Source of the DNA: Calcarisporiella thermophila CBS 279.70
Taxonomy: Eukaryota; Fungi; Calcarisporiellomycota
Direction: 5' to 3'
Length of the DNA: 64,000 bases
NCBI RefSeq assembly: GCF_041956535.1
Contig: NW_027192204.1
Coordinates: 193,696 to 257,695, forward strand
This document shows positions 1-64,000 of this stretch, in pieces; within the stretch, counting starts at the first letter, position 1; each line of letters starts with the position of its first letter. The notes below the pieces were generated by a model. The model did not search any database. It saw only the letters and a list, made by a program, of their open reading frames with translations, and was not told where the DNA came from. The position numbers were made by a program, and so were the translations under genes.

Positions 1-3000
1 GAAGTCGAGAATGCTATTTGCCGAGTTGATGTTGACTTTGAAGTCTTCATTCCACCGAGGCACAAGGGTTTTCTTGATATGTTTAGACTTATACACGGGC
101 TTCTTGTCGAGCGAAACCTTTACATATGGATCACTAAAGCCATTTCGGTCTGCTCCAATCAGATCTGCAGAATAGTGTTTGTAAAAATATACTCAGTCAA
201 ATAACGGTTAAGATGAAATATCTTTGAGAAACACTTGCCTTTTGCCTCGACGAGCGTCACAGTCAACACACCAGAAGAAGCGGCAATGGCAGTTTCCTTA
301 GAGGGATAAGGAGGTGGAAGCTGCGAGGAATTTGCCGATGGATACTGAGAGAGGTTGGGGGCGATATTGGGAGGAGCGGCATGGAGGGGAACAACATCGG
401 GCTCAGCGTATGGTTTGGAATCAGATGGTGGTGGCGGCGGTGGGATATCCTGTGGGGTGACATGTTCAGGGGACGTTGATTCTTTGACTGGAATTGGTGG
501 AGCTGGGGCAGTTCTTGCCGGAACCATCTCGGCCATTGGATCTCGTTGCTTGTCCCTACGTATAAGGCCGATTCCGGATCCTACTAGATTCTTTGCACCA
601 GATAAAGCCATTGTCGGCGCACTGGTTAAAGCCCGTGTAGCGGTAGCAGAGAAAGTTGCAGTAGGCTCTCCGCGGTATACTAGACGCTCAGGAGTAAAGA
701 GCAAGCGGATGCGCACAGTTCCCTGGGTAGAAAGCGCGTAGTCTTTGGTATGGCTCGAAAAAGGCTCCAGAGAGCCCAGCTCAATGCTGGCAGTGCCAAG
801 GGATTTCGGTTGTCCGACACGATTCCAATCGAACACTTCGGCAACAAAGTTGGCCCGCATGCGTGAGGGCTAATATTGAGAAGAGAAAATGATTAGCTTG
901 TGTTATATTTGTAATGGAAGATTCTGTAATAAGGGTTCGCACCACTTCAATTGTAAAGGACGTCTTTGCAAAATCCGGATCCAGCGTTTTTTTCATGGGC
1001 TCCGACTTAAACACTCGCTCTCCGTTTAGTGTGAAAGTGACAAATGGATCGCTTGTGCCGGACCGATCCGCAGCCAACAGCCCTCTACAGTTAATCAGCG
1101 TCACCTGCAATTGCCCTTGGTTTTCCATACGCTCCTCAGGCTCCAGCACTACATCGGGCACCGGGAGATACTTGACCGTGACCAATAAGTTTGCGTCCGA
1201 TTGCTTAAATGGCACCCATACCCCCTCTTCGTCCTTGAGCGTGCGTACCGCATCCAGGACCTTTGTCTCCCACACTGCAAACGTGTTATCCCGTTTCTGC
1301 TCCTCGTCAGCATGTTGACGTAACCGTAATCGAATGGTTGCAAAATCTAACTCCTTCACAAAAACCGCACCAGTTTGGCGGAATCTAAGGACTTGACCCT
1401 TGAGCTTCTGAGTCGAAAACTGAGGGAACAGCGAGTCGGCAGTAAGGTCGCAGTGTGCATGCACTCGGTTTACCGTTTTCACCTCGTGAATCGTAACCAA
1501 TAACAGTCCGGATTGGTGTTTGAGTGCCTCCTCTACGTTATCTCCATCCTGCTCACTCTCCTTTGGCGTGAGCGCCGGGAAAAAGCTTGCTTCATAATGT
1601 ATCTCACCCTTCACGGATCCACTTCGTAGCGATGACAATCCTGCCCATTTATCAACCGTCTTCCCTTGCTTGTAAACCAACTGCTTTTTATTTTCCCCCT
1701 CAGTTTCTTCGCCATTCCCTACTGGCTTTACCTCCTCCACCACAATCAACTCTCTTAAATCAACATCCGTCACACCCAAGCTGCGATCTTTCGACATTCT
1801 CTGATAATCCATCACCTCAATGCGTAACCCTTCACGAGCACTATACACGGGGACATATAGTATCTCATGCCACTCTGGGTTCAATTCGTCGTCAATATGC
1901 TTCGTACGAGCACGGATTGCTTTCCCTGAAACAATTCTCGCATATGGATCGGATTTGCCCCCGGAAGCTGCCTCAACGTTTCTCAGCTCTCGGGCACTTA
2001 GTATCTTGAATCGCACCACTCCAATCGGAGGCCCCAGGGTGCCTCCCGTATTCATCGCCATTTCAGGATTCAGACTTACAGGCCTCCACGTCGCGCTCAC
2101 GCGTACCTCCCCTCCGTTATCTTCCAGTCGCATCCAGCCCCCTCCACTCTCAATCAATTTCATAAGCCCTTCATTCCATTGCCCAATGACAGGATCCTCC
2201 GCAAATCCTCGATCATCCTTCAGTATTAAGCTGAGATGCGTATTCCTGCGGTCCAACACTAACATCTCAAAAGAGTGCTCCCAAGTGGGGTCGTTGGTAC
2301 GCTTGCGAATCTTAGTGCGGCACTTCTCCATCCCATTCACGCGTACCACTGCATATGGACTCCACTTGCCAACCATGGAACGCGATGCATCAAGATGTTT
2401 CGCCTGATGAAGCGTGAAACGCAACACACCCGTATTAGAGGGAGGCGGCTGCTCCAAAGTTCCGTCATCGAGTTTGCGAGGAGTAAACACGGGATAATAT
2501 ATTAGATCCGCCTTTAATTCACCAGCTGGCTTTCCTTCATGATTCACGCAGAGAGTTAGATTTTCTTGGATAGGTGAATCTTCAAGGGTTGTGAGATCGA
2601 ATTGGGCGGTCCCCATATGATAATCTTTGAAGTTGGGATTATAGTCCATCACCTCGAAATTAAGAGGTGCGTCCACTGCGCTTAACAAGAAGAAATGTGT
2701 TTCATCCCAACGTGGGCTCGTCGTGTCTTCCTTGTGTGCTGTACGGCCCAGCTCCTTGGTACCAATGAAGAAACGCACATAGGGGTCAGATTTACCAAAT
2801 AACTCCGAGTTGCGAAGACGCTAGAAAAAAAGGGGAGAAGGGGGATATTCGAGTTAACTGAAAAAATAAAGCGGCTCCTTTAAATTGGCACTCACCTGAG
2901 CACTGTACAATGTGACTTGGAGAACGCCGTGAGCGCTGTCAGCTGGCATTGCCGGATTGAACAAAGATTCCAGATCGACCGTAAACACATTGGGAGCGTA

Positions 3001-4277
3001 CATCATTGGGCCTAATGTGGCATGCAGCTGTTGGTCAATAAAAGTTGCTAACCCGGGCATGTTTGCGATGTCGAAACCAAAGGTCTCGCCTCCAATCGGC
3101 TTGAGCTTGAAGTCAATCACAGGAGGTGCCTCAAAGCTCAAACCAAATGACTTGATATGAGGAAAATTTTCGGAGAAGCGTAGTGTTACTTTTGCATTGC
3201 CGGAAAATGACATGTTCTCTACCAGAATGGGCATTCCAGCTCCAACCATTCCTTTGCCCACACGGACGGTCAAAACGATCTTGGGGTCAATGCGGTTTGC
3301 GTGGCCTTTTGATGAAGCTTTAGATTGGTGGGGTGAGAAGCTGATTTTCCAATCCATCACCGCCTCCTCAGCACTAGAGTTAGGGTACGTTTTCACTTTC
3401 TCGATGTAGGGCGCACGCGTTCCAAGCGTAAAGGTTGACAAGCGCAGTGAGTCGATGAATCCGGGTGCAGAATCCGCCAGAACTTGGTCAACAACCGACA
3501 CAATGGTAGCAGAAAGAACAGGCTCATAAATAAGCCAAAATCGATCCAAGAACGCATTAAGCCACTCAGCACTCTCAGTATTCGACTCGAGTGATTCTTT
3601 GGTGATTTCGCGGGCAATATCATCCCCGGCGTTACGTCGGACGCGCTTCATATGTACAGAGTAGCATGCGACTAGTTGGCAAAAAAAAAGTTCAGTCTTT
3701 GTATATGCACCTGGAAAAAAGAAATTTAGAGCGAATAATTACAGCAAAAGGTGGCAACCGCAATACAAGCAAACACGCCTCCCCCAAACCGTACCAAGAA
3801 ATGAGTCGCCAACACTGCCCCTATAATTAAAGCGCCATTTTCAAATAGATGCGTGTAGTAGACTTCTCTTGTTAGTTGCTTCAGGTACTGTTTGCGGTAT
3901 GCGGAGGGATCATCAGAGGACATGACACCATCAACCATGCTTTTCCACCCAATCCGCGCCAGCTTCTTCTCAGCCTCAATGAGCTGGTCTGTTTTCTCCG
4001 GCTTTTGCGCGGCAGGTAAGGGGGCGGGAGGCACTTGAGATGCATCAGCAAGAATCCTGCTTACATCCTCTAAATTTTGCGAGGATAATTCTGTATGCAT
4101 CTCCACACCTCCCCTTGACTGCCCCGAATCAACCGTCAATTTATCCTGATTCAACTGCTTAGCCTTCTCAGAGGGAGTGGAGTCAGGATCAAACTTGTGC
4201 ACAGCTACAGCACCGGCCGCGCTCTGCTCCACAGCCGCTGTCGCCTCAGCATGGGTATCCTCTTGTGAATCGGTCAT
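1..4277 (-). CDS. TCB: Tricalbin / extended synaptotagmin (TM hairpin, SMP domain, multiple C2 domains); multi-exon, 3' end runs off the window
   Basis: ORFs 3726-4289 (TM segment), 2854-3651 (SMP: ESAEWLNAFLDRFW, LSTFTLGTRAP), 781-2778 and 159-860 (C2 motifs GKSDPY, GTSDPFV). Likely ATG at 4277. Confidence 0.93.
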
Positions 4278-4825
4278 TTTTAAATCCACAGCGATTGCCT
4301 AACCGCGTAAGCCAAGGGAGAAAGAGGTGTGGCGTAAACCACGGTTTTAATACGGTCGTTGAAGAGTAATTTAAGGTTTTCGTCATCAGAAAAAGTAATC
4401 TGTTAGGTTGGCTCCAATCTGAAGCGGTATTGGTTCGAAGGGGCTCTCTCCTCAACATTGTTGCCTTGGCGACACCGTGGATTGAATAAGATGACGTGCT
4501 GTTGGTTCTACGCCAAAGTACAAAAGCGAGATAGACCTATTAGTTGCCGTTAAGTAATGGCCGGCTCCGACCATTAGTGTGCTTTCTCCGGCAATAGATG
4601 TACTTTTTCGCCTTCGGGCGTTATTTTCTGCCATAACAACATAACAGCATTGCTAATAAACAAGATTATGATAAAAATAAAACGAAGACTCTATTATTCC
4701 AGTCAACGATTATTGTAAGATTTATTTTGGACATAATAGTACACTAGCCAAAACATTGTGTGTAGATATTTAGAAGTATATCAACTCGAAAGTTCACCAT
4801 TAAAATATGTAATTTATATTATAGA

Positions 4826-6484
4826 TTAAAGTCCAGCATAATTCCTTCTCTTTCTCCTAGCCTTTACAGCCGCATCTCCCTTTTTCTTGTTCTCCAGCTT
4901 CTTAGCCTCCTTAGTCTTGTTTTCTGCTACCTCTTTCTGATCACTCGAAGGCTCGGCTGAGTCTTTTTCCTCCTGTGAGTCCTCCCCTGCTACAATGGCT
5001 TTTAGAGCTGAGCTAAAATTGCAGCTGGAAGGTTTAGCACCATGGATCCCTTGGATAGAGTCCAGGAGTTCGAATTTTCCGTTGTAGTAGTCATTTGAGA
5101 TATCCCACACCATCACTCCACCCAAGCCTTTGCATAGTGCGTAGTTGACTTTGTTTTGGAGAGAGACCGGGTCGTCGTATGAAATGTAGACTTTGGTCTG
5201 AGAGAAAAGCACATCATATAAGTTGTAGAAACGCAAGTATGTCCTAACTATATTCAAAAGCCATCGGAAATCTTCACATTACCTGCTTGTTAAAGAGCCA
5301 GGGAGTCTTGGTTTTCTGATCAAAGCACCGAATATAATTGGCGTCCCCAGCAGTGGTGGGCGTGGCAAGAACACCTTGGGAACGAAGATTCTTCCATTTC
5401 CAAATGCCTGAAACACCTCCGGGCTCCTTACCACAAAAAGGATCTTGCCAGTATGCATCCTCGTTATCTCCTTTGGGCGCACCTGTCTTAGCGGGCACAT
5501 ACTGGTTATCACATGTCATGTCCTGTAGTGCTTGGATAGAACGTCCGTAGAAGGGAAGGCCGGCGTTGATCTTCGCGGGTGGGACTCCTGCGGCGGTCCA
5601 ATCATGAATTCCTTGCGTATATGAGAATGGAGCTAAAGGAATATGATGACCTACAGATGAGTGGAGAGCATAGAAATGAGCCTAGCGCTACTTCTCACCG
5701 GCTTTTCCGGGCTCAAAGTCGAAGGGAGCATGATGACCAGTAATGGGCGCCCACGCGCCATTGATATCATAGGCCATGATGTTAAACATATCGACGACTT
5801 TTGCGTACTGGGACACGTCTTTCATTGGCCCATTGGGGCCATCGAAGGGTTGAACCCGGACGGCCATAGTAATATCCTTTCTCTTGTCGGGGAATTCGGT
5901 GTCGAGGGCTTTGCGCAGCTCCTGAAGTAGGACCAAGAAGTTCTTCGAGTCATTTTCTTTATCCACTTCGTTGCATGCCGCGCCCTCTCTACCGGGATAT
6001 TCCCAATCAATGTCCACGCCATCTGTGCCATATCTTCCCAGAAAAAAGAGCGTATTATCAGCTAGTCAGCGAAGGATGGTAGGAACACAGAGAGCTGAGA
6101 GACAGCTTACTTTTTGATAAAATTGATATTCCAATCAATAAATTTCTTGCGAGATTGCGCCGACTTCACCATGGGACTGAATTTGATGCAGCCGGTCCAG
6201 CCGCCAATGGAGAGATACACTTTGGTGTTGGCAGCGTGAGCTTTCTGTACTATGCTGGGAAGTTTGCTTTCGACCGCCCAGTCATCCGTGAAATAGGGCG
6301 TGTAGTCGTCTTTGTTTAGCACTGCAAAAGCATAGTTGATGTGCGTGTATTTGTCGTATGGGATCTGCTCGATAGGGAATTTGGCATAAAGCCAGTTCGG
6401 GAAATACCCAACGATGTTTCGTTTGGCCTGAGCCTGTGCGGCCAGTGCCACGACTGCGGTCGCCAGCAGGGTGAAGTACTTCAT
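4826..6484 (-). CDS. Secreted GH18 chitinase, 4 exons, charged K/E-rich C-terminal tail
   Basis: Signal peptide MKYFTLLATAVVALAAQAQA; SIGGW motif; catalytic DGVDIDWEYP; MAYD; LGGVMVW. Confidence 0.95.
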
Positions 6485-6572
6485 TTTTGTGTTTGGAGTG
6501 GAAGGGGAGAGAAATTGAGTGTCGCGTGGGGCAGGAGGCTAGGGGTAGACGAGGGAGGCAATGGTTGGTACC

Positions 6573-6580
6573 TTTATATA
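6573..6580 (-). promoter_or_regulatory. TATA box of the chitinase gene
   Basis: TATATAAA on the minus strand about 90 bp upstream of the ATG. Confidence 0.5.
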
Positions 6581-7696
6581 TTGCTGCAGCGGAACGAGTT
6601 TATGAACTCTACTGCGTAAATATTGGCGACCACCTGGCCGCTGCATTCTCAACAATCTTCTATAGTAAAGGACTGTGTCATGTCCGCGGGCCTAGAAATA
6701 GGGTTTGAGTAGGAAATACAAGGAGGTAAATATCGATCGCACAAAGTTAATTGCGATAAAGAAACGATCTGAGTAGGTTAGGTAAGCCCTGTATTTCGCT
6801 ACACTCATTCAAATTAGATTATCATTTTCCAGATTGGGTGCTCTGATCCCATGCGGATCTCAACTGCAGAATCACTAACCGCCTAATATACCGAGTGCAA
6901 GTATCGACTTCCAGGGGGCAGCCCGCATGCATTGACCCCATAGCATAAAAGAGAAGGGGGGTGCTCTTTCATATGTGTGGCAATGTTTGCCTGTTTCTCA
7001 AACGAAGAAAACAACAATGATAGGAAGATCGTCTCGTGACCCAAGAGTGACAAAAGAGTTGTCCTTTAAGAGGAATGGGGGTGAGACAGAGAATAAGGTG
7101 GGGTCGAGACCTCTTTCCATGCAAAGGGAAGTTGGTTAAAACAATTCAAGTTGATTCGAAAAACAGGATAGCACGGAAATACAACCGTGTCAGCCGATAG
7201 CCTTGTTTTTATGTAATGACTCGTGATTAACTCGTAGAATTGTTGGGATGTTTTGATGCGATCATTCAAATCTTGGATAGAGATACCGCCTGAAAAACCC
7301 GAGATTAGTTTAACCTGCTTATTGCTCTGGTAAGGATTTCGTTGTTTTCTCAAATTACTCATTATTTCTACACGGATCGAGCTGTTCTCTCATAAGCCTT
7401 GAAGTGATGATATAAAGAGCGCAAATCAAATTAGTGGGAGCAGTTACCCTTTTTAGCAAAAGAAACTATCGCAGGATTTTGTTCGCCGAAGATGAATAAA
7501 CAAAGATAAAACAGAGTCAAATCTACACAAGAGAGGAATAAAAGAAAAAAAAAAGAAGAAGAGAAGCGTACAGTCCCTAAAATAAATTACAGTCCACACT
7601 CCAACCTCTCATTCCAGATAATTGAAAAAAAAAAGTAAAAGCAAAACTAGGCGAGAAAATTGTATATGTAATATTATCCATGGAAAATATCAAAAA

Positions 7697-10136
7697 TCAT
7701 TCGTGCGAAGATTTACCCAACCTCTCCAAAATATCACTGGGTATGAACGGCGCCATTTCTCGCATTATTTTTTTCTTTCGCCGGGCAGGCTTGTAAAAGT
7801 CAGGCTCTAGTTTGTCCTCTTGAGATGATGCAAGTCCCGCTTCCGCGGTCGAGTTCGCATCCCCTTTTACCAAAGTAGTGATGGGGACAGAAAACGGAAG
7901 CAAATAGGAGGAGTCCTTTAGCTCACCAAAATATTCTTCATCCTCCTCATCTGCCTCTTCCTCCCCTCCCTCCTCTTCTCCCCCCTCTTGCCGGCGATCC
8001 TTCTCTTTCTTCTTCGACTCTTCTTGTAGATCAGACTGGGTCTCGAGCTTATTTTCTTGACTAGGCTCCGTGCTACCGTCCCCATTTGAACTCTTTTCTC
8101 CCATTTTGTCCCCATCTGCAATTCTATCAGCACTAGAATTGGAATTTACCAAGGATGGAGAAGTCGGAGGAGTTAAACTCGCGGTGGATTCGGAGGTTGC
8201 GTCCAAGGCCTTCTCCAGCATTCTCCCTTTCTTTATCCCACTCTTCTTCACGCTTTTGCGTCCGCTGGACTCCAGTTTCGACCGCCTCCGGAACAAGTCA
8301 TTCACCGACCAACCTCCTTTACCCCGTGCCTTGAGTGCGTCTGCGGCTAACTGCTGCAAGTACACCATACATTCTTTGGGAAGTCGAGGCTCGTTCACCT
8401 CATAGCGGTATGAACTCGCACACCGCTTGAGCTGCATTGGGTTGAGGGCTGACAAGCCCTGGAGGGTTTCAATAAACTGCGTGAAGTCCGATTGCTGAGA
8501 AAACACCTGTAAAAGCTGCAGAAGCTGCACGAGGGGCGTCAGATGCGGGATTACATAGGCGGATGGGATGGAGTTGGTGCGAGCCCAATCTTCGAGAGCA
8601 GATATATTCATTCGAATCTAAAAATGGCGAAAACCCTTAAAGCCTCACCCGAGCCTACTCAGAATACTTGCAGAGTTCACGTTACCTGCACCGCTTTCGA
8701 CCGACAAAGATATCGACGTGTCGTAATGATCTGATTGAAGAGCTCGGACCCAACGTAGTAATATAGCTGAGAGATTGCCTGACGACAAACCACGGTTGGA
8801 ACACCGTAAGACTCCAGCACGAAATAAACCGATGAAAGTAGGGTTGTAATGGCCCTTGGCGAGATGGCCTGCTGGCGGGGAGAAGGGGGTCGCGGTGGTA
8901 CTGAGGAATCAGAGGAGGTTTTACTCTGCGATGACGGGATAGCCTGGTCGAATGCCGAGACCACTTGGGTAGTCGGTTTTGGGGCGCGTTTAAACAGCTG
9001 CCACTCGCCCTCAAATTGCACATTTTCAAATCCAGGAACGGGATCATATTCAAGCATAGCAGGAATTAGACGGATATCAAGGCGCCGCTGTGCGTCGCGG
9101 ATGAAGTGAATATACGCATCATACGTGGCCTCGGCGAGAAGCAGTTGATAGCGGGCGGTTGTACCCATAAGTCCATTATCCTTTTTCAAATACACCTGGA
9201 GCTGTATTAGATTGGAAATCCAGAATGAAAGTAGAGCCATGTCTTCTTTCCGAGACTTTTTGGATGGACCAGCAGGATAGCAGTTAGTCAATGCTCCATA
9301 AAAACACACACGCACTCAAAAAAAAAAGAATACCTGCAAAATTTGAGAAATCTGGTTTCGTGCACTCTCAAGCAACTCATCCAAGAGCTCTGGTGAGCCA
9401 AAATAATGCGCATATCTCGCACACAAAAACAATATGCTTGCGGGCGCGTGTCTGTGAGCACGAGAGCGCAGTGGCAAGGAAAAACCGGTGACAACATTTA
9501 TAATATTCGGGATATCATCCATAGTGAACACATGCATCTGAGTAGGAAGACATTTATCCCACACGAATTCTGTTTCCGAGCCAAGCTCTTCCTCCTAATT
9601 CAAGCAAGGAAAGAGTTAAGAGAGAGGACAAAAATGCAATGTTATTAAAGAAACGCCCTACGAGATCGATTTCGCCAAGATCTATTTCCATCCCTCGAGT
9701 GTCCATCATCTGACGATGGCGATCTTCTTCTTCCCGCAGATAGTCATCGAATTCATCAAAGGAAGATTCTTGATAAAAATTAAGAGCCATTGATTTATTG
9801 GCCTCTGTACTCAGATCGCTTTCAAGAATCCGCGTCCCTTCAGAATATACTGCGCTTGGTGGGGAAAGCGGCCCCGTTTCCATCAGCTTTGACCATCCAT
9901 CTAACCATTTGTAGATCAGAAAATATTCAATCAAGCAAAGATGAAAACCTCCTACCAAGGGTCCCTTTTTCTTTTGTATCGGCATTGCTATTTCCAATAG
10001 ATTCGATGGCCGAGCCCCCTTTGCCGAAGTGTATCGATTTCACTAGATCCTCCTGGTCAAATGGGTGCTGTCCCCAGGGATCGAGGGGGGCGGAATCCTG
10101 CCACACACTACGGGAGATAGCAGGATCATCCGACAT
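7697..10136 (-). CDS. Dilute (DIL) domain protein, multi-exon; 5' end uncertain
   Basis: LSFWISN, ELFNQIITTRRYLCRSKAVQ, MNISALEDWAR, LQLLQLLQ, LNPMQL and YRYEVNE are typical of fungal DIL proteins. A branch site plus CAG sits directly before the ATG at 10136. Confidence 0.85.
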
Positions 10137-11619
10137 CTGGCGCAAATTAAATTAGCAAATTAGAGATAAAAAGGATGCTTTATATCAATTATCCTGGAAT
10201 TTATAAGTGAGAAGTGACAATAACCGGTGAAGTGTATTTATGATTCCGTGCTAATCTCAAAAGTCCAAAGGATGAGAGAAAAAACAGGCCAGGTCTGTTC
10301 TTTCAAAATTCTCTATCGGCAATGTCTTGGCCTACCAATTTGAATCTAAACAATTTTAGGCCAAATTTCACCTAGCTATTTGCTCTTTCTTTATTCAAAC
10401 TATTCCCCATAAATCATAGAAAAATCAGAGATTGCTCAAGACTGATTTATCTACATGATAGTAGATTAGTTTCTATTTAGTTTTCCTAATAGTGTTTTGA
10501 ATCTCGTGGTTTATATAACGCATTGAATATTATCGGGATACAGTTGACCAAAGATACACTGTACATTTCATTGGCTCGCCTCTTCGTTGGAGAGATTATT
10601 AATAGAGATGTAGGAAGCCAGTATGACTATATAAATTATGTAAAAATACAAATTGGATATTCAACTTCCTACTCTGCTCCCCTTCTCTTTCGTTGTCTAC
10701 TTTGGTTATAGAAGCCCACGCGAATAATCTGAAATGGGACGGACTAGGGTGGAAACTATATTAAGGTTATGAGAGCACGCCTACAAATCAGGGATGCAAT
10801 GGATATGAGGCTGTACTAACTAGGAGAAAAAGAGGCAATAAAAAGCTAGCCCTAGAAAACGTGGATAAATACTTATTTTACAAATGTCGAGGAGATATTC
10901 AATAACGCGCAATTCAAAAGGAGGGAAGGCTAAATAGCACTAGGGTGAGACCCATGCTGAAGAAAAATCCACTGGTAGAAAGCAACTGTCAAGATTAAAT
11001 TTGATCAAAAGTATATCATTGCCATCCCTACGAAGTAATGAAGCATAAGCACACGCAATTCTAAGATTCGAAAATACAATATGTATCAATTGGAACGCTT
11101 TAATTCGTGATTCTGATAAATGTAATAAGACAATAAAATAAAAACTGTATTCTTATGAGAAAGAGTGTAGAAAATAGAAAACTTTTATTTTTTTTATCTT
11201 TTATTTATTTTATTATTTTTTGAATTGTGGACCTTCTATTGAGAAATAAAATAAATGCGTATCATCTAAAATAGCCTAGATTTTGCACCTGGTCTAGCTT
11301 AAAAGAGATAAAAGTAAATAGAAAGTAAATTTTGTTTTCCTATTCGGGCGGGAGTATTTTTTGACTTATTTAATATATATTTTTACAAGGGAAGAACGAC
11401 AACTCAAGTTATGGAGTACAGAAAATCAAAGGCAAGAAGCAAAGGGATCCAACCTTGATATGGTTGGTTCAGGCATTCTCTGTTTCTTCAAAGTAGACGC
11501 TAGAATTTATTTTTTTTTTTTGGGAGGGAGGAGGAAGTTTATTAAAAAGTATTCACTTTAGTTGCATGGTGAGAAGGACGAATGCTCATACAGACGAAAA
11601 AAAAATGATCCAGACTAGG

Positions 11620-11788
11620 TTTTTTTTCCAACTTCAATCTTCGGTGTTTCGTTACTTGTTGTTGCTCTCACTCATTTCCTGAACAGAAGTAGTAGCTGTC
11701 GCCAGTGCGGAAGATGGTGTGAACAGTGTTGCAGTTGCCGCTGCAGCATTGTGCGCCAAAGATGCAGCGGTAGAGGGCGGGAAGGCAA
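11620..11788 (-). pseudogene. 5'-truncated retrocopy of a cystine-knot (knottin/ICK) peptide mRNA
   Basis: 11787-11668 reads CLPALYRCIFGAQCCSGNCNTVHTIFRTGDSYYFCSGNE* (C-x6-C-x5-CC-x3-C-x15-C). A short UTR and A8 follow, and repeat copies lie on both sides. There is no start codon or signal peptide. Confidence 0.65.
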
Positions 11789-11802
11789 GGATCCAAACTA
11801 GA

Positions 11803-12140
11803 TTTTTTTTTGATCAATCAATGGAAACTTTTATTTAATGTCCATATATTACATGAAGTTAATGTCAATGGACTTAACATAACGAGGTATAGGCCCTTGA
11901 TCGATAGACTTTCAATCGATATGCGTGTATCGTAGTTGTCGTGAATAGCATGTACGTGAAACCGATGTAATCTTTTGTACTTATCGTAAGGGCGATCTTT
12001 TCAATAATCAAGACTCAGCTTCTGATCAAGTGGATTGCAGCCACAAACTAAGAGTAAGTGCTGGTGGGGGAAGTGGGATTCGAACCCACGCCGTTCTCAT
12101 CGGCATCCCAGGGATAGTCCACTACACTAACCCTCCCCCA
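11803..12140 (-). mobile_element. tRNA-derived SINE (about 338 bp) with poly(A) tail and 14-bp target-site duplication
   Basis: tRNA-like head with A box TAGTGTAGTGG and B box GGTTCGAATCC; about 250-nt body; AATAAA (11835-11830); A9 (11811-11803). Flanked by identical TCTAGTTTGGATCC at 12154-12141 and 11802-11789. Confidence 0.85.
12062..12139 (-). ncRNA. tRNA-like head of the SINE (not a functional tRNA; anticodon loop collapsed)
   Basis: Acceptor stem GGGGGAG/TTCCCCC followed by A-CCA; T arm GTGGG-TTCGAAT-CCCAC; variable-arm-like GCCG-ATGAGAA-CGGC; anticodon arm reduced to ATCCC-T-GGGAT. Confidence 0.75.
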
Positions 12141-12467
12141 GGATCCAAACTAGATCCAAACTAGGTCGGTAATTTGAAACTCAGCAAAGGTTTATGATTT
12201 GTCTCAATTCGAACAAAACAAAAATTTTACTATATCTCAACGGTTAAGTCTAGTGGACTTGAGGATGCATGAGATCAAACCATACCATAGTCCGATTACC
12301 AGGCGGGAGACTTTATACACTTCAGTGCTCATACCGCATAAATGGCTCGCGACTTAGAGCAAACCCAGGACAGAATCTAATGATGAGAGTCGATTTCTCC
12401 AAGACTTCATTTCTTCGCGCTCTGTCCACACTTTATACGAACGAAGTTTTGTCCCGGACGACCGATC

Positions 12468-12767
12468 CATTTTTATGCCAGCCCCTCTAAGAGAGACCTC
12501 GAAGGCGCACTTGGATGAGGTCGTTAGAGGGAAAGCTTGGTGCGTCTTCGGTTAGCTCCTGAGGGGAAGCAGTCTCGAGGTTTTCTCTAGGACAACCGAG
12601 TGAGAAGCCTTTTCTTGTGGAAATCGGATTGTACTTTGCGCCCAGGCAAGAGTTCCCTGGAGGCAAGATAATCCAATATTTATTCTACAGAGTAGTTAGC
12701 CTCTCGCAAGTCTCATCGGAATACGCCGACGATGTACTGACAAATATGCCCAACTTTAGTAAAAATG
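12468..12767 (+). ncRNA. RPR1: Nuclear RNase P RNA-like gene (or a degenerate copy), about 300 nt
   Basis: Folded by eye in the canonical order. P1 CATTTTTA/TAAAAATG; P3 CCCTCTAA..GACCTC/GAGGTC..TTAGAGGG; CR-I GGGAAAGCTTGG pairing with CCAACTTT (P4); P5 TGCG/CGCA; P7 GGTTAGCT/AGTTAGCC; L8 TGAG; P9; CR-II TGGAAA; P12 GGATTGT/ATAATCC; CR-III CAAT; AGNNNNAT (AGTCTCAT). Confidence 0.65.
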
Positions 12768-13343
12768 AAGTGTCTATCCTACCCGGTAATAGTAGTGCTG
12801 TCAACGAGGGAGCTAACTATACCGGGTATAGGTGGGCCTCATTTTCCAGTATGATTAGGATGAGCGTACATGGGAAACCACTCCAATCGAAACTGGGAAC
12901 CAAGCCCCACCCAGCCAACCTCCAATCCAGCCCTGTTGACCAGGGGTTGCCCAGAAACTTTGCCACCAAGAAAAATGCATTTTGTTATGGGCGTCCACCG
13001 TGTTTGGTGGGGTGTGGATCCACACGGAAGAGTCTGGGATGGCGCGAGGTCTCCGGATGCTGCCGGCCATCTTACACAAACTCGGGAGGGGGGGGGGGAG
13101 GCGAAACCTTGTGTGCATAGGTCGCATTTAATATAGAGATAAATAGCGAAGGAGATATGAGGGAAAATTACACTAATTAATCACACAAAATAATAAAAAT
13201 AAAAGGGGTCCTTATGCAAGGAGAGGAATAAAAGGCTTCTAAGCAGAAGAGGGGAAACATAAGAAGAAAGTGAAAGTCCTTTTAAATAGTATCGATAAAT
13301 TAAGAAAAAAAAAGTTTGGTGTATAGAGCAAGAAACAAAAAAG

Positions 13344-15441
13344 TTACAAAAGCATTCCTGCAATGGCTGCCGAGAAACAGGTAGCCAACCCACCCGTAAG
13401 CATGGCGGATAATGCCAACTTGGCAAGCTCGCTCTTACGGCTGGGGGCAATCGTGCTAAGGGTTCCGATTTGAATGCCGATACTGGCGAAGTTAGCGAAC
13501 CCGCAGAGGGCGTAGGTTGCAATGATGCGAGAGCGGGGAGTAAGCGAGAGCAAGAAGGATTCCTCCTGAAGATGTCGGTAGGCAACGAATTCGGAGGCGA
13601 TGAGTTTGGTAGCAAGAAGCTGGCCAATCTTGATGACATCCTGGGAGGGAATCCCCATGAACCATGCCACAGGCACAAACAAATAGCCCAGAATGAACTC
13701 GAGGGTGAGTTGGGGCACGGTGAGGAAGCGCCCGATCCAGCCCAGCAGGGCGTCGACCGCAAACAAGAGGGCAATGATGGCGATCAAGTTGACGGCAATC
13801 AGCCCAGCAATGGTAAGACCAATGGCGGCTCCGTTGGCTGCCGCATGGAGCACGTTGGAGTCCTTTTCCTTGTCGTCCTCGGGGATGATGACGCGACCCT
13901 TGGTGAGGGGTTCCCCGGTCTCAGGGTACCGCATCTTGGACAGGGCAAGCGAGCATGGGACGGACATGATACAGGCCGTGATGAGGACTTGAGGGTCGAC
14001 CCCCATGGAAATGTACCCGAACAACACCGAGCCTAGAGAGGGAAGAGAGGGGGGGGGGGGAGGAATGAGCGCACGCGCGCACCCCTGCGGGGAGGAAAGG
14101 CACTTACCGGAGATGGTGGAGAATCCAGAGGTCATGATCTGATGGAGCTCGGCCTGGGTCATGTATGGGACAAACGGCCGCACGAAGAGGGCCGACTCGC
14201 CCTGGCCGATGAAGGGGGAGGCGGCGGCCACCACCGACTCCGCGCCCGAGGTGTTCATCAGGAACATGGTGAACACGGCGAACTTCTTGATCACCCATTG
14301 CATCACGCCCAGATAGTACAGGATCTGGACCGTGGCGCAGAAGAAGATGACCGCGGGCAGCACAATCACCGCGAAGATGGGGGTGTTGGCGACCTGGTCA
14401 CCGAAGACGAAGATCGTGCCCTGCTTGGAGAAGCCAAGGTATTTTGCGGCGAACTGGGAGATCCAAGTGAAGATATCGAAGCCGACCTTGGTCTTGAGCA
14501 CGAAGATGCCGAGCAAAAATTGGATCAGGATACCCATGATGACGGTGCGCCACTGGATAGCCTTACGGTTCTGTCAAAGCAAAGGAGGGGGGGGGACGGC
14601 GGATAAGTGTAAGGCCGACATATGGGGCAGATGTCCCCGGCTCCCCAGCATTCGGGGGAGAGGGCGGCAATTACCTTGGAGGACACGAACAAGATAGCGA
14701 GCGCAACCAGGATGCCCAAGAAGGAGATCAGGCGCTGTCCGCGGGTGGAGCCGAGCTGCTGGTCCTCGGGCGACACGAGCACCACGACCAAGATGAGGGC
14801 AAAGACGATGGCACCGCCCAGAGGCAAGCGGAATTTTGCCGGAATGAGCGAGACGGGTCGCGACACGCACACATTGAAGGCGCGGTAGAGGGGGCGGGTA
14901 ACATGGCGGTAGGAGACGTAGTAGAAGAGTAGCTTCAGGGAGATGAATGCCCAGAGCAGACCACAGACGAGGACTTCTGTGTCGTACCCTTGCTTGGCGG
15001 TGACGGTGCCGAGGGCAGCTCCGAAGATTCTAGCAAGGATAGGGGCAGAGTGAGAGGGGAGGGGGGAGGGGGCGTCATTAGGAGAGATTACCCAGTGATT
15101 AAGCAGAAGTACAGGATATGAAGCACCCAGCGGTAGCGCTGGAAAATGCTTGGATGTTTTGGCTCTTCGGCGTCCACGGATCCCGCGCTGGCCTTTTCTC
15201 CTGACGATTCGAGGGGCGCCTTGGGGGGTATATGTACGGCATTGGGGGATGGGGCGACGGAGTGTGTGGGGAGGATGGATGTGTTGTTGACGCTGGTCTC
15301 CTCGATGGGGGCCTGGCGCCCGCTGTTCCCCACTTCCATGTCGTCGATGGTGTGCTCTGATCCGGCCTGGGGCGTTCCTCCCTCCGTGCTTGAGGGATAT
15401 CGAGGGAGCTCGTCGTGTGTGGGGGGGGGATGTGAGGTCAT
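13344..15441 (-). CDS. CNT: Concentrative nucleoside transporter (CNT/SLC28 family), 4 exons
   Basis: GAESVVAAASPFIGQGES, MTSGFSTISG, ATYALCGFANFASIGIQIG, APSRKSELAKL. Confidence 0.95.
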
Positions 15442-16512
15442 TGGAGGGGATGACGACGCTTATAGGGTGGGAGGCAGTAGCAGCAGGAAGGAAGCTGGAT
15501 GGGGAGGGCGGGATGGAGAGGGCGAGGGCGTGCAAAGGAGGAGGGAAGAAAGAGAAAAGTAGGTTCGGGTTGAGCGGTTGCCTGCTAACAAATAAATAAG
15601 TAAATAGAGGAAACAAATAAATAAAAAACAAAGTTTTCAGAAACTCTAATGAAGCTGAGAATGCTTTCAAGCAGCAAAGCAATCGAGGCCGGCTGCTCTC
15701 GGAATGCACAGCTCCACACCTAATGCCAAACAAAAACCGCGAATGTGTCGGTTGGATGGGCAGTGCCATATCCAGCATTCAGACGAGAATTCCACGGGTG
15801 TTTGTGGTGAAAGCATGGAAATCGAGGCCGGCCATTTGACTGACAGCCCAATCCAACCACCGCCAGCGGAACCACTCACTCAAACCTGTGTAACGTCATT
15901 CCTACGGCCCACCCAAACCCAGAAACTTAAACTCAGAAGATCCCTCCTGCCTTCCCAGTCACCGACTCCCCCTCCCATGCCTCCGGGCCTAGAAGGCCTC
16001 GTGGGCCTCGCCCAGGCCGGGCCCGGTGACTGCTGCCCCCCCCCCCCTCCTCCCGGCAAGCGCCGGCCCTAGGCGCATGCGGGCGATTGCAGTGCGGCCG
16101 GGGCGAGGTGCGCAGCCATGGCGGCGCCCGCGCACAGAGGACGAGCCACTCGCCCCTCGCTAACCTAATTCTCCCACGCTCGCCACGGCTCCCCCCAAGC
16201 GAATTTTCCCGACAAAGGTCCCCCTCTATCCTCTTTTAGAGCCGTGCTCGTTCTCCCCTCTCTAAGCGTAGCGCTTAGCTCAGCCCTGACTTTTCTCGGC
16301 GAACCGCCAGCCCTTGCGCAGCCTCCCCCGCTCCGAATCCCTAGTGGATCACATGCTCTGAGGGGAAAGAGGCGCCTCTCCGCTCCATAAAAAAAAGGGC
16401 AAAGCTAATTGCCATGGCCCCTCATTGTGTGTATATTTTTTTCCGCACATGGATTGCCACCCTGGGCGAAAGCTTCGGCAAACATTAGGCTTTATTTGTG
16501 CCGGCTGCGGGC

Positions 16513-18589
16513 TCACAGCCCCATACAGATATACTTGGTGTGGAGATATTCCGCGATCCCGTACTTCGATCCTGTTCAAGCAGCGAGCATGCAGCGTTAG
16601 CGGCCCAGCTCTGCGGGGTGGCACAAGGCAATCCTTACCTTCTCGGCCGAAGCCGGACTCCTTGACCTAAAATATTCATGCAACATTAGCCATGACATCG
16701 CCAGAGCACAGGCTGCGGCCCGAAACTTACCCCTCCGAACGGCGCATAAACGCTGCTCACCAGCCCCGTGTTCACCCCCACCATCCCGACCTGCAGTCGC
16801 TCCGCGACCCGCCACGCGCGCCCCAAATCCCGCGTGTAGAAGTAGCCCGCCAGGCCCACCGACGAGTCGTTGGCCAGCGACACCACCTCCTCCTCCTTCT
16901 CGAACCGGTAGAGCCCCGCCACCGGCCCAAACGTCTCCTCGCGCGTCACCGCCATCTCGCCCCGCATCCCACTCAGCACCGTCGGCTCGAAAAAGTTGGT
17001 GTCGCCAATGCGGCCCCCGCCCACAAGGACCTCGGCCCCGTGCTTGACCGCATCCTCCACATGCCGCTGGACCTTCTCGACCGCCGCGCGGTGGATGAGC
17101 GGCCCATGCGTGGCCCGCTCGTCGAACCCGTCCCCGGGGATGAACTGCGAGACGCGCTCCGCCAGCCGGGAGGCAAAGTCGGCATAGATCCCGGACTGGA
17201 CGTAGATGCGGTTGGCACACACGCAGGTCTGCCCGCTGCCGCGGAACTTGCTCGCGATCGCGCCATCCACCGCCGCATCCAGGTCGGCGTCGTCAAAGAC
17301 GATGAAGGGCGCATTCCCCCCAAGCTCCATGGAGAGCTTCTTTAGGGTGTCCGCGGATTGACGCATGAGAATCTTCCCAACGCGAGTCTACGTCATGCGA
17401 GGCGGAGGTTAGCGGGGCCGCGCGCGGGCAATCTTCACTCATACTTACCGAGCCAGTGAAGGAGATCTTCTTCACTACGGGGCTGGCGGCCAACGCTTCG
17501 CCAAACTCCTGCACGTGCTTGTGCGTGGTAACCACGTTGAACACCCCGGGGGGAATGCCTGCGCGAGCGGCTAACTCAGCCATAGCAAGCGCGGAGAAGG
17601 GGGTTTCGGCCGCAGGCTTGACAACGACAGGGCATCCTAGACCAAAACGCTCCAGCATCAGGTGGAAGACATGGCGCCCCTATTGCTGGGGCGGGGGTGT
17701 ATTGTTACCTGCGGCTAAAGCGGCTCCCACCTTTCGGGTTATCATGGCGTTGGGGAAGTTCCATGGCGTAATGACCCCTACCACGCCGACTGGCTGCTTG
17801 ACCACCACAAATCGCTGCGATTTGTTCGGCGACGGAATCACGTCCCCGTAGGTGCGAACCGCCTCCTCTGCAAACCACTCAATAAAGCTCGCCCCATATC
17901 CAATCTCTCCTTTTGCCTCCCTCAAAGGCTACAAAAGATCGAAATGATTGTGTTCATGTCGGCCCAAGCATAGCAAAAATGAAACAATGCAAACCTTTCC
18001 ATTCTCCCAAGTCAGAATAGTGGCCAAATCGTCGGCATTCTGCTGCATGAGATCGAACCATTGTTTCAACACGTCGTGCCGTCTTTTGGCGCTCTCTCCC
18101 GCCCAAGCTTCAAATGCACTGTCGGCAGCCGCAATGGCATTGCGAAGATCTTGAACCGTCATCTCGGGAACACGTCCAATTTCATCGCCCGTTGAAGGAT
18201 CTTCCATGCGAGAGGAGTCCATTAATTCTTTCCGAAACCTGCATATATCAAATAATATACTTGCCGGTGACCGCAAACGTTTCTCCGGATATGGCCTTGA
18301 CCCACTCATTATTAATAAATGCCACATTGTGTCGCATTAGAGCCGAATCTCTGAGCTGTTTAAGAATTATGGAGGGATCGACAATGTCAGACATGGTCCG
18401 AGATTTTGCTTGATATATATCGCGTTTCCCTGGCTACTCTACCTTTGGAGGACGCATACCTGCACTCGTAGCACCACTTGAGAAGCTCCTCTCACCAGAG
18501 GCGATTCGAGAGGCAGTTGACATGGTAATAGTACGGCGCGAAATATCACGTAAACTACTTAACGAGAGCGCGTTGAGTCGAGACAACAT
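16513..18589 (-). CDS. UGA2: Succinate-semialdehyde dehydrogenase (ALDH5/Uga2 type) with mitochondrial presequence
   Basis: [57 protein letters not shown]. Last small exons read [10 protein letters not shown]|[19 protein letters not shown]-terminus [19 protein letters not shown]. Confidence 0.95.
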
Positions 18590-18777
18590 TATGCTCAAAG
18601 TTCAATAATGGTTCAAGAAAGAGAGATGTGGGGAAGGGGAAATACAAGCCACTTCGCCATGGACATTCTGCCGTTCGATAACTTTCCTAATCGAGTCAGA
18701 GTTGTTCGCCCAGATGTTCTTATTAAAAATGCCATACCCTATCCTTGTTTTCTCAATTTTGCCGCATCTTCTAAAGG

Positions 18778-20169
18778 ATGGATAAACATGAATGTTCGAG
18801 GAGCAGTTCATCTCAAAATGGCCCCGTCAGTGACACTCATTTCTCCTCGTCCAATCCTAATCTATCGCACAATGCATCGGCCAACCGCCCGAAACAGTTT
18901 TATCGTATGGGGTGGAAGCTCTACTTCAAAATGTATGGGCTCGACTGGGTGATCCTCATAATCACCGGGGCCCTCGGTATTGGTATTTTTCGACTCCGGG
19001 TCGTTCCAAAGCATCTCTTTCCCGTCTACCAGAAAGACGGTTTTGTAGCCGACTCTAGTATTGCCTATCCGACCGCCCCCGATTTGGTCCCGACATGGTT
19101 GAGCTCTTTGATTGCGGCGGTCTTTAGGTATTATATGATGGGCTCATTTCACCTCACATCTATCGCCAAGCTTATAATAAGCATGATGAACTAGTGTTAT
19201 AGTCTATGCCCTGGCACAGATATGGCTCAAATCGCTGGAGGATTTTCATGCAGCCTTCCTTGGAACGCTTTACGCTCTTGGTAGCTATTGACACGTGGCT
19301 GCGTTTGTTCCCTCGCATTAACACCAGTATTCATTTCTCTGTCATCTCTTTATACTCTCTTGCAGCTTCTTCCTCGCTCTTTCAGGTTATCTGCAAATGG
19401 CTGATCGGAGGTCTTCGGCCAAAGTTTCTAGAGATTTGTAAGCCCAATGTCAGCGGGGTACAGGGGGCAGGTTTCGGTAATATATTCTACGGTAAATTTT
19501 CCACATAAGCTTCATCTTCCTGTTGTCCGAAGAGGTGTGGATCACACTCATTCACCAAATACACTACCTAGATGTATCTGTATGTACCGGTGATCCTGAC
19601 TCGGTGAATGATGGCATATCGGTATGCTAGCGTGACTTGTATTAATGTCATAGGGGTTTCTAATCTTGGACCTTCAAAGTCATTTCCTAGCGGGCATTCC
19701 AATGCCGCATGGGCTGGTTTTCTTTTCCTCTTCTTCTACCTCAATGCGAAATTGAAGGTGTTGGGCTCAAATCGCCGCGTCCACTACTGGAAACTGATCG
19801 TGGTCTCTCTTCCACTTCTCGCTGCTTCTCTTATTAGTCTATCTCGTCTACTAGACTTTAGTCATCATTGGTATGACATTTTGACGGGAGCAATCATAGG
19901 CTCCTTCTTCGCTATATTGGCCTACAGGTAATCTTGCTACTAAAATCATGGTGACCGGCGGATTCGCATTTCAGACTTATATTTTTCACGTTTAGGATGC
20001 AATATGCTTCAATTTGGGTAACTATTTCAATACATCAAGTCAAATAGGAGCTTTCTTTTCATATCCCAATACTAGGATGCAAGGTTCAACCATATCCCGC
20101 TCCGTACCAACGAATCTGTCGACTATGACTATTTCGAATCCCTTTCCACCAGGCCGAACAACACAGTGA
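18778..20169 (+). CDS. PAP2-family lipid/diacylglycerol-pyrophosphate phosphatase (Dpp1/Lpp1-like)
   Basis: KWLIGGLRP, SFPSGHS and SRLLDFSHHWYD are the three PAP2 motifs. Last exon ends PGRTTQ* at 20169. Confidence 0.9.
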
Positions 20170-20507
20170 ATGAAACCGAACTTGGAAATCACCTTGCGGA
20201 GCGCAAAAAGATCAACTTGGGCTACCCTCATCAGCTTGAGGGGAGATTCAGGAATTACTACGTTAGCGATTAAAAATCTATTTGGAATATTTCCTGTAAG
20301 CTGGTGCTTTCCTATTTAGGAAGTCTCTTTCAAAAACAGTAATTATATCGATTAACTCATTGCCAAGTCTTTTCAGATTTTTTCTTGTCCCTCTTCCTAT
20401 TGCCAGTTCATTCTCACTCCACCATTCCCACTTCACTTCTTTTCTCCTCGCTTCTTGGCTCCTAAATACAGATACATATACACACATAAATATATATAAG
20501 CGCAACC

Positions 20508-21932
20508 ATGGTCAAGATTAAAACTGATAATAAGAAAGAAATGGATGCCGAGGCTTTTATTCTAGGCGATGTCGTTCCTTCAGCCCCGCCGGCGAATCTG
20601 ATGAATCTCCAACAGCCTCCTTCCTATGAGGAGGCTACTCAAGGGAGGGCCCCTGAATGGTTCGCGCCATCTAAGTAAGTCCTATGATGCATTCTTGAAT
20701 GTTAGTTTAAAGGTTAATGGTGCTCTGTACTTTCAGTGAAAAGGCATTACCATCGACCTCCGCGAATTCACTATATGAAGTCAAAAAGCACTCACCCACC
20801 GACATTGAGATCAATTCACGGAATTTTCGAAACATTAGCATAGTTGCAAATAAATTTTGGGTAAATAAACTATTAGAGACCAGTGTTCTTCGACCCTAAT
20901 ACATCAATGGTTCTATCCTTGTAAGGCGAAGGTTCATATGCGTCCCTCGCCGTCGTCTACCGATCCCTATCTACGTGTCACTGCTCAGGCTAAAAGTTCG
21001 ATCAATCTCGCTCGTATTTATTTGGATATAGAAACGAGCTCAAATGATATTTGTGTTAAATTACGAGGAGAATACACTCTTTGCGGCGTATCCCTGGATA
21101 TAGTAATCCCTCAAGGGATATTTGTGCCTGCGGAATTCTCAGTTTCAACAAACATGGCAGAGATTACAATGGAAGATATGCAGAATACTCTCATGAAGCG
21201 GATCGAACTAACCACAAAACATGCTCCTATCCACTGCAAGGTAAAGGGTGGATTTACACTGCTGGCCTACATAGCCAAATCTGACCTGGCCTCCTCAATA
21301 GCGTCTTCGTGCGGATGAAATTTCGTTAAAAACCTCCAATGCTAGCATCGAGGGAGACTATGAGGCAACGCAGTATCTTCGTGCCCGCACCTCCAATGCT
21401 AAGATCCGGGGTAGATATATCTCCAAATCGGACGCAGTGCATCTTGAAACGAGCAACGCCAGTTTGAAGGCGACCGTTGCGGGCAAAAATGTAGAACTTA
21501 AGACCAGCAACGCCGAGCTGGATGTGGCTGCCCAAGTAAATTCACGGTTCGAGGCAAAAACATGCAATGCTTCTTTGAAGGCCCTCGTCTCTGTTCCGGA
21601 GAATCAGTATGTGAATCTGAAAGTGCAGACGAGTTGCGCTGCTGCCCATGTCGATGTGGTAGGGTCATTTCTTATGGAAGCATTTTCTCCTTGCAATGTT
21701 CACTCTTCATTTCTCTTTATCATAGTCCCGTGAGTTCTTGGGGAAATTCAAGGTGAAGACCTCGAATGGAGAGGTGTTCATCCATGACCTTAGTAGAGTC
21801 ACGAATCCTCCCGAGATAATGTTCGATACCAAGACCTCCACCAAGGTTGAAGGCACTAGAGGAGGCCTCGAACACGCATCATCATTGGAAGTGAAGACTA
21901 ATTGCGCAAACGCTACAGTTAACTTTGTTTGA
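20508..21932 (+). CDS. DUF4097/adhesin-like beta-strand repeat protein with N-terminal PPSY motif
   Basis: Repeated xTSNAx(I/L) strands (RTSNAKI, ETSNASL, KTSNAEL, KTCNASL, KTSNGEV). Exon 1 contains QPPSYEEA. Confidence 0.7.
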
Positions 21933-22546
21933 TCCTATTAATCACCAGCCTACACGTTTTCTTTCTCTTCGATTGTAATAGTAGAGTTATCGTTAGTCTT
22001 TTACAGGATGTAAATGTATTTGGTTTTAGTTTTTATTAATATGGGAGCGATGATATGGCCCACTGCCTTATTATTGTCCATGGTTATGAAAGTTCTCTGT
22101 TCCATTTGATCATTTTAGCTGCAACGAATGAAGTCTCTAGTCGAAGTGATTCAAAATTTCAATGCCGAAAAATGTTGGGTCAAATATTTGGACTCGGTTT
22201 AAATAGTGGCCAATACAAATTCCCACCATTAAACATATCGTGCAGTCCTATGCATCCAGGAGCCCCTATCTTGCCCCATTTAGCTCACTCTAGAACTTGC
22301 GTATGCTGATTTCTTTTACTTCGCATACTGAGCTCCTTTACAGTGCTCAACAATGTGACTTGAGTGACCTCGAATGCTTTGTATGACGGCGTTGTAACCT
22401 GGTACTAATCTTAGACCATCAATTTTGGGGCAAGTTATCTCAGTGGCTTGGCCGCCTATAACTTCGAGCCGTAGGTTTGTTTTGATATCTAAGACGCGGA
22501 AAATCAATCCAATTCTTTTCATTACCCTGAGAATTGTTAAAACATA

Positions 22547-24068
22547 ATGCTCAAGTGCGTCATTCCTCGATTATCCAAGCCCGTACTTGGTGTTGCGGTA
22601 AGTAAAATCACAATTAATCAACGGATTTATCAATACCTGGCGCTCGGTGTATTGGTTTTGGGTCCAATATATAGCTCTATTCATTTGGGTTTGTTTATAA
22701 TTGATTGACATTTAGCCTGTCCTCCGCACCTTCTCTACCACCAAACGTGTACTATCGTCTGATTCCCAGGCCAGTGGGGAGAAATTGAAGATTACGTTAC
22801 ACGATGAGTCCTTCGAGACCTTCAAATGCGAAAAGCCGGCTCTAGACGTTGAGGTTACTCGTGACCAGCTCATTGATATGTACACAAAGATGGTGGAGGT
22901 GCGCCGAATGGAGATGACTGCCGATGCTCTGTACAAGGGCAAAATGATCAGAGGTTTCTGCCATTTATGCACCGGACAAGTAAGTTGTTTTTTTTTTCCT
23001 TTCCTCTTTTTGTTTTCCTTCAATACCTACCAATCGGGACTCCTTCTGTTTATAGGAAGCTGTTGCAGTTGGTATGGAGGCCGCCATAACCCCTGAGGAT
23101 CATGTCATCACTGCTTACCGTTGTCATGGGTTCACTTACGTCCGTGGCCAAAGCATCACCGCCATTCTTGGCGAACTCCTCGGCCGTGAAGTGGGCTGCT
23201 CTAAAGGCAAAGGAGGCTCTATGCATATGTTTGCCAAAAATTTCTACGGTGGAAACGGTATCGTGGGTGCGCAGGTTTGTACTGGTGTTGTCCGCTATTA
23301 GTGTACTGTACTTCGATCTAATACTATGCTCACGTTTAGGTTCCAGTGGGCGCAGGAGTCGCCTTTGCTCAGCAATATCTAGGGCGCAAAAATGTGACAT
23401 TCGCATTGTATGGAGATGGTGCCGCTAACCAAGGTCAAGTATTTGAGGCTTTCAACATGGCAAAACTGTGGAATCTGCCCTCAGTTTTCGTCTGTGAAAA
23501 CAATCGGTATGGTATGGGTACATCTGCCGCCCGTTCCTCAGCAAATACCAAATACTTCACACGCGGTGACTACATCCCGGGTCTCCAGGTTAACGGAATG
23601 GACGTTCTAGCCGTCTATCAAGCATGCAAATACGCGAAGGAGTGGACGGAGTCAGACAAAGGTCCGTTGGTGATGGAGATGGTCACCTACCGCTATGGGT
23701 AAGTTTTTGTTCTCTAGAGATTTCTTTGGACCACTCTCGAATACCAGTATTTCTCCTCAAAAAACAGTGGCCACAGTATGTCGGATCCAGGCACCACCTA
23801 TCGCTCACGCCGTGAGATTGAGCACATGCGCTCCACAAGTGACCCCATCACCGGATTGAAGCAGCGCATCTTTGAGCTTGGATTGGCCACCGAGGCGGAT
23901 CTCAAGGCTATCGACAAAGAGGCCCGCCGGGTCGTCGACGAAGCGGCCGAAGTCGCCAAGAAGTCCCCCGAGCCCGACGTTTCAGAATTATTCACCCAAG
24001 TGTATGCCGCCGGATCCGAGCCTCCATTCCTCCGCGGCCGAGAGCCCGAGGAGATCCATCGCTTTTGA
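22547..24068 (+). CDS. PDA1: Pyruvate dehydrogenase E1 alpha subunit
   Basis: [30 protein letters not shown]|[12 protein letters not shown]; presequence [12 protein letters not shown]. Confidence 0.97.
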
Positions 24069-24365
24069 AAATCTATTTTATAGACTGCAGCTTGAAGGAT
24101 GCCTTCTATAACAATAAATTTTCATTTACTTTCTTCCCAGCCTTAGAGTTTAGAAAACCGCATTCATTTTCTTTATTAAAATAAATTTTCTAAGTATTGT
24201 CACTTTTAAAAATCGAAGAAATGCCATGTGTTTTACTGTCATCAAAAAGGGAAATGAGGGGGGGAGATGTTATGTGTATCATATTTACAGAGAATATATA
24301 AAAATATGTAAAAATGGCAAGTATTTTTAGACTCAAAACAGAAAACTACAGCTAATGCGTTTTGC

Positions 24366-25352
24366 TTATAAGGCGGAGGAATAGCGCCTGTATCTTCTTC
24401 CTCGCATTGTCTGGACCTCGGGCGAGTTCCGGCAGGTTTCCTCCACCTTGAAGTGCCGCTTCATAGCGTCCGTTCTTGAAAACGATTTTTTGCAGCTAGG
24501 GCAGGTGTATGGCTTATCGCCGGTGTGTACACGTACGTGGCGCTGGAGATCGTGTTTGCGGGTAAATGCACGCGGGCACATGGGGCATGAAAAGGGGCGG
24601 GTTGCTTCATGGGTCCGCATATGGGCGCGAAGGTTGTGGAAGCGGGTGAATGTCTTGCCACAATTGGGCATAGGGCAGCGAACCCCTGAAGTAGACGCGG
24701 CCCGCGATCTTCGGCTGTTGTAGTCAGGCGAGAGGTTTGACGGGAGATTGGCGGACATGTCAGCCGAGAGGTCCACGCTGTGGCGCATGCGCTGCATTGG
24801 ATGCGGCACGCTTTCCTCGATGAGGTGAGGAGCCATACTGAATAAGGCCTCTTGACTAGTAGAAGGCGCCATGCTTAACTCATGGAGCGGCACAGGAGAA
24901 GAGGACTCGGGCTGCTTTGGGTGAGAGGTAGGAATGTTTAGGAGGGGCTGCGACGAAGGGGCGGGGGGTTGCATCTCCGTGGGGACGAGCGAACCGAGAT
25001 CCTCGTAGAAAGGAGAGATGTCGAAGGAGAGGAGGCTCTTTTGGTCCGTTGGAGGAATCGAGGTGGGGAATACTGCGGGGGGCATTGCAGAGAAGAGGCC
25101 GGGGGACACGGGGTTAGATTCCAGGAGAAATGTTTCGCTAAACGGTGACCACGAGAGATCTGGAATACCCTCTGTAGTAGAGGCCGAGGGGGAGTCTGAT
25201 ATAGCCGGAGAGGCGCTTTGTCCAAATGGATCGGTAAATTCAACGGTAGTCTCAAGCTCGGGGCAAAGCTTGAATATTTCGGTAAGGGGTGCATCGGGAG
25301 CAAAGAGCGGGAGGGCAGAGAGCATCTCGGGGGTAAAGGTTGAACCAGACAT
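24366..25352 (-). CDS. C2H2 zinc-finger transcription factor, Crz1/CrzA-like fingers, intronless
   Basis: FTRFHNLRAHMRTH, FTRKHDLQRHVRVH, FSRTDAMKRH. S/P-rich N-terminus. First ATG at 25352. Confidence 0.85.
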   Translation of the reverse strand: MSGSTFTPEMLSALPLFAPDAPLTEIFKLCPELETTVEFTDPFGQSASPAISDSPSASTTEGIPDLSWSPFSETFLLESNPVSPGLFSAMPPAVFPTSIPPTDQKSLLSFDISPFYEDLGSLVPTEMQPPAPSSQPLLNIPTSHPKQPESSSPVPLHELSMAPSTSQEALFSMAPHLIEESVPHPMQRMRHSVDLSADMSANLPSNLSPDYNSRRSRAASTSGVRCPMPNCGKTFTRFHNLRAHMRTHEATRPFSCPMCPRAFTRKHDLQRHVRVHTGDKPYTCPSCKKSFSRTDAMKRHFKVEETCRNSPEVQTMRGRRYRRYSSAL

Positions 25353-27225
25353 TATTGAGCTATTACTAAGAGGAAGGGCGCTAAAAGGAGTTGGGAGCAG
25401 GTAATCTTTGTGGATAATTATAGTTTTTTTTAAAGGCAAGAAGGGCTTGATTTTTTTTTTTAAAAAAAAAACTATGAAAGAACGGAAGGAGGAGGGGAAA
25501 TGCGAAAGGTTAAGATATCAAAGATAGAGGGTTTATATAAAGGAACATGTCCCTGATTTTCCGATGGCTCGGTACCTTAAACATATGTTTGACCGCTTCT
25601 ACTTGAACGGAACTAATCCAGTTGAGCGAATTTCAGACAAGTCGAGGACCACAAAACCGAGCCATTCTACTTAGGTCACCGAATGAAACCAGTGTGCAAT
25701 CATTCGCTCCATCTGGGGTTTGATTCAGGCACACCTGAATTTATTCTAAAGTCCTTTCGGTTAATCTTAAAACGATTGCGAGCTCTTAATTGAGCTATAA
25801 GTCGTAGTTTTAACAGCGTTGTCGATTCTTGCAATCCAAGATCTTCTCTCCTCCCTCCCTCCATCGTTGCTTGGCAAAGAGGACTATAGAGGTTGGCATA
25901 TCCAACTGAAAATATCGACAAAATTCAAGCAAGCCAAGTCATTTGGTTTTAGCTAAGGCAAAATAAGCAATCCTCAATTTTTGATAGCGCAAATGAGAAA
26001 CAAAAGTAATTTTAACGTTAACATGGATAAGATTAATTAGGATTAAGAACCTATTAAGTGCTTAGGATTACAAATAGGGAAATCCAGGAGAAGGAGTGTT
26101 AAGAGCTATCTGTTGTTCTATAGTCTCTTGCACGGAGGACGGTGTGTGGAGAGACTTAACTGAATGTCCGACCGAACGCCAAGTCGATTAGTAGAGACAA
26201 ACATTGCACGGCTACTCGTTGTGTTTATTGACTCAAAATTAATTTTTCACCAGTTTTTCTCTTACCGTTATGGAAAGCGCACTGAGGATGATTGGTTTCC
26301 ACGTGTTCTCGAGCTGACCAGGCCGTTGCTCACGAGACAGGGGCAATCGAGAGATTTTCTCCTGATTATCAGCTTGTTAAGATTGGAACGCAAGAGGAAG
26401 GAGTGTGAGAAAAAAATGCGCTTTGGTGGAGGCTTTGTGTGCTTTGCAGAGTTAAGAGTGATTTATCTTAGAGATTACCCCCTTTGGAAGGGTCCAGAGA
26501 GTGTCTAAGACCTCTCGCATCGGGGGGGGGGACATCCTTTGCTTCCTTCTGGCCTTCTTCGGGTTAATGTTTGATAATGCCGGTGGAGCTCTCTATTTGT
26601 TCCGTGGAGGATCATCCCTGAATTCCCACCCCTCGGTTAATTTTACACATTAACTGCAGTTAACAAGAGCACAGTAACGACGGAGATTCTTATTATGGTG
26701 TGAAGGCGCTGACAGCATTTGTCAGCCGTGGATCTAGAAGGGACGAGTACCCTTACAATCCCTGTCCAAAATGATAACTCCAGACTCCCTGTCCCTGCTG
26801 ACGTTTTTTGGGCTCACTGTACCTTCGGTTGCAATATTTACCTGGCCTCTCAATATACTGTATTTTTCTAATGTCCCTATCACAACACTCGGGCCAAATA
26901 TCATTCCACCCCTAGCACACGAGTAAATCCTCGATATACTGTCTCTTTGGCCACAAGCGCATGATAGGATCATATCATGAGAAATACCACATTGTATCGT
27001 GGGAATAAGGGCCAATAAATTTTTATTAGCATGGGCTGCAGAAATTCCCCTATGGACCATATTCGCTAACATTGGGACGCCACTCTGGCCTATCTACAGA
27101 CATATCTCGCCGAGAAAGAATTCTTGGGATATTTCGGCGTCTTTTTGCCACCAGGATAAATAGAAATTTTAAGAACACGCCTTTACAATGCACTAGAGTT
27201 GAAATTATAATTCAATAAGCCCAGA

Positions 27226-30200
27226 ATGCCAGTAGCTCAAGACGCGTTTACAACTGTGAAAATTGCCCCCCCTTCACCCAATGTCAAACAAGCTGCCCCC
27301 TTATCTGTTCATTTGGACACGTCAAAAGTGCGGGAGAAGGAAGACTTGACAAAGGTTGAAGCATTGCAACGTGCCACAAACTATCTCGCTGCCGCAATGA
27401 TATTCCTTCAAAACAACTACTTGCTCGAGCGCCCCTTAAAAAAGGACGATATTAAGCAGAGGCTTTTGGGTCATTGGGGTAAGTCAAGCAACATGGTCAT
27501 AAATGGGAATGTCATAGTGGGGAGAAATCATTTATATTGGTCCATTAGGAACTTGCCCTGGCATCAACCTAATATACGCTCACTGTAACCACCTTATCAA
27601 AAAATATAATGTGGATATGTTTCTGGTGACAGGTATCTACCGAAGCAGCATGCTTTTATAATTATCTATTTCGAGCACTTGTCATAATTTCACCTCTTTC
27701 TTTATTGCGCTAGGACCTGGTCATGGCGCTCCTGCTAACTTAGCCAACCTCTACCTAGAGGGTAGTCTTTCTAAGTTTTATCCCCAGTATAGTTTTGGAG
27801 CAGAAGGACTCGGGAATTTAGTTAAATACTTCTCGTGGCCTGGAGGATTTCCAAGGTAACTGAAGAATTTGTCAAAAGGCTCTAGGACAATTGCTTAGGA
27901 TGGATTTGACGTGAAATTCTCATGATCTACACGTGTCTTAGCCATACCAATTCGGAAGTCCCAGGGCAAATTCATGAGGGGGGTGAATTGGGTTATGCGC
28001 TTGCAGTGAGTTTTGGTGCTGTGATGGATAATCCCGACCTTATTGTCACATGTATTGTTGGGGGTAATATCCATATTATCCGCTTTGATTATTGATGATT
28101 TCAAACATTCATTATGTCCATTTTTTAAGACGGAGAAGCCGAAACCGGACCCACCGCCACGGCATGGCACAGTTATAAGTTTATAGATCCGAGAGAATCT
28201 GGAGCGGTCCTCCCTATTCTCCATCTTAATGGCTTCAAAATCTCTGAATCGACCATATTCGGGTGTATGGATGACGACGAATTGGTCGCCCTCTTTTCTG
28301 GTTACGGTTATAGTGTACGAATCGTGGAGGACTTAGATGATATTAACGTGGACATGTGGGCATCTCTCGAATGGGCATATAATGAGATTCGTCGAATCCA
28401 AAAGGCAGCTCGCGAGGATAATCAGCCAATTTTGAAGCCTAGGTGGCCGATGTTAATACTCAAAACGCCTAAAGGGTGGACAGGACCCAAAGAACTTGAT
28501 GGAAAACAGATTGAAGGGACTTTTCGTGCTCACCAGGTTCCGTTACCCAAGCCTAATCAAGATGAGGGGCAATTGAAGCTATTGCAGGAATGGCTCGAGG
28601 GGTATCAAATAAAGGAGCTCTTCAACATGGACGACTATACACCTAAAAAAATTCTGCTCGATGCTTTTCCTGCGAACCCAGAACTTCGTATGGGCCAACG
28701 AAAAGAAACCTATGCCGGCTACAGACCATTGGACCTAGCAGAGTGGAAGGAGTTCTCCACTACGGACGAGTTAGCTAGTTGCATGCTCCAGACTGGCAAA
28801 TATCTTGCAGACGTGATTAAACGGTAATAACCTACTTAGTAAGAACTCAAATAAGATAGGATAATCGCCCGATTTATTTTCTCTCTCTCAGAAACCAAAC
28901 GCGATTCCGTGTCTTTTCCCCAGATGAGGCCGAGTCCAACAAATTAAATGATATTTTCAATGTAACCGGGCGCAATTTTCAATGGGATCCAGAGACTGCA
29001 AATAGAGGAGGACGAGTTCTAGAGGTTCTCTCTGAACACTGTTGCCAGGGTAGGCTAATTTTAACATTATCCCATTTTAAGATCATGGCTAATTTATTTG
29101 TATTCATAGGCTGGCTGCAGGGATATACGCTAACAGGAAGAGTTGGAATCTTTCCAAGCTATGAGTCTTTCTTAGGAATTATAGCTAGTATGATGATTCA
29201 ATATGCCAAGTTTATCAAACTTGCTTCAGAGACCAAGGTATATTACATTTTCAGATGGTATATGAACGAGCAGGCTTTTTTTGTTCGATAGCTCAATCTG
29301 TTTTCAAATAATATAGTGGCGCCAACCAGTCGCAAGTATAAACTTACTTCAAACCTCCACATTATGGCGCCAAGAGCATAATGGGTTCTCACACCAGGCG
29401 CCATCGCTTCTCAATGTCTTGATTAACATGAAGATGAATATAGTGCGAGTTTATTTTCCACCGGTAAGCAAACGATGCTAGACCCCAATTTTACTTGTAT
29501 TGACTTAGAAAATTTGTTAGGATGCAAACTGTTTTACTTGCACAATCAGTCATTGCCTACGCTCCAAGAATTATATCAACCTTCTTGTAGGCAGTAAAAA
29601 CCCTACTTGGACTTGGTTGCGACCAGATGAGGCTGAAAAGCACTGCATCGCAGGGGCAAGTGTATGGAAATTCTGCTCAGTAGACGAAGGGAGGGATCCG
29701 GATGTCATATTAGTTGGATGTGGAGTGGAAACTACCAGCGAGGTGATAGCAGCTGCTTCAATGCTTCGCAAAGATGTTCCAAATTTACGTGTGCGTGTTG
29801 TTAATGTAACTGGTGAGTTGATGTCGCATGGCGTTTTTCATACTCTTATTCACCTATATATTTTGCCAATGCAGATCTCATGATACTTGCAAAGGAAGGT
29901 GGACACCCGCATGCACTTTCTTCTGAAGCTTTCTGCGCACTCTTTACAGACGACAAACCTATAGTATTCAATTTCCATGGATATCCTTCGGCCATCAAAC
30001 AATTAGTTTTCGATCGCCCAGGGGTGCAAGAGCGATTGGTGGTGGTGAGTTTTGCAAGTCTTCTCAAGATAGAGTTGCTAGATCTTGTCTAATTCATTAT
30101 CGATAGCACGGTTACGAAGAGGAAGGGTCGACTACTACACCCTTCAAGATGCTCGTTGCCAATAGTGCTTCACGGTATCACATCTGCATAGACGCTATTC

Positions 30201-30349
30201 GCAAGGTTATGGTGACACATCCAGATATTGCTCTAGAAGGGCACACTCTTATCACCGGATACCAGCATGCTATTCGTAAACATGACGAATACATTCGACG
30301 GTATGGTAAAGACCCGGAGTACCTCTCCCAGAAACCTAGATTTGAATGA
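27226..30349 (+). CDS. XFP: Xylulose-5-P/fructose-6-P phosphoketolase
   Basis: RLLGHWG|[67 protein letters not shown]. Confidence 0.96.
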
Positions 30350-30512
30350 AAATTTAGCCTATATGTCAAAAGGCAATTTGCATCCTTGTCATAGTATTGC
30401 ATGTAACGAAAATTCGTAACTTTATATACAAAAAAAAAAACTCCATTATCATTAATGATGGTATCAATAAAATACATCATTTTTGTAATAGTTTGTGATC
30501 ACATTGCGAGAA

Positions 30513-33500
30513 TTATTGGTTGCATTTTCGAAAATTTCGCCATTTTAGCTCTGGTTCATCCATCTTCGGAAGTGTGCGTAGATCGAACAAATGCCGCATC
30601 GTAGGCCGGCCGTGCGGGCAATTCCAAGGCTGGTCAATCTCACCCATATGCCCAACAATCTTGCAAAAATGAGTTCATTAACATACAAAAAGAATACCAT
30701 GAAGCATATAAACGCACCTTTTTCATCTCCCGTAGACTCAAAGCGTCTCCAATCATAACTGATTTTCGGCATGCACGAGACGCAAAGGCTGCTCTCAACT
30801 TGGAAGGTCGTACCATATGTCGAGAAGGGTGTTCATTAAGTAGCCAGATAAGCTCTTCCAAGTCTAAATACGATAAACACGTTAAATAATCAAATGAAGT
30901 AGAGCATTTATATATATTAACCTTCAACGCCGAATGTCATGGATTTGTTTACCGGGACGGATAGTAGCTGTAGTTTCCGAGTTGGTGGTGCATCATCATC
31001 TATTATTATCTCAAAACCATTTTTACGCAAAATATCCAAATTATCCATGGCAATGAGCTCTTGCTCTGCAGTTAGCTCTAAAACGCGCTTTCGGATTAAT
31101 TTTTGCGATTTGATCACTGAATTCTCTTGCAGTAGTTCGAAATTGTATTTCTCGTCAGAAGCATGTTGATCAATGATATATAAGTCACCATCATATTGAC
31201 AGCCGGATTGCGGCTTACCGCTCAATTGCGATGTGTTAAGCCGAGTGATGATAAATCCATAGTTGAATTGCCCAATAACAGTCATAGATGAAAAGTCACT
31301 TTTGGTGAGCACTCTGTTTAGCTCATTTTCCGCGACGTCTTGAGATGCATTTAGCCCTGCTGCAATAGGCTTTTGGCTTAATGCTCCATGGCTCTTCTGG
31401 TTAAAATTCAAATACTTTTGCCGTTGCAACTGTTCAAAGTGTTTACGAGTTGAGTCAATATCAAAAACTAGCGTACTTGGGGTTTGCCCATCCTCATGGT
31501 TACGCAAGTTTTCTAGCGAGGGTGTTGCAACATCTCGAGGTATTGTACTCAAAGTATCAACCGTTTCGGCTTCTATTTCACTATTTGCATCCCGAATTGT
31601 AGAAGCGAATTTATGATTCACTTCTTCAGGTGATTTAGTCATTCGAGCAGTTTGTGTTGTAACCCATTGCTGAAGTGTAGGCTGAAGTGTAGTCGATGTT
31701 TCAATGGAGGATTTGTTGTTTAAATTTGCTTCCACCTTACTAACTTGCTCTTCAAAAGCAAAGGCTCTCTGCAAGTGGTTCACATTAGATGTACTCATTG
31801 AAAGCGAAGCAGGGGAAGCAGAGGGTAAATATATCGATGTCTTCGAAGGGCAGGATTCACCGTTTCTCTCCTCAACTTTTTCATTTACAGCAATATCGCT
31901 CGAAGTTTCCTCATCGATAACCACACTGCCCTTATTTGGAGAGCCTGAGTAAATAGAGGGATCGGTGGCTGATATTATGGGAGTCACCTGTGAAGCGAGA
32001 GGCGAAGTTCTTACTGTTTCCCCTTGCGTGGATGGGGAGCTATCATTGCGCCCAGGTTTTTGCACATTACTAGAGATAGGAGGAGATACATTCTCACTGA
32101 ATTCCAAGGGGGGGATTTGAACAGCAAAAGTGCGACGAAAAGGCTCAAAGAGCGATGTCAGTTGTTCTCGAATTTTCTCCATTGCAGTCTGCTCGTTGTG
32201 TAGTAAGACCACACGCTTATCAGGGGTCACATTGATATCATAACACCCTAGAAAAAAAACTATTAATATAAATTGGATAGTATCAAAAGATCGTACATAC
32301 AAGTTGGCATCTGAAAATCTGCAATAACAAATGGGTATTGACTATTATTAAAACTGCGATAAACTTCATTAAGAAGTTTTACGATCTAATATTTAGTAAA
32401 TTAAATTGGAGAATTAAACTGGTCATAAATGTCAAGGAAACTTTTACTTTGGGTAATGTACAGGGTCTTCCATTGACGAAATAATACTGTCTATCGGCAC
32501 TGCTTCTTCCACACGCTTGAAGAGGCTTCGAAACAAGCCCAACTACTCGTATTGAATAATTGCTTGAATAGAAAATATAGAAGATATAAAAGATATATAT
32601 GGCTAGATGTGTGGATCTGTTAGAATTAATCAACTTACTTATATTCTGCATCTTCAAGTTTTCTGGTTTCTTCCCTAGTTTCTGCAGTTCTACTAGAACA
32701 GGGAATATTTATTTCAACGTCTAGCTCTGTTAAGCTTTGTAGTTGTTTGGCACCAAATATATTCGCTACATTTTCACGGAGCAATTTGTTGCCATTTGTT
32801 GATATAATTTTGGATCTATCGTTGCTAATTACGTACACACGAATTAGAAGAGTTATCACACTATCGATGCTTCTAAATTATATAATTGTAACAAAATACT
32901 TCACCTCTTGCCGGAAATGGAAGAAGACTGTGTTGAACACATAAAGCGAACATTGCATGATATAAGAGCATAGGCTTGTATCAGATACACACTTTTACCG
33001 AATTCGCGCTTAATATTACGTTTGAATTCCCTATGTCGCACTGGTAATGATTCAAATATTCTTTTCAGCTGAATAGTTGTCCCTTGCTATTGGTATTAAC
33101 AATTGGATCATTAAATAATGAAAAAATCTCTTTAGCAAAGAAATCCAATACTTCTCTCGCGACGGGTGACGATTCCACAAGTCGTCCAGAGGTATCGTAT
33201 TCTAATCGTACCCCACAAGGCGCCTGCTTATTAGTGCAAGTTAAAACTGTAAGCTGCCCTAGAGCACAGAGAGAACTCAATGCTTCTCCTCGAAATCCAA
33301 ATGTATTAATGTGTGCGAGATCTTCAAAGGAGGTTATCTTAGAAGTATGATGCTTAAGAGCTATAAAGCAAATTTTAGTACTTCTATAGTATATTATAAA
33401 TATTAATAGATACCTAATGTTTCATAATCCTGAGGATCAATGCCAGAGCCATTATCAGAGACCTCAACGGAATCAATTCCATGCTCCTTGAATTTTATCT

Positions 33501-33687
33501 CTGCAATATGTTCGTTAGTTATGAAAAAAAAAAACGCGTCTCGCAAACGCTTACCTATGACAGTTGCACCCGCGTCTAAACTATTTTCCACAAGTTCCTT
33601 AACTGCAGTTGCGAGATCTAAAATAACCTGTCCAGAGCAAATGCGATGGACTGTTGAATTATCAATAGCCTTTATCCGTGCAGTCAT
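30513..33687 (-). CDS. PMS1: MutL-alpha endonuclease subunit (yeast Pms1 / human PMS2)
   Basis: [60 protein letters not shown]. Confidence 0.96.
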
Positions 33688-34016
33688 GTATCAGACTAAT
33701 TGACTATAAAGTCTATCGATAATTTTAAAAATTAATATCTTACTCTAGAAACTATTACTGCGCCTCATTCACAATATGACTATTACAATTACATAAAAAA
33801 TAAGGTGATTACATTTGGTTTAATAGTTTTAAAAAATATCAATACATATTGTACAGTATCATATTCGGCCTTTTTACCTATAAAAAAATTATTGAGAGAA
33901 ACGGAATAGTGAGAAGCTTTATTCTCGGGTTAAAATTAAAAATCAGAATAATGTATTCCGTAAAAAAATATACTTATGTACTATATGCCTAAAACATTTT
34001 TCTTTTGATTCAAGGT

Positions 34017-35609
34017 TTAAGAGAAAAGCAGGTCAGCAGCCATATCAACATTTCCACCAGTAACATCTAAAGCATTTATGGCTTCTTCACGTGAGACACC
34101 AAATTCCATTAATTTACGAATGCTTTCCTCTGGATATCTAGAAGTTGTAAGTGATGCTGCACCCTGCGCTTGAGTCGGTAAATTCGGCAGTGATGAAGAA
34201 GTAGCAGATGAGGAAGTAGTGGTAGATTCGGTTGTAATAGCTGGAGTTTTGCCAGACATTTCTTCACCCATCCACTCAGCTCGCGCCTCTTCAGGAAGTT
34301 CGTGTTCAGAAAGAAAAGGAATTTCCTCATCATTTATAACAAGAGCATTTCGCTTTAAGTCGATGCAAGCCTGATGCCTCTTTAGCATATCCAGGCCAAA
34401 CAGAAGATCAACACCTTTACCCTGGAATAAAAAAATAAAAAATTACCAATTTTCCAATAAATAATGGGTGTGAGAATCAATATTTAAACATGCTGTATCA
34501 CCTCCATGATTGTAAAAGCACATGCGAGATATTGGGACTTTCCAACACGAATATGGGCGCTGTGAACGCGGCCGAGAATTTTTGCAGTACCCACGCCCCG
34601 TGCAATCCCACTAAATCGTGTATCAACGAGCCTCATAATATTGCATTTCTCTGCACATTCGGGGCTCACTGTACACAGAAAATTAATATTTTTTAGACTG
34701 CTAAATTTTAATAGTCATACTCACTTATGGTCATTTGGGCACCAGAGTCTACAAAGGCCTTGACCGGGTGTCCATTTACTTGGCAATTGATATACAACAT
34801 TGTTACCTAATTAATCAAATAAAAAATATATTAACTTATCTATAATATATATTCAAAAAAACAGAATACCTACTCGGCCAAAAAATTCTGGATTATATTC
34901 CATTGCGGTATTAAGATTCTCCATTATATTATTCATACGGATTTCCTCCTCTATCCGTCGTTGCATCTCAATACTGAATGGGTCATTGTCATTAAATGAT
35001 TGGACCTCTTGTTCACGCTGTTGGCGTGCCATATTTTCAATTGTCTGTACAAATCTTTGTGGGTCGCGAAGTGCTGTTTGTGCTAATTCGGGATTAGTCT
35101 TTATAAAAGATAAAATTATTTTTTTTTAATTATCAATACAATGGATTGTGCCATATATCATCTTACTTGTGCTAAGTGCTGAAGTAGCCGAGGATTTCCT
35201 AATATATGGCGCCGTACCGCCTCATCAGCACCCGGATTTCTAATAAACAAAAAAACACTATAAGTATATTTACTAAAAAATATAATTAGCTGAGTATTAC
35301 AACCTTGATTGTGAGTTATTGGTCTGCTGGCGTAATTTTAATAGAAGAATATCATCTTGCACAACTCCAACTTGTTGAAGTGTCACCTTTGCTTCATTGA
35401 GTTCGCGTCCATTGTGCAATATGATTTGATTTTCGGAGGAAACTCCAAACTATTATGAATGAGAATTATACACAATTCATTTATTAAGCATATATGCAAA
35501 GATGACTCACTTCTGCTTCAATAAGTGCTTTTATATTCTCAAGTTCCATACCGGAATCAACTTCCAGATTCCGGCAATCGCCATCTTCGGTTGCAATTGA
35601 GATTCGCAT
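34017..35609 (-). CDS. DDI1: DNA damage-inducible protein 1 (UBL, retroviral-like protease, UBA)
   Basis: N-terminal UBL ([10 protein letters not shown]...), [41 protein letters not shown]-terminal UBA. Confidence 0.95.
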
Positions 35610-35681
35610 GTTGAATTATATATTGTAACTTATTAATTCAAATGAGGGATAAGGGTATTATATAAAAAGGACACGTCACCT

Positions 35682-35692
35682 TTTTGGCCACC
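35682..35692 (-). promoter_or_regulatory. PACE/Rpn4-like element upstream of DDI1
   Basis: GGTGGCCAAAA about 75 bp upstream of the ATG, next to TGACGTGTC and a TATA-like run. The yeast PACE consensus is GGTGGCAAA. Confidence 0.4.
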
Positions 35693-35796
35693 AGATTATG
35701 CACAAAATAGAATCACATAAATTATTAAAATAAAAAATATACTGTACATGAAGGCAAAATAACGTAGTAGAAAAAAAGGCAAGTTTTATAAATGGG

Positions 35797-37213
35797 CTAT
35801 TCAGGATCTGCGTGTTTTCTTTTGATTTTGATAGTAAATCCCTCTAAAGGATTTTTATTGGGAACTTGTTGATTTTGTGATGTTCTTCTCTGCTTGAAAT
35901 TTGTCTTCAAAAAAGGATCCGTTTTGACACGAGTATTTACCGTGACTAATTCACTTAGCTGACTCACAGCTGCTTTCTTTTGAAGCATAGTTTGTTCAGC
36001 TATGCTTCCTAACTCCAGTTGATGCTCTTTACTTTCATTCCTTGTATTGGAGTCAAATAGACTTGACACAGCGGCTTCTCGTTTACGCTTATTAATTTTA
36101 TCAAGCGCGTGATCTATTTTAGAAAAGAAGATTGAATAATCTCTATATGAAATATTTATTTAGCAAAAACATTCACCATGAAACTGTGTTGATTTGGCTT
36201 CTAGTTCATCTAGGGCAGTTTCTGGAAGAATTGGTATTGCGAGCGAGTTTTTCTGTTGAATTTTTTCCGCTTCCCGGTTTTTAGCTTGTATAATTTTTTT
36301 CTCCTCCTAGATATTATTAAAAGTGAATAATAAGGTAAATGAGAGCAAAATGAAGCTATAATTACACGGAATATCTTTCGTAAACGTTTTGAACACGTAT
36401 ATGGATCTGCCCAATCTCTCTCATTTGCTTTTTGCAGCCGAGATAAGAATGGTAGAGATTCCTTTGATTTCGCCTCATCATTAATAGAGTGTTCAAGACG
36501 ATAGAATGCGTCTTCTTCCAATCTTTTAGATTCTTTCTCATCTATTTTTAAAAATGATTGAAATACGTGAGACATACAATGAATCCAACATACAAGAGTA
36601 TAGATAGTATTACCTTTCAGCTCTATTGTCTCATTTTCAGCAGCACTCCACTCTTCATTTTTACGTCGAGCTCCGGATACAACCAAATACTCGGCATTTT
36701 TTGGATCAGTATGGATCTCGAACCAATTATCGCACAAGTGACATTTCATACGAAAACTAAGAATTGGTGTACTATAATAATTGCCAATCTTTTTCTTTTC
36801 AGCATTGTAACGCACTCCTAAACCCGAAAAAGAATTAAATTTTATGAGACTATAAATCTGACAGTATAAATGAATCTGATCTTACCTCGTCCAATATGAT
36901 TTCCACATCCATTACACCAAATATTAAAAGGAAGTTCAAATCTATAATGAAGAGAAATTCATTAGCAGATGGCCAGAGCAACTATGGGTCTAAGGTATAT
37001 ATATAGGGGCTTAAAGTTTACCTAATAATCAGAATACCTTGATCAATTTTTCGTGCTCTTTCTCGTAGAGGATGTTGTCCAACATATTTGTTTAATGAAC
37101 CCTAAGAAAAGTTAATGTTAACTACGGCGATTCTGAAAATTAAGATAAATTTCACGTACTTTGTGATCCCAATCAGGAGGTATATACTTGTTTGTTGCAC
37201 GTCTTTCTGCCAT
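35797..37213 (-). CDS. CWC16/YJU2B (CCDC130) splicing-associated protein
   Basis: MAERRATNKYIPPDWD, RFELPFNIWCNGC, RYNAEKKKIGNYYSTPI, CHLC, TDPKNAEY. Confidence 0.92.
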
Positions 37214-37502
37214 GGTCTTATTTTTGGATAATATTGAAGCAAGTTTAGGTTAAGTTACAACTTGACGGTTGAATTTGAATAATTTATCATTTAAAATATA
37301 ATCAATTAAAATTGAAATAATATTCAAAAATTTCATAAATTCAAAAATTCTCAAAAAAATATTTTCGATAAAATTTTCAAATATTTTTCTTTGAATTATT
37401 ATTCAACGAAAATTCATAAATTTCATTTAACACTTCTCGCAAATTATCTTGGTGGCATTATATTTCGAATTTGTAATTTCGCGATTTTCTTGAATATTTT
37501 GA

Positions 37503-38777
37503 ATGAATTACTGGAAAGAACTCAATATTAATCCGCAACTCCAAGCTAAACTTGATAAACGAGGTGAAGTATAATATTATTATTCCATTACCCTGCATAT
37601 TTCTAACGGATATAACCGATTTATAGGTAAGGTCTATGATCCACCATCCGATCTTCTCTTCGAATCACCCATCGTAACTCAACAAATGCTGTGTATTTCG
37701 CCCTTTGATGTAAATACACTTCAACATGCGGCCTCAAACCTTCTCGTACCCCAAAAGTTTACAGCACACGAACTCTTAAATACCGAAAAAATGTTGACTA
37801 CTGGTGATTCGCAACTTGATCAAGTATTAGGAGGTGGAGTGGTGGTTGGAGGTGGAATCACCGAGTTATTTGGAGAGAGGTAATTGAATTGACAACAAAA
37901 TATGCTTATATTTATTATAAAATAGTTGCTAATAGTGGAACTGGTAAAACACAATTCTGCATGCAATTATGTTTGACAGTACAACTTCCAGAAGAGAATG
38001 GAGGATTAGATGGAGGTAGAATATTAATCGAATGTGGAAATTATATTATCACGCCCATTTCTCACTTAAACTGTTTATCTTGTAGAAGCAATATATATGG
38101 CTTGTGAAACAAAACTTCCTCTTAGACTCCTCCACAGGCTTCTCCCTACATTTCGCACTCGTTTTCCATCTCTACCCATAAATGCATCTTCTCGAATACA
38201 TTTCCATATACTTCCAGACGTAGACACCCAATTGCATATATTACGTTATCATTTACCCGCGTTTCTTGAGCAACGTCGCGGCCGCGTACGCTTAATTGTG
38301 GTTGACTCGATTGCGGCAAATTTTCGGGCTGAATGGGAAGATATGCGAGCAAAAACGGAATCCATAGCAGGAAAAATAGGAAGCAAAAAAGAAAAAGGAA
38401 ATATTGGAAAAATAGAAGCAGGTTTTGATAAGAATCATGAGTTGTGCGAAATGGCAATAATGTTAAAACAAATCGCATCGCAAGGCGTGGCAGTTGTATG
38501 CGTTAATGAAGTTTCAACCCGAATAAGCACTGAGACTATGTTCACTGACGAATTGGCAGGATATTATGGAAATCGAAATAAGAGGTTTAACCCAGCCTTA
38601 GGATTAGTTTGGTCAAATGCTGTTAATACTCGGATACGTCTGTCACGAGTAAGGAAAACTAACGATAATAGTTCAAGATCAGAGAAGCGATGGCTAAATG
38701 TAGAGTTCGCATCTCATGCGCCAGCAAATATCCAAAGTGCTTTTCATATCAGAGAGGACGGTTTATATTCTGCCTAA
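37503..38777 (+). CDS. XRCC3: RAD51 paralog XRCC3/Rad57-like
   Basis: TTGDSQLDQVLGGG, Walker A GES|GTGKTQ, LTVQLPEENGGLDG, LIVVDSIAANFR, PALGLVWSNAVNTRI. Confidence 0.9.
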
Positions 38778-38973
38778 ATTAGTAGATTTCATCAGAGTAT
38801 TAATTTTGAAAGCATAATAAACGATTACAATAAATATTGTATTATGAATGGAAAAATAATGCAGAGATAAAAAAACAGTCTATGTGAATACTAATATTAT
38901 AATTGTATTATATAAAGAGGACAGAGTAAATAAATTGAGTATAAGTATGGTATACATTTAGGAAAAATCTAGT

Positions 38974-40054
38974 TTAATTGCATCCAGAATCGCTTGCCAT
39001 AATAATGTAGCCTCGGTCTGCTACAATTCCCCTTGACTGAATGACTGCAGAATAGCGTATTACCCATCGTGGCACTACAGATTGTTTCTCGTTAGATAAA
39101 ATTTTGTGCTCACGCAAGATTGAATCCAATGTTGAAGCTGGTAATATATCACTACAATCTCCATGTGTCAATAGTTCAATATTCTGCTCTCGCGCAAACT
39201 GCATAAGATCTTGCGGGATAGCACAGCAGTCGTCTAGATTCACTTGATTTACTGCTGGTGGAACATTGACCCCAGATTTAAGAAATACTTCGAGATGAGA
39301 CTTTGAGAATTCGCTGATGCCAAGTGTCTTAATATGACCGTTCTGCTTGGCTTTCTCAAGTTCCTTAAGTTACATTTAAAAGATATGAAAAATATTAATA
39401 TATAATTATAAATAGTAAATAAGCTAATTCCAACTAATACTTACTCTCCATACAAGAATTTTTTTATCAATATCATCTCGTTCTTTTTCCTCATCAAAGT
39501 CGTAAAAGTTAACACCGCTGAATGATAGAATTAGGGTATCTACAGTATTAGAGCCTAATAATTTTTCGAGATAGCTTAGAGCTTCAGAAATGTACTCGGG
39601 TGGAGGGCGGTTTAAATGATTTGGATCAGAACATGGCAGATAGAAAAATTTCACTATGAGAAAAGATAAGCAATAGGATATCAAGAACTATATTTCTTGA
39701 TATTACCAGTAATATCAATATCACTCCTTTCCTCGTCAGGCGCTTTACGATCTCGGATGTCGGGAACTTCAAGAATTCTCTGAACTTCATCATAGCAAAA
39801 AGAAAGATATTCTGATCCCATTGAAGTTGAAAATGTATCTTTAAGAGACTTAACGAGCTAGGATTAAATCATTCAATTAAGTATTTCTTGACTAAAATGA
39901 AACTTCAAATCGATATGATTACTTCAGTATTCGATTTTCTCAAAGATGTATTTGATCCAGCAGTCCCTGTTTGAATTAGATTCCCAGTATAAACTACTAA
40001 TTTTTGAAAGGATGGAATTCCCTTATTGCAGCCATTAGAATGAGTTTCTTGCAT
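38974..40054 (-). CDS. GCLM: Glutamate-cysteine ligase modifier subunit (aldo-keto reductase fold)
   Basis: YTGNL near the N-terminus, LGISEFS, VNQVNLDDCCAIPQDL, IELLTHGD, WVIRYSAVIQSRGIVADRGY. Confidence 0.88.
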
Positions 40055-40363
40055 AGTGAACTAATTGCAGAATCGATCTGATAATGAAAAAAAAGACAAA
40101 CTTCCGGATATTAGAATTAAAATCTCTAGTTCGTTCCGATAGGTTCGTAGATTGTGCCATTGTGATACCTAACGGATATTCTGATAAAAACTACAATATG
40201 ATTGAGATTTTAATAGGATGATGTATATTCAGCGTAATAATAAAAAAAAAGTAATATATATAGACGAGTAACAAAAAGGAACCATACATACAAAATTTAA
40301 ATGATAATACAAACAAATTTAAGTGGTTAAACAATAATTTCAGAGATTTCTACGATACTGCCA

Positions 40364-43300
40364 TTATTGCTGACGCTTGTTGCGACGATGAGGGAGCGGA
40401 AGCGGGGAGATAGGGAGGGCAGGAAGTTCGAGAGATCGCATTGAGGATAAAATCCAGCTCTTATCGCTCTTATTGCCCTCGTCGGTATTGCTTCGATTCC
40501 CACTCTCGGTCATTATCTCGAGCTCTTCGCTGGATGAAACTGAATTGCCCGAGTTAATTAGAACTGCTCTATTTGAAGAACTTTGAAAAGGTACTGCTAT
40601 TGATGAAGGTAATGAGGTAGATAGCGTGCCTTTCTTGCTACGCTCATCAACAAGTGTCCACTCTCCGTCATCATCCACTCTGAGATCGAGCCATGAATCA
40701 GAATCAGTGTCCTTTTTCATTCGATCCCGAGCAAATTCTAAATCTCGGTACAAAAATCGAATGGCGTTCTTCACACCATTTTCCTACAAGTAAATATAAT
40801 ATTAAGAAGCTGTTTTATTGATTTTCATAAAATATAATAATACCTGGCGGATCTGCTCACTGATCTGGCGTGCTCTCCCAATAATTTTTACATCGGTGGT
40901 AACCGTTAAAATGGCATCAGCAAGCTTCTCTACAGTCAACTTTTTAACACAGACACCTAAGCCCATTTCTTGAATACGATCGCCCCAAAAGAATTGGTCA
41001 CCAAAGAATGGTTTAATAATAGTGGGTACCCCTGCAAGTAACCCAGCAGCAGTGGTACCTGCTCCACCATGATGCACTAGAGAAGCAAGATTAATATATT
41101 GAAATTTCTATAAAATTTATAATAAACTCTTACCAACTGCATGAATACGTGGGAATAACCAATCATGAGGAATGGAGTCAATGTTGTATATGAAATCAGG
41201 GGCTTTTTCAAGTTTTTTATCTGCTACCTTGTTCTTAATACTTGAGTTCTTCTCCTGCATTCTAGCTGACCAGCCCTTACATACAATCGCACGCACTCCA
41301 ACTCGTTTTACAGCCTCAATAATTGTCTCCGTTAATTGATCAGGATCGTCAACAAGAATACTACCAAAGCCAATGTAGACTAGCGGGCGATTTTCAGCGC
41401 GAGCATTTTCCAAAAACAATTCAAGATCCTCAGGAGGACTCCAATCGCGTTCGGATTGTTCTAAAAACCAGTACCCAGTTGTATGAATCCAATCCATCCA
41501 ATCAGGCGGATGTGGAACGATAGTAGGACTGAAGGCATAGAGATAGGGGACACGATAGAGATCCAATTTTTCTAAAGTGGTTGGGGGAAGATCAAGTACT
41601 TCTTTTCGGAAACGATTAGTTTGGTAGGCTGTGGCCCGATATAGAATATGGTCAATCATTATATAAGTCATTTCGTTATAAAGTCGGCCTTTGGGCGTAT
41701 CAGGCATAGCAAAAGGGTGGGGGAAATCCCGAGTGCGAGTCCATGGCATGGTGAAGGCACGAAAATAAGGAATGGATAATTTTTCAGCAATGTGAACACC
41801 GACCATGACAGCACTTGGACTCTCAATTAACAATCGTGTGCCTTGGCACGCCTCCCAGGATTCTTGCATCAGATCATCAAACCATCCACGGAACTAAATG
41901 ATGAAATCTCATGTTATTCAAGCATAAAAATAAACAAAGCAATTCGCAAACTGACCCTACGGACACCTTCTCGCAAAAAATTATATGAGAACATGCCATA
42001 GTCAATGCAGATTTGCATTAGTTCTCCAGGATCACCGCCCACACGTCTAAATTCAATCCCATGACTCTCTATCCACCTTTGGTATTCAGCATGTGTGGCA
42101 ATGCGACATTTGTGTCCATCTTTCATTAGTCCCTAAATAACAATGGGTAAGGCTATAATTATCAGAAAAAGAAAATGAAGTGTTATAATACTTTGCAAAG
42201 CGCTATATAAGGTTGAACATCGCCGCGAGAGCCAATTGTTAGACAAGTAATATGTAGTGTCTCTGATGGCTTGGTGTGTTCGTACAAGGATGCATAAGGT
42301 GCAAGAAGTGGAGGGCCTTCTGAATGCAGAAAAAATTGCAAGACAAAGTAAAATATTAGCTACTTAACAAATAATAGTGATAGCAAATATACCCTTTGTA
42401 ACAGGTGGCTGCACATGAGTTACATGGGGACCCAAATCCTCTTCAATTAATACCTTGTTCTCATTAATTTTTCTAATAAATAATAAAATTAAATTAAATT
42501 ATTTGTTATTTTATCTTAACATAGATTTTAAATAACCGACTCTGAAGAGGTTTCAGAGGGAGCAGGCTTTCCACTTTTAACTCTTTTAACTTGTTGTCCA
42601 AGAATACGAAAGCATTTATCTCGAAGATTGCTTGAGGAAAATTCAAGAAATACCTAGCAAAATATGTATAACTGAATTTGAGCAATAGTAATAAAAGATG
42701 TTGTAGCCTAAACACGCACCTCTTCTTGACTCTTTGCAAGTATCCCAAGCCCATAAAAGAAATAGCCAAAGCTTTTATGTTTTTGAATATATTGTATATC
42801 GCTCAAAGGAATTATCAGCTGTATTATTAATAAAAAAAATATTTAGACTTGTTTGCATACAAATAATATGTAGATTTACCTTGACTTTCGCTCCTGGTAC
42901 GCGGGATTTGAAACACAAATGATTTGTAGAGATGTAAACCTTTCCGTAATAAGGTAATGTGCGTAGCAAATGAGCAACAAATTCTGTTAGAGTATAAACA
43001 GAAATGTTTAGTGATTGGGCTTTGTGAATGTTTCTCTCCCGAACTTACCTGCTATAACCTCTTCCTTATCACTAAGAGCAAACGATTTTCTATAGTCTTC
43101 ATTTAGTTTATCACGTGCTTGAAGCCCATAGCAATTGCCAGCATTAATGCCACCGTAGGAGTAAAGGTGATCAAAAGAAGAGGACCACAGGTCATATACC
43201 ATCTTAATGCCAGACTTCCTCTTCTCATTCAACCAAGTAAGCATGGCTTTATCACTATCCGCATCGCTATTTGATAGATAAGTAATACTGCTGAAAAAAT

Positions 43301-45096
43301 TTTTTTTAAAAATACCTTTTTGATAGCTGATGTGGCTTAGACGAAGAACGGGTCGTATCCGAAGTAGATGCTACATCGTTTTTATCCATCTGAATGGAGG
43401 TTCTGGTAAATTCTGAGCGACTTTTCTGGTGAAGGCGCCATGTCTCTTTAAGTGTATTGCAAGCATGCTCGGTGTCATAGAAGTAGGCAAAATAGTACTA
43501 CAAGAATACTAATTACTACTAAAGCAAAACTAACGCTAGAAAATTTAACAATACTAAATTACCTCGTCCATTGCGTAACTTTCATCGTTATCTATCACTT
43601 TTAAACGTATAGTATCTGCAAGCTCAAATCCCACATTTCCTTCGATATCGATTACATTTTCCAGAGGAAGCACAATCTTCATTGAAACATAAAGCATATG
43701 GGATTTCATAAAATATAAAATATATTATACAATTTACCTTAACGCTATCGCCGCTATTTTTAGCTCTGAAGATTGCTTTTTGAAGAGGATTAATCCTAAA
43801 AAGGATAGAAAGATGCATTAGTTGGCGAATGTATGATTTAGAAATAAAACACTACATACCATTCAACCATTGATTGTTTAGTATCTGCTTGAAAATGATA
43901 AGTTCGATTTATTGTAATTATTTTGAATCCGAATTCTCGGTGTTTGCAATTCTCTACGCCTAGCGCATACTTCAAGTCAATTGCTCCAATTGGATAATAA
44001 AGATCCTAATATATTTATAATATTAACAGTGAAAAGTATTTTTTTAATAAAATAAATATTTACCGTTGAACTCTCATACCAGCTCAATACATCATTCTTC
44101 AATTCAAACCAGTATCGTGTCATTATCTTTGTGGTCTTTGATCGTTTAGAAAGGAATCCCGTTTTCTGTGCGGTCTCCTGATATGATTAAATGCAAACAG
44201 CAGAAAAAGCGAATGTTGCATGCTTTAAAATGCAGAATGATCATGTGAAGCAGTTTTTAGGCATACCTGAGACTTCGGAATAGAGGCATAGAAACAAACA
44301 TGGTGTGATGTTAAATATAGGTATCCTGGTAAGAGAACTGTTCGCACAAGCCAACATGGGAACTCTTTTTACATCACGGTATAGCTGGTCATTAAAAAGT
44401 ATATGAGTAGATAGAAAAATCAAAATGATGTACTACCTCCTTTCAGTTCTTCGATTTCTGGGAGCTGAAAAATTTGTTGAAGCTTCTCTGGAATCGATTT
44501 ATCCGGTTGATCCGGGACCTCAGTAATATCTTCACCAGCTGCTTCCTCTTCTTCAGAGGATTCGCTATCAAGATCTTGTTTACGGATAGAAGGGCGAGAT
44601 TTAGTTCTCACAAGCTTTAGCTCGCTGCTATCCCCTTCAGTTTGTGATAGGCTGAAATTCGGATATATTGCGTTCAAGGAGTAGCCTAGTTCAGTAGATG
44701 GCACTGGTAGAAATAGAATCGTGTGAGAGAATCGAATGTTGAAGGATAATTGAAAAGCTCTACCTTCGGCTGAATTATCTTCTTCTGACTCGAGAGACTA
44801 TGTAATATAGAAAAATATTAGTGAGCCAAGAAATAAACACTGAGCAATTGGGTTGGATAATTAATAATTCAAGATCATCCGATCTTATCTATTTTTCTAT
44901 AATTTCTCTGCAACTTATCCTGCCCTATCATGATTTCTCTTTTTTAACATAATTCCAAAAACTAGAAATTTACCGCTTTACACGCCGCCGTCATAAATTT
45001 CATAAAAGGACCGCCATATTGACTCTGAGCGACATCTACAGTATCTTGGTGATTACTGGTTGATTCGGGGCTAGGAGATCTTGAACTCCAGGACAT
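40364..45096 (-). CDS. ATG26: Sterol 3-beta-glucosyltransferase (GRAM-PH-GRAM-GT28-UDPGT)
   Basis: GRAM motif [72 protein letters not shown]. Confidence 0.95.
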
Positions 45097-45341
45097 AATT
45101 ATGATCTATAGAGATGTAAATTCTAAAAAGCAAACGCAATTGATTTAGAAATCAACTGACTGAAAATTGATAAATCGAGAAAATGAAAAGGCCGGAGTCT
45201 GAAAGGAATTTTCAAACGTAACGTCATTTCGTGAAACCGCTCTTGCTGAATCTGAATAGCATTTTAGTGAAGCGAGATCTCTCAATAATATTAATTTACG
45301 AATAACTTTATTGAGCTGATTATAAAAGTGACATTCACAAT

Positions 45342-46470
45342 TCAATTATCCAAAGGGAGGAATTCATTTACAACGAAATGTCGTAATTCTTCAGCCCTGG
45401 ACCAATAAATTATTTTAGCCTTGATTTTTAATTTTGCGCCCGGCGATGTCCCCAAGAGAGTGTAAAGTGCTCGATCCGTGCGACAGAAAAGAAAATCTTG
45501 GCTTCTTAGTCTTGTTGCCGGGCAAAAGTCATTCTAATTAATTACACTTAGATTAATACTTATCAGTATAGAGTGTTAAGGGCTCTAACTTACCATCCCA
45601 TCTCCAACGTACATAATTCGATCAAATGGGGCTTTGTTGTTAATGTATTTTTCTAGCTCAATACCTTAAGATACAATTATATGCTCTGGGAACCCATGCC
45701 GCAATACTTTCTAACTTTCTTATCTTACCTTTACATAAGTTTACTTTGCATAGACTCTTGCAATTGTGAGGTTTATCATTCAGCCCAATATATCGACGTA
45801 CACATAGGCGACCGTTTTCGTTATAACCAGCGGGGTTTGTTATAATCTTTGTAAAATAGCTTCGAATACCATACTCCTTTCAATTCAATCAGTATCGGTT
45901 AATATACCAGTCGAAAAATAAAATCTGAAATAGTATACATTGAGAACAGTATCGATGTAAACTTGGTTGGAATCAGAGAGAATAAGCATCTCGCATCCTT
46001 CATCATTCATATTATGCAATAACCTGAGCATTGCTGGATCCTATGTATTAGATACAGAATATATATTAAATTTTCCCAATACTTAGGTAATTAATAATTA
46101 AATTCACCATTGGAATTGTTTTTAGCGCGGCCTCTATATCTCTTTCTGTAAATCCACGATTGTAAAGTTCACCTAAAAGTTCATGTCTAATACAAATAGG
46201 TAAGTCTTTGTCGTAGGAAAAGGTTTCAGATCCGACTCAACTGTAAATCTGTCCACTGCTGGTAAGGTGAAGTCTCTAGGGCTATTTGTCTTTTAGAAAG
46301 TTCATTATCTAGGCACTTGAATACCCAGTGATCTGTATCTTCATCGACCATAGACCTATACACTTGTTATGTCTATTTAACTAATTCGACAAACTATTCG
46401 TTAAATATTACCAATCAAAATCATACACCACTAATAGACGTGGTCTTATGCAAAGTGAACTCTCATTCAT
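45342..46470 (-). CDS. PHOSPHO1/2-type HAD phosphatase (pyridoxal-phosphate phosphatase family); 7 short exons, absent from the ORF track
   Basis: Spliced by hand: MNESSLCIRPRLLVVYDFDW|SMVDEDTDHW..., LILSDSNQVYID, IITNPAG, NLCKG, RIMYVGDGM|NDFCPA, ending EFLPLDN*. Confidence 0.9.
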
Positions 46471-46727
46471 TTCTTACTGCAGTGGAATGTAGGATGAAAA
46501 AAAAAAAAGATTAAGTGAAGAGAGAAACCCCTTCTGAGAACATCTTCTAATATTTATAATTGATTATAAATTCGACAGTCGCATAGTATCGAATCATTCT
46601 TTGCTCGTGTTCTAACAACTCGCTCCACATTTACGGCAGTCACAATGTTACACAAATATCCAAAGAAATCTGGCGGGTAAAAATATCAATATATTGAATA
46701 CAAATATCGAATTGCTATATAAAAATG

Positions 46728-49700
46728 TCAAGAAAACAGTTGGTTTAGCTCCATCAACTGGTCTCTATACATATGTTTTGAACTTGATGTAGAGCCTCCA
46801 GAGGATCGAATTGGGCTAAAGCCGTCCGCTCCAGTGTCTGCGTTCATATCATACATTAATCGAAGCATTGTTGTATATTCTTCGCGAGAATATGCTTTAG
46901 ATTCGCGAATCAATGAAAGCATACCCTTATTTATAGATGTAATAAATTTGTTAAAATTTCAACAATAATTTAATCTTAATTCCAAGCAAATACCTGGGGA
47001 CCGAGGTTAAACATCTCATAGTAAGTTTTCGAATGACTGAGGGTGATCTCACGAGTAGGTTGGATAATATTAGTCAAATTTTGTTGCAGTGCCATGATAT
47101 TGCGAGTCATTTTCTGCACCCCATGTTTGTTGAGATAGGGAATGCTCTCAGCGCCGAGGATAAGAAGACGATTAAATAGCCCAGGAAGACCATCGAATAT
47201 AAATCTAAATAAACATTATTTCAACGATATATATATATATATATATTTGACACACTATTTTACTTACTGTCTTGCTTTATCTGGTAGGGTTAAATTCATG
47301 CTCTCATCCCATGAAACTAAAATAGAATTTAGAATAGTTACATTGGGGTCTGGCTCAGTTGTTTCGTCTTCCAGATTGTAATTTCCCTATTGTACAAGAT
47401 GTTAGAAAAAAATATACAAGAATCTAATATCATTCGATGGACTCAACCTGACGAACAATTAAATCAATATAATAGATAATTTGACATCGCAGCTCAATTC
47501 GAAGGGTGAAAAGGCAGGTTTGAGCTAACTGCTTGTAGTTGGTTAAAATTTCTTCAAAATGACTAAATTTGATCATTGAGTTATTAAGAATGTAAATAGA
47601 CGCCGAAGTACGAATATAAATATTTAATGCGTGGTATCTTACTTTGAAATTTCTGCACTTAACGGTAAAAAATGACGCTCTTTATCTCCATTGTATTCAT
47701 CAAAAGTTTTCTGTTGCACAATCTGTGAATTATCGACCTCTTCGTCTGATTGATAGGCATCTAGAAAATCCACATCCAAATCGTTTGTAGCGTCTCTCTG
47801 GATGATCTTGCCTTGCTCCCCAACGAACCACTGAATACTATAATATAGACTTCCAAGCGCGGCTAATTGTTTGGTATTAAGAATAAGAACAGTTGGAGAT
47901 AGAGCTTTTTGGCCTTTTAAGTCCAATTCTAGCATTATCTCCTTATCATTTAGGGCGTAAAGTGTCTCTAGGTCATTATCCTATTATAATATACGAATAT
48001 AAATTATTTTATCACAATGCTTATTTATCGGTACATATTACAGTTCGAGTATTATAAAATGGGTTCTGAGCGAGGAGAGTTGATAGCGATTCTTCTTGTG
48101 CCCACATTGCAGAGAAACTGACAGCGATCTGTCTTTCTTCATTGCCTATTGATCCTTTTGAAACTAGGCCTATATATCGGTATAGCTTAAGCTTCCTGTA
48201 AAGTTTCAGTAGATAATAATCTTACTTTGGTATCTTCCCACACACTTTTCATAATATTTTAATAAAATGACCTCAACCAAACGAACAATTTCATCTTTGT
48301 GTAGTGGCATATTATGTAAAGTTCGTGATAGACCTCGAGTAAGAGCTATGATTGCTGAAACACTCTGTAAGTAATGAAAATTTTCATTATAAGTGTTGTT
48401 AGTTTATATAGGGAATAAGGGAAACTACCTTCGCAAGGGGTCGTTCGGACAGTTTTACATTAGAATCTTCCTGAAAGGTATCTGATTCAACTAGAAGATC
48501 TTAAGATTTAAAAATGTTTTTTTTTTTAAATAGAATATAGCTTTAAATATACCATTAGTACATTGATGGAATAACTGCAACACCTTGTCTTCAAATTGAG
48601 GTAAAAAAACATTTAACACAAATTCATCCAGGAACCCAGTAACTTCTGCAAGTGCTTCAGATGGTCTACATATGTAATAAAAAAATGAGCAGAGAGTTAA
48701 TTTGTATTTATAAGAATCTCTATAATATTTACCCAGACGGCACCATATCCCGCACTCGATCAAGAAAAGAAAGAGTAGGTTTCAAAAGTGCCATGGCATT
48801 AAAGACCCACGGACGAACCACCAGCCGGTGACCTGTGGTTATTTGCAAATCTGCAAATTTATCAATCACAGACGAAGAGAATACCACACCCTGTTTATCC
48901 ATTGCAAGAGCTGCCTTAGGGGCACTTTCTCGAAGCCGCTGTGATATCTCTTGAGATATTGGAGTGTACACTTGCTCCGAAGAAGTTCTTGAAGAATCCA
49001 TGAGTTTGAAAATTTGCTAGAATGAAAATAAAAATAAATAGTGGAGACTAAACAAATGAAATAAAATACTCTTACTTTATTTCTATCTCTAGGCTTATTA
49101 CTCTCGTGTAAAACTTCGTTCATTGAAAAGATAGAATGGTCATAGGCCATGGCTTGGCTTACACCCTCGGATAAATAGCTATTGAGAATAGCTCTAACTT
49201 CTGTCTGCACAGCTGCCCAAATATCCTTAAAGGTATATATGTATGGGATTCTTTGTCCTATTTACGTCCATAAACGCATAAAATTTCAACCATAAAATAT
49301 AATAAAAATGATGTCGTACTTATTTTTTCCAATCTCTATGTTCAATCCATTGAACAAAACTATTTTTAGTGCTTGCTTATATTCCACAATTGATAAAAAT
49401 TCACCTTATTGATTTTAAGCGCAACGTGAATTATTGCTTGATGCCCGGCAAGGACGGCCTCAAGTTTGGAATAGAGTGACCACATAAATCCACGAAGTAT
49501 TGACTGTTCTTCCTCACTCTCGCTGGCTTGCAACGAATATTGTTCTAGTGCATCTCTAGTTGAAACGTAGCTCTCACTCTGATTCATATATACAGCAGAT
49601 CTAATTAGGGTGGATAGGTTGTTATTAGTAGATTGATATACTTTGTTAGTATCCATATCCTTGAAAAATATTGTATATTTTTGTAATTGAAATCAAACTA

Positions 49701-51380
49701 TACCTTTCTTCCACATCTGTTATAGTCTTGTCCACTAATTGATATATCTCAACGGGGAGTCGCTGTTGAATAACCTCAAGAGCTTCTGGTAACTTTCCAA
49801 GTAACCCTAAAGCTTCAACTAATATTTCAATGTAATAAAGCGAATCAGTTTCTGGGTTACGCTCAAGATCGTCGATGACCTGTTATGGTTTAGGAAATCA
49901 TCTTTTAGCAAGGGATATTGCACGCATGAAATATAGGAAAATACCATATCATCCTCGTCATTTAAGATATTAGCAAGTGTCGTATCACTTGTGCTTGTCT
50001 TAATTTTTGGGAGATAGTTTGTTCCTATTTAAGAATATTAAGTAAGAAATGAATACATATAGGAATGATTAAAAATATACCGCGAGTTTTTCTTTGCTTC
50101 CTTCTACCAATAGAGGCACCCAGCAACTTCGACTCTTTTACAACATCAATGCTTGAAATAGAGATAATTAACGGATGCGTCTAGCAGTTAAAGGAGTGCT
50201 CAAATTACCTTGCTATAGAATAAACATATTTTTCATAAAATTAATACTGGCTTAAAAAAGTGTATTTAGGTTGCATAAGTATACCTTCTTCATTTTCTGG
50301 CAGATATTTAGACCAACGATTTTCACAATACGGACTTTTTAAATAAATGTGGTTATGAAGTTCCTCAACCAGAATTTCATGCACAGACTACAGGAATAGA
50401 TAATAAAAACTCAGTATTCCCTATCTATTTTATGCTCGATATATACTTGAATCCCTTACTGCTTTTTGCGCATCAAGATAACTCCTGAGATCATCTAAGG
50501 CCCCGATTTGTTTCATTTCTGACTTATGGATGGTATTAAGTGCACCCATAAGAGTTTGTGCCGCAGCAAGATAGTGCTTCTCCTGGAATAGTTTTTCTAA
50601 TTTTACAGGAATAGCCTTCAACCCTTCACTATTTGATTTATTAGTAGAGTAATATCAGTGATAAAGGAAAAAAATACCCACATTTCGTCTAAAATACGTA
50701 TCATCTCTTTATACTGCAAACTTCGGTGCCATAAAGGAAGAAGGTCAGATCTCTTGGAGAGTAATATTCCTTTTGACTTCAAAAGTTCTTCCTTTAGCAT
50801 ACTTATGCGATTTTGAGAGTCTAGATAGCAATTTTAATATATATATTTAGTCTGCTAAAAAAATTCTCCTTACCGGATAACCGACTTGATACACTTGTAA
50901 ACGCGCTAATGGAGCCATTAAATCCTTGATAATAGTCTGTGATATTGCAGAGCAATGGTTCGTTATATCGAAGTAATTGAATATTCTATTGCGATAACTG
51001 TTACCATTTGCAATTGCATGCAACACTGAATCGAGTCCTCTGAGCGTTTTTTGAAACGAATTATAATCTTTGCTGAGTCCTACAGAGCTTTCGTCAAGTA
51101 ATGCAAGGGCCAATGTCACTGGATCAAACTAAAAAAAGCGAATTAGTCAAATCAAAATTCAAAAAAAGAATACATTATGTCAAAATTACATCTTCAGACA
51201 ACATAAACGCCCAATCATTTTCGACGCGTCGCAATACAGCTATAGTTCGAGAATATTAATTAATAGAAAATATATATGATTTGGATTCCTAATATTTGAA
51301 CCATCAATCTCCGCGTAATTATCTTGTGAAGTTTTTCGAATTGGTCTCCTTAAATCTCTACTCATCATTGCAGAATTCAT
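46728..51380 (-). CDS. SEC8: Exocyst subunit Sec8 (EXOC4)
   Basis: FDPVTLALALLDESSVGL, VEELHNHIYLKSP, NPETDSLYYIEILVEAL, FLDEFVLNVFLPQ, NILALQQNL. Confidence 0.93.
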
Positions 51381-51509
51381 TTAGTTACAGATCTGGTTGT
51401 TAGAGCAAATACGAAGTCCGCAATAATTTGGTAGTTTGCTCAAATTTAGTGACGTCTTAAAATTTCAAGCGAAAACATCTTTCTCTCTAGATTGCAATTA
51501 GGAGCAGTA

Positions 51510-51953
51510 ATGGCACAAGTCGTAAAGGAAGGTCTCAAAAAGGTTTACTTCCCAAATATTGTGTTTCGTATGGTCCGCTCTCCAGGTTTACAGCCTAATC
51601 AAGTGGCATTTCGTATTCCTCCTAAAGTAAACAAGCTCGATGTCAAAAGCTACTTGCAGAATATTTACAATGTGCGCGTGCTTGACGTAAGAACAATGAA
51701 TTACCAAGGGGGTGTGAAAAACACACTGCGGGGGAAAGAGCGGGAGAGCTCGTATAAAAAGGCGGTAGTAACGTTAGATCATCATTTCAAATATCCTACT
51801 GAACCAAATCTTGAAGAAATGGGCGTGAATCAAGCTGATCTTATGCGAGGAGTAGCCGACCGCAAGCTAAGAGGATGGAGAATACGACCAAGAAAAGAGG
51901 TTAAAGATCAGTTGAACGCAATGTATAGTAAAGCATCGGAGGAGAAAAAATGA
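51510..51953 (+). CDS. MRP20: Mitochondrial ribosomal protein uL23 (Mrp20)
   Basis: KVYFPN, AFRIPPKVNKLDVKSYLQNIYNV, VRTMN, YKKAVV. Single exon. Confidence 0.9.
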   Translation: MAQVVKEGLKKVYFPNIVFRMVRSPGLQPNQVAFRIPPKVNKLDVKSYLQNIYNVRVLDVRTMNYQGGVKNTLRGKERESSYKKAVVTLDHHFKYPTEPNLEEMGVNQADLMRGVADRKLRGWRIRPRKEVKDQLNAMYSKASEEKK

Positions 51954-52553
51954 ATGTAATCTCTTTAAAATTGACAATTTAAATATTGCTTCATTGTAAT
52001 CTTTATATTCGAAAAAGTTACTGTTTTAACAAACAAATAGAAAAATAGTATTTCTGATATTTAAAATATTTATTTATCTACCAGGGATTACAAAAAGTGG
52101 GTATTAAAGATAATCAAGGTGTACGCTTTGCAGTTCAATCATCCTTTGATTGAAAAATTTCACTAGGATTAAATATATCATATTTTAGTATGCTGTTAAC
52201 TAGAGTAACTTTGAGTTAGAGAACAAATAATCAGGATAGTACATTTACTATCTGCATTTCCACATCATAAGGATTAGAATTGCAGAATTCTATCTGATCA
52301 TCATAACGATTTTAAGATTTATAGTGAACAAAAGAATGACTCTTACCTTATATAAAATAAAAAGAGGAGCTCTAATGTTAAATTGGTGCAAGACCTTTGT
52401 ATTTATATTTCAATTAAATAAAATTAATTTGAGGCTTGGAAATATTATTTCTGAGAAAACGTCCCCGCATATGCTTTCGATTTCCATCCAGCTACATCAT
52501 CTTTGTAGTTAAACTAATTTAAATTTTACTTACTACAATATATTCCAAATTAT

Positions 52554-54217
<1,664 letters not shown>

Positions 54218-54715
54218 ATGAAAGCTTCCAGCCAATATAATTTTTATATACGTTTTCATTGCTGTTAGCATGTTTAGTTTTATCTATCTCTTCATATCGA
54301 TTTCCCCAGGAAATTAAATAGACAATAAAACATTGAAATTTCAAACTTTCACAATATCATTGGTGCACACATTTAGCGGCGCAGAAATCTGCTTTTTTCT
54401 CCCCGATTACATTTACTTTTCCATCTTTATTTCTTTTCCCTTTCTCATATAATCAATCAGGACAATCTAATAATTCTTTTTTGCTTTTATCAGCTTTTCC
54501 CCTTACCCCATCCCATTTCCTGTACTTATAACTTGAATCTTAATATTGGAAAATACTGATATTGCTTTGTAGTTTTATTCCTTTGTCCAACAGATTAAGA
54601 TCGTTTTAATTGTACTTTCTCTCTATTCTTTCTATTCGATCAACTTATCTTTTCTTCTTTCTTACTCTATTATTTTGCCTATTATATCATCAATATCCAG
54701 GATATTATAATCAAC

Positions 54716-56581
54716 ATGGATTTATGTGCTACTCCAGAACCGATGGAATTATCAACACCCCCGTCTAACGCTCCTTTAAATTCTCCTGTCTCTCCACCCC
54801 ACAGCCCTCCCTTTTTAAGCCCTACTCTCTCCTCTCCCTCACATGCTCCGATCGACACTTCGCAGCTAATACACCCTGTATCCTCTCGAGTGTGCGTTGA
54901 CTCTATACGTCTTCTTTTCCAACAAATTTCTTCTGCAGATAGGCAGCGGTTATTGTTAGAACTACTTGATGCCTGTGATACACGCCAGCTTGTACTAATA
55001 TCAAATATCATTAAACCTCGCTTGCGTGTTGACTTTCTACAAATGCTTCCAACCGAACTCGCTCTTCACATCGTATCATTTATTCGCGATCCTCGCACAC
55101 TAGCCCGATCAGCATGCGTTTCACGACGTTGGCGCGATCTACTTAATGATGATCAAACTTGGAAAAATATGTGCCTTAGATATCGTTACGATTTCGCTCC
55201 AAGTGATTCTTCGGATGCAAAAGTTACTATCTGGAGAAAGGCTGACAGTCGTCCTGTTCTCCCCTCGCTTCGCCAGATACCTGGTGTTGGAATGGAAGCT
55301 AGTCTAGGGTTTAGCTCGGAATCTATTACATCAAACTGTTCCGACAATTTCTCTCGTCGTATGCGTCTGAGCTATCGTGAGATGTTTCGTCGTCGATATC
55401 GAGTAGAACGTAATTGGGCGCATGGTCGTCGTGCTCGCACACATCGTACAGTGGCTGGTACCGAGCTGGTTACATCTCTCCAGATGGATGATGAGTTAAT
55501 AGTTATCGGGTGCAATAATAATAGAATAGAGGTGTATAGTGCTCGGAATGGCTCATGGATTCGTACATTAAGTGGACATGATGGCGGCGTATGGGCTCTC
55601 CACTTCTTGGGTGGTGGCTCAAACGATAGAGAACGTATTTTAGTGTCGGGGGGATGTGATAGGTATTTCGAGCTTTATACCCGCATTTTATCTTGATGCT
55701 AAATATTTATAATTTCAATGCCATAAAATATAGAAATGTGCGTGTATGGGACCTGAACAATGGTGTGTGCAAACATGTGCTCCACGGACATATGTCTACG
55801 GTGAGATGTCTTAAAATGCGCAATAAATCGGTAGCAGTGAGCGGATCGAGAGATGCTACACTTCGCGTGTGGAATGCTGAGCAGGGTGTTTTGATGCATG
55901 TACTTTCAGGTCATACAGCAAGTGTAAGATGCCTTGAAATTGTGGGAGATCTTGTAATATCAGGATCCTATGATGCCACTTGTCGTATATGGGACTTACA
56001 TACCGGCCGTTGTCTGCACCTTCTTGAGGGGCATACCCATCAGATTTACTCACTTGCTTGCGATGGTTCGCGAATTTTCACTGGGTAAATATACATCATT
56101 ATTATAATATTGACTTTGATACTGAGATCGTTAAATCCTTCGTTTTAGCTCTCTGGACACTACCGTTCGAGTATGGTCGCTGCGTACTGGAGACCTTCTA
56201 AGCGTACTTCAAGGTCATTCATCACTCGTAGGACAAATTCAGGTTCTAGACAGAACGCTTGTGACTGGTGGTTCAGATGGTTATATTCGGGTTTGGGATT
56301 TAGAGACTTACCAATGCGTACACCGTTTACAAGCACACGATAATTCCGTTACCACTCTACAATTCGATGACAGGCGCATTGTGAGTGGTGGCAGCGATGG
56401 AAAAGTAAAGCTTTGGGATTTGCGAGGCGGACGATTTGTGCGCAATTTAATTCAACCTGCCAAGACAATATGGCGCTTGGCGTTTAACGATGTGCGTGCA
56501 GTAACTCTTTCTCAACGTGATGGGAGAACTGTGCTTGAACTTATTAACTTTGATGATGAAAATGATGATACATGCGTGTAG
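54716..56581 (+). CDS. F-box/WD40 protein (Cdc4/Fbw7-like SCF substrate adaptor)
   Basis: DFLQMLPTELALHI...VSRRW F-box; repeated GH...VR(C/V)...SGSxD...WD units. Confidence 0.92.
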
Positions 56582-57395
56582 TTAACAAATTTTGAGTAGA
56601 ATGGGAGGGTAAATGTGTGCTTCATTATCTTTAATTTCTGCTTATTATTCCTCTTGCCTATAAATTTTGACTTGTTCTATTGTTGATATTATTCATTTAT
56701 TTGGTTTTGAGTAAAATAAAATGATTTCCTAATCTTAATAACTCATTTTAAATATTGAGGTTCATCATGTGACATATATGCTATTCTCCAGAAATATAGT
56801 GGGAGAATATAATCATCATTCATCTTCGCAATGCGATTTCTTAATTCATTCGAATTCTATTCCGTTAGTCTCGTCACTTCCCAACAGCAGACAGCAGTGT
56901 AGAAGGTATGTGATGCAAGGAGGAATTGTTGCATAATTATTCAGTAATTTTCATTGGTTAGTGTCCTTAAAATTCCACAAACAAGTCAGAGATTTCTATT
57001 TCTTCTCTTTTGGTCATCATCTCTTTCTTGCTACGGTCATTGCTTGTTGGAACAAAGAGGGGGAGGGCGCAGGCTGATATATATTTGACATCTTGCTTAT
57101 ATTCTCAATACTTTTTCCGTGTGTGAACCGCCATCCTCTTTTCGCTCCTTTTTCCTCTACATCTATAATTTTTTTAACAAAAGAAGAGTGGAGGAGAGAT
57201 CTTTCCTCTTCTTCTGTTCTCATCACCTTGTTTTCCCAAAAGAAATCACAAGCTAGCGCTGGCCGTAACACTTGCATTGCGTTCTTTTCATATTCCTCTA
57301 TTAAAAACTAATCTATTATATCCATCCTTATTCTCTATCTTTTTTTATATACTCCATCTTTAATCTCCTCTTCATTACCACCCATTACCAAAAAG

Positions 57396-60300
57396 ATGAA
57401 CCTTTTATTAAGATTCACTGGTTTTCTCGCCTTCACCTTCTGTCGTTCTATATTTCCTATACTTGCCGCGGCTAACTATACTCCTGCCACCAATATCGAT
57501 TTATCAGGCTTCGAACAGCTTGGAATTGCCGGTTTTTACAGCGGAATATCCATTTACAAGAACCCACGCCAACTGATCAATATTGATCCTACGGTCGCTT
57601 CACTGATCCTGCAGACGGATGATGGCTTTGAATCTATCTCAACTTCTTCCGGACCGGGTGCAATCAACGCGCTCTGCTCTTTGCCACGACAAGACGGAAA
57701 CACGGATTTATATATAGGAGGAAATTTTTCTACGCTTGGAAACGTTCCTGTCAATAACATTGCTCGCATCGATACTTCTAATCTCCAGGTGTTTGCACTA
57801 AGCTCAGGGCTTGACGGTCCTGTATATGCTCTCCATTGTGATCAGCGAACCGGTTCAGTCTATATTGGAGGTGCCTTTAAGGGACCTATTGGAGCTGTAA
57901 ACGGTGTAAACAGCTCCTTTGGAGGAAATGTCGCACTATGGCAGAATGATATTTGGGCTCCACTTCCCTTTAAAGGCTTCAACGGACCTGTTCAATATAT
58001 CACAGCTAATCCAAATTCTAATACAATTCTATTCGGTGGTCTTTTTGAGGGTACATTGAATGGACAATTTTCTTCTTCTCAGCAAAGCCAACCTGTAAAT
58101 TTGCAGTCGGCAACAGTAAGTGATTTCGATTTCTTGTATAATTGAACATTTTTCTAATGTAATCTGATTGAATATTTTCTAGATAACTGGAGGAAATTCA
58201 GCCGATTTGACTGGTTTTAGTGACCCTAATAATGTCGTTTGCTCGTCTGGAGACAATACTAATCAGGGTTCCTGGCTACTACGAGACGGTGTCCCTGGAG
58301 TCTGGCGTGCTGAGTTTCCTTATAAGATAACTCCATCTCAATTTCGACTTCGAAATTCTAACGTTACTGGAAAAGGCACTAAATCATTTCGGTAAGGATA
58401 TATTTTTTAGTACTCAGTTGTCAATCATTGTTTTCTTATTATTTTAATTAGAATTCTTGCCCGCCCAACCAATACTATATTCAACTTGACATATATCGAT
58501 CCTATATCGCGTCAAGTTCGCCATTGCACTGATCCCTGTGAATTGACACCGGATTCAACAATATGGCAAGAGTTTACCGTAGTTAATCCAGAATCTGTTC
58601 AAGGCATTGAGCTGGACATTGAGTCGTGGTTCGGGACTGGAGGTGGGCTATCTGGGATTGAAATATATCAGTCAGGTAAATTGTTTATCTTGTCTGCTAT
58701 TTGAATTACATGAACTAAACATATTATATTGTTTCCTAGAAATATTCGTCCACGCCGAAAATTCGTTCAACTCTGCCAAATGCTCTAATAGCCCAACAGC
58801 TTCAAATCAATTAATTGCCACAGGTATTAGTGTTGGCAACTGGCATCCCCAATTTGTCCAGGGCACATATCGTACTGTACTTTCAACGGATATCCCTGCG
58901 GATCAATTATCCAACTCGAATATATCTGTTACTTTTACCCCATTCCTTCCTGAATCGGGCACGTATGACTTATTGATGAATACTCCAGGATGCACGGGTA
59001 CAGACACATGCGGCAGACGTACACAGGTTGATGTGACTATGTTGCTTGCACCCAATGTGACCGTACGTGCAACAATTGACCAGACAAACAAGCAAGATAG
59101 AGAAGATAAGCTCTATTCGGGGTTTGTTGTTGCTTCTACAAACAACTTCCAGCCCAAGATCATAATGACTTTATCCGCCAACGCCAAGCCTCCAAATAGC
59201 AAAGAGATCAATGTGGTGGCTGACTCTGTGCAGCTTGTTAAGACTTCCCCAAGCAATATTTTAACTAGTGTGTTGGAATACAGCCCAATAAACCAGAATC
59301 CTGGAATGAATCAGAGTTCTTGGAGAGCTTTACAATGTAATATTCATTTTTCCATTTCTACTAATATGGTTTCTGAGTTTTTCTTGTGTAATATTTAGCA
59401 CAATTGCCTCCAGGATCAATTGTTAGCAGTATTTTACCAACTGGGAACGGTTCAATATTTTTTGGCGGTCTTTTTACAGATGCCATTAGTGGATATTCAA
59501 ATATTGTAGAGTATGTTGCAGGTCAATTCAGGCCCCTTCCAGGACGAGGTCTCAACGGAAAAGTAGCAGCGATCACTAAAATCGGAGACGGTATGTTTTC
59601 ATTCTATGGCTTTATAAATTCTAAATCGTTGCACATAATAATTTATTTTATTTAATAACTTAGACATATATGTTGGAGGCTCGTTTAATTCAACTAGTGA
59701 CGGCTTGCTATCCCTTAATAATATTGCCCGCTATTCACTGACCGGCCGCCAATGGACACCTCTTGGAGGAGTATGTCAAGTGTTTTTTACATTTATCCAT
59801 ACCATTTTACTTAATCTTTATTCAATTTCATCAATAAAGGGTACTAACGCACCAGTCGAGAAACTTGCTGTTGGTCCCTTAAATAGGCTCCACGTTGCCG
59901 GATTATTTAGTTCACTTTATACGGATCTCAATAAGCCAGTTTCTAGGACGCAATTTGCTCCTGGTTATGCTATCTGGGACACAATATCCAATCGGTGGTC
60001 CTCAAGCCCATATATCGCTGGTCATATACAGAGTCTTTTGTTCTCAAATAATTCCGACCTAAGGCTCTATATTGGTGGTGTTCTCAATGGAGTGCAATCT
60101 AATCATGCCACCAGTCTGGCATCCATTGATGCTCCCGGTAACTTATCCTCTGTGCAACTGGTTAATGAAAGCAGGACTCCAGAATCTGCTTTGTCGGATG
60201 CCCAAGGTTTTCCTCTACTATCTTCTACGCAAATAACGAACAAACACCCAATTATCAATGCTGGTGTATTCTACAAAGACACAACTAGAGGGAATGCATC

Positions 60301-62348
60301 GATCACTATAATTGGAGGTAGCTTCAAATTAGGTGATGCCAAAAACGTCGCTTTCTTCGAGAATGGATCTTGGAAGCAGCTTGGGTTAAATCTGGATGGC
60401 AATGTTAACAGTCTCTTCGTACAAAATTCCTATTTGTACATTGCTGGTGAATTCAATGGAAGTACAGCGAGTGGCACACCTCTGGGTGGGATTGCAGTAT
60501 GGAATTTGTCGAATCGCACATTTGATACCCAAATACCGGCGCTAAGCTCTTCAGATGGAATCTCAGCGAAGGTGAACGTAGTGAAAGGGCGATCGACGAA
60601 TGGTATGATCCTTGTTGGCGGATTCTTTTCCCATGCAGGGTCGCTTTCTTGTAACGGAGTGTGTTCTTGGGATACTACAACTTTGCAATGGGTTGCGCTT
60701 AGCCCTGGTCTCTCCGGAGAAGTCAAAGATATGGATTTGATAAATGTATGTATAAAATATTATTCTCTTTAAAGATACAAACTCACAAGCTTTTTATCAG
60801 AATAACCTTGTTGTGGCTGGGAATTTTACAGTAAATGACCGACGATGCTATCTGGCTAAATACGATTTTAACACCCCTAATTGGACACCAATTGGCAATT
60901 CTGGAAACGGAGATGGTAATCTTCCTGGCCCAGCAACAGCCGTTGTAGTAAATGGAGATATAAACAATATTTTTGTCGCTGGAAGGTATGTATTGCCCCC
61001 TCAAACATAATAACCTCTTATTAACTATAACCCCTCTATTTTCTTAAGGGATAAAAACACTGGTGCTGGATATTTGCGAAAATGGGATGGCTCGAATTAC
61101 CTTGCTATTGGTATTACTATTGACATTATTTATATATTCGGTCATATTAAAAATTTATCTTTAAATTTATCAAAGGACCTGAACTTCGCCCTTCTACTAT
61201 CATCAACCAACTAATGATGGTACCAATTAAAGGGCAGAATCCTGATAACAATATAATTGAGGTGGATCGCATGTTGATGGTCAACGGCTTACTCGATCTC
61301 GATCCAATCGGCAATGTCAGCTCTGCTTTCTTTGATGGACGTACTTGGCATCCTTATTTGTTGACATCTGCTTCAGGAGGAGGTTCCGGTGTGATCAAGA
61401 ATGTATTTTCACGTTCTTGCTGCCCCCCAATATTTGGAAATAGTTAGTATTGAAAAAAAAAAAAATACTATTTTCTGAATATTACTGACGAAAATCAATT
61501 TTATTCATTTGATAGATTTCCTACCCGTCCCAATAGTTATACTTATTTCTGTTGCAATTGCATTGGGGCTGGTATTTATGATTGTCCTAGCCGGGTTAGC
61601 AACGATGTACATTAAACGAAAGCGGGAAGCCAAGTTCGACCCAAAACCAGATCCGTACTCTTATTATAAGGCTCCCAGAAGACCTGCCTCACTTTTGGCT
61701 AATCTTGCACTTTCTTCAATGATTGACCCTGAGAAGAAATCGGCTCGCCAAAACTCGGAAACGATCGATCATAATATTGCCAGAGATAGGAGCATGGCCG
61801 ATGAGGTACGCGCCTATCGTGCAGGCACAAGTGATTATTTGGATCCATCAATTGTAGGCAATGTTCCTGGTGCTGCTGGTGTGGTTGGTCCCATTGAGGC
61901 AGCACCTGGTCGTCCACGGCCCGATTCTGAGACACATCCAAATGAATCTGCACTTCACAATGCACTACAGAGCCCGTCTACACCACGTCCCGACTCTGCT
62001 ATTTCAGCGAATCACCCCACATCGGAATACTACGATCCAGCGGAGGCAGCAAATAATGATTTCGCATTTGGACATGTAGCGTCAGAAGCAGGGATACAGG
62101 ATGGTGGCTTTTCTCAAGAGGCATCTCCTGAAAATCCACACGTCTATTATGCAAAATATCAATTCAAAGCACGTGAACCAGGCGAGCTCGGATTTGAACC
62201 CGGTGACAAAATTATTGTAATAGATACAAGTGATGATATCTGGTGGATGGGTGTAATCGACCAAGGAGAAGGACGCCCTCCTTTGCAAGGAGTATTTCCG
62301 AGTAACTATGTGACAGAATTAGAGCCACTCCCACTAGAACAACGCTAG
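57396..62348 (+). CDS. RAX2: Rax2-like polarity membrane protein with C-terminal SH3 domain
   Basis: Signal peptide; repeated YIGGxF/NNIAR beta-propeller units; TPGC..TCGRR; TM segment VILISVAIALGLVFMIVLAGL; SH3 (AKYQF...ELGF...WWMG...GVFPSNYV). Confidence 0.9.
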
Positions 62349-63128
62349 TGACAGTATCATGTTTTTATTAAAATATATATGTTTAGTAATATTTGTTTAA
62401 GTTGTGGGGTTCCGAGTATTGAGTAGCATTTTCTCGCTTAATGGATATCAAATTTGATGATCCTTTTTCGCGTGGACTTTCCACTCTTTTATTTTCCTCT
62501 TTTCTTGCATCATCGGAGGTAATATGTATATAATCAGTCGACGATATTCTTTTTCCACGATGGTTTCTCTATATCTCTTCCCTTCTTTTGATTCCTAGCT
62601 CCATTCATTTATCAATATTATTATTATTTTTTAAATTCATTGAGGTTCTCATCAAACTAGTTAAAGGAATGGATGCAACGAAATTGATATTTTGACAATT
62701 TTCCTGTAGTGCTTATATGCGAATTCATTGTGAAGCATTTGAAGCACCTCGAATTAGTGATTGCTGCCCACCAATTCCTCTTCAAATAGGTCTTTGTATG
62801 CATTTCGAATAAAATATTTATAGTATTATAGATCGAGCCAATTTTTAATAATAGATTTGCAATTGCATCAATTGCAATAATAAATTATAAAAGCTTTTAC
62901 TTTTTTAATATTTTAACATTTAAACTAATTTTTTTTTGGACAATAAATTCTTCGAAATGGTTTGAGCATAAATATACTTTCGGATTCAATCAGATTTAAG
63001 TACATTATTACAATAAGTGTCGAATGCTGCTTCTTATTAAGCCGACGCAAATCTCATATTTATATAGTAAAAACAAATGGTAAATAAACACTACACAAGA
63101 TTGTCCAATTCAAACAAAACTGTGTATT

Positions 63129-63661
63129 CTATGGTAATGGATACCCAGCAGGCGGTTTACTATATTTGAAGGGTATCAAGTTAATACACTAGTCTACACA
63201 AGTTAATAAAAAAACTTACTCTCTTTGTTCCCATACATCTTCTGAGCTGCGTTTTGCTGCGTAGTATGCCAACTTCCGTCGCTCTCTCTCTTTCAACATT
63301 TCCTGCAAAAGTTTATTATTCAAAAGAGAAGAGTGAGAATATTTGACTATATAACGAATAAACACAGCCAAACCTTTTGAATTGCTGCAGGCTTGGTTTT
63401 CATTTTCAGGCAGAATTTAACCTCACTCCATTCTCTATCACAATTTCGCATCGTACCATAGCGATAATAATTCATTGCTTGTCTTCCCAAACCTCAAGAA
63501 AAGAGATAAATATTGTTAACGGTAAGAAGACATGGTATATAAATAGAACACATACTGTAACACATTAGGAACTCGTCCATAGCATGCCACAACTTACAGT
63601 CGTGTACCTCGTTATCCGCTTCATCTAAGATTTGGAAAGATTCGCCCGGAGAATTTGTCAT
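63129..63661 (-). CDS. EMI1: Emi1/DUF3128 family protein, 4 exons
   Basis: Spliced: CKLWHAMDEFLMCYS|LGRQAMNYYRYGTMRNCDREWSEVKFCLK...KRSSEDVWEQR, matching the family pattern C-x10-C..YRYG..C-x9-C..SSEDVW. Confidence 0.8.
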
Positions 63662-64000
63662 TATTATTTCAATTCGAGATTTTAACAATAAGATCCACTT
63701 TCCAACCGAATTTTTCAATAAATTTCATCCATATGTGTGAGGTTTCCATTAATATTACTCAGCCACTAGAAAAATTGAAGATTTAGACTTCCTATTAAGC
63801 GTAATAGACCATACAAAATACCAGTATTTCAGCAAATAATCTATATACTTGACTAATAATTTTAGCGGCATCGTTATGGTGATTTTGGATATTAACATCT
63901 GAATTTATCGAGGGGAATTAGGTTGATTATCTAAATATTATTTGTGGTTTTCTTCTTGTTATTTATCATTTCTTTATATTATATTATGTTAGAAAAATCT

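What the first reader, a model, noticed from the sequence alone, without database searches (positions are those of the whole stretch)
11264..12165. Polarised array of RNA-derived inserts stacked at one recurring 13-14 bp target site (CRISPR-like layout built by retroposition)
Seen on the minus strand, in order: CCTAGTTTGGA-TCTAGTTTGGATCC, then [SINE...AATAAA...A9], TCTAGTTTGGATCC, [knottin fragment...A8], CCTAGTCTGGATC, [3'UTR-like...AATAAA-16nt-A12], then a further copy TCAAGGTTGGATCC (11458-11445) and possibly a 9/11 relic at 11264-11274. All inserts face the same way and end in oligo(A). The repeat is perfect at the right end and progressively mutated leftwards. Established: target-primed reverse transcription by non-LTR element enzymes leaves 5'-truncated, poly(A)-ended inserts with target-site duplications, and sequence-specific elements regenerate their site and can stack. 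Inference: a sequence-specific RT/endonuclease acting in trans keeps re-cutting this site and writes in unrelated cellular RNAs. The result would be a chronologically ordered record of captured transcripts that grows at one end. The 11-bp tandem duplication at 12143-12164 looks like an empty insertion event. No RT gene is present in this window.
Basis: partly seen in the sequence, partly recalled or inferred. Interest (0 to 1): 0.88.

Follow-up and report, generated by a model that had tools for sequence, protein, structure and literature searches.

The report
Retroposon pile beside a tRNA-like promoter
Several RNA-derived inserts really did land one after another at the same spot in this fungal genome, probably not because an enzyme reads the 13-14 bp repeat but because this fungus's LINE/SINE machinery inserts about 84 bp upstream of tRNA-type promoters, which makes such piles a by-product of targeted jumping.

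Summary
The repeat is real: three exact copies and one 12/13 copy of (C/T)CTAGT(T/C)TGGATC lie on one strand within 560 bp. The fourth copy (11458-11445) and the relic at 11264-11274 are at chance level.

The genome is a 28 Mb fungus; the best protein match is Calcarisporiella thermophila. The 338-nt SINE has more than 40 copies with unrelated 13-19 bp target duplications. The motif is not enriched genome-wide and is never next to oligo(A) elsewhere, so a sequence-specific enzyme is refuted.

Instead, 21 of 38 SINE copies lie 77-98 bp (median 84) from the 5' end of a tRNA gene, always pointing away from it. Stacks sharing one duplication recur at other loci. Here the expected position holds a single-copy tRNA-like, SINE-head-like sequence rather than a tRNA gene.

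Reconstructed order:
- a short tail fragment of a roughly 450-nt retroposon family (insert 3);
- a 170-nt coding-type fragment with an A8 tail and a 13-bp duplication, with no parent found;
- an 11-bp empty duplication;
- the SINE.

The newest layer lies nearest the promoter.

The scan had already found this tRNA-targeting rule at three other places in this genome. The polar, time-ordered layout is supported. A CRISPR-like function is not.

The parts
12233..12301 (+). tRNA-like, SINE-head-like sequence taken as the Pol III-type promoter that is targeted. A-box-like TAAGTCTAGTGG starts at 12245. B-box-like candidates are GAGATCAAACC at 12271 and GTCCGATTACC at 12291. It points away from the stack.
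   Evidence: It aligns to SINE head positions 9-46 with none of 1000 shuffles scoring as well. A second register is seen with MAFFT, and an inverted repeat with the SINE head was found. Region 12225-12800 is single-copy. It is not called a tRNA by ARAGORN or Rfam, and its fold z-score is -0.1, so its identity as a gene is unproven.
12143..12164 (-). 11-bp tandem duplication (CTAGTTTGGAT x2) with nothing between the units. It is a candidate empty target duplication and probably formed before the SINE arrived.
   Evidence: Read directly from the sequence. The SINE's 14-bp duplication starts with the T created at the junction of the two units, so the duplication most simply predates the SINE.
12141..12154 (-). 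5' target-site duplication of the SINE, TCTAGTTTGGATCC.
   Evidence: Identical to 11789-11802.
11803..12140 (-). 338-nt tRNA-derived SINE with AATAAA and an A9 tail; the youngest layer.
   Evidence: At least 46 matches (176 candidates) at 95-98% identity in the genome. Other copies have variable target duplications.
11789..11802 (-). 3' target-site duplication of the SINE. It overlaps the 5' duplication of insert 2.
11620..11789 (-). Insert 2: a 170-nt fragment of coding type. It carries the last 42 codons of an ORF (11796-11671, stop at 11670-11668), about 40 nt of 3' UTR and an A8 tail (11627-11620). Its 13-bp duplication is CCTAGT(T/C)TGGATC.
   Evidence: In the ORF frame 27 of 42 codons end in C, against 8 of 41 in each other frame. 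GC is 49% against 27-33% in the flanks. It is unique in the genome at DNA level and protein level. No close homologue was found among 1.84 billion representative proteins.
11607..11619 (-). 3' target-site duplication of insert 2, CCTAGTCTGGATC. It matches the ancestral C-initial site at 12 of 13 positions.
   Evidence: ACCTAGTTTGGATC versus ACCTAGTCTGGATC, with none of 500 shuffles scoring as well.
11510..11606 (-). Insert 3: probably a short 5'-truncated copy of the 'family C' retroposon tail (AATAAA, 16 nt, A12). It is the oldest layer and its distal duplication was not found.
   Evidence: The tail aligns with the distal inserts of L006 and L044. Family C has at least 49 copies. An nhmmer profile of family C tails matches 11563-11515 in end register, with E 0.34 for the whole window.
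11445..11458 (-).
   Evidence: It has no A run before it and resembles the form of the repeat that exists only after the 11-bp duplication.

Best explanation
The array is a pile of independent retropositions made by a LINE/SINE system that integrates at a fixed distance (median 84 bp) upstream of Pol III-type promoters, mostly tRNA genes, with the element's 5' end facing the promoter.

The cut is placed by distance from the promoter (shown as a rule across the genome), probably through the Pol III transcription complex (inferred). After each insertion the promoter-proximal copy of the target duplication still sits at the right distance. It is cut again, the same 13-14 bp is duplicated again, and older inserts are pushed outward.

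In this window the promoter appears to be a single-copy tRNA-like, SINE-head-like sequence at about 12233-12301 on the plus strand.

Reconstructed history:
1. The original site was ...ACCGA CCTAGTTTGGATC ATTTTTTTTT...
2. A family C retroposon tail is probably an earlier layer (insert 3).
3. A 5'-truncated, A-tailed copy of a coding RNA was mobilised in trans (insert 2, 13-bp duplication).
4. An 11-bp duplication formed without an insert, possibly from an aborted event.
5. The young SINE inserted with a 14-bp duplication.

The repeat is a by-product of this process, not a recognition site, and no function of the array is implied.
For: Genome-wide rule:
- 21 of 38 SINE copies have a tRNA gene of many different anticodons 77-98 bp from the SINE 5' end (mean 84.4, sd 4.2). 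All 21 are divergent.
- SINE2 lies 85 bp from tRNA-Pro in L021. A LINE-like element lies about 85-87 bp from tRNA-Gly and tRNA-Met in L026 and L025. A SINE lies 83 bp from an inverted SINE2 head in L036, so a SINE-type promoter can also serve as the target.

Stacks elsewhere:
- A retroposon tail followed 8-38 nt later by a SINE head occurs 8 times, against 0 for the reversed control.
- The spacer equals the SINE's 3' duplication in L015, L017, L019, L021 and L022, and L017 and L021 hold three copies of it.
- Further inserts distal to the SINE share its duplication in L006, L010, L011 and L044.
- In L006, L011, L044 and this window, the more diverged families are distal and the young SINE is proximal.

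This locus:
- A SINE-head-like sequence lies in the predicted orientation.
- Its inferred start at 12233 is 93 bp from the SINE 5' end, and 82 bp from the insert 2 junction once the 11-bp duplication is removed.
- Insert 2's distal repeat matches the C-initial ancestral form, as the reconstruction predicts.

Sequence-specific targeting is excluded.

Precedent: Dictyostelium TRE5-A integrates about 50 bp upstream of tRNA genes with its 5' end facing the gene, and also upstream of an isolated B box (PMC3159450).
Against: - No accepted Pol III gene is present at this locus. ARAGORN and Rfam find nothing. The tRNA-like sequence has indels and imperfect B-box candidates, two alternative alignments and no unusual fold stability.
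- The SINE sits at 93 bp, towards the edge of the 77-98 bp range.
- Insert 2 has no detectable parent gene.
- Insert 3's match to family C is weak when judged against the whole window (E 0.34), and it has no distal duplication.
- The LINE bodies are withheld (read N). RT was therefore not seen, and the visible N-terminus gives only a sub-threshold endonuclease match (E 0.011).
- There are no sister genomes and no sequencing runs were listed, so the order of events rests on sequence logic alone.
Confidence: 0.72

Rival explanations
1. One reading: a sequence-specific RT/endonuclease recognises the 13-14 bp motif, re-cuts it and writes cellular RNAs into it, here and at other copies of the motif.
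For: The motif is repeated 4-5 times in one orientation, each time after oligo(A).
Against: About 30 other SINE copies have unrelated duplications. Outside this locus the motif occurs 3 times exactly in 28 Mb, where about 3.4 copies are expected by chance for the whole genome. With up to 1 mismatch the count is 135 against 88 for the reversed control. None of the other exact copies is next to an A/T run. Identity of the repeats follows automatically from duplicating one site again and again.
Confidence: 0.02
2. The pile is real but owes nothing to a Pol III promoter. A local hotspot is re-nicked, for example because the endonuclease likes the A-tail/duplication junction or the neighbouring T9 run, as with Alu insertions into older A-tails.
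For: No bona fide Pol III gene is detected at this locus. A T9 run directly follows the ancestral site. An A-tail plus target duplication is regenerated at each event.
Against: If the junction between an A-tail and the distal duplication were re-nicked, new elements would be added on the distal side. Here the young SINE with the perfect duplication is on the proximal side. The genome-wide rule gives a sufficient cause and predicts both the orientation and the distance seen here. No nick-site consensus is visible among the duplications.
Confidence: 0.13
3. Only the SINE inserted. Inserts 2 and 3 are native DNA, namely the last exon and 3' UTR of a small cysteine-rich protein gene, and the third repeat copy arose by chance or by an unrelated duplication.
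For: Insert 2 has an intact ORF with strong codon bias, and a YAG lies just before it. It has no parent gene elsewhere. AATAAA followed by an A run lies downstream.
Against: A 13-bp direct repeat (12/13), with the distal copy preceded by A8, brackets exactly the GC-rich segment at a known retroposition site. The 21-of-24 match including the A run had none of 500 shuffles scoring as well. No start codon or signal-peptide exon is visible upstream. No annotated protein containing the peptide turned up in the protein libraries. A genomic A12 placed 16 nt after AATAAA is a retroposition mark.
Confidence: 0.1
4. The array is a functional, CRISPR-like chronological archive of captured transcripts that the cell uses.
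For: The layout is polar and time-ordered, and one layer is not a transposon.
Against: Three of the four layers are transposon-derived or empty. Similar piles elsewhere hold only transposon pieces. There is no associated gene set, no conservation data and no transcript evidence.
Confidence: 0.01

Closest known systems
TRE5-A (DRE) and related tRNA-gene-targeted non-LTR retrotransposons of dictyostelid amoebae
   Same: Both integrate at a fixed short distance upstream of tRNA genes. [quoted passage not shown] Both mobilise non-autonomous partners in trans. TRE5-A can also use non-tRNA Pol III-type sites such as an isolated B box (PMC3159450, PMC5911963).
   Different: The host is a fungus rather than an amoebozoan. 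The distance is about 84 bp rather than about 48 bp. The passengers here are tRNA-derived SINEs with A tails. One layer in this window is a coding-RNA fragment. The autonomous element's protein domains could not be read here.
LINE-1-mediated processed pseudogenes and Alu mobilisation in mammals
   Same: Trans-mobilisation of polyadenylated RNA, 5' truncation, an A tail and a 13-bp target duplication, as seen for insert 2.
   Different: L1 has only a loose TTTT/AA preference and no tether to Pol III genes. Here the retrocopy sits at a position-specified site, and no parent gene is found.
Sequence-specific LINEs (R2, Tx1/Keno/Mutsu, Utopia) that form tandem stacks in multicopy RNA genes
   Same: Repeated head-to-tail insertion at one regenerated site.
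   Different: Those elements recognise a conserved target sequence. Here the duplications differ at every locus.
Ty3 and Ty1 LTR retrotransposons of yeast
   Same: They are fungal elements that use the Pol III machinery to find sites upstream of tRNA genes.
   Different: They are integrase-mediated LTR elements with 5-bp duplications, not target-primed reverse transcription with A tails.

Membership tests
Pol III-gene-targeted non-LTR retrotransposons (TRE5-like behaviour) | Copies lie at a narrow, fixed distance upstream of tRNA genes of many kinds. | tested here: met
   21 of 38 SINE copies lie at 77-98 bp (median 84, sd 4.2), next to tRNAs of at least 13 amino-acid types. SINE2 and the LINE-like element behave likewise.
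Pol III-gene-targeted non-LTR retrotransposons (TRE5-like behaviour) | Fixed orientation relative to the target gene. | tested here: met
   All 21 adjacent tRNA genes are divergent from the SINE.
Pol III-gene-targeted non-LTR retrotransposons (TRE5-like behaviour) | Hallmarks of target-primed reverse transcription: an A tail, variable target duplications and 5' truncation. | tested here: met
   Duplications of 13-19 bp and A7-A14 tails. Truncated copies are seen.
Pol III-gene-targeted non-LTR retrotransposons (TRE5-like behaviour) | An autonomous partner encoding an APE endonuclease and a reverse transcriptase. | tested here: inconclusive
   Elements of 3.4-4.8 kb share the SINE's tail, but their bodies are withheld as N. 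The visible 81-aa N-terminus (FIFLQETH) gives Exo_endo_phos at E 0.011, which is below the family cut-off.
Pol III-gene-targeted non-LTR retrotransposons (TRE5-like behaviour) | A Pol III-transcribed gene or promoter at the expected place at this particular locus. | tested here: inconclusive
   A SINE-head-like sequence lies at 12241-12274 in the right orientation and distance. There is no tRNA or Rfam family there, and the fold z-score is -0.1.
Pol III-gene-targeted non-LTR retrotransposons (TRE5-like behaviour) | Physical tethering to TFIIIB or TFIIIC. | not testable with these tools
   This needs protein interaction or promoter-mutation assays.
Sequence-specific (target-sequence-recognising) LINE systems | The same target sequence flanks copies across the genome. 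| tested here: not met
Processed pseudogene / retrocopy (insert 2) | An A tail, a flanking target duplication and 5' truncation of a coding RNA. | tested here: met
   An A8 tail and a 13-bp duplication at 12/13. The ORF runs to its stop but has no start codon, and 27 of 42 codons end in C.
Processed pseudogene / retrocopy (insert 2) | An identifiable parent gene elsewhere in the genome. | tested here: not met
   Only the self hit was found at DNA and protein level. There is no match to the genome's RCC1-repeat genes. Caveat: withheld stretches and unassembled DNA were not searched.
CRISPR-like adaptive array | Dedicated acquisition and use machinery, and evidence that the array is used. | tested here: not met
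   No RT or other dedicated gene was noticed in the window. The layers are mostly transposon pieces, and no RNA data were listed.

The most novel reading that the evidence does not exclude
The Pol III-tethered LINE machinery of this fungus occasionally copies non-transposon RNAs into its landing sites. Piles upstream of tRNA-type promoters would then be time-ordered archives that can preserve fragments of genes no longer present in the genome. The 42-codon cysteine-rich ORF of insert 2 would be one such orphan, derived from a lost or foreign transcript.
Probability: 0.25. Interest if true: 0.65.

Novelty: new variant of a known kind. Interest (0 to 1): 0.58.

Why it matters
Position-specific integration of non-LTR elements next to Pol III genes is listed in the reviews I could read only for social amoebae (PMC5911963, PMC5006619). 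My literature searches found no fungal case.

An early-diverging fungus with the same habit would be a clear case of convergent 'safe-haven' targeting. This one uses SINE passengers and a different spacing of about 84 bp.

This locus adds three points:
- The target need not be a tRNA gene; a tRNA-like promoter seems to be enough.
- The targeting acts on whatever RNA the enzyme has picked up, since a coding-RNA fragment landed at the same nucleotide position.
- The piles grow from the promoter side, so they can be read as a relative time series of element activity.

It also shows how a repeat-spacer look can arise with no sequence recognition and no function.

Tried and rejected
- Strain or RNA evidence: no sequencing run was listed for 11300-12450.
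- Sister-species comparison: the nearest protein relative outside the species is at 61% identity.
- RNase P RNA as the target: Rfam finds nothing in 12100-13200 even at E 10. The genome's RF00009 gene is on another contig and has no SINE upstream.
- tRNA at the target: none found by ARAGORN or Rfam.
- Structured RNA at 12236-12474: fold z-score -0.1.
- Parent of insert 2: own-genome DNA and protein searches, an HMMER scan of 1.84 billion representatives and a direct comparison with the genome's eight RCC1-repeat loci all came up blank.
- Knottin identity of the peptide: only sub-threshold Pfam hits, UPF0506 and Toxin_27. The weak RCC1-repeat likeness is not seen by the Pfam RCC1 model. Its identity is left open.
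- A duplication after the A12 of insert 3: not significant.
- Reading the LINE bodies: they are withheld as N, and I did not try to get around that.
Full report
**1. What is there**

Read on the minus strand, the locus has this order:
- ...ACCGA
- CCTAGTTTGGA (12165-12155)
- TCTAGTTTGGATCC (12154-12141)
- a 338-nt element with a tRNA-like head, AATAAA and A9 (12140-11803)
- TCTAGTTTGGATCC (11802-11789)
- a GC-richer stretch ending in A8 (to 11620)
- CCTAGTCTGGATC (11619-11607)
- AT9...AATAAA, 16 nt, A12 (11606-11510)
- 51 nt
- TCAAGGTTGGATCC (11458-11445)

A search for CTAGTTTGGATC with up to 2 mismatches finds five sites in the 64-kb window. All five are on this strand and lie between 11446 and 12164. 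The repeat finder groups the same five copies.

The first four copies are far beyond chance. Three are exact 12-mers, and the genome holds six exact copies in all. In the fourth, the match extends into the preceding A run at 21 of 24 positions, with none of 500 shuffles scoring as well.

The fifth copy has no A run before it, and its shuffle p is only about 0.01 for a 75-nt segment. The 9/11 relic at 11264-11274 is what an AT-rich kilobase gives by chance.

**2. Organism and limits**

Neighbouring ORFs encode tricalbin-type C2 domains, a concentrative nucleoside transporter, MutL and Rax2.

The transporter's best match is Calcarisporiella thermophila at 94%. The next relative is at 61%. The contig length of that hit (781,212) equals that of the window's contig C14.

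The window's genome is 28.2 Mb in 116 contigs. No sister genome can be reached and no sequencing run was listed. Strain and species comparisons and RNA evidence were therefore not available.

**3. The SINE is an ordinary multicopy SINE and is not site-specific**

The 338-nt element has at least 46 matches (176 candidates) at 95-98% identity.

In about 30 copies the flanking duplications are 13-19 bp and unrelated to one another. Examples are GTGGCTTTGGCGGCTT, GACTCGAGAGTGTAGC and ACATTCAGAAAGCGCGA.

Two of the five repeats in the window are therefore simply this SINE's own target duplication.

Genome-wide, CTAGTTTGGATC occurs six times exactly, where about 3.4 copies are expected by chance, and three of those are here. 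With one mismatch the count is 135, against 88 for the reversed control. The three other exact sites and a second CTAGTCTGGATC site have no A/T run nearby.

**4. What does place the insertions**

ARAGORN on the fetched SINE loci shows a tRNA gene next to 21 of 38 copies. The distance from the SINE 5' end to the tRNA 5' end is 77-98 bp (median 84, mean 84.4, sd 4.2). In all 21 cases the two point away from each other, and the tRNAs carry many different anticodons.

Related elements behave the same way:
- A second SINE family with the same tail (SINE2) lies 85 bp from tRNA-Pro in L021.
- A 3.4-4.8 kb element with the related tail ...AATAAAAGTCTCCGTTGATTGATC(A)n lies about 85-87 bp from tRNA-Gly in L026 and tRNA-Met in L025.
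- One SINE lies 83 bp from the head of an inverted SINE2 in L036, so a SINE-type promoter can be the target as well.

The long elements' bodies are withheld and read as N. I did not try to read them. The visible 81-residue N-terminus contains FIFLQETH and gives a sub-threshold Exo_endo_phos match (E 0.011).

[quoted passage not shown] TRE5-A also integrates upstream of an isolated B box on the rDNA element (PMC3159450).

The 2018 review lists tRNA-targeted non-LTR elements only from dictyostelids (PMC5911963). The 2016 survey says TRE-like elements were not found outside them (PMC5006619). My searches found no fungal report.

The scan's own notes show that follow-up agents reached the same rule at three other places in this genome. 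I reached it independently.

**5. Piles are the expected by-product, and they recur**

After an insertion, the copy of the duplication on the promoter side is still at the right distance and can be cut again. This gives: promoter, about 84 bp, duplication, newest element, duplication, older element, duplication.

A tail followed 8-38 nt later by a SINE head occurs eight times in the genome, against none for the reversed control. In L015, L017, L019, L021 and L022 the spacer equals the SINE's 3' duplication, and L017 and L021 show three copies of it.

Distal to the SINE, further A-tailed inserts share its duplication in L006, L010, L011 and L044. In L006, L011 and L044 the distal layer belongs to an older, more diverged family, while the young SINE is proximal. 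That is the polarity the model predicts.

**6. The target in this window**

The window holds no tRNA gene and no Rfam family at gathering score. Region 12100-13200 gives nothing relevant even at E 10.

The genome's RNase P RNA (RF00009, 102 bits) is on contig C7. The first stage's RNase P reading of 12468-12767 is therefore not supported by Rfam.

At the predicted place and orientation, however, plus-strand 12241-12274 aligns with positions 9-46 of the SINE's own head: GGTTAAGTCTAGTGGACT..TGAGGATGC..ATGAGA. None of 1000 shuffles scored as well. MAFFT offers a second register that pairs GAGATCAAACC with the SINE's B box and ACCAG with ACCAG.

An A-box-like TAAGTCTAGTGG starts at 12245. B-box-like strings start at 12271 and 12291. 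A T5 run follows at 12470-12474. The region 12225-12800 is single-copy.

Taking 12233 as position 1, the SINE's 5' end is 93 bp away. The insert 2 junction is 82 bp away once the later 11-bp duplication is removed. Both values fall inside the genome-wide range.

Whether this sequence is a working Pol III unit is not shown. It has no unusual fold stability (z -0.1).

**7. Reconstruction of the layers (inference from sequence)**

- Removing the SINE and one 14-bp copy leaves ...ACCGA C CTAGTTTGGAT CTAGTTTGGAT CC TTGCC...
- The T that begins the SINE's duplication exists only at the junction of the two 11-bp units. The 11-bp duplication therefore most simply predates the SINE.
- Removing one unit gives ...ACCGA CCTAGTTTGGATC C TTGCC..., whose C-initial 13-mer matches the third repeat CCTAGTCTGGATC at 12 of 13 positions.
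- This explains why the leftmost and third copies start with C while the two SINE copies start with T.
- Insert 2 is thus a 170-nt, A8-tailed insert with its own 13-bp duplication.
- The ancestral site read ...ACCGA CCTAGTTTGGATC ATTTTTTTTT...

**8. What the non-SINE layers are**

Insert 2:
- It has 49% GC, against 27-33% in the flanks.
- One frame reads LDPCLPALYRCIFGAQCCSGNCNTVHTIFRTGDSYYFCSGNE followed by a stop.
- In that frame 27 of 42 codons end in C, against 8 of 41 in each other frame. This is a clear coding signature.
- It has no start codon, and no upstream exon is visible.
- It is unique in the genome at DNA level and protein level.
- A full HMMER scan of 1.84 billion representative proteins finds only three weak hits, all RCC1-repeat proteins at 24-28% identity.
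- The Pfam RCC1 model does not match it, and the genome's RCC1 genes are not its parents.
- It is best read as a 5'-truncated retrocopy of a coding RNA whose source is unknown. Both the knottin and the RCC1-blade readings remain open.
- Caveat: withheld and unassembled DNA could hide a parent.

Insert 3:
- Its last 60 nt or so align with the tails of the distal inserts of L006 and L044.
- Those belong to a family of at least 49 copies at 74-96% identity.
- A profile of 15 family tails matches 11563-11515 in end register. The E-value is 0.34 for the whole window, which corresponds to about 1e-3 if scaled to the roughly 100 nt of insert 3 alone (my own scaling).
- It is probably a short transposon tail rather than an orphan cellular 3' UTR.
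- Its distal duplication was not found, so this layer is the least secure.

The 11-bp duplication has nothing between its units and lies inside the cut interval. A staggered cut that was filled in without an insert would explain it, but replication slippage cannot be excluded.

**9. Verdict**

- The polar, time-ordered stacking by target-primed reverse transcription is right.
- The proposed cause, sequence recognition, is wrong and is replaced by promoter-distance targeting.
- The CRISPR-like reading has no support.
- The system is a fungal counterpart of the amoebal TRE5 elements.
- This locus adds a non-tRNA target and a captured coding-RNA fragment.

Noticed in passing
L026 (G000:C7:1152800-1160800), 4985-5092: Between the promoter-side copy of the duplication (5076-5092) and the withheld LINE body lies a tRNA-Asn gene in the same sense as the LINE, followed by T7 and then A14. 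This may be a 5' transduction or a retroposed pre-tRNA. tRNA-Gly lies 85 bp from the stack.
   Followed up: partly
L002, L003, L038 (about 65-80 bp 5' of the SINE): SINE copies with no tRNA nearby lie next to a recurrent motif, ...TTGTAAGGARATTTGGCAYAATATGGAWTTATGGCGCAGTAG..., at the edge of withheld blocks. It contains an A-box-like or primer-binding-site-like TGGCGCAGTAG. This may be another element that the SINE targets.
   Followed up: no
L007, L032, L043 (20-45 bp 5' of the SINE): The motif GGTCTATCCYGACAATCCTCT recurs between the tRNA gene and the SINE. It is probably the end of a further element family that also lands next to tRNA genes.
   Followed up: no
G000:C7:1040035-1040348 (L048) and window 12468-12767: The genome's RNase P RNA by Rfam (RF00009, 102 bits) is on contig C7 and has no SINE upstream. 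The first stage's RNase P-like call at window 12468-12767 gets no Rfam support even at E 10.
   Followed up: partly
window 11668-11796 (-): The 42-residue ORF has cystine-knot-like spacing (C6C6CC3C17C). Its only database matches are RCC1-repeat proteins at 24-28% identity. Pfam gives only sub-threshold UPF0506 and Toxin_27 hits.
   Followed up: partly
L006:1024-1484 (-) and L061-L074: A third retroposon family ('family C') has at least 49 copies at 74-96% identity and extends further 5' than the L006 copy. Its tail reads ...GGATACTTTTCAATAAAGATCCATAAATCCC(A)n.
   Followed up: partly
window 11620-11645 (-) versus L005 SINE tail: Insert 2 ends ...GATTGAAGTTGG(A)8. This resembles the SINE tail variant ...CATTGAAGATC(A)8. 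A tail-like 3' end might have helped the enzyme pick up this RNA.
   Followed up: no
L010 (G000:C17:672770-676105): Three copies of one duplication bracket a full SINE, a 78-nt SINE tail and a LINE 3' end. The LINE-derived stretch after the duplication is repeated and a short N run interrupts it. This may be an assembly artefact or a complex stack.
   Followed up: no
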